The notes under the pieces: generated by a model
Told to the model about the DNA's origin: nothing
Databases searched by the model: none
Seen by the model: the letters and a program-made list of their open reading frames with translations, nothing else
Position numbers and translations under genes: made by a program
Assembly (NCBI RefSeq): GCF_032062105.1
Contig: NW_026925197.1
Coordinates: forward strand, 1-64,000
Direction: 5' to 3'
DNA from: Saccostrea cucullata
Taxonomy: Eukaryota
DNA: 64,000 nucleotides
Part shown: positions 1 to 64,000 of the stretch, one piece after another
Position numbering within the stretch: the stretch's first letter is position 1
How the letters are laid out: the number at the start of each line of letters is the position of its first letter

Positions 1-28124: not shown

Positions 28125-28211
28125 ATTCCGAAACTTCATAAGAATCCTTACAAACAAAGATACATTGCGGGTTCCAGTAAATGTTCAACCAAGCCTCTTT
28201 CGTTACTGTTC

Positions 28212-28677
28212 TGTGACGGGGGTCCTCCCTGTCACTGGCACTGGTAATGAATGACTATAGTTTTTATTTACATTGTTTATTTACATATTTACAACACAGA
28301 TATATATATAAGAAATCACAATTGTTCACAATACAAAAACACATCCACACTCGTTGACTTTCAGACTTGTTCTCCTCTCTCTCACGCGCGTTCCCAGGGC
28401 ATGGCCATACCAAATCTCTTTTTCCCCACTTTCTCACACAAATCAATCTAATGCTCACTTTCATCTCTCAGAACTCTATCATGCACAATAAACAACGATA
28501 ACAGAAATGACAAATAAACAAATTATAAATCCATGCTTGTCCACTCGCTTTCTTTCTAACTAACTCAAATTACACTCTTGGGAAACAGGGCTACAACGCC
28601 TGCGCCGCGCACCTGCAACCTATCACTCACTCATTTACAATTAATTAACAATTAGTTCGGGCGATTACTCTGTGACA
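28212..28677 (-). repeat. Gypsy 3' LTR
   Basis: Matches 33582-34047; one visible difference (28250 A vs 33620 G). Confidence 0.97.
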
Positions 28678-28690
28678 TACCTCCCCTCTT
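28678..28690 (-). other. Polypurine tract
   Basis: AAGAGGGGAGGTA on the minus strand, abutting the 3' LTR. Confidence 0.85.
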
Positions 28691-28960
28691 AAGTGTGGCG
28701 TCCCGACACACTAATAAAATTACATGTAGTAGACTGATAATGACAATTTGATATCGCTTACAAGAATCACACATTCATAGATAAAGAGACATTACTTACA
28801 CACAGAAATAACAAAATAGTTTAACATGCATACACATTTCATGTTTTACCTTTTTTTTCTTAGATTTTTGCGTTTTATCTTAACATTTTTTTTTCGAAAC
28901 AAATGTTCATTTTATATATACATTATTTACACAACCTACGTATATATACACTTCAATTAT

Positions 28961-31900
28961 TTATTTCTTTGACTTAATAAAATCTTGTTCAATCCTAAAG
29001 TCTTTGATTTCATTTTCACCTAACCACTGGGTGTGTCCGTTCTGAAACTGCACAAAATAACGTTTCTCTAACCGCTTGGAGTCGTTTCTTGACCGCATCA
29101 TATCTAATACTTTGACAATGGGACCGTTGTCATCGGCCGTCTCGTCTTCGTATTCAACGTCCTCGTCCGGGATATAGTCGTGATCAGGGCGGTCATTAGG
29201 ATCAAGATACGGCTTCATCCTGTTAGCATGCGCTGTCAAAGTTTTCGATTTGTGATCAGGGTCCTGTAGTCTGTATGTAACATTAGATAATCGCTCGATG
29301 ATCTCGTATGGTCCGTGCCAATTGTGGGTAAGTTTAGGAGAGAGTCCAGGTTTAGTCGTTGGAGTAAATAACCAGATTTTGTCACCTTTAGTATAATGAG
29401 TCTCTTTCGCTGCACGGTCATGATGTTCCTTCTGGTTTTGTTGACATTTTTGTAAGTTTTCTTTGACAAGCGTGTAGGCCTCTTGAAGGCGGACTTTTGC
29501 CTCTTCCTTATAGTCGTCTGCTACAGCGTAAGAAAATGTTGGCGGACAGAGCACGGCTTCAACGGGTAGAACAGGATCTCGCAAGTGCATTAGGAAGAAG
29601 GGTGACTCTTTTGTAGTCTCATGGATGGCGGTCCTATATGCAAACAGTATGTATGGTATAAAGGTGTCCCAGTCACGCTGATGTCCTGACACATACATTG
29701 ACAACATTGTTGTGAGTGTTCCATTGAAGCGCTCCACTAGGCCATTGGTCTCCGGGTGGTAGGCAGTAGTAAAAGTTTTCCTGGTATTTGTTAATTTGCA
29801 TATTTCCTTTATTAGGTTTGATCTAAAGTTCTTACCATTATCTGATAGCAGCTCTCTAGGCGCTCCGTGACGACACACTATTTCCTCTACAAAAAGTCGC
29901 GCAGTCGTTTCTGCATCTGCATTGTTTACGGCAAATACTTCAGGCCATCGAGTTAGGTAGTCACTGAACACAATAATGTACTTATTGGACTTGTAGGTTG
30001 GCGGGAACGGTCCAAGGACATCTACAGCTACTCTGTCGAATGGTCCATTAACTGCCGGTAGCGGGTTCAATGGGCACTTTGGTCTGTTTTTCGGTGATTT
30101 CTTGGTAGCACAGTCTACGCATGATCTACACCAAAACTCTACATCTGAATACATTCCCTTCCAATGAAATCTCTCTTGTACTTTGTCATACGTTTTCTGG
30201 AAGGAGAGATGTCCGGCTGTCAGGTCGTCGTGACAGGCATACATGACTTCGTCTATCAGGCTCCTTGGAACAGCTATTTGGCGTCTAATAGCTTGACGTC
30301 GTCTATGAGATCCAGGCTGCCAAAGATGATATAGCAGACCATTGTGTCCGAGTTCATAATCACCAGATAATATTACTGTCTCACGGGCCTTTGAAGATAA
30401 TTCAGGCAACTCTCCCTTCTCTAAATAATTAATGATAGCGGCTAGGAGAGGGTCATTTTTCTGACGGTCGCGGATGTCCTGATATGACCTTTTTGGTATC
30501 ACATCTGCGTCTGCCTTAGCACAGGTGGCTGCTATAGGGGATTCGGCAGGAATTCGAGATAAGGCGTCTGCGTTTTGATGAACCTTTCCCGGTCGATGTT
30601 TAATGGTTATGTCATACTCTTGAAGAGTTAATGACCATCGCGCTAGGCGTCCTGCTGGATTCTTAATGTCCATAAGCCACCGTAATGGGTTGTGGTCAGT
30701 TATCACAGTAAATTTCCGGCCGAATAGATAGTGTCTAAAGTATTTCACACTCCACACAATGGCTAATGCCTCTTTTTCGATAACTGCATAGTTCTGTTCA
30801 TTTGATTTTAGACTCCTACTCGCGTACGCTATTGTCCGTTCACCATCTGGACCTTCTTGGGCTAATACGGCACCTACACCAGTGTCACATGCATCCGTGT
30901 ACAGGATAAACGGAAGCGAGAAATCCGGATACCTAAGAATGGGAAAGCTGGTCAAAGCTGATTTGAAGAATTCAAACGCACTTTTGCAGTTATTGTCCCA
31001 AATGAATTCGACACCTTTCCTTAAGAGCTTGTGTAAGGGAGCAGCCTTACTTGCAAAATCCTTTACAAACTTACGGTAGTAAGAGATGAGTCCCAGAAAG
31101 CTTCTAAGTTCGCTCACATTTGTTGGCCTCGGAAAGTTGTGAATTGACTTTACTTTCTCCGTGTCAGGTGATATTCCGTCAGCTGAGACTTTGTGTCCAA
31201 GGAACGTGACCTCCGTTTTTCCGAAGTAACACTTCTTCGCTTTTAACTTTAATCCTGAATTTTCGAATCGTTTTAGCACTTCCTCAAGTCTTTTGACATG
31301 GTCGGAAATAGTTTCCGAGAAGACAATTACGTCATCTATATACACAAGACACGTGTTCCACAGTAATCCTGAAAGCACAGAGTCCATAAGTCTCTGGAAT
31401 GTTGGCGCACTGTTGCACAGTCCAAATGGCATATAATTATATTCATAATGCCCTCCAAAGAAGGAAAACGCGGTCTTTTCTCTGTCATTTTCCTTAATAG
31501 GTACTTGGTGGTATCCTTGACACAAATCTAAGACACTGAAGTACTTGGACTTATTAAGTGCATCCAGCATTTCGTCGATCCTAGGGAGAGGGTAAACGTC
31601 CTTTTTGGTGACTTCATTTATTTTACGAAAATCGATGCACATGCGAACTTTGCCATCTTTCTTCGGCACCAAAACAATTGGGGCGGAGTACGGACTCTTA
31701 GACGGTCGCACAATTCCATTAGCGCACATTGTTTCTATCTGGGATTCCAGTAACATCCGCTGGCTGTGAGGAATCCTATGAGGCCTCAAGTGAATAGGTT
31801 TACTGTCCCCTGTGTCTATAGAATGTTCAACCAAATCTGTCTTCCCTAATTCATTATCACTGAAAGCAAACACTTTTCTATACTTATCTAATACCTTAGT

Positions 31901-32587
31901 AATAGACTTGCGTTCCGTTTCACCTAAATCACCTGATACATAGAAATCATCTATACCTTGCTCACCAGACTCAACGCTCTCATTTATCTCAATCCCATTC
32001 AAGTTCTTGTAATTACATGCATCTTGCACACTCTCGCTAGTCGAACTTGCATCAGAAATAAATGAGATACATTCATCATTTATATATACAGAATCATTTG
32101 CAACATCAATATAGCATGCACAGTCCTTCAAAATGTCCAAACCTAAAATACAATCATACGGGAATTCACGAGCAACAAATGCATTATATACAACATCGGT
32201 TTGTTCACCAATTCTTAACGTAAAGTCACACTTCCCAACAATATCGACACGGTTGCCCGTTGCCGATGTAACACTAACTCCTCCAGCCGGCACCATACCA
32301 CTCTGGCTTGCGAAAGCTTCATTTATAATCGTGACACTAGATCCGGTGTCGACCAACATCGCAGCACATTTTTCATTCACATATCCTACAATTTTGGCGG
32401 TACAAAATTTAGGATTTAATTGACAAGAAACAATATTTTCACATACATTTTTCACATTTTCAACACTTTTTTCACTACTTTCGGAAGAATAATCCTCTTC
32501 TCTTTTACGCAACCGGCTGTCTCTAGGAGGGTATTTTAGATCCTCTAGCCCTTTACCTCCACACAAAAGGGCGGACTTTAGTTTTCC
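28961..32587 (-). CDS. pol: Gypsy pol (protease, RT, RNase H, integrase, chromodomain-like tail), entered by -1 frameshift
   Basis: LVDTGS, YIDD, TDACDTG, HHCC, D..D..E core, GPY motif; 1201-aa uninterrupted ORF with no ATG start. Confidence 0.95.
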   Translation of the reverse strand, partial: GKLKSALLCGGKGLEDLKYPPRDSRLRKREEDYSSESSEKSVENVKNVCENIVSCQLNPKFCTAKIVGYVNEKCAAMLVDTGSSVTIINEAFASQSGMVPAGGVSVTSATGNRVDIVGKCDFTLRIGEQTDVVYNAFVAREFPYDCILGLDILKDCACYIDVANDSVYINDECISFISDASSTSESVQDACNYKNLNGIEINESVESGEQGIDDFYVSGDLGETERKSITKVLDKYRKVFAFSDNELGKTDLVEHSIDTGDSKPIHLRPHRIPHSQRMLLESQIETMCANGIVRPSKSPYSAPIVLVPKKDGKVRMCIDFRKINEVTKKDVYPLPRIDEMLDALNKSKYFSVLDLCQGYHQVPIKENDREKTAFSFFGGHYEYNYMPFGLCNSAPTFQRLMDSVLSGLLWNTCLVYIDDVIVFSETISDHVKRLEEVLKRFENSGLKLKAKKCYFGKTEVTFLGHKVSADGISPDTEKVKSIHNFPRPTNVSELRSFLGLISYYRKFVKDFASKAAPLHKLLRKGVEFIWDNNCKSAFEFFKSALTSFPILRYPDFSLPFILYTDACDTGVGAVLAQEGPDGERTIAYASRSLKSNEQNYAVIEKEALAIVWSVKYFRHYLFGRKFTVITDHNPLRWLMDIKNPAGRLARWSLTLQEYDITIKHRPGKVHQNADALSRIPAESPIAATCAKADADVIPKRSYQDIRDRQKNDPLLAAIINYLEKGELPELSSKARETVILSGDYELGHNGLLYHLWQPGSHRRRQAIRRQIAVPRSLIDEVMYACHDDLTAGHLSFQKTYDKVQERFHWKGMYSDVEFWCRSCVDCATKKSPKNRPKCPLNPLPAVNGPFDRVAVDVLGPFPPTYKSNKYIIVFSDYLTRWPEVFAVNNADAETTARLFVEEIVCRHGAPRELLSDNGKNFRSNLIKEICKLTNTRKTFTTAYHPETNGLVERFNGTLTTMLSMYVSGHQRDWDTFIPYILFAYRTAIHETTKESPFFLMHLRDPVLPVEAVLCPPTFSYAVADDYKEEAKVRLQEAYTLVKENLQKCQQNQKEHHDRAAKETHYTKGDKIWLFTPTTKPGLSPKLTHNWHGPYEIIERLSNVTYRLQDPDHKSKTLTAHANRMKPYLDPNDRPDHDYIPDEDVEYEDETADDNGPIVKVLDMMRSRNDSKRLEKRYFVQFQNGHTQWLGENEIKDFRIEQDFIKSKK

Positions 32588-33493
32588 GAATTGGCGCTTC
32601 TTTGTTGCTCATTGCAACGAACTGCTATGTGTCCTACTCTACGACATTTGTTGCAGATTGGTCTCCCGTCCGTAGTCCTAAGATTTCGGTCTGGTCGGGG
32701 GCGGAATCCGAATTCTCGGCCTCTTCCTCCTCGGCTTCCTCCACGGCTTTGTCCTCGAGACGGAGGAACAAATTGCTGTTTCGATGCGAATCTACCGATT
32801 TCAGTTGCCATCACTGACACCTTGGCGGTCAGGTCTGCGAGTGACTTTTCCAGTTCTTCCGTTCTCGTAAGGAGCGTAAGACATAGATGCCACAGTTCCT
32901 CTGGCCATTGGGGCATCTGCCAGGAAGTTGTTACATTCTTCCCTCTTCGCATGCCTGAAAGCTTCCTCAAACGTCTTAGGGTTAGAAAGTAACACATACC
33001 TCTTGATTTCAGGCCGTAATCCTTGGACGAAATGCTCTTTAGTGAGGGTTTCCTTTTGCCTCCCAGGCATGTCCATGTAGGCACGCGTAGCAAGCTTCGT
33101 TATGTTCGACGCATAATCTTCTACGGTTAGCATCTCTGCCTGTTTGTATCCGAACAAGTTGGAATAATACAGAGATTGCAGTTCTTTAGGAATAAATCTT
33201 TCCCGCAGAGCGTCACAAACGGAACAGTAGTCATCTTTCACATCGTCGTCTAAAGATTCATAATAATCTGCAGCTTGATCTCGGAGGAATGCAGGTATCG
33301 TTATGCATTTTCTTGGTTCGGTCCAGAAATTAGCTCTGGATATTCGATCAAAGTTCTTAATCCATGAATCAAAGTCTTCGTCGAGTTTCCCGTAGAATGG
33401 GGTAGGCTTAATCAGGTTGGACGGCTGTCTAACTTCAGGCACAGCTTCGGGAATAATATCCTCAATTGGCTCCTGTCTCTTCTTCCGTGGCAT
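32578..33493 (-). CDS. gag: Gypsy gag, split into two frames near 32850-32880
   Basis: Capsid-like region (PFYG..EDFDSW, FVQGLRPEIK) in 33493-32801; CCHC knuckle CNKCRRVGHIAVRC in the 33093-32578 frame. Confidence 0.85.
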
Positions 33494-33554
33494 CTTTACA
33501 GTATTTGACCAAAAATTAATTTTCCAAAGTACATGTCGAAATATTTAAGATGAT

Positions 33555-33576
33555 CTCATCCGACCGCTGGCCACCA
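33555..33576 (-). other. Primer binding site, tRNA-Leu-like
   Basis: TGGTGGCCAGCGGTCGGAT 5 nt inside the 5' LTR; resembles TGGTGGCAGCGGTGGGAT. Confidence 0.6.
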
Positions 33577-33581
33577 TAATA

Positions 33582-34047
33582 TGTGACGGGGGTCCTCCCT
33601 GTCACTGGCACTGGTAATGGATGACTATAGTTTTTATTTACATTGTTTATTTACATATTTACAACACAGATATATATATAAGAAATCACAATTGTTCACA
33701 ATACAAAAACACATCCACACTCGTTGACTTTCAGACTTGTTCTCCTCTCTCTCACGCGCGTTCCCAGGGCATGGCCATACCAAATCTCTTTTTCCCCACT
33801 TTCTCACACAAATCAATCTAATGCTCACTTTCATCTCTCAGAACTCTATCATGCACAATAAACAACGATAACAGAAATGACAAATAAACAAATTATAAAT
33901 CCATGCTTGTCCACTCGCTTTCTTTCTAACTAACTCAAATTACACTCTTGGGAAACAGGGCTACAACGCCTGCGCCGCGCACCTGCAACCTATCACTCAC
34001 TCATTTACAATTAATTAACAATTAGTTCGGGCGATTACTCTGTGACA
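33582..34047 (-). repeat. Gypsy 5' LTR
   Basis: Direct repeat of 28212-28677. Confidence 0.97.
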
Positions 34048-34880
34048 GTTCATTAAGATTAACAGTAGTGAAGGAAAACCTTCAAGAGTACTGTGCAACA
34101 ATATATTCAAGAAGTGGTGTGAATCAGATGTGGATCCTCAAAAATTACAAAAAACTTATGGACAATTTGAAATTACAAGAATTTACCAAAATCAACAGCT
34201 TAAGAACTTACGACTTTTCAACTTTATACACTACCATTCCCCACGATAAATTAAATTCCTGTCTTTTTTAGTTCATTGTCATTTGCTTTTTCAATAAAAA
34301 ATGGAACTCGTAAAACTACCTACCTGGTAATTGGTCATTTGCAAAATTATGAATCTAAAAGATGCTTGAGTTTCTGATTGACAATATCTACATGTATGTG
34401 GTTTTTTTTTATACCATCCTTCCAACAATTTATTGAAATTTCCATGGGTACCAATTGCAATTCGTTATTAGTAGACCTATTTTTGTATTCATATGAAGCA
34501 GAATTTGTGCAAAATCTTATGTTTCGGAGGTCCGTGTTTGCTCTGCTCCTAAGTTGTATTGTTTTATGGACTCTGAGATTGAATACTGTTCGTTATCTCC
34601 ATATCCTTCTTCCTTACAGAATGATGTATATGTAAGTTTAAAAGTAAGAGCAACGGGAAATGAATTTATATAGTTAAATAACGTTGGTTTTTTTTTTTTT
34701 GCTTTTATGCTATGTTTTAGAATTTATAAAAGTTTATAGTTATCAGAAACATATCATGCAATTTACGAAACAAAACCTTTATATGATAAAAAAACACCAA
34801 AAAATATAATCATAAATTTATGTTCCTCAATGAATAAATATTCATTGGGATTCTGCAAACCAAAAATACACCCAAAGTAC

Positions 34881-35505
34881 ATTATCACAGACTCCACACA
34901 AAAACAACAGTGAATTTAATGTTTCCTAATTATTTATTTCTTAAGTTTGGCATTTTAATGGCCACGGCTGGTTCAAATCAATTTATGAAAAATACACGTG
35001 TACAGTGGGTGCCGACCCAATTGGTTTTGGCACACCTCCAATAAAAGCAAGCAAACAAACAATCAATCAATGAATCAACAATCAATCAATCAATCAATAT
35101 TAACTGTACACATGTCAAAGTTTTACAGGATAAGACTGACGTTTAGCTTCAAAGTTCCTGCAGTTGCGTCAGCCTTATGCATCAATCAATATGCATCAAT
35201 CAGTGTTCAATACGATCAATTAATGTTCAAGTCAATCAATGAATGTTCAATTCGATCAATAATATTCAATTAGATCAATCAATGTTCAAACAATATTCAA
35301 CAAATCAATATTCAGTTCATTCAGATCAATGTATTGTATGCTCATGTTAAGCCAATCAATATTCAAATAAATCAATCAATGTTCAATGTAAATTATATAC
35401 AAGTTCCTTGTATTCCATTCCAGAATTATCCACGCAATCATGTTCGAGTTGCGCCCTGTTAACAGCGGCGCAAGTCAAGATGATATGTGTTAAGCTAAAT
35501 TCGCC
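34881..35505 (-). repeat. Ngaro terminal direct repeat B2
   Basis: Matches 41152-41777 with about six small differences; (CAAT)-rich; begins with ATT on the + strand. Confidence 0.9.
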
Positions 35506-36024
35506 TTTCAGCCATTGGCTCTTATCAAGGTTATTACGTAGAATACAATACTGGGTGCAGATAGGGTCAGCCGTGACGATGCTGCTGTGAAGCAGATTGA
35601 TGATTATCATAAACAACAACTACGCCCAGTTTACAGCGGCGAGTGTCATTATGATTGGATAAGTGAAACTCCTCCTCCTGGTCCTTGGCACTATCCATCA
35701 CTCTGGCATGTAACTCTGTCGAAAAGGGGGGAAGTCGGACATGGCTAGGCAACGTCTTAGAATGAGTCGTGGCTCCAAAACTTCAGTATCTTTCCTGAAA
35801 GAAAAAACTCAACACACAGAAAACGAATTCAAGAAATTAGGGATTTGGAAGGGAGGGCTTTTGAAAATATTTCCCCAATTAAGCAGTACTTAAATTAAGA
35901 CGTGTATCTTTGAGGGTGGTTGATAACTGACTGCTCCTATGCTCTGCGCGTATATTGCGCGCGCATTATACCGCGTGGTGCGCTGTGATATATGGATTTA
36001 TATCGTATTCACTGCATAAATCCG

Positions 36025-36089
36025 ATTCTACCAAATCAACAATGCTGAGGAATACCATGAGATGTGACGTAGCCATCACGTGATTCAGT
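36025..36089 (+). repeat. DIRS left inverted terminal repeat
   Basis: ATTCTACCAAATCAAC...CATCACGTGATTCAGT, inverse of 41040-41106. Confidence 0.92.
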
Positions 36090-36303
36090 GCGTAGTAAAC
36101 AGTGATTCGAGCAAGCCGCCATTCTAGTCGCAGAGAAAATTTTTAGCGTTATTTCCTATTTTGATTACGAATTTAGAGGATTTTTGTGTTTTTACTTAAG
36201 TTTTATCCTGGACATCGTGTTTACAATTGGAGAAGTCCTTCAACGTGGTCGCAACGTGACTTTGTTTAGGGTCATAAGCCCTGACCCAAATCCTTTGTGA
36301 ACA

Positions 36304-37752
36304 ATGGCCAATCAGGCCAAGCGACCTTCTCTGAATAATTCAGTAGAGGCTGTCTTCGACAGTGTGGTCGCGGGCATTTCAGCCCAGCAGAACAGTGGTT
36401 TTCAAACCTTAACTGTTGTTCCTGAAGCAATTTCTGAGGAAATTGTAGAATCGTTTGACTCGATTGATTACATAAGATCGGCTGGAGATACTCAGGTTTC
36501 AAGGGGCGGAGCGTCGAAAACCGCCAAAACAATGAGTGACAGACCGAGCACAGAACACATATCCCAGAATTCCCAAACAAAAACAAACAACATGGCCGAC
36601 GAAGACGATCTTTATTGGAAAAAATTATTTTTCCAGAACCAGAAAATGTTGCAGGAATTTATGCAGTCAAAAAGATTGGCGGAGACAGAACCTCCAGTGC
36701 CAAACAAATTACAGAAGGCAAGTTTTACACATGCCTTAGTTTTAAAAATTCAAGCAATGATAAATTTATGATTATGTTTATCATATTGGAACATTCCGAT
36801 AGTCGGTTCCCAGTAGCTTTGCATTAAGCCTAAACGGCTTACATATCAAGTTAATCTATTTAACAAGAAAATTTTTTTGTTTTTTATTATAGACAAATCA
36901 TCAAACAGAAACAGCTGATTCTGATGAGGCTGACGATTTCGATGTTCTTATCAATGAAGCTAAAGAAAAACAGAGTGAAGACGAAGATGACAAGAGTTTT
37001 TTAGGATCCCTAGAAGATTTTATGTTAAATGATGACAGAACTGGACCGAATATTAGTGAAGAACTTTCTAAGGTCCTCAATAAATCATTTCAAAACAGAC
37101 CATCAGAAGAAAAGGCTAAGAAACTGTGTGAAAAATATTTTCGGCCTAAGAACTGTGACAACATGACTGTTCCAAAATGTAATCCAGAAGTCTGGCCATC
37201 ATTGCGCAAAAAATCTCAGTCATGCGATTATAAACTACAGAAAACACAATCTGTTATTCTGAAAGCTATGGTGCCAACTTGCACTCTTCTAGACAAATTG
37301 CTTGTCAGCAAGAAAACAACAAAGACCGTGTCATCAAAAGACACTAACGAAATGCTAGACTTAGCGAGCTGGCATTTACTGATATCTCTCACAAACGAAG
37401 GCACCTAATTCGACCAGAACTTAAGCCGATGTACAAACCCCTGTGTAATGATACAAATCAAGTGACAAGTTTCTTGTTTGGAGATAGCATGGACGAGCAG
37501 ATAAAGAAAATAGATGCTTCAAGAAAAGTGGGCAAAAAGTTGAATGAAAATCAGCATGACACGTCAACATCAAGAAATGCAAATCATGGAAAAGGATCTG
37601 GTGGAAACCACTTCAGAGGTTATTCACAATATGGTGGACCAAAACATACCTATGGCAGATTCAATTACAACTACAAGGAAACAAACAACAACAACAGCAA
37701 CCCTTTTTTAGGGAGGAGCAAGGGCAGGAAACCAGTGCCGAACAAAAAGTAG
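36304..37752 (+). pseudogene. DIRS gag-like ORF1 (exons 36304-36717 and 36893-37752; frameshift near 37365)
   Basis: RPKNC...VPKCNPEVW, D.KLQK.Q, KRR.LIRPEL..MYK.LC, FLFGD motifs; a GC-AG intron joins the frames. Confidence 0.75.
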
Positions 37753-39911
37753 AAAAATCCCTGCCCGCAGCTGAAACAACCAGATTAGATCATTGTGTAA
37801 GTAGTTATAGTAGTGAAAGAAAATTCACAGAAAATGCTTTGTTTGAACTTCCAGTTGATGTGAACAATTTAATAAATGTTCCTGAAAATTTTCAAGGAGG
37901 AAAGATAAGGGAATTTTATGAAAACTGGAAATCTATAACAACTGACAAGTGGATATTAGACACTGTGTTAGGGTATGAAATTGAATTTGATACACTGCCC
38001 CAACAAAATAGACCTAAACCCGAACTAAAATTTAATGACGAAGAAAGTCAACTTGTGAATGAAGAAATTCTGAAATTAGAACAGAAAAATGTCATACAAA
38101 AAGTAGATAGATGTGAGAATGACTTTATTTCTAACATTTTTCTTAGACCAAAAAAGGATGGTTCAAACAGACTCATTTTCAATGTGAAAGAACTAAATGA
38201 AGATGTTCAGTATCACCATTTTAAAATGGACACTTTTAAATCTGCAGTACACATGATGAAGAAAGATTGTTGGTTTGCATCTGTTGATTTAAAAGATGCA
38301 TATTATTCCGTTAATGTAAATAAAAATTTTCGTTAATTCCTACGCTTTGTATGGGAGGGTCAGTGCTATGAATTCACTGCATTGCCCATGGGATTAACAA
38401 GTAGTCCAAGGGTCTTCACCAAGCTTCTGAAACCTGTGTTTTCAGTGTTACACAAACATGGATTTTTAAGTTTGATTTACATAGATGACACTTTTTTGCA
38501 AAGAGAAAGTTTTGAAGAATGTCAAGAAAATGTCCTTAAAACGGTCTCATTATTAGACAATTTGGGGTTTACCATTCACCCGGAGAAGTCAGTATTAATA
38601 CCAAAACAAAGTATATCATTCCTAGGATTTGTGCTGAATTCTCAAAACATGACAATGTCTTTAACACCAGAAAAAGCAAAAGACATTATTCAAGATTGTG
38701 AGAAATTACTTCGTAAGCATGAAATTTCTATCCGCGATTTTTCCAGAGTCATTGGGAAATTTGTGGCTGCTGAACCAGCAATACCATATGCACCATTGCA
38801 TATAAAAATTCTAGAAATAGAAAAGAACAGACGTCTTCAAGAAAATAAGGGAAATTTTGATGGGAAATTCATCTTATCAAATTGTGCTAAAAAAGAACTT
38901 ACCTGGTGGATTGATAATGCAGAAAAGTGTAAGAGTTATCAGCCATTGTCCACTCCCCAAATTATTATTCAAACAGACAGTTCCAAACTAGGTTGGGGTG
39001 GTTTGGTTCCCAATACAAATAAGAAAACAGGAGGACATTGGTCTTATATTGAGCAAAGATCACACATTAATGTGTTAGAACTAAAAGCAGCTTTTCTAAC
39101 CTTACAATCATTTTTTAGTGCATGTACTGATAAACACATTGCTATTCAAATGGATAGTATGGTAGCAGTATCATACATTAATAAAATGGGGGGAAGAAAA
39201 GAAGAACTGAACAATTTGTGTAAAGATATGTGGGAGTGGTGCATTTCTAAAAACATTTGGATAAGTGCTTCACATGTACCTGGTGTGCAAAATGTCCAAG
39301 CCGATAAACTCTCACGAAAACTCAATGATGATTTGGAATGGATGCTCAATAAAGATATATTTCTTGTCATTAAGCAGAAGTACTCTTTAGGGAGAGCAAT
39401 AGACCTGTTTGCTTCAAGAATAAACAAACAATTACCAAAATATGTTTCATATTTACCTGATCCAATGGCAATAGCTGTTGATGCTTTTTCCATTTCTTGG
39501 AGTGATCATTTGATGTATTTGTTTCCTCCTTTCAGTATTCTACAACAAGTACTACAGAAGATAGAGATGGATCTAGCAGAAGTAGTGTTGATAGCACCCC
39601 TGTTTTCAAATCAGTGCTGGTTCCCGAAGTTACTGAAACTGGTGGCAGGTCAGTGTTACATCATTCCAAAGAAGACGGATACATTAATTATGCCGACAGA
39701 TGTTGCGCGTCTCCATCCTCTGAGCAAGATGAGGCTGGGGTGTTTCCGATTATCAGGAAACTCCTCCAGGACAAAAACTTATCAACAGAAGTTATTGACA
39801 CTATTACCTCGTCCTGGCGAAAATCAACAAGAATTCAATATTGGACGTATCTCAAGCAATGGTTGTTATTTTGTGAACGAATCCAAACTGATCCATTTAC
39901 ACCCTCTATAA
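37704..39911 (+). pseudogene. DIRS RT - RNase H - adenine methyltransferase-like ORF with a premature TAA at 38334-38336
   Basis: DLKDAYY, LPMGL..SPRVFTK, YIDD, TDSS..GWG, HINVLEL, AD.LSR, IDLFAS, VDAF..SW, YLFPPF. Confidence 0.9.
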
Positions 39912-40720
39912 ATGTGGTGTTGGAATTTTTACAATCACTAGCAAATAGGAACTTAGGTTACAGTGCTATTAATACAGCTAAATCAGCTTTGTCAAGTTTT
40001 TTGTCTTTAGGTGATGTTAATCTTGGTTCTAATCCATTAGTTCAAAGATTTATGAGAGGAACTTTTGTCAAAAAACCAGTATTTCATAAAAATATACATA
40101 TTTGGGATGTAAATATTGTTTTTCAATATCTGAGAAAGATGGAACCTTTGGAATGTCTTTCCCTTAAAGAATTAACCTTAAAATGTGTGATGTTATTGTC
40201 TTTGTTGACAGGTCAGAGAGGACAAACTCTTCATTTGCTAATGGTAGATGATATATTGTTTGAAAGCAATGTTGTAAAAATTTGTTACAACAGTTTGTTA
40301 AAGACTACTAGACCTTCTTTTCATTTAAATGATGTAGTTATTGAACCTTTTTTAGAAGACAAAACATTATGTTTAGTTAGAATTCTTCAAACTTATATAT
40401 TGAGAACTCAAACCATCAGAGAAGACAACAAACTTTTTGTAAGAACTATGAAACCACACAAGGGTGTAACAAGAGACACAATAAGTAATTGGATCAAATG
40501 TGTTATGATCGCAGCTGAAATAAATACAAAAGTTTTTAAACCACATTCTACCCGAGCAGCAGCGACAAGTGCCGCACAAAAATGTGGAGTGCCTATAACA
40601 GACATTTTGAGAAATGCAGGGTGGACAAATGCACAGACTTTTCAAAAATTTTACAAAAGAAACATTGTTGCCAAAGAGCAGAAGAGTTTTTCGCCAAGTA
40701 TGTTATCAAATGTCAAGTAA
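39614..40720 (+). CDS. DIRS tyrosine recombinase
   Basis: LTGQRGQTL, HSTRAAATS, AGW, TFQKFY catalytic motifs; overlaps the MT region as in DIRS1. Confidence 0.92.
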   Translation: MLVPEVTETGGRSVLHHSKEDGYINYADRCCASPSSEQDEAGVFPIIRKLLQDKNLSTEVIDTITSSWRKSTRIQYWTYLKQWLLFCERIQTDPFTPSINVVLEFLQSLANRNLGYSAINTAKSALSSFLSLGDVNLGSNPLVQRFMRGTFVKKPVFHKNIHIWDVNIVFQYLRKMEPLECLSLKELTLKCVMLLSLLTGQRGQTLHLLMVDDILFESNVVKICYNSLLKTTRPSFHLNDVVIEPFLEDKTLCLVRILQTYILRTQTIREDNKLFVRTMKPHKGVTRDTISNWIKCVMIAAEINTKVFKPHSTRAAATSAAQKCGVPITDILRNAGWTNAQTFQKFYKRNIVAKEQKSFSPSMLSNVK

Positions 40721-40856
40721 TGTGCATTATCTTGACTGTTTGTATATATGTTGTTTCAACAATTGCAATTTTATTAAATGGACTGATTTTCTTTTATGGA
40801 ATGGTTTTTCTTTTTAATTATCCAAAAATTTCTTAAATATGAACACATTCTCTAAA

Positions 40857-40977
40857 ATCTCATGGTATTCCTCAGCATTGCTGATTTGGTAGAATTGAAA
40901 AATTAAACGAATATTACTTGTAAGATGAAGTTTGATTATAATTCTACCAAATCAACTTAATGCTGAGGAATAACATG
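40857..40977 (+). repeat. DIRS internal complementary region (ICR)
   Basis: Complement of the element 5' start fused via AAT (40893-40895) to the complement of the 3' end. Confidence 0.93.
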
Positions 40978-41039
40978 CCCGTCCCTCCCTCCCAGGGGAG
41001 TATGTATGGGCATGTATTCATATTTAATTTGCTTTAAAA

Positions 41040-41154
41040 ACTGAATCACGTGATGGCTACGTCACATCTCATGTTATTCCTCAGCATTAAGTTGATTTGG
41101 TAGAATTATAATCAAACTTCATCTTACAAGTAATATTCGTTTAATTTTTCAATT
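41040..41154 (+). repeat. DIRS right ITR plus 3' extension
   Basis: Inverse of the left ITR to 41106; extension is complementary to the ICR. Confidence 0.92.
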
Positions 41155-41777
41155 ATCACAGACTCCACACAAAAACAACAGTGAATTTAACGTTTCCTAA
41201 TTAATTATTTATTTCTTAAGTTTGGCATTTTAATGGCCACGGCTGGTTCAAATCAATTTATGAAAAATACACGTGTACAATGGGTGCCGACCCAATTGGT
41301 TTTTGGCACACCTCCAATAAAAGCAAGCAAACAAACAATCAATCAATGAATCAACAATCAATCAATCAATATTAACTGTACACATGTCAAAGTTTTACAG
41401 GATAAGACTGACGTTTAGCTTCAAAGTTCCTGCAGTTGCGTCAGCCTTATGCATCAATCAATATGCATCAATCAGTGTTCAATACGATCAATTAATGTTC
41501 AAGTCAATCAATGAATGTTCAATTCGATCAATAATATTCAATTAGATCAATCAATGTTCAAACAATATTCAACAAATCAATATTCAGTTCATTCAGATCA
41601 ATGTATTGTATGCTCATGTTAAGCCAATCAATAATCAAATAAATCAATCAATGTTCAATGTAAATTATATACAAGTTCCTTGTATTCCATTCCAGAATTA
41701 TCCACGCAATCATGTTCGAGTTGCGCCCTGTTAACAGCGGCGCAAGTCAAGATGATATGTGTTAAGCTAAATTCGCC
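41152..41777 (-). repeat. Ngaro internal direct repeat B1
   Basis: Direct copy of 34881-35505. Confidence 0.9.
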
Positions 41778-41876
41778 AAACGTGCATAGGTACTCATTAA
41801 CTATTCACGCCGCCACCAATGTGGGGGTAGCTTAACACCCTACTCAAATATCCAGCCGTGACCACACCGATACATA

Positions 41877-42463
41877 TCATAAGGAATACACGTTATTTTG
41901 GGAGTTTATAATAGTTGAGAGTCCACTTTTAAAATTTTCAAGGAACAGCTTATTACCAGGCGTAGAGAGGTGTACCCCGTCGGGGCGGTAATTGTCGGGA
42001 CTATGATGGATATTTGACTGCTTAATGTACCCTCCATTGTAATGATATAGAATATGTTTTGCAATTGCGCTATTCACTCGCGCCCTACTTTTTTCGATAT
42101 CGGGTCTCCCTTCACGTTTCCAGGCAATCCTTGTTATCATTTGCGACCAAATTATCTTAGTGTGCGGAAATATCATTTGAATTTTTTTCAAATCACGTTT
42201 TATTGCAACTATTAATTCAATGGTCTTCATACGGCCAAGGTCGTTTGCTCCACAATGTAATACCAAGAAATTTGGTGGATCAATGAACGTAAGTAAATGT
42301 TTTAAAAGTTTAAAGACACCATTCCAGCGCATTCCTCGTCGACCTTGCCACAATATTTTATGCCTGTCGAAATTAAGGTCAGATGTGAAACCTAATTCGA
42401 TCGCAGCTAGAAAGGCCCATGAAATTAATGATGACCCGGCGATCCAAATATCTTGATAATTTT
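41877..42463 (-). CDS. SGNH/GDSL hydrolase of the Ngaro element (no own ATG; probably spliced)
   Basis: IWIAGSS (block I), GRRGMRW (II), HCGANDL (III), DGVHL (V); splice acceptor TTTTTTCGTTGCAG ending at 42464. Confidence 0.85.
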
Positions 42464-42502
42464 CTGCAACGAAAAAAGGGATTAGAGTGTCAAGCTGTCA
42501 TT

Positions 42503-43489
42503 CTATTCGACTGCCGGGATCCTAATATATAGGCGATAACAATCTGACTTCCACCTTCCTAACGTTTTAATTGTTTCGTCATCAACGCCCTGAGAATGAA
42601 AGTATGTAGCTGCTCCAATTCTAAAGGAGTGTGATTTATAGTTGCAGCTAGATAAACTGAGACGCGCGAGGCATTTACTTAAGACGGAATTAAATTGATA
42701 TCTAGTTAGCGGTTTACCGCCGAAATGACAAAATAATTGACCAGAGATACTTGGTCTTTGTTGTAAATACTTGCGCATTAGTAATAGCGGACAATAAGGA
42801 CCGCTGATAGCGGGAATAATTAATTGTGTTCCTTTGCCGTACTGGTCAGTCTTTGACCTCCTAAGGTTAACTTCTATGTAGGATGAAGGCTCATTCATAA
42901 CGAGATCGTTATTAAGTAATGCTGCGTTTGAATTTCTCGAGCCTACTGTAAATTCCCCGACTCGAAGAAAGCCAAAAAAGGCCAAGGAAAACGCCGCAGA
43001 AAAGAGACTCGCCTCATAACTCGATGTGCACACAACTGGTAATGTATTAATTAATTTATGGAGGAGCTGAATCGTTATTGATAAACGGGAGTCTTTGGAG
43101 TGTCTCTCTCTCTTCATTCCTTCTACCATTTTCCGAACAATAAAATGTGAAGTATAGTCTGGTAAATCTAAGGTAGAAATCTTAATCTTATGTGATATAG
43201 CTGCTAGATATGTTTTGACAGTGCTCACAGCGTAACCTTTGACGGAAAGGAAAGCAACGAAGTTTGTCAATTCCTCAAGCGATGGAGGCCAAGAGTTACG
43301 GAGATGGAACTCGGACCTGAACTTAGAAAATAAATCGAGGCCGTTGTTGTATGCCGCTTTAGTGTTTTCTGAAGTGGCGATGTCGATTAATCTAACGGTT
43401 TCACTCCTGATATCAGTGAGTGAAATACCAGCGGAATAGGAGTTGACTTTACATCTGCTTTTGGTGCTAGTTCCTGGAATTTGGTCCAC
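42503..43489 (-). CDS. Ngaro tyrosine recombinase
   Basis: AFFGFLRVGEF, SKTDQ, HSFRIGAAT, LGRWKSDCYRLYIR. Confidence 0.95.
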   Translation of the reverse strand: MDQIPGTSTKSRCKVNSYSAGISLTDIRSETVRLIDIATSENTKAAYNNGLDLFSKFRSEFHLRNSWPPSLEELTNFVAFLSVKGYAVSTVKTYLAAISHKIKISTLDLPDYTSHFIVRKMVEGMKRERHSKDSRLSITIQLLHKLINTLPVVCTSSYEASLFSAAFSLAFFGFLRVGEFTVGSRNSNAALLNNDLVMNEPSSYIEVNLRRSKTDQYGKGTQLIIPAISGPYCPLLLMRKYLQQRPSISGQLFCHFGGKPLTRYQFNSVLSKCLARLSLSSCNYKSHSFRIGAATYFHSQGVDDETIKTLGRWKSDCYRLYIRIPAVE

Positions 43490-45882
43490 TGTCGACGAGA
43501 CAAAGCATCAGCAATATTATTACATAAACCAGGGATATGTTCTGCTTTAAATCTAAAATTATATGTCATTGATAGGTATACTAAATAGCGAACAAAGTGC
43601 ATTACTCTTTTAGATTTTGACGTCTGTTTGTTCAAGATGTATACAAGGGCTGCGTTATCTACTCTTAATATAACATTTTTTGATCTGAAGTATTCTCCCC
43701 ACAATGTCATTGCCAGAACTATTGGAACAAGCTCTAAAAAGGTAACATCTCTCAAAATTTCCGTATCCCCCCATGTTGAGGGCCAAGCGAAATGGGCCCA
43801 TTTACCGTTTAAATATGCCCCGCACCCTAGGTTCTTACCCCCAGCACTGTCTGTGTACAATTGAAGAATATCACTACTTAACCAATCAACATCATTTAAA
43901 TAGCATATGCCATTTAAGTGGTTCAAAAAATTGAGCCACATAAGCAAATCGTCTTTGATGGATTTCGTTATGCGGATAAAATGATGCTGCCTTTGTACGC
44001 CAATCATCGCGTCGTAAAACTGGCGATTAAAGGCGCGGGAAGATCGCACTGCTTTGGTGCAAAAGTTTAATTGGCCAACGAGAGATTGCATCTCCTTCGA
44101 AGTGACTTTAGATTTATTTGCCATTTCTGTCAACGAGATCTTAAGTTTGATTAGTTTTTTGTTGGGAATACGGACTTGCCCGAGACATGTGTCAATTTCC
44201 AAACCCAGGTAAGTTAGTTTTGTGACGGGTCCGACAGTTTTATCGATGGCAAGAGGAATTCCCAGTGCTGTACATAACTCCCCAAATTGCCTCATGAGTC
44301 TTGAGCAATCGTCGGATTTCGCTGAACCAGCAAACAGGAAGTCGTCAAGATAGTGCGTAACATGTGAGCAAGCAGATTGCGACCTGACGGTCCATTCCAA
44401 AAATGACGCGAATTTCTCAAATGTAGCGCATGATATAGAACAGCCGAATGGCAAGCATTTGTCAATGTAGTATTTACCCTCAAATTTGAAGCCAAGTAAA
44501 CAAAAATCATCTGGTTGAATTGGTAAAAGTCTAAATGCACTTTTTATGTCCATTTTGCCCAATAAAGCGCCTTTTCCGAGCTGACTTATCATTTCAATAG
44601 CGCTATCGAATGATGAGTAGTGTACAGATGAAAGTTCTTTATCAATGAAGTCGTTCACGCTATTGTTATGTGGATATGACAGATGAGTAATTAAACGCCA
44701 CCCCCCGCTAGATTTTGGCACGACGCCTATTGGAGACACCCTTAGATTCGAAAGTGGTATATTGTAGAAAGGGCCGGCCATGCGACCCATATCAATTTCA
44801 CTTTGCAGTATATTCTGGATTTCGTTCTGATGCTGGTTTGCCGAAATTAAATTTTTACACTCCAAGTGAGTGCGTTGGCCTATATAGTGAAGGGGAAATC
44901 CATATTTAAACCCATTTAATAACTCATTGCCCACATCATGGTTTGAATATGACTGTATCAATATTGAGAGTTGATTAATATCTACTGGAGAATGACCGAG
45001 GTGCTTTAGCCCCCTGGGGGTAGCGAAATCTATAGTTTGGGGTTTGCCCTGGGCGTGGTTGCTGATTTGGTGATTGAAAACGAAAAGGCTGCTTTTGCAT
45101 GGGGAAGCGAGGGGCTGGGCTACGAGGACAAGTGGACATTGCATTGGGTGGTCAGATGCACACCTGATACAACGGTGTGCGTAAATACAATAGGGTTTAC
45201 TACATGCACCCTTGTAGTTAAAATCAAAGCACATGCCTTTTGACGGTTCAACTGTTTTTTGGGGAATGGTAACCGGAGAAGTTACGTATAACATCCAAAG
45301 TTCATTGTCGATTTGCCCCCATTCCATAGAACTATTTCTTGCCTTCTTAAGCCTAAATTGCTCGTCATACAATTTCCAGCCGGTGGGAGATCTATAGGAA
45401 CCCAGTCTAATCGTGTGCATATATTTAAGTAAGCCCAGTGATTGATCGGGGTGAGCTTCGACGTAAACGCTAGTAAATACAAGGAATGCGTCTGTCCATT
45501 TCCCGATATCGGTGATTTGTCTACTTTTCCCTTTTTGCAAAACCAGTTCCCCATCTACTAGGTTTATTTTATTTTTCTTGTCCCTTTCTTCCGTCGTTTC
45601 CAACAGGACGCCCAGATCTAAATACTCCCCATTTTGTATTTTTTCGCGTGTTTTTGAAGAGATCGTGCAACCCAATGCATCAGTTATACTAACAATAAGC
45701 GTAGGTAAGTAGTCAGACTTACCTATTGAGCTAACAGGCTCGTTAATGCCCTCTTCCGTGCTATGGATAGTACTATTGTCATTTTCCCCCTCTTTTTGGT
45801 GCGATTTGGTTGCAGCTTTTTCTTTTCTGGTGGACTTTTTTGCAGGAGTAACCACAGTTGCGGATGACTTGCGCTAAGGCAT
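43387..45882 (-). pseudogene. Ngaro gag + RT-RNase H, fused in this copy by a 5-nt duplication; nonsense codon at codon 3
   Basis: ATG CCT TAG CGC AAG at 45882; YDEQFR gag motif, zinc finger CFDFN..C..C..H.C..C...H; DIKSAFR, LPFG, YLDDF, TDS, LEL, ADALSR. Confidence 0.9.
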
Positions 45883-47267
45883 CTCTCTAAAGAAAGTATT
45901 ATTGATAAATTGTGAATTTGATATTAAATTCGGTTCGCAAGTATCGAAAATCATCCCGAGAATGCCGCCTCCGGTTGGAAGCGGCGAATTCCAAGTTTTC
46001 GTAATGGCACCGGTTCTTACGTTTTCCTGGCATGTAAAATATCCAAATCGTAAAATAGCCTGGAAAACGTCAGATATTTCGGCTACAATCTTCCAGATGC
46101 ATTAACTGTCAGTCCTTAGTACTTTTACTTTTAACACACATTCGATATTGTTATCTAGATGGAAGGGGGTTTTGATGTGTTGCGGTATGAATTGAAATAT
46201 ATGCTTTATTTGCTAGTTCTATAGGAATATACATGTTTGACAGATTGAACTATTGCAGATTGTCACGGTAGCCAAACAATGTAAAAGTCATTGTATCATG
46301 GCTGCGGTGTTTTTCCTTTGAAGTTAAGTGTACAATAACTGGAGATACACCGATGGGCATATCCAGAAAAAAAACTGTGCCGTGTATATGGGCGGAGCCA
46401 GCAAAAACTGTGCCGTGTAAATAAATTATTGAACACCAAGGCGATTTCATCATTTTGAATTACGTGTATATTGAAACTAAATTACAGAATGAATGTGCTT
46501 TGTAATATACAAATGCAAAAATTCTGCAAGCGAAATAAAAGTCTTTCACATAAATTACAGTACGTATATATCCCAAACTACGAAATGATTTTACGGAGCT
46601 CTTCAAATATTCAATCCACAGCAACGCGAAATCAAATTCTTGACATGAATTCCACACAGAAATATATTAAAATATCCCACCTATTGTTATATAGGCTTAA
46701 GCTGTACTGCATCCACAGATGAAGAGTAATTGACTCTGACACAGCGTTTTCGTGAATATGACAGCTCTAGAATATGTCAACGGGTATCCTTTTTCTTTAT
46801 TTTCGAATAACACTTGAATTTATCTTCTTCAACTTCGATTTTTTTCTTTTTTGATATCCAAAGGTTTTCTTGAGAATTCCATTAACAATCCAGGGGCGAA
46901 TCCAGCAATTTTTGAAAGGGGGGAGGCTCCAGGTCGGTGGCCCCAGCACTCATGCACAGAATCACACCGGCCACTTTAAGTCCGTAGCTACATTTTAAAA
47001 AAAGGGGGGGCCTCGAAAAAAAAGTTGACAAGGAAAAAACCCTTTGCAACACACTCTAAAATCCAGGGGGGGGGGGGATGTGCTGGGATGCTGCAATCCG
47101 ACGTCCTTTCTCATGAACACACGCACATAAAATGTTTATTAAAAATACTGACAGAAAGGAGAGATTATCCATGCGGTCACCTGACAAAAACTACATTTTC
47201 TATTGGTGTAATTTAAAATCATGCTGAAAATCTGTGACATGACGTTTGATTAGCCATGATACAAGAA

Positions 47268-47382
47268 AGTTATTGAATATTTATTATGGTGTATCCTGAT
47301 TTATTTGGACGAAGGGCTTCGCACTCGTCACCGCCCTTCGTCCAAATTACTCAGGATACACCATAATAAATATACAATAACT
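47268..47382. repeat. Palindromic hairpin element (~50-bp arms)
   Basis: AGTTATTG...GGACGAAGGGC / GCCCTTCGTCC...CAATAACT. Confidence 0.85.
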
Positions 47383-47526
47383 ATTACTTTAAAAAAAGAA
47401 AAGTGTTTCTTTCAATTGTAATGAAACTACATTGTATATTTCACTTCCTGATATGTTTTTATACTATTCACCTCTACAATGTGATCGGAACTTTTTATTT
47501 TTCGGTGGTTTGCAAATTATAAATAT

Positions 47527-47695
47527 ATATTATTATAACTGTAACTTGATCCGAAGGGTCATATCACGTCAAGTTGACAGGCGCAGATCATCAGATCTAA
47601 CGATACGCGAAGCGTCGAGTTTGATCTGATGATCCGCGCCTGTCAACGAGACGTGATACGGCTCTTCGGCTCAAGTTACTGTTATAATGATGATT
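47527..47695. repeat. Palindromic hairpin element (~80-bp arms)
   Basis: TTATAACTGTAACTTGA...CAGATC / GATCTG...TCAAGTTACTGTTATAA with central CGCGAAGCG. Confidence 0.8.
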
Positions 47696-48103
47696 ATTAT
47701 ATACCCCCTTATAACTGGCTAAATATATTAAAAGAAACCTTTAGAGATCAATTTATAACATTATTCCACTAAACAAAGCATAATAACAAGGGACTTTTTA
47801 ACGCGCAAGAAAAATAACGTCATATTTCTGCGTACTACGTCATCAGTTTCAGAGAGTGGTGATATGGATTCAGAAAACCACAGTGTGGTGATCCGGAAAG
47901 TCGGATCACGACGTCACGTGATTGCGTTAAATCTACAGTAAAATTGAGTGATACGCATCAGGTATATAATAAAACCCGAGATCAAAGTAGCTTTGGCAGT
48001 AGCTCTTGCCACCCCTACTAATGTGTTCGGAACCTTTTATTTTTCGGTGTTCTGCAAATTATAAAGCCCGATGAGTTCTGAGTAGCTCTGGCAGTGGCTC
48101 TGG

Positions 48104-64000: not shown

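What the first reader, a model, noticed from the sequence alone, without database searches (positions are those of the whole stretch)
34881..41777. DIRS element inserted exactly at the ATT core of a Ngaro element's internal repeat junction: one YR retrotransposon using another's recombination site
Seen: the DIRS starts with ATT (36025) and ends with ATT (41152-41154). Its ICR junction (AAT, 40893-40895) fixes both ends independently. The last three bases of the DIRS are also the first three of the Ngaro B1 repeat (ATTATCACAGACTCC), and the Ngaro's outer terminus at 34881 begins with the same ATT. Established: in Ngaro/PAT elements (A1-ORFs-B1-A2-B2) the B1/A2 joint reproduces the circle junction used by the tyrosine recombinase, and DIRS elements integrate by recombination at a trinucleotide without a TSD. 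Inference: hitting this one ATT among many in AT-rich DNA suggests that the DIRS YR recognises the Ngaro att site, or that the Ngaro YR captured a DIRS circle. This would be a site-specific parasite-of-a-parasite system, or a composite two-recombinase element. I know of no description of this arrangement but cannot search the literature.
Basis: partly seen in the sequence, partly recalled or inferred. Interest (0 to 1): 0.88.

Follow-up and report, generated by a model that had tools for sequence, protein, structure and literature searches.

The report
DIRS retrotransposon nested at Ngaro junction
One tyrosine-recombinase retrotransposon (DIRS type) sits exactly on the three-base recombination point of another (Ngaro type) in an oyster-like genome. 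It is a real and neat nested insertion, but it is a single event and I found no sign of a regular parasite-of-a-parasite system.

Summary
The anatomy is confirmed. [quoted passage not shown] Reverse-complemented, that region matches the predicted circle junction at 120 of 121 bases. The element interrupts a minus-strand Ngaro element with RT/RNase H, tyrosine recombinase (YR) and SGNH hydrolase frames.

The break lies exactly at CCG-ATT-ATCACAG, the Ngaro internal B1|A2 joint. At least eight other loci of this Ngaro family carry that joint uninterrupted. The family's outer ends ([A/T]TT|ATCACAG and AAATCCG|ATT plus unique flank) show that this ATT is also the Ngaro's own crossover point.

The proposed system is not supported:
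- Seven other independent copies of this DIRS family sit at unrelated ATT sites.
- No other Ngaro joint is occupied.
- No second copy of the composite exists.
- The two junctions share nothing beyond ATT (13 of 50 flanking bases).
- The two YRs are about 20% identical.

ATT is the commonest DIRS1-like terminal trinucleotide. A chance hit is still unlikely: 1 in 419 ATT/AAT sites within the Ngaro, and about 0.01-0.05 such events expected genome-wide. A bias toward the junction, which forms a hairpin with part of the ATT in a bubble, stays open.

Reads did not independently bridge the two joints. Another first-stage note on this same stretch reported the hairpin.

The parts
34881..35506 (-). Ngaro B2 repeat (3' outer terminus of the minus-strand element; on the + strand it starts ATTATCACAG)
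   Evidence: 98.1% identical to 41152-41777. Flanks to its left differ in every copy.
35507..35859 (-). Spacer X between A2 and B2, unique within the element
   Evidence: Present in all B-A-X-B copies and absent from the A1 ends. It has no match elsewhere in the window.
35860..36024 (-). Ngaro A2 repeat (about 165 nt; on the + strand it ends CATAAATCCG)
   Evidence: The same 165 nt forms the 5' A1 end of full copies L087-L091 and of mini copies, followed by ATT plus unique flank.
35983..36024 (.). Left arm, loop and first 9 nt of the right arm of the junction hairpin; the rest of the right arm is 41152-41161
   Evidence: Restored junction folds at -11.6 kcal/mol, z -3.1 against mononucleotide shuffles. 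The intact copy L002 gives z -2.1 against dinucleotide shuffles. The first two bases (AT) of the ATT lie in a 2x2 internal loop.
36025..41154 (+). DIRS1-like retrotransposon, defective copy; ATT at both ends, one of which belongs to the target
   Evidence: ITRs and ICR. RT, RNase H and YR domains.
36025..36089 (+). DIRS left inverted terminal repeat
   Evidence: 36041-36089 is 98% complementary (49 nt) to 41040-41088.
36304..37752 (+). DIRS ORF1 region (gag-like, no Pfam match), in three open pieces
   Evidence: ORFs; no family. Contigs of other copies carry 22 nt more at 37365/37366 and skip 175 nt at 36715/36891.
37839..39911 (+). DIRS RT / RNase H frame plus about 195 further residues, broken by an in-frame stop at 38334-38336
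   Evidence: RVT_1 hits in both pieces, RNase_H and RVT_3 in the second. Stop seen.
39614..40720 (+). DIRS tyrosine recombinase ORF, overlapping the RT frame
   Evidence: Phage_integrase 4.8e-10 and Phage_int_SAM_4.
40857..40977 (+). DIRS internal complementary region; the joint is AAT at 40893-40895
   Evidence: 120 of 121 match to the predicted circle junction.
41040..41154 (+). DIRS right inverted terminal repeat (41040-41106) plus a 47-nt outer extension
41152..41777 (-). Ngaro B1 repeat; its first three + strand bases are the shared ATT
41877..42494 (-). Ngaro SGNH/GDSL hydrolase open frame
   Evidence: Lipase_GDSL_2 1.6e-6. Blocks GSS, GRRG, GAND and DGVH all lie in one open frame.
42503..43489 (-). 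Ngaro tyrosine recombinase ORF, open
   Evidence: Phage_integrase and Phage_int_SAM_1. Open frame of 334 aa without stops.
43387..45855 (-). Ngaro RT / RNase H ORF (822 aa), with no room for a methyltransferase domain
   Evidence: RVT_1 at 379-554 and RNase H-like at 703-788.
45856..45900 (-). Last stretch shared with other Ngaro copies; the A1 repeat that should follow is missing
   Evidence: Family matches end at about 45900-45911, where another repeat family begins. Full copies continue into A1. No second A copy exists in the window.

Best explanation
This is a single nested integration, not a dedicated system. A DIRS1-like double-stranded circle has a junction reading ...TTTTTCA-ATT-CTACC..., templated by its ICR. 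It recombined through a three-base ATT overlap with the ATT in the internal B1|A2 joint of a Ngaro copy. The Ngaro was either already resident at this locus or, less likely, still extrachromosomal. The asymmetric core fixes the relative orientation, DIRS on + and Ngaro on -. The result has ATT on both sides and no other duplication.

Shown here: the ends of both elements, the empty site in sister copies, and the fact that the Ngaro family itself crosses over in this same ATT. Inferred: that the DIRS machinery did the exchange, since DIRS copies elsewhere use ATT sites with no further motif.

Why this ATT was used is unresolved. My odds inside this explanation are about even between plain coincidence and a soft bias. 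A soft bias could come from the junction forming a 19-nt imperfect hairpin or cruciform with two bases of the ATT in a bubble, or from Ngaro recombinase occupying the site. Both elements are now disabled. The DIRS has a 22-nt gap in ORF1 relative to other copies and an in-frame stop in RT. The Ngaro has lost its 5' A1 repeat. The pair did not spread as a unit.
For: - DIRS ends are defined independently by the ICR.
- The empty joint CCG-ATT-ATCACAG is present at 8 or more other loci (coordinates).
- Ngaro outer ends show ATT or TTT on the left (18 of 18 A or T at the first base; 0.655^18 = 5e-4 by composition) and ATT on the right (8 of 8).
- Seven other independent DIRS sites are unrelated to Ngaro and share only ATT.
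- No other DIRS/Ngaro joint exists in the genome. Contigs listed for the two recombinase searches coincide within 15 kb only in this window.
- The junction flanks are 13 of 50 identical against 29% expected.
- The two recombinases are 20% identical, E 0.27.
- ATT is the most frequent DIRS1-like terminal trinucleotide (PMC3266345). The trinucleotide integration model is described in PMC7192593.
Against: A uniform-ATT model makes the hit improbable. It is one of 419 ATT/AAT sites in the 5,893-nt Ngaro. My own arithmetic on lower-bound candidate counts gives roughly 700 DIRS-type x 1,000-2,000 Ngaro joints / 8.5e7 sites, or about 0.01-0.02 expected events in the genome. One of eight DIRS copies and one of about fourteen joints is far above that.
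Confidence: 0.6

Rival explanations
1. True cross-recognition. The DIRS recombinase, or its integration complex, treats the Ngaro junction as a preferred attachment site, so DIRS elements recurrently parasitise Ngaro joints.
For: The exact coincidence of the two crossover trinucleotides. The low chance expectation. The junction lies in a hairpin with part of the ATT unpaired. The DIRS circle junction also places its ATT in the 3' arm of a long stem. DIRS-1 of Dictyostelium preferentially inserts into copies of itself (Cappello 1984, as cited in PMC5633606). Some Ngaro types preferentially target other mobile elements (PMC8547959).
Against: There is only one event. Seven other DIRS copies lie at unrelated sites. 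13 or more sister joints are empty. No flank similarity exists beyond ATT. The recombinases are only 20% identical. None of about 15 related DIRS right flanks holds Ngaro genes.
Confidence: 0.22
2. Capture by the Ngaro recombinase. The intact chromosomal B1|A2 joint acted as a live attachment site. The Ngaro enzyme, supplied in cis or by sister copies, recombined it with a DIRS circle.
For: The Ngaro recombinase frame of this copy is open. The family is young and active, with 94-99% identical copies and mobilised mini derivatives. Ngaro integration pairs its specific joint with loosely defined [A/T]TT targets, so any ATT-bearing circle is a possible partner.
Against: The partner site in the DIRS is exactly the DIRS's own junction, one of 347 ATT/AAT sites in the 5,127-nt monomer. 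This model does not explain that without DIRS proteins also taking part. No other foreign DNA sits in any sister joint.
Confidence: 0.1
3. Assembly artefact: two repeats were joined wrongly in the contig.
For: Neither joint was seen bridged in the listed Logan contigs of four runs. Both elements are multi-copy.
Against: Both joints fall to the base on termini defined independently by the ICR and by sister Ngaro copies. Each side carries a single ATT and no bases are lost or gained. A misjoin would not reproduce a clean recombinase product at both ends 5.1 kb apart.
Confidence: 0.03

Closest known systems
DIRS1-like retrotransposons (DIRS order; model of Cappello 1985 and Goodwin & Poulter, summarised in PMC7192593 and PMC3266345)
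   Same: Inverted terminal repeats. ICR complementary to both outer ends with a 3-nt joint. RT/RNase H frame overlapping a tyrosine recombinase frame. ATT at both ends and no target duplication. Low target specificity beyond the trinucleotide.
   Different: Nothing essential differs. This copy is broken in ORF1 and RT. The segment after RNase H had no Pfam match, so the methyltransferase domain was not confirmed.
Ngaro retrotransposons with an SGNH hydrolase ORF (Goodwin & Poulter 2004, as cited in PMC9210276 and PMC7192593)
   Same: A1-[RT/RH, YR, hydrolase]-B1-A2-B2 split direct repeats in full family copies. No methyltransferase domain. The internal B1|A2 joint equals the joint of the outer ends. 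Trinucleotide ends without a target duplication.
   Different: A 353-nt spacer lies between A2 and B2. Another note of this scan saw the same layout in this genome. The window copy lacks A1. Many copies end after a single B, which I read as B1 x B2 recombination.
Self-targeting of DIRS-1 in Dictyostelium (Cappello et al. 1984, cited in PMC5633606) and Ngaro insertions into endogenous virophages of Cafeteria (PMC8547959)
   Same: Tyrosine-recombinase retroelements that land preferentially in other mobile DNA.
   Different: Those preferences are shown by many events and are not tied to the host element's own recombination point. Here there is one event, and it lies exactly on that point in an element of another superfamily.

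Membership tests
DIRS1-like retrotransposon | Inverted terminal repeats | tested here: met
   36041-36089 against 41040-41088, 49 nt, 98% complementary.
DIRS1-like retrotransposon | Internal complementary region matching both outer ends, joined at a trinucleotide | tested here: met
   Arms of 39 nt (97%) and 85 nt (100%) overlap in AAT at 40893-40895. 120 of 121 bases match the predicted circle junction.
DIRS1-like retrotransposon | RT, RNase H and tyrosine recombinase | tested here: met
   RVT_1, RNase_H/RVT_3 and Phage_integrase.
DIRS1-like retrotransposon | Methyltransferase-like domain after RNase H | tested here: inconclusive
   About 195 residues follow RNase H in the 509-aa frame, but Pfam gave no match there. 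No fold search was run.
DIRS1-like retrotransposon | No target-site duplication beyond the shared trinucleotide | tested here: met
   Removing 36025-41151 restores the joint seen in sister Ngaro copies base for base.
Ngaro retrotransposon | Split direct repeats A1-[ORFs]-B1-A2-B2 | tested here: met
   Met for the family: A1 in L087-L091 and B1-A2-X-B2 in L002-L008. The window copy has B1, A2 and B2 but no A1.
Ngaro retrotransposon | RT/RNase H followed by a tyrosine recombinase, with no methyltransferase domain | tested here: met
   Domain order and ORF lengths.
Ngaro retrotransposon | Internal B1|A2 joint identical to the joint of the outer ends | tested here: met
   The internal joint is CCG-ATT-ATCACAG. 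The outer ends are CCG|ATT+flank (8 of 8) and flank+[A/T]TT|ATCACAG (18 of 18).
Ngaro retrotransposon | Placement of RT and YR inside the Ngaro clade by phylogeny | not tested
   No reference sequences were fetched. Assignment rests on structure and domain content.
   1 of at least 14 joints of this family is occupied, 0 of 7 other DIRS sites lies in a Ngaro, and 0 of about 15 related DIRS right flanks carries Ngaro genes. The test is limited to one family of each.
   13 of 50 flanking bases are identical, against 29% expected.
Composite two-recombinase element | The DIRS+Ngaro unit is found at other loci with the same internal joints | tested here: not met
   Both chimeric joints are unique to this window.

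The most novel reading that the evidence does not exclude
The circle-junction copy kept inside a Ngaro element is a hairpin-forming site with part of its ATT core in a bubble. It may be a favoured heterologous substrate for a DIRS-type tyrosine recombinase, or for a mixed synapse of both enzymes. If so, retroelements of different DIRS-order superfamilies could use each other's attachment sites through structure and a shared three-base core rather than through sequence.
Probability: 0.3. Interest if true: 0.7.

Novelty: new member of a known kind. Interest (0 to 1): 0.42.

Why it matters
The target rules of eukaryotic tyrosine-recombinase retroelements are almost untested. PMC7192593 states that the specificity of the DIRS recombinase has not been examined experimentally. 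This locus gives a concrete pair of junction sequences, with sister empty sites, and two recombinase genes for a cross-recombination assay. If the junction was favoured, resident elements would carry live landing pads for unrelated elements, which would shape how such elements cluster. If it was chance, the locus is simply a clean textbook example of trinucleotide-guided integration in both superfamilies.

Tried and rejected
- A survey of other Ngaro families failed.
- Matching the contigs listed for the two recombinase searches by eye found only this window. Only 122 of 2,026 and 111 of 683 candidates were scored, so this is weak.
- An exact-protein look-up of the Ngaro recombinase in other assemblies found nothing on record.
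- Laying contigs of four runs did not bridge the joints.
- I first read the 626-nt repeats as LTR-like with solo copies. I dropped that reading once every copy was seen to continue identically to the right of the repeat into the hydrolase and recombinase genes.
- A tandem R-U array and a 626-nt duplication made by the DIRS event were rejected for the same reason.
- A 1,241-nt stretch near the joint in C6891 and a 973-nt insertion in C19902 are not at the ATT. The latter shows a 6-nt duplication typical of another transposon class.
- Hairpin preference of DIRS targets: only three sites have both flanks. One (C6411) has a small hairpin with ATT opening its 3' arm and one (C15022) has none. Nothing can be concluded from this.
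- Cappello 1984 (PMC369040) is not held.
- The spliced DIRS model was not joined or searched as one sequence.
Full report
**What is there.**

Between 36025 and 41154 on the + strand lies a DIRS1-like retrotransposon.
- Its left end (36025-36089) and right end (41040-41106, plus a 47-nt extension to 41154) are inverted repeats.
- An internal complementary region at 40857-40977 pairs with both outer ends: 39 nt at 97% and 85 nt at 100%. The two halves overlap in AAT at 40893-40895.
- Reverse-complemented, this region equals 'right end + ATT + left end' with one mismatch in 121 nt. The element's ends are therefore fixed independently of its flanks.
- Pfam finds RT in two pieces (37839-38336 and 38382-39911), RNase H, and a tyrosine recombinase (39614-40720) that overlaps the RT frame.
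- The copy is defective. It has an in-frame stop at 38334-38336. Its ORF1 is in pieces, and contigs of other copies carry 22 nt more at 37365/37366.

**The host element.**

I first took the 626-nt direct repeats (34881-35506 and 41152-41777, 98.1% identical) for LTR-like repeats with solo copies. That was wrong. In every copy the sequence to the right of the repeat continues identically. In the window it encodes, on the minus strand:
- an SGNH/GDSL hydrolase (41877-42494, all four catalytic blocks in one open frame);
- a tyrosine recombinase (42503-43489, open);
- an 822-aa RT/RNase H frame (43387-45855) with no room for a methyltransferase domain.

Five full copies fetched from the genome end, on the window's + strand, with a 165-nt stretch identical to 35860-36024, followed by ATT and unique flank. 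Read on its own (minus) strand, the family is A1(165)-[RT/RH, YR, hydrolase]-B1(626)-A2(165)-X(353)-B2(626). This is a Ngaro with a spacer between A2 and B2. The window copy has B1, A2, X and B2 but lacks A1. Its similarity to the family stops at about 45900, where another repeat family begins.

**The junction.**

Seven other loci read CATAAATCCG-ATT-ATCACAG without interruption: C2525, C6346, C10613, C11228, C8370, C12648 and C19902. An eighth, C11135/C5627, reads ...ATATTCG-ATT-ATCACAG. Five more loci are contiguous by coordinates.

The family's outer ends read flank+[A/T]TT|ATCACAG, with 8 ATT, 10 TTT and never G or C at the first base. That has probability 5e-4 by base composition. The other outer end reads AAATCCG|ATT+flank in 8 of 8 cases. 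The internal B1|A2 joint therefore reproduces the joint of the outer ends, and this ATT is the Ngaro's own crossover point.

The DIRS sits exactly there: ...AAATCCG|ATT-CTACC...TTTCA-ATT|ATCACAG... Removing 36025-41151 restores the sister-copy sequence base for base.

**Is it a system?**

I tabulated all close copies of this DIRS family that the genome search returned.
- Seven further independent sites (C15022, C6411/C2109, C20016, C12874, C2717, C9824, C9490) all begin with ATT. They lie in unrelated sequence with no common motif on either side.
- A further group of six contigs shares one left flank and is a separate matter (see 'In passing' below).
- None of about 15 right flanks of related DIRS families (66-77% identical termini) carries Ngaro coding sequence within 1.5 kb.
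- Only 1 of at least 14 internal joints of this Ngaro family is occupied. No second copy of either chimeric joint exists.
- Around the ATT the two junctions share 13 of 50 bases, against 29% expected.
- The two recombinases are about 20% identical, E 0.27.
- ATT is the commonest terminal trinucleotide of DIRS1-like elements in general (PMC3266345), so a shared core is not remarkable.

These results do not support a regular site-specific parasite-of-a-parasite or a composite element that moves as a unit.

**Is it chance?**

Not comfortably.
- The Ngaro without the DIRS holds 419 ATT/AAT sites in 5,893 nt. ATT/AAT occurs at 0.073 per base in the window.
- The genome searches show at least 683 DIRS-type and at least 2,026 Ngaro-type recombinase candidates. 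A uniform-ATT model then predicts about 0.01-0.02 junction hits in the whole 1.17-Gb genome, perhaps 0.05 if elements cluster. This is my own arithmetic on lower-bound counts.
- The finding was selected because it looked special, which weakens the argument by an unknown factor.
- One structural feature could bias the choice. The restored junction forms an imperfect 19-nt hairpin (35983-36001 / 36016-36024 + 41152-41161). The first two bases of the ATT lie in a 2x2 internal loop. The fold gives z -3.1 for the restored window junction with mononucleotide shuffles, and z -2.1 for an intact sister copy with dinucleotide shuffles.
- The full stem exists only where A is joined to B. The DIRS circle junction also places its ATT in the 3' arm of a long stem.
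- With only three DIRS targets known on both sides, a hairpin preference cannot be tested.

**Mechanism.**

Steps shown:
- both elements' termini;
- the empty site in sister copies;
- the shared crossover trinucleotide;
- the orientation rule (the asymmetric ATT core puts the DIRS on + and the Ngaro on -).

Steps inferred:
- a DIRS circle recombined through the 3-nt overlap with the chromosomal, or possibly still extrachromosomal, Ngaro joint;
- the DIRS enzyme carried this out.

The alternative that the Ngaro enzyme used its own live joint to capture a circle is possible, since this copy's recombinase frame is open. It leaves unexplained why the partner was precisely the DIRS junction, one of 347 ATT/AAT sites in the DIRS monomer.

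**Literature.**
- The trinucleotide integration model and the statement that the DIRS recombinase's specificity is untested are in PMC7192593.
- DIRS-1 inserting preferentially into its own copies (Cappello 1984) is cited in PMC5633606. The paper itself is not held.
- Ngaro types that prefer endogenous virophages are described in PMC8547959.
- Ngaro elements with an SGNH hydrolase ORF are described in PMC9210276.
- Two full-text searches turned up no description of a DIRS on a Ngaro joint. That is not proof of absence.

**Limits.**
- Genome DNA could no longer be fetched, apart from five short stretches, so other Ngaro and DIRS families were not surveyed.
- Contigs of four public runs did not visibly bridge the two joints.
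I did not check this.

**In passing.**
- Contigs of three runs guessed to be RNA show a 175-nt intron in DIRS ORF1. They also show a 1,739-nt GT..AG splice that skips RT/RNase H and lands just upstream of the recombinase frame.
- Mini Ngaro derivatives (A1-39 bp-B1-A2-X-B2) have multiplied.
- Six contigs share one 60-nt flank to the left of a DIRS left repeat.

**Verdict.**

This is a real, exact, single nested insertion of one tyrosine-recombinase retroelement on the recombination point of another. The proposed system is not supported by the copies that could be examined. A soft preference for the junction remains a live possibility that can be tested.

Noticed in passing
window 36715-36891 and 37796-39536: Contigs of three runs guessed to be RNA (X5, X2, X13) skip 175 nt in DIRS ORF1, which reads GC..AG after a 2-nt shift. 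They also skip 1,739 nt (GT..AG), removing RT/RNase H and landing just upstream of the recombinase frame. This could be a subgenomic message for the recombinase.
   Followed up: partly
window 37365-37366 and 38334-38336: The window's DIRS copy lacks 22 nt that contigs of X1, X5 and X2 carry. It also has an in-frame stop in RT where all four runs read another letter. The nested copy is a dead member of a family that seems to be expressed.
   Followed up: partly
L007 (C8370), C9378, C21077 (coordinates): Mini Ngaro derivatives with the layout A1(165)-39 bp-B1-A2-X-B2 occur at three or more loci, so they were mobilised in trans. Many other copies end after a single B repeat, which I read as B1 x B2 recombination.
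   Followed up: partly
window 45896-46089 and 46290-47390: The Ngaro breaks off at about 45900 directly after ...GTATT, where another repeat family begins. That family shows 88-90% matches plus inverted matches on many contigs. A 1.1-kb high-copy repeat with inverted ends follows at 46290-47390. The A1 repeat is nowhere in the window.
   Followed up: partly
L037, L038, L040, L042, L043, L044 (C19476, C3294, C8649, C11687, C9631, C17625): Six contigs share the same 60 nt (...AAAGGTCGACAGTTGA) immediately left of a 64-nt DIRS left repeat, and only the repeat matches the window's DIRS. This is either a related subfamily with a longer end or a repeat that carries a captured DIRS terminus.
   Followed up: no
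L014/L015 (C19902): A 973-nt insertion lies 19 nt into the spacer X of a sister Ngaro, with a 6-nt repeat of the target on both sides. It is a transposon of another class and is not at the ATT.
   Followed up: partly
window 35507-35859: The 353-nt spacer between A2 and B2 departs from the textbook A2-B2 abutment. It is conserved across the family and has no similarity to the region next to A1.
   Followed up: partly

What the first reader, a model, noticed from the sequence alone, without database searches (positions are those of the whole stretch)
35983..41161. Removing the DIRS restores a hairpin spanning the Ngaro junction
CTGTGATATATGGATTTAT (35983-36001) is almost the reverse complement of the rejoined ATAAATCCG-ATT-ATCACAG (36016-36024 + 41152-41161; reverse complement CTGTGATAATCGGATTTAT), with a 14-nt spacer. 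One arm exists only if the DIRS is excised precisely, which independently supports a precise, TSD-less insertion. Inference: the inverted repeat may be the YR binding site or a folded single-stranded substrate (integron attC-like), with the crossover inside one arm.
Basis: partly seen in the sequence, partly recalled or inferred. Interest (0 to 1): 0.7.

Follow-up and report, generated by a model that had tools for sequence, protein, structure and literature searches.

The report
Folded integration site of Ngaro retrotransposons
Where the two ends of this animal jumping gene meet there is a conserved fold-back sequence, and the first host base beside each insertion tracks the far arm of that fold, so the element's recombinase likely pastes it in from a folded single DNA strand, as bacterial integron cassettes and cholera phage do; a second jumping gene later landed on exactly that spot, likely by chance.

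Summary
Real. The rejoined junction exists naturally on 11 other contigs, so the DIRS insertion is clean, with ATT at both ends. The fold-back is a general Ngaro feature: 19 families of this genome and three junction types from another assembly fold an outer stem ending in ATAA/TTAT, a 2-4-nt bubble, an inner stem and a variable loop, with compensatory changes. Insertions break at one bond, ATAA|, where stem meets bubble. New here: the first host base after the element is either the element's own T or the complement of the base facing it in the hairpin in 119 of 128 insertions (facing A: 30/30 T; facing T: 24 A, 22 T, 1 C; facing G: 13 C, 29 T, 8 others; family permutation p=6e-5). A duplex site would not predict this. 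Best reading: a folded coding strand is the recombinase substrate, one strand is exchanged, replication or repair finishes (inferred, no biochemistry). The DIRS hit the same base step once; no second case in 48 other DIRS sites. The scan noted this hairpin before in other genomes; I found it in no paper searched.

The parts
34881..45900 (-). Ngaro retrotransposon, 5'-truncated (A1 missing), interrupted by a DIRS at its B1|A2 junction
   Evidence: Self-BLAST and Pfam; 98-99% identical to the complete copy L346; starts at base 170 of that copy, just behind A1
43387..45873 (-). Ngaro ORF with RT and RNase H
   Evidence: PF00078, PF17917
42503..43507 (-). Ngaro tyrosine recombinase, open frame; R182, K219, H293, R296, W319, Y327 invariant in 12 family YRs
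   Evidence: closest solved structure Cre, E 1e-8; assignment of these residues as catalytic is recalled
41877..42497 (-). SGNH/GDSL hydrolase ORF
   Evidence: PF13472, below curated cut-off
41153..41777 (-). Repeat B1; ends in CTGTGATAA, the 5' arm of the outer stem (41153-41161)
   Evidence: 98% identical to B2; B ends stop at ATAA
35859..36025 (-). Repeat A2 (about 166 bp); begins at the crossover with T
36016..36025 (-). Bubble (+1 T, +2 C) and 5' arm of the inner stem
36002..36015 (-). Variable loop of the hairpin
35992..36001 (-). 3' arm of the inner stem and facing side of the bubble; 35992 is the base that faces +1 (T on the coding strand)
35983..35991 (-). 3' arm of the outer stem; 35991 is a private substitution that breaks the pair next to the crossover, invariant in 19 of 19 families
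35506..35858 (-). Unique spacer between A2 and B2
   Evidence: present in L339, L340, L341, L343, L346; no tblastx match to the rest of the element
34882..35505 (-). Repeat B2, precise 3' end ATAA followed by host T, inside a host repeat
36025..41154 (+). DIRS retrotransposon (both ATT included); RT frame broken by a stop near 38336; YR 39506-40720
40857..40977 (+). DIRS internal complementary region, complement of right end + left end with a single ATT
   Evidence: inverted repeats I1 and I5

Best explanation
The Ngaro B|A junction is predicted to fold, on the coding strand, into a two-stem hairpin that likely serves as the element's attachment site: the recombinase likely cuts at ATAA|T, swaps one strand with a host site of the form TAH|, and replication or repair would finish the insertion. 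Shown by sequence: the conserved two-stem design, the single crossover bond, the lack of spacer homology with targets, and the link between the first host base and the hairpin's facing base. Inferred: that this link is the base-pair check of the strand swap (the host base pairs with the facing base, or the element's T pairs with the host), that the coding strand is the one cut (tyrosine-recombinase polarity, recalled), that the fold forms in single-stranded cDNA or as an extruded cruciform, and the way the intermediate is resolved. The DIRS in the window is an ordinary ATT-core insertion that destroyed this copy's site.
For: Design in 19 of 19 intact families: pairs -1 to -4 invariant (ATAA/TTAT), -5 paired 19/19 with two Watson-Crick types; in the 15 families with 6/6 spacers +2 is Watson-Crick in 0, +4 in 12 (6 G-C, 6 C-G), +6 to +8 in 15. 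Extra unpaired bases of the outer stem lie on the 5' arm in 13 families, on the 3' arm in 1, equal in 5. Arm-swap permutations 0/100000. Single bond: 50 left flanks read T 48, A 49, then A38/T8/C4/G0; 0 of 58 right flanks carry the 6-nt spacer; 39 of 40 A-repeat hits run to the junction. First host base by facing base: A 30/30 T; T 24 A, 22 T, 1 C; G 13 C, 29 T, 6 A, 2 G; C 1 T; family-weighted permutation p=6e-5 (20 families), 1.6e-4 with sister families merged (14 lineages), 1 of 210 orderings for the 7 large families. The rule was seen in 59 flanks, then held in 38 of 42 new ones and 6 of 6 new ones of family L109, predicted beforehand. The facing base changes at least 6 times on the RT+YR tree. 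Where target homologues exist, the base is the host's own in 12 of 15. Same design in another assembly at 33-36% YR identity.
Against: No biochemistry. 9 of 128 flanks break the rule, 8 of them in facing-G families. The second prediction was met only weakly: family L104 gave 10 T and 1 C, and that C belongs to a copy whose own junction has a facing A. Positions +2 to +4 show no pairing signal across families (p 0.08-0.6). In the other assembly 3 of 5 flanks fit. Family L139/L141 folds no better than shuffles (z +0.1). The two strands fold about equally well, so energy does not pick the strand. One flank (L196) has C where 13 of 16 homologues have A. Reverse transcription first gives the opposite strand (DIRS-1 cDNA is antisense, PMC7192593), so a further step must supply the coding strand.
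Confidence: 0.77

Rival explanations
1. Duplex site with a second, inverted recombinase-binding site: the fold-back only reflects one protein binding the same sequence twice, and each family's YR has its own preference for the first target base.
For: Each half reads arm-6 nt-arm (ATAA N6 WTAW), like dif in PMC3089051; energies show no strand bias; protein preference could link site 2 and targets.
Against: Spacer positions +4 to +6 covary between the halves while +2 never pairs; one-sided bulges shift the spacing between the halves; no spacer homology or mixed junctions; the accepted sets (T only; A or T; C or T) are those that base pairing gives; sister families L109 and L412 differ in facing base and in target base.
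Confidence: 0.1
2. The fold-back acts before integration: as a short ICR-like splint that joins the B2 end to the A1 start during cDNA completion, or as an RNA hairpin for priming or template switch; integration then uses a duplex circle.
For: DIRS-1 needs its ICR, and a 3' RNA hairpin was proposed as primer (PMC7192593, passages). The internal arm is complementary to both ends. Several copies are cut near the end of A1 (window, L129, L145, L344).
Against: B1|A2 already supplies a template for the junction; a splint needs no fixed bubble; it does not explain why the host's own first base follows the facing base. It can be true in addition to the best explanation.
Confidence: 0.1
3. On the DIRS only: it did not land by chance but was drawn to the Ngaro site (extruded hairpin, or a mixed recombinase complex between the two intermediates).
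For: The DIRS crossover maps to AA|TT (one left flank with T at -1, one right flank with A at +1), the same base step as the Ngaro crossover on the other strand. The Ngaro offers 419 ATT and 84 ATTA sites.
Against: One event. 0 of 8 other sites of this DIRS family and 0 of 40 loci of other DIRS families touch a Ngaro junction. ATT is the usual core (13 of 14 modelled DIRS) and every Ngaro junction with T at +1 contains it. The finding was picked from very many windows for looking odd.
Confidence: 0.3

Closest known systems
Ngaro retrotransposons with SGNH hydrolase (DIRS order; e.g. Xenopus DIRS-53_XT, PMC9210276)
   Same: A1-ORFs-B1-A2-B2 split repeats, RT/RH, YR, SGNH.
   Different: The papers seen describe no hairpin at B|A and no single-strand integration; a unique spacer lies between A2 and B2 here.
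CTXphi attP(+) with XerCD (PMC3089051, first third read; PMC3442271, abstract start only)
   Same: Two inverted arm-spacer-arm sites pair into a hairpin; one pair of strands is exchanged; target choice is set by Watson-Crick or wobble pairs with the folded site.
   Different: Host recombinases and one fixed 28-bp target there; here the element's own YR, a 30-40-nt fold, dispersed TAH targets, and a check that seems limited to one base.
Integron attC sites (PMC5027507, PMC4792948, passages)
   Same: Outer box with the crossover, unpaired spacer, inner box, variable terminal loop, little sequence conservation, extrahelical bases, crossover after AA.
   Different: attC keeps one paired base (C of AAC) after the cut and its extrahelical bases lie by the L box on the arm opposite the cut; here the bubble starts at the cut and the bulges lie in the outer stem on the cut arm. 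No I2 helix was tested; the YR profile matches Cre, not IntI, in the PDB.
DIRS1-like elements and their ICR (PMC7192593)
   Same: The inserted element is a typical member; an internal complement of the joined ends is the shared theme; single-stranded cDNA intermediates were shown for DIRS-1.
   Different: The ICR pairs perfectly over about 120 nt with no bubble, and the published model integrates a double-stranded circle through a trinucleotide.

Membership tests
Ngaro | Split direct repeats A1-ORFs-B1-A2-B2 | tested here: met
   Complete in family copy L346; the window copy lacks A1
Ngaro | RT/RNase H and YR, no DDE integrase or protease | tested here: met
   Pfam
Ngaro | No methyltransferase domain; SGNH ORF after YR in some | tested here: met
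   No MT hit, PF13472 hit
Ngaro | RT/YR phylogeny inside the Ngaro clade | not tested
   The tree holds no named reference elements
DIRS1-like (inserted element) | Inverted terminal repeats plus ICR complementary to both ends | tested here: met
DIRS1-like (inserted element) | Trinucleotide at circle junction and both ends | tested here: met
   ATT
DIRS1-like (inserted element) | Methyltransferase-like domain after RNase H | tested here: inconclusive
   No Pfam hit; DLFAS and FPPF stretches present (motif meaning recalled)
attC/CTX-type folded recombination site (works like) | Imperfect hairpin: outer box, unpaired spacer, inner box, variable loop, conserved by structure | tested here: met
attC/CTX-type folded recombination site (works like) | Crossover at one bond at the edge of the outer box, no second exchange | tested here: met
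   Junction scars; indirect
attC/CTX-type folded recombination site (works like) | Target choice by pairing with the folded site | tested here: met
   First base only; +2 to +4 no signal
attC/CTX-type folded recombination site (works like) | Recombinase binds and cuts the folded strand, not the duplex | not testable with these tools
   Needs biochemistry
Integron attC proper | RYYYAAC/GTTRRRY boxes, extrahelical bases opposite the cut arm, IntI integrase | tested here: not met
   ATAA/TTAT boxes, bulges on the cut arm; so not an attC, only like one

The most novel reading that the evidence does not exclude
Ngaro retrotransposons are a eukaryotic single-strand integration system: their YR recombines a self-folded coding strand with almost any TAH site in the chromosome, and one base in the hairpin's bubble programs which target base is accepted, so target choice can be read from, and changed in, the DNA fold alone.
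Probability: 0.7. Interest if true: 0.85.

Novelty: new variant of a known kind. Interest (0 to 1): 0.72.

Why it matters
How YR retrotransposons insert is an open question: the standing model is a double-stranded circle, yet DIRS-1 makes mostly linear single-stranded cDNA and the YR's specificity is untested (PMC7192593, passages). A defined 60-nt folded site with a predicted cut bond, strand and one-base target rule makes the question testable with oligonucleotides. It would extend integron/CTX-style chemistry to animal chromosomes, explain insertion without target duplication at three-base targets, and give a structural marker for finding Ngaro ends.

Tried and rejected
Chance fold-back: rejected by shuffles, arm swaps and covariation. 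DIRS targeting Ngaro junctions as a rule: no second case in 8 + 40 sites. Pairing beyond the first base: no signal at +2 to +4. Strand choice from folding energy: undecided. First base written by the hairpin instead of chosen from the host: 12 of 15 testable flanks keep the host base, 2 unclear, 1 differs, so mostly rejected. Antisense strand as substrate: disfavoured because -1 accepts T and C but never G in 50 flanks, the reverse of what pairing would allow (reasoning). Empty allele of the window site: not found; the two flanks belong to different high-copy repeats, so A1 and one original flank are gone. Clusters L125 and L145 show no hairpin: L125 lacks the A start, L145 is a B end against duplicated host DNA; L092 has most of the hairpin deleted. 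The L004 row was on the wrong strand and was redone. 75 of 80 metagenome loci had no usable split repeats; the motif scan gave L309 as one further candidate, with 3 weak sense hits and 4 antisense hits as noise. Poulter and Butler 2015 is not held.
Full report
Observation. The two arms and the 14-nt spacer are at the stated places. The host element is a Ngaro on the minus strand (RT/RH 43387-45873, YR 42503-43507, SGNH 41877-42497) with B1 41153-41777, A2 35859-36025, a unique spacer and B2; A1 is missing. The DIRS (36025-41154) has inverted ends and an ICR that spells its circle junction with one ATT. Among 30 loci fetched for the A repeat, 11 contigs hold the uninterrupted junction.

The fold is a Ngaro feature. 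A YR search of the genome gave 120 matches, 100 outside the window's family; I fetched 60 of them. 47 had split repeats, 46 a locatable junction, falling into 20 clusters. 18 clusters fold a stem across the junction, 17 of them at z -2.9 to -8.0 and one (L139/L141) at +0.1; the other 2 are not intact junctions. With the window's family this gives 19 families, mean junction identity about 0.53. On the coding strand all read: outer stem ending ATAA paired to TTAT, a bubble of 2-4 nt, an inner stem of 7-11 bp, a variable loop. Cognate arms beat swapped arms in all 100000 permutations for each stem. In register, -1 to -4 are invariant, +2 is never Watson-Crick (0 of 15 families with 6/6 spacers), +4 is G-C in 6 and C-G in 6, +6 to +8 pair in 15 of 15; surplus bulges lie on the 5' arm in 13 families and on the 3' arm in 1 (four of these families are close kin). 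Five elements of another assembly (three junction types, YR 33-36% identical) show the same design ending in TTAA, and L309 is a further candidate.

The scars. B ends stop after ATAA and A starts begin at the next base. 50 distinct left flanks (of 57) read T, A, then A/T/C but never G; none of 58 distinct right flanks (of 67) carries the element's 6-nt spacer. This is one crossover bond with no spacer homology, which fits one strand exchange and not the two staggered exchanges of a classical YR reaction (established for attC and CTX: PMC4792948 passages, PMC3089051 first third).

The first host base follows the hairpin. In a duplex site the base opposite +1 is always A. In the fold it is the base before TTAT, which differs by family. 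In 59 first flanks every C lay in a facing-G family and 20 of 23 A in facing-T families. New searches gave 42 more flanks, 38 fitting, among them 20 of 20 T in facing-A family L117 (two of these share four bases with the spacer and may be cut junctions). Two predictions were noted first: L109 gave 6 of 6 T; L104 gave 10 T and 1 C, inside the allowed set but with no C excess, and the C came from a copy with a facing A. A sister family of L109 with a facing T gave 4 A, 5 T, 1 C (read by eye). Total: 119 of 128 fit; 37 of 46 non-T bases are the complement of the facing base; p=6e-5 by family, 1.6e-4 by lineage. Dropped before the count: 8 flanks with a mutated element end, 1 of unclear subfamily; identical flanks were merged and one wrongly merged flank (L126) restored. 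Positions +2 to +4 show nothing. Of 100 flanks, 15 had homologues in the DNA at hand; 12 keep the host base, 2 are unclear, 1 differs. The simplest reading is the pairing check known from CTX: a swap succeeds if the incoming host base pairs with the facing base or the element's T pairs with the host.

Mechanism. Shown: design, bond, target rule. Inferred: the YR binds the two stems, the subunit on the outer stem cuts the coding strand after ATAA and the host after TAH, the freed ends swap with a one-base check helped by the bubble, and replication or repair resolves the junction. Polarity (3' adduct on the arm side) is recalled. How the coding strand becomes single is unknown: displacement synthesis or cruciform extrusion. 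L145, with a precise 3' end, a missing A1 and a 72-bp copy of the target, looks like a one-ended event finished by repair (one case).

The DIRS. Its crossover maps to AA|TT on two single-copy clues, the same base step as the Ngaro cut but on the other strand. It is the only case: 0 of 8 other family sites and 0 of 40 loci of other DIRS families lie at a Ngaro junction; 13 of 14 modelled DIRS use ATT. With 419 ATT sites in the Ngaro the hit is striking, but one selected event cannot separate chance from attraction.

What is known. Ngaro structure: PMC9210276, PMC4157794, PMC8547959, PMC3783388, PMC6681497 (passages only; none of the passages mention a junction hairpin). DIRS-1 single-stranded cDNA and the duplex-circle model: PMC7192593 (passages). 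attC: PMC5027507, PMC4792948 (passages). CTX: PMC3089051 (first third), PMC3442271 (listing). Searches for Ngaro or DIRS with hairpin, integron, attC or folded single strand gave no paper making this claim (listings only; two were empty). The founding papers, the 2015 review and Repbase were not seen, nor any supplement, so priority is open. Earlier notes of this scan report the same hairpin in other genomes; I formed the reading before seeing them, they are not independent evidence, and a search of them for the target-base rule found nothing. Other notes call this genome an oyster; I did not test that.

Verdict. Real, conserved, probably the folded attachment site of a known element family. 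New variant of a known kind; interest 0.72.

Noticed in passing
L145 sense 1181-1252 and 6070-6141 (G000:C7016): Ngaro with precise 3' end, A1 missing, and a 72-bp duplication of host DNA that starts at the crossover: a possible one-ended integration finished by repair.
   Followed up: partly
window 45900; L129, L145, L344: Several copies are cut within about 40 bases of the end of A1; only L145 shows a duplicated flank. May mark the transcript start or a failed restoration of A1.
   Followed up: partly
L088, L103, L107, L108, L114, L124, L131, L138, L143: A1-ORFs-B copies without A2 and B2, as expected from B1 x B2 recombination; solo A-spacer-B copies also occur (C15337).
   Followed up: partly
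G000:C8370, C9378 (L014, L015, L022, L023): Non-autonomous Ngaro made of A-B-A-spacer-B with no ORFs, junction hairpin intact.
   Followed up: no
L323 and L327: Two Ngaro copies sit in a shared short repeat on opposite strands, with crossovers 6 bases apart, the stagger of a YR core site.
   Followed up: no
L092 junction; L211 junction: Short deletions that remove most of the hairpin or its 3' arm.
   Followed up: no
window 28212-34047: Young Gypsy-type LTR element, 466-bp LTRs 99.8% identical, open 1215-aa pol frame.
   Followed up: no
window 47268-47382 and 47522-47698: Two long imperfect hairpins side by side in non-coding DNA.
   Followed up: no
window 20766-21740 and 25465-26049: Two related MFS transporter coding stretches (68% identical DNA).
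   Followed up: no
DIRS YR search: A group of YR matches in open frames of about 1060 aa, far longer than DIRS YR frames; perhaps another YR element type.
   Followed up: no
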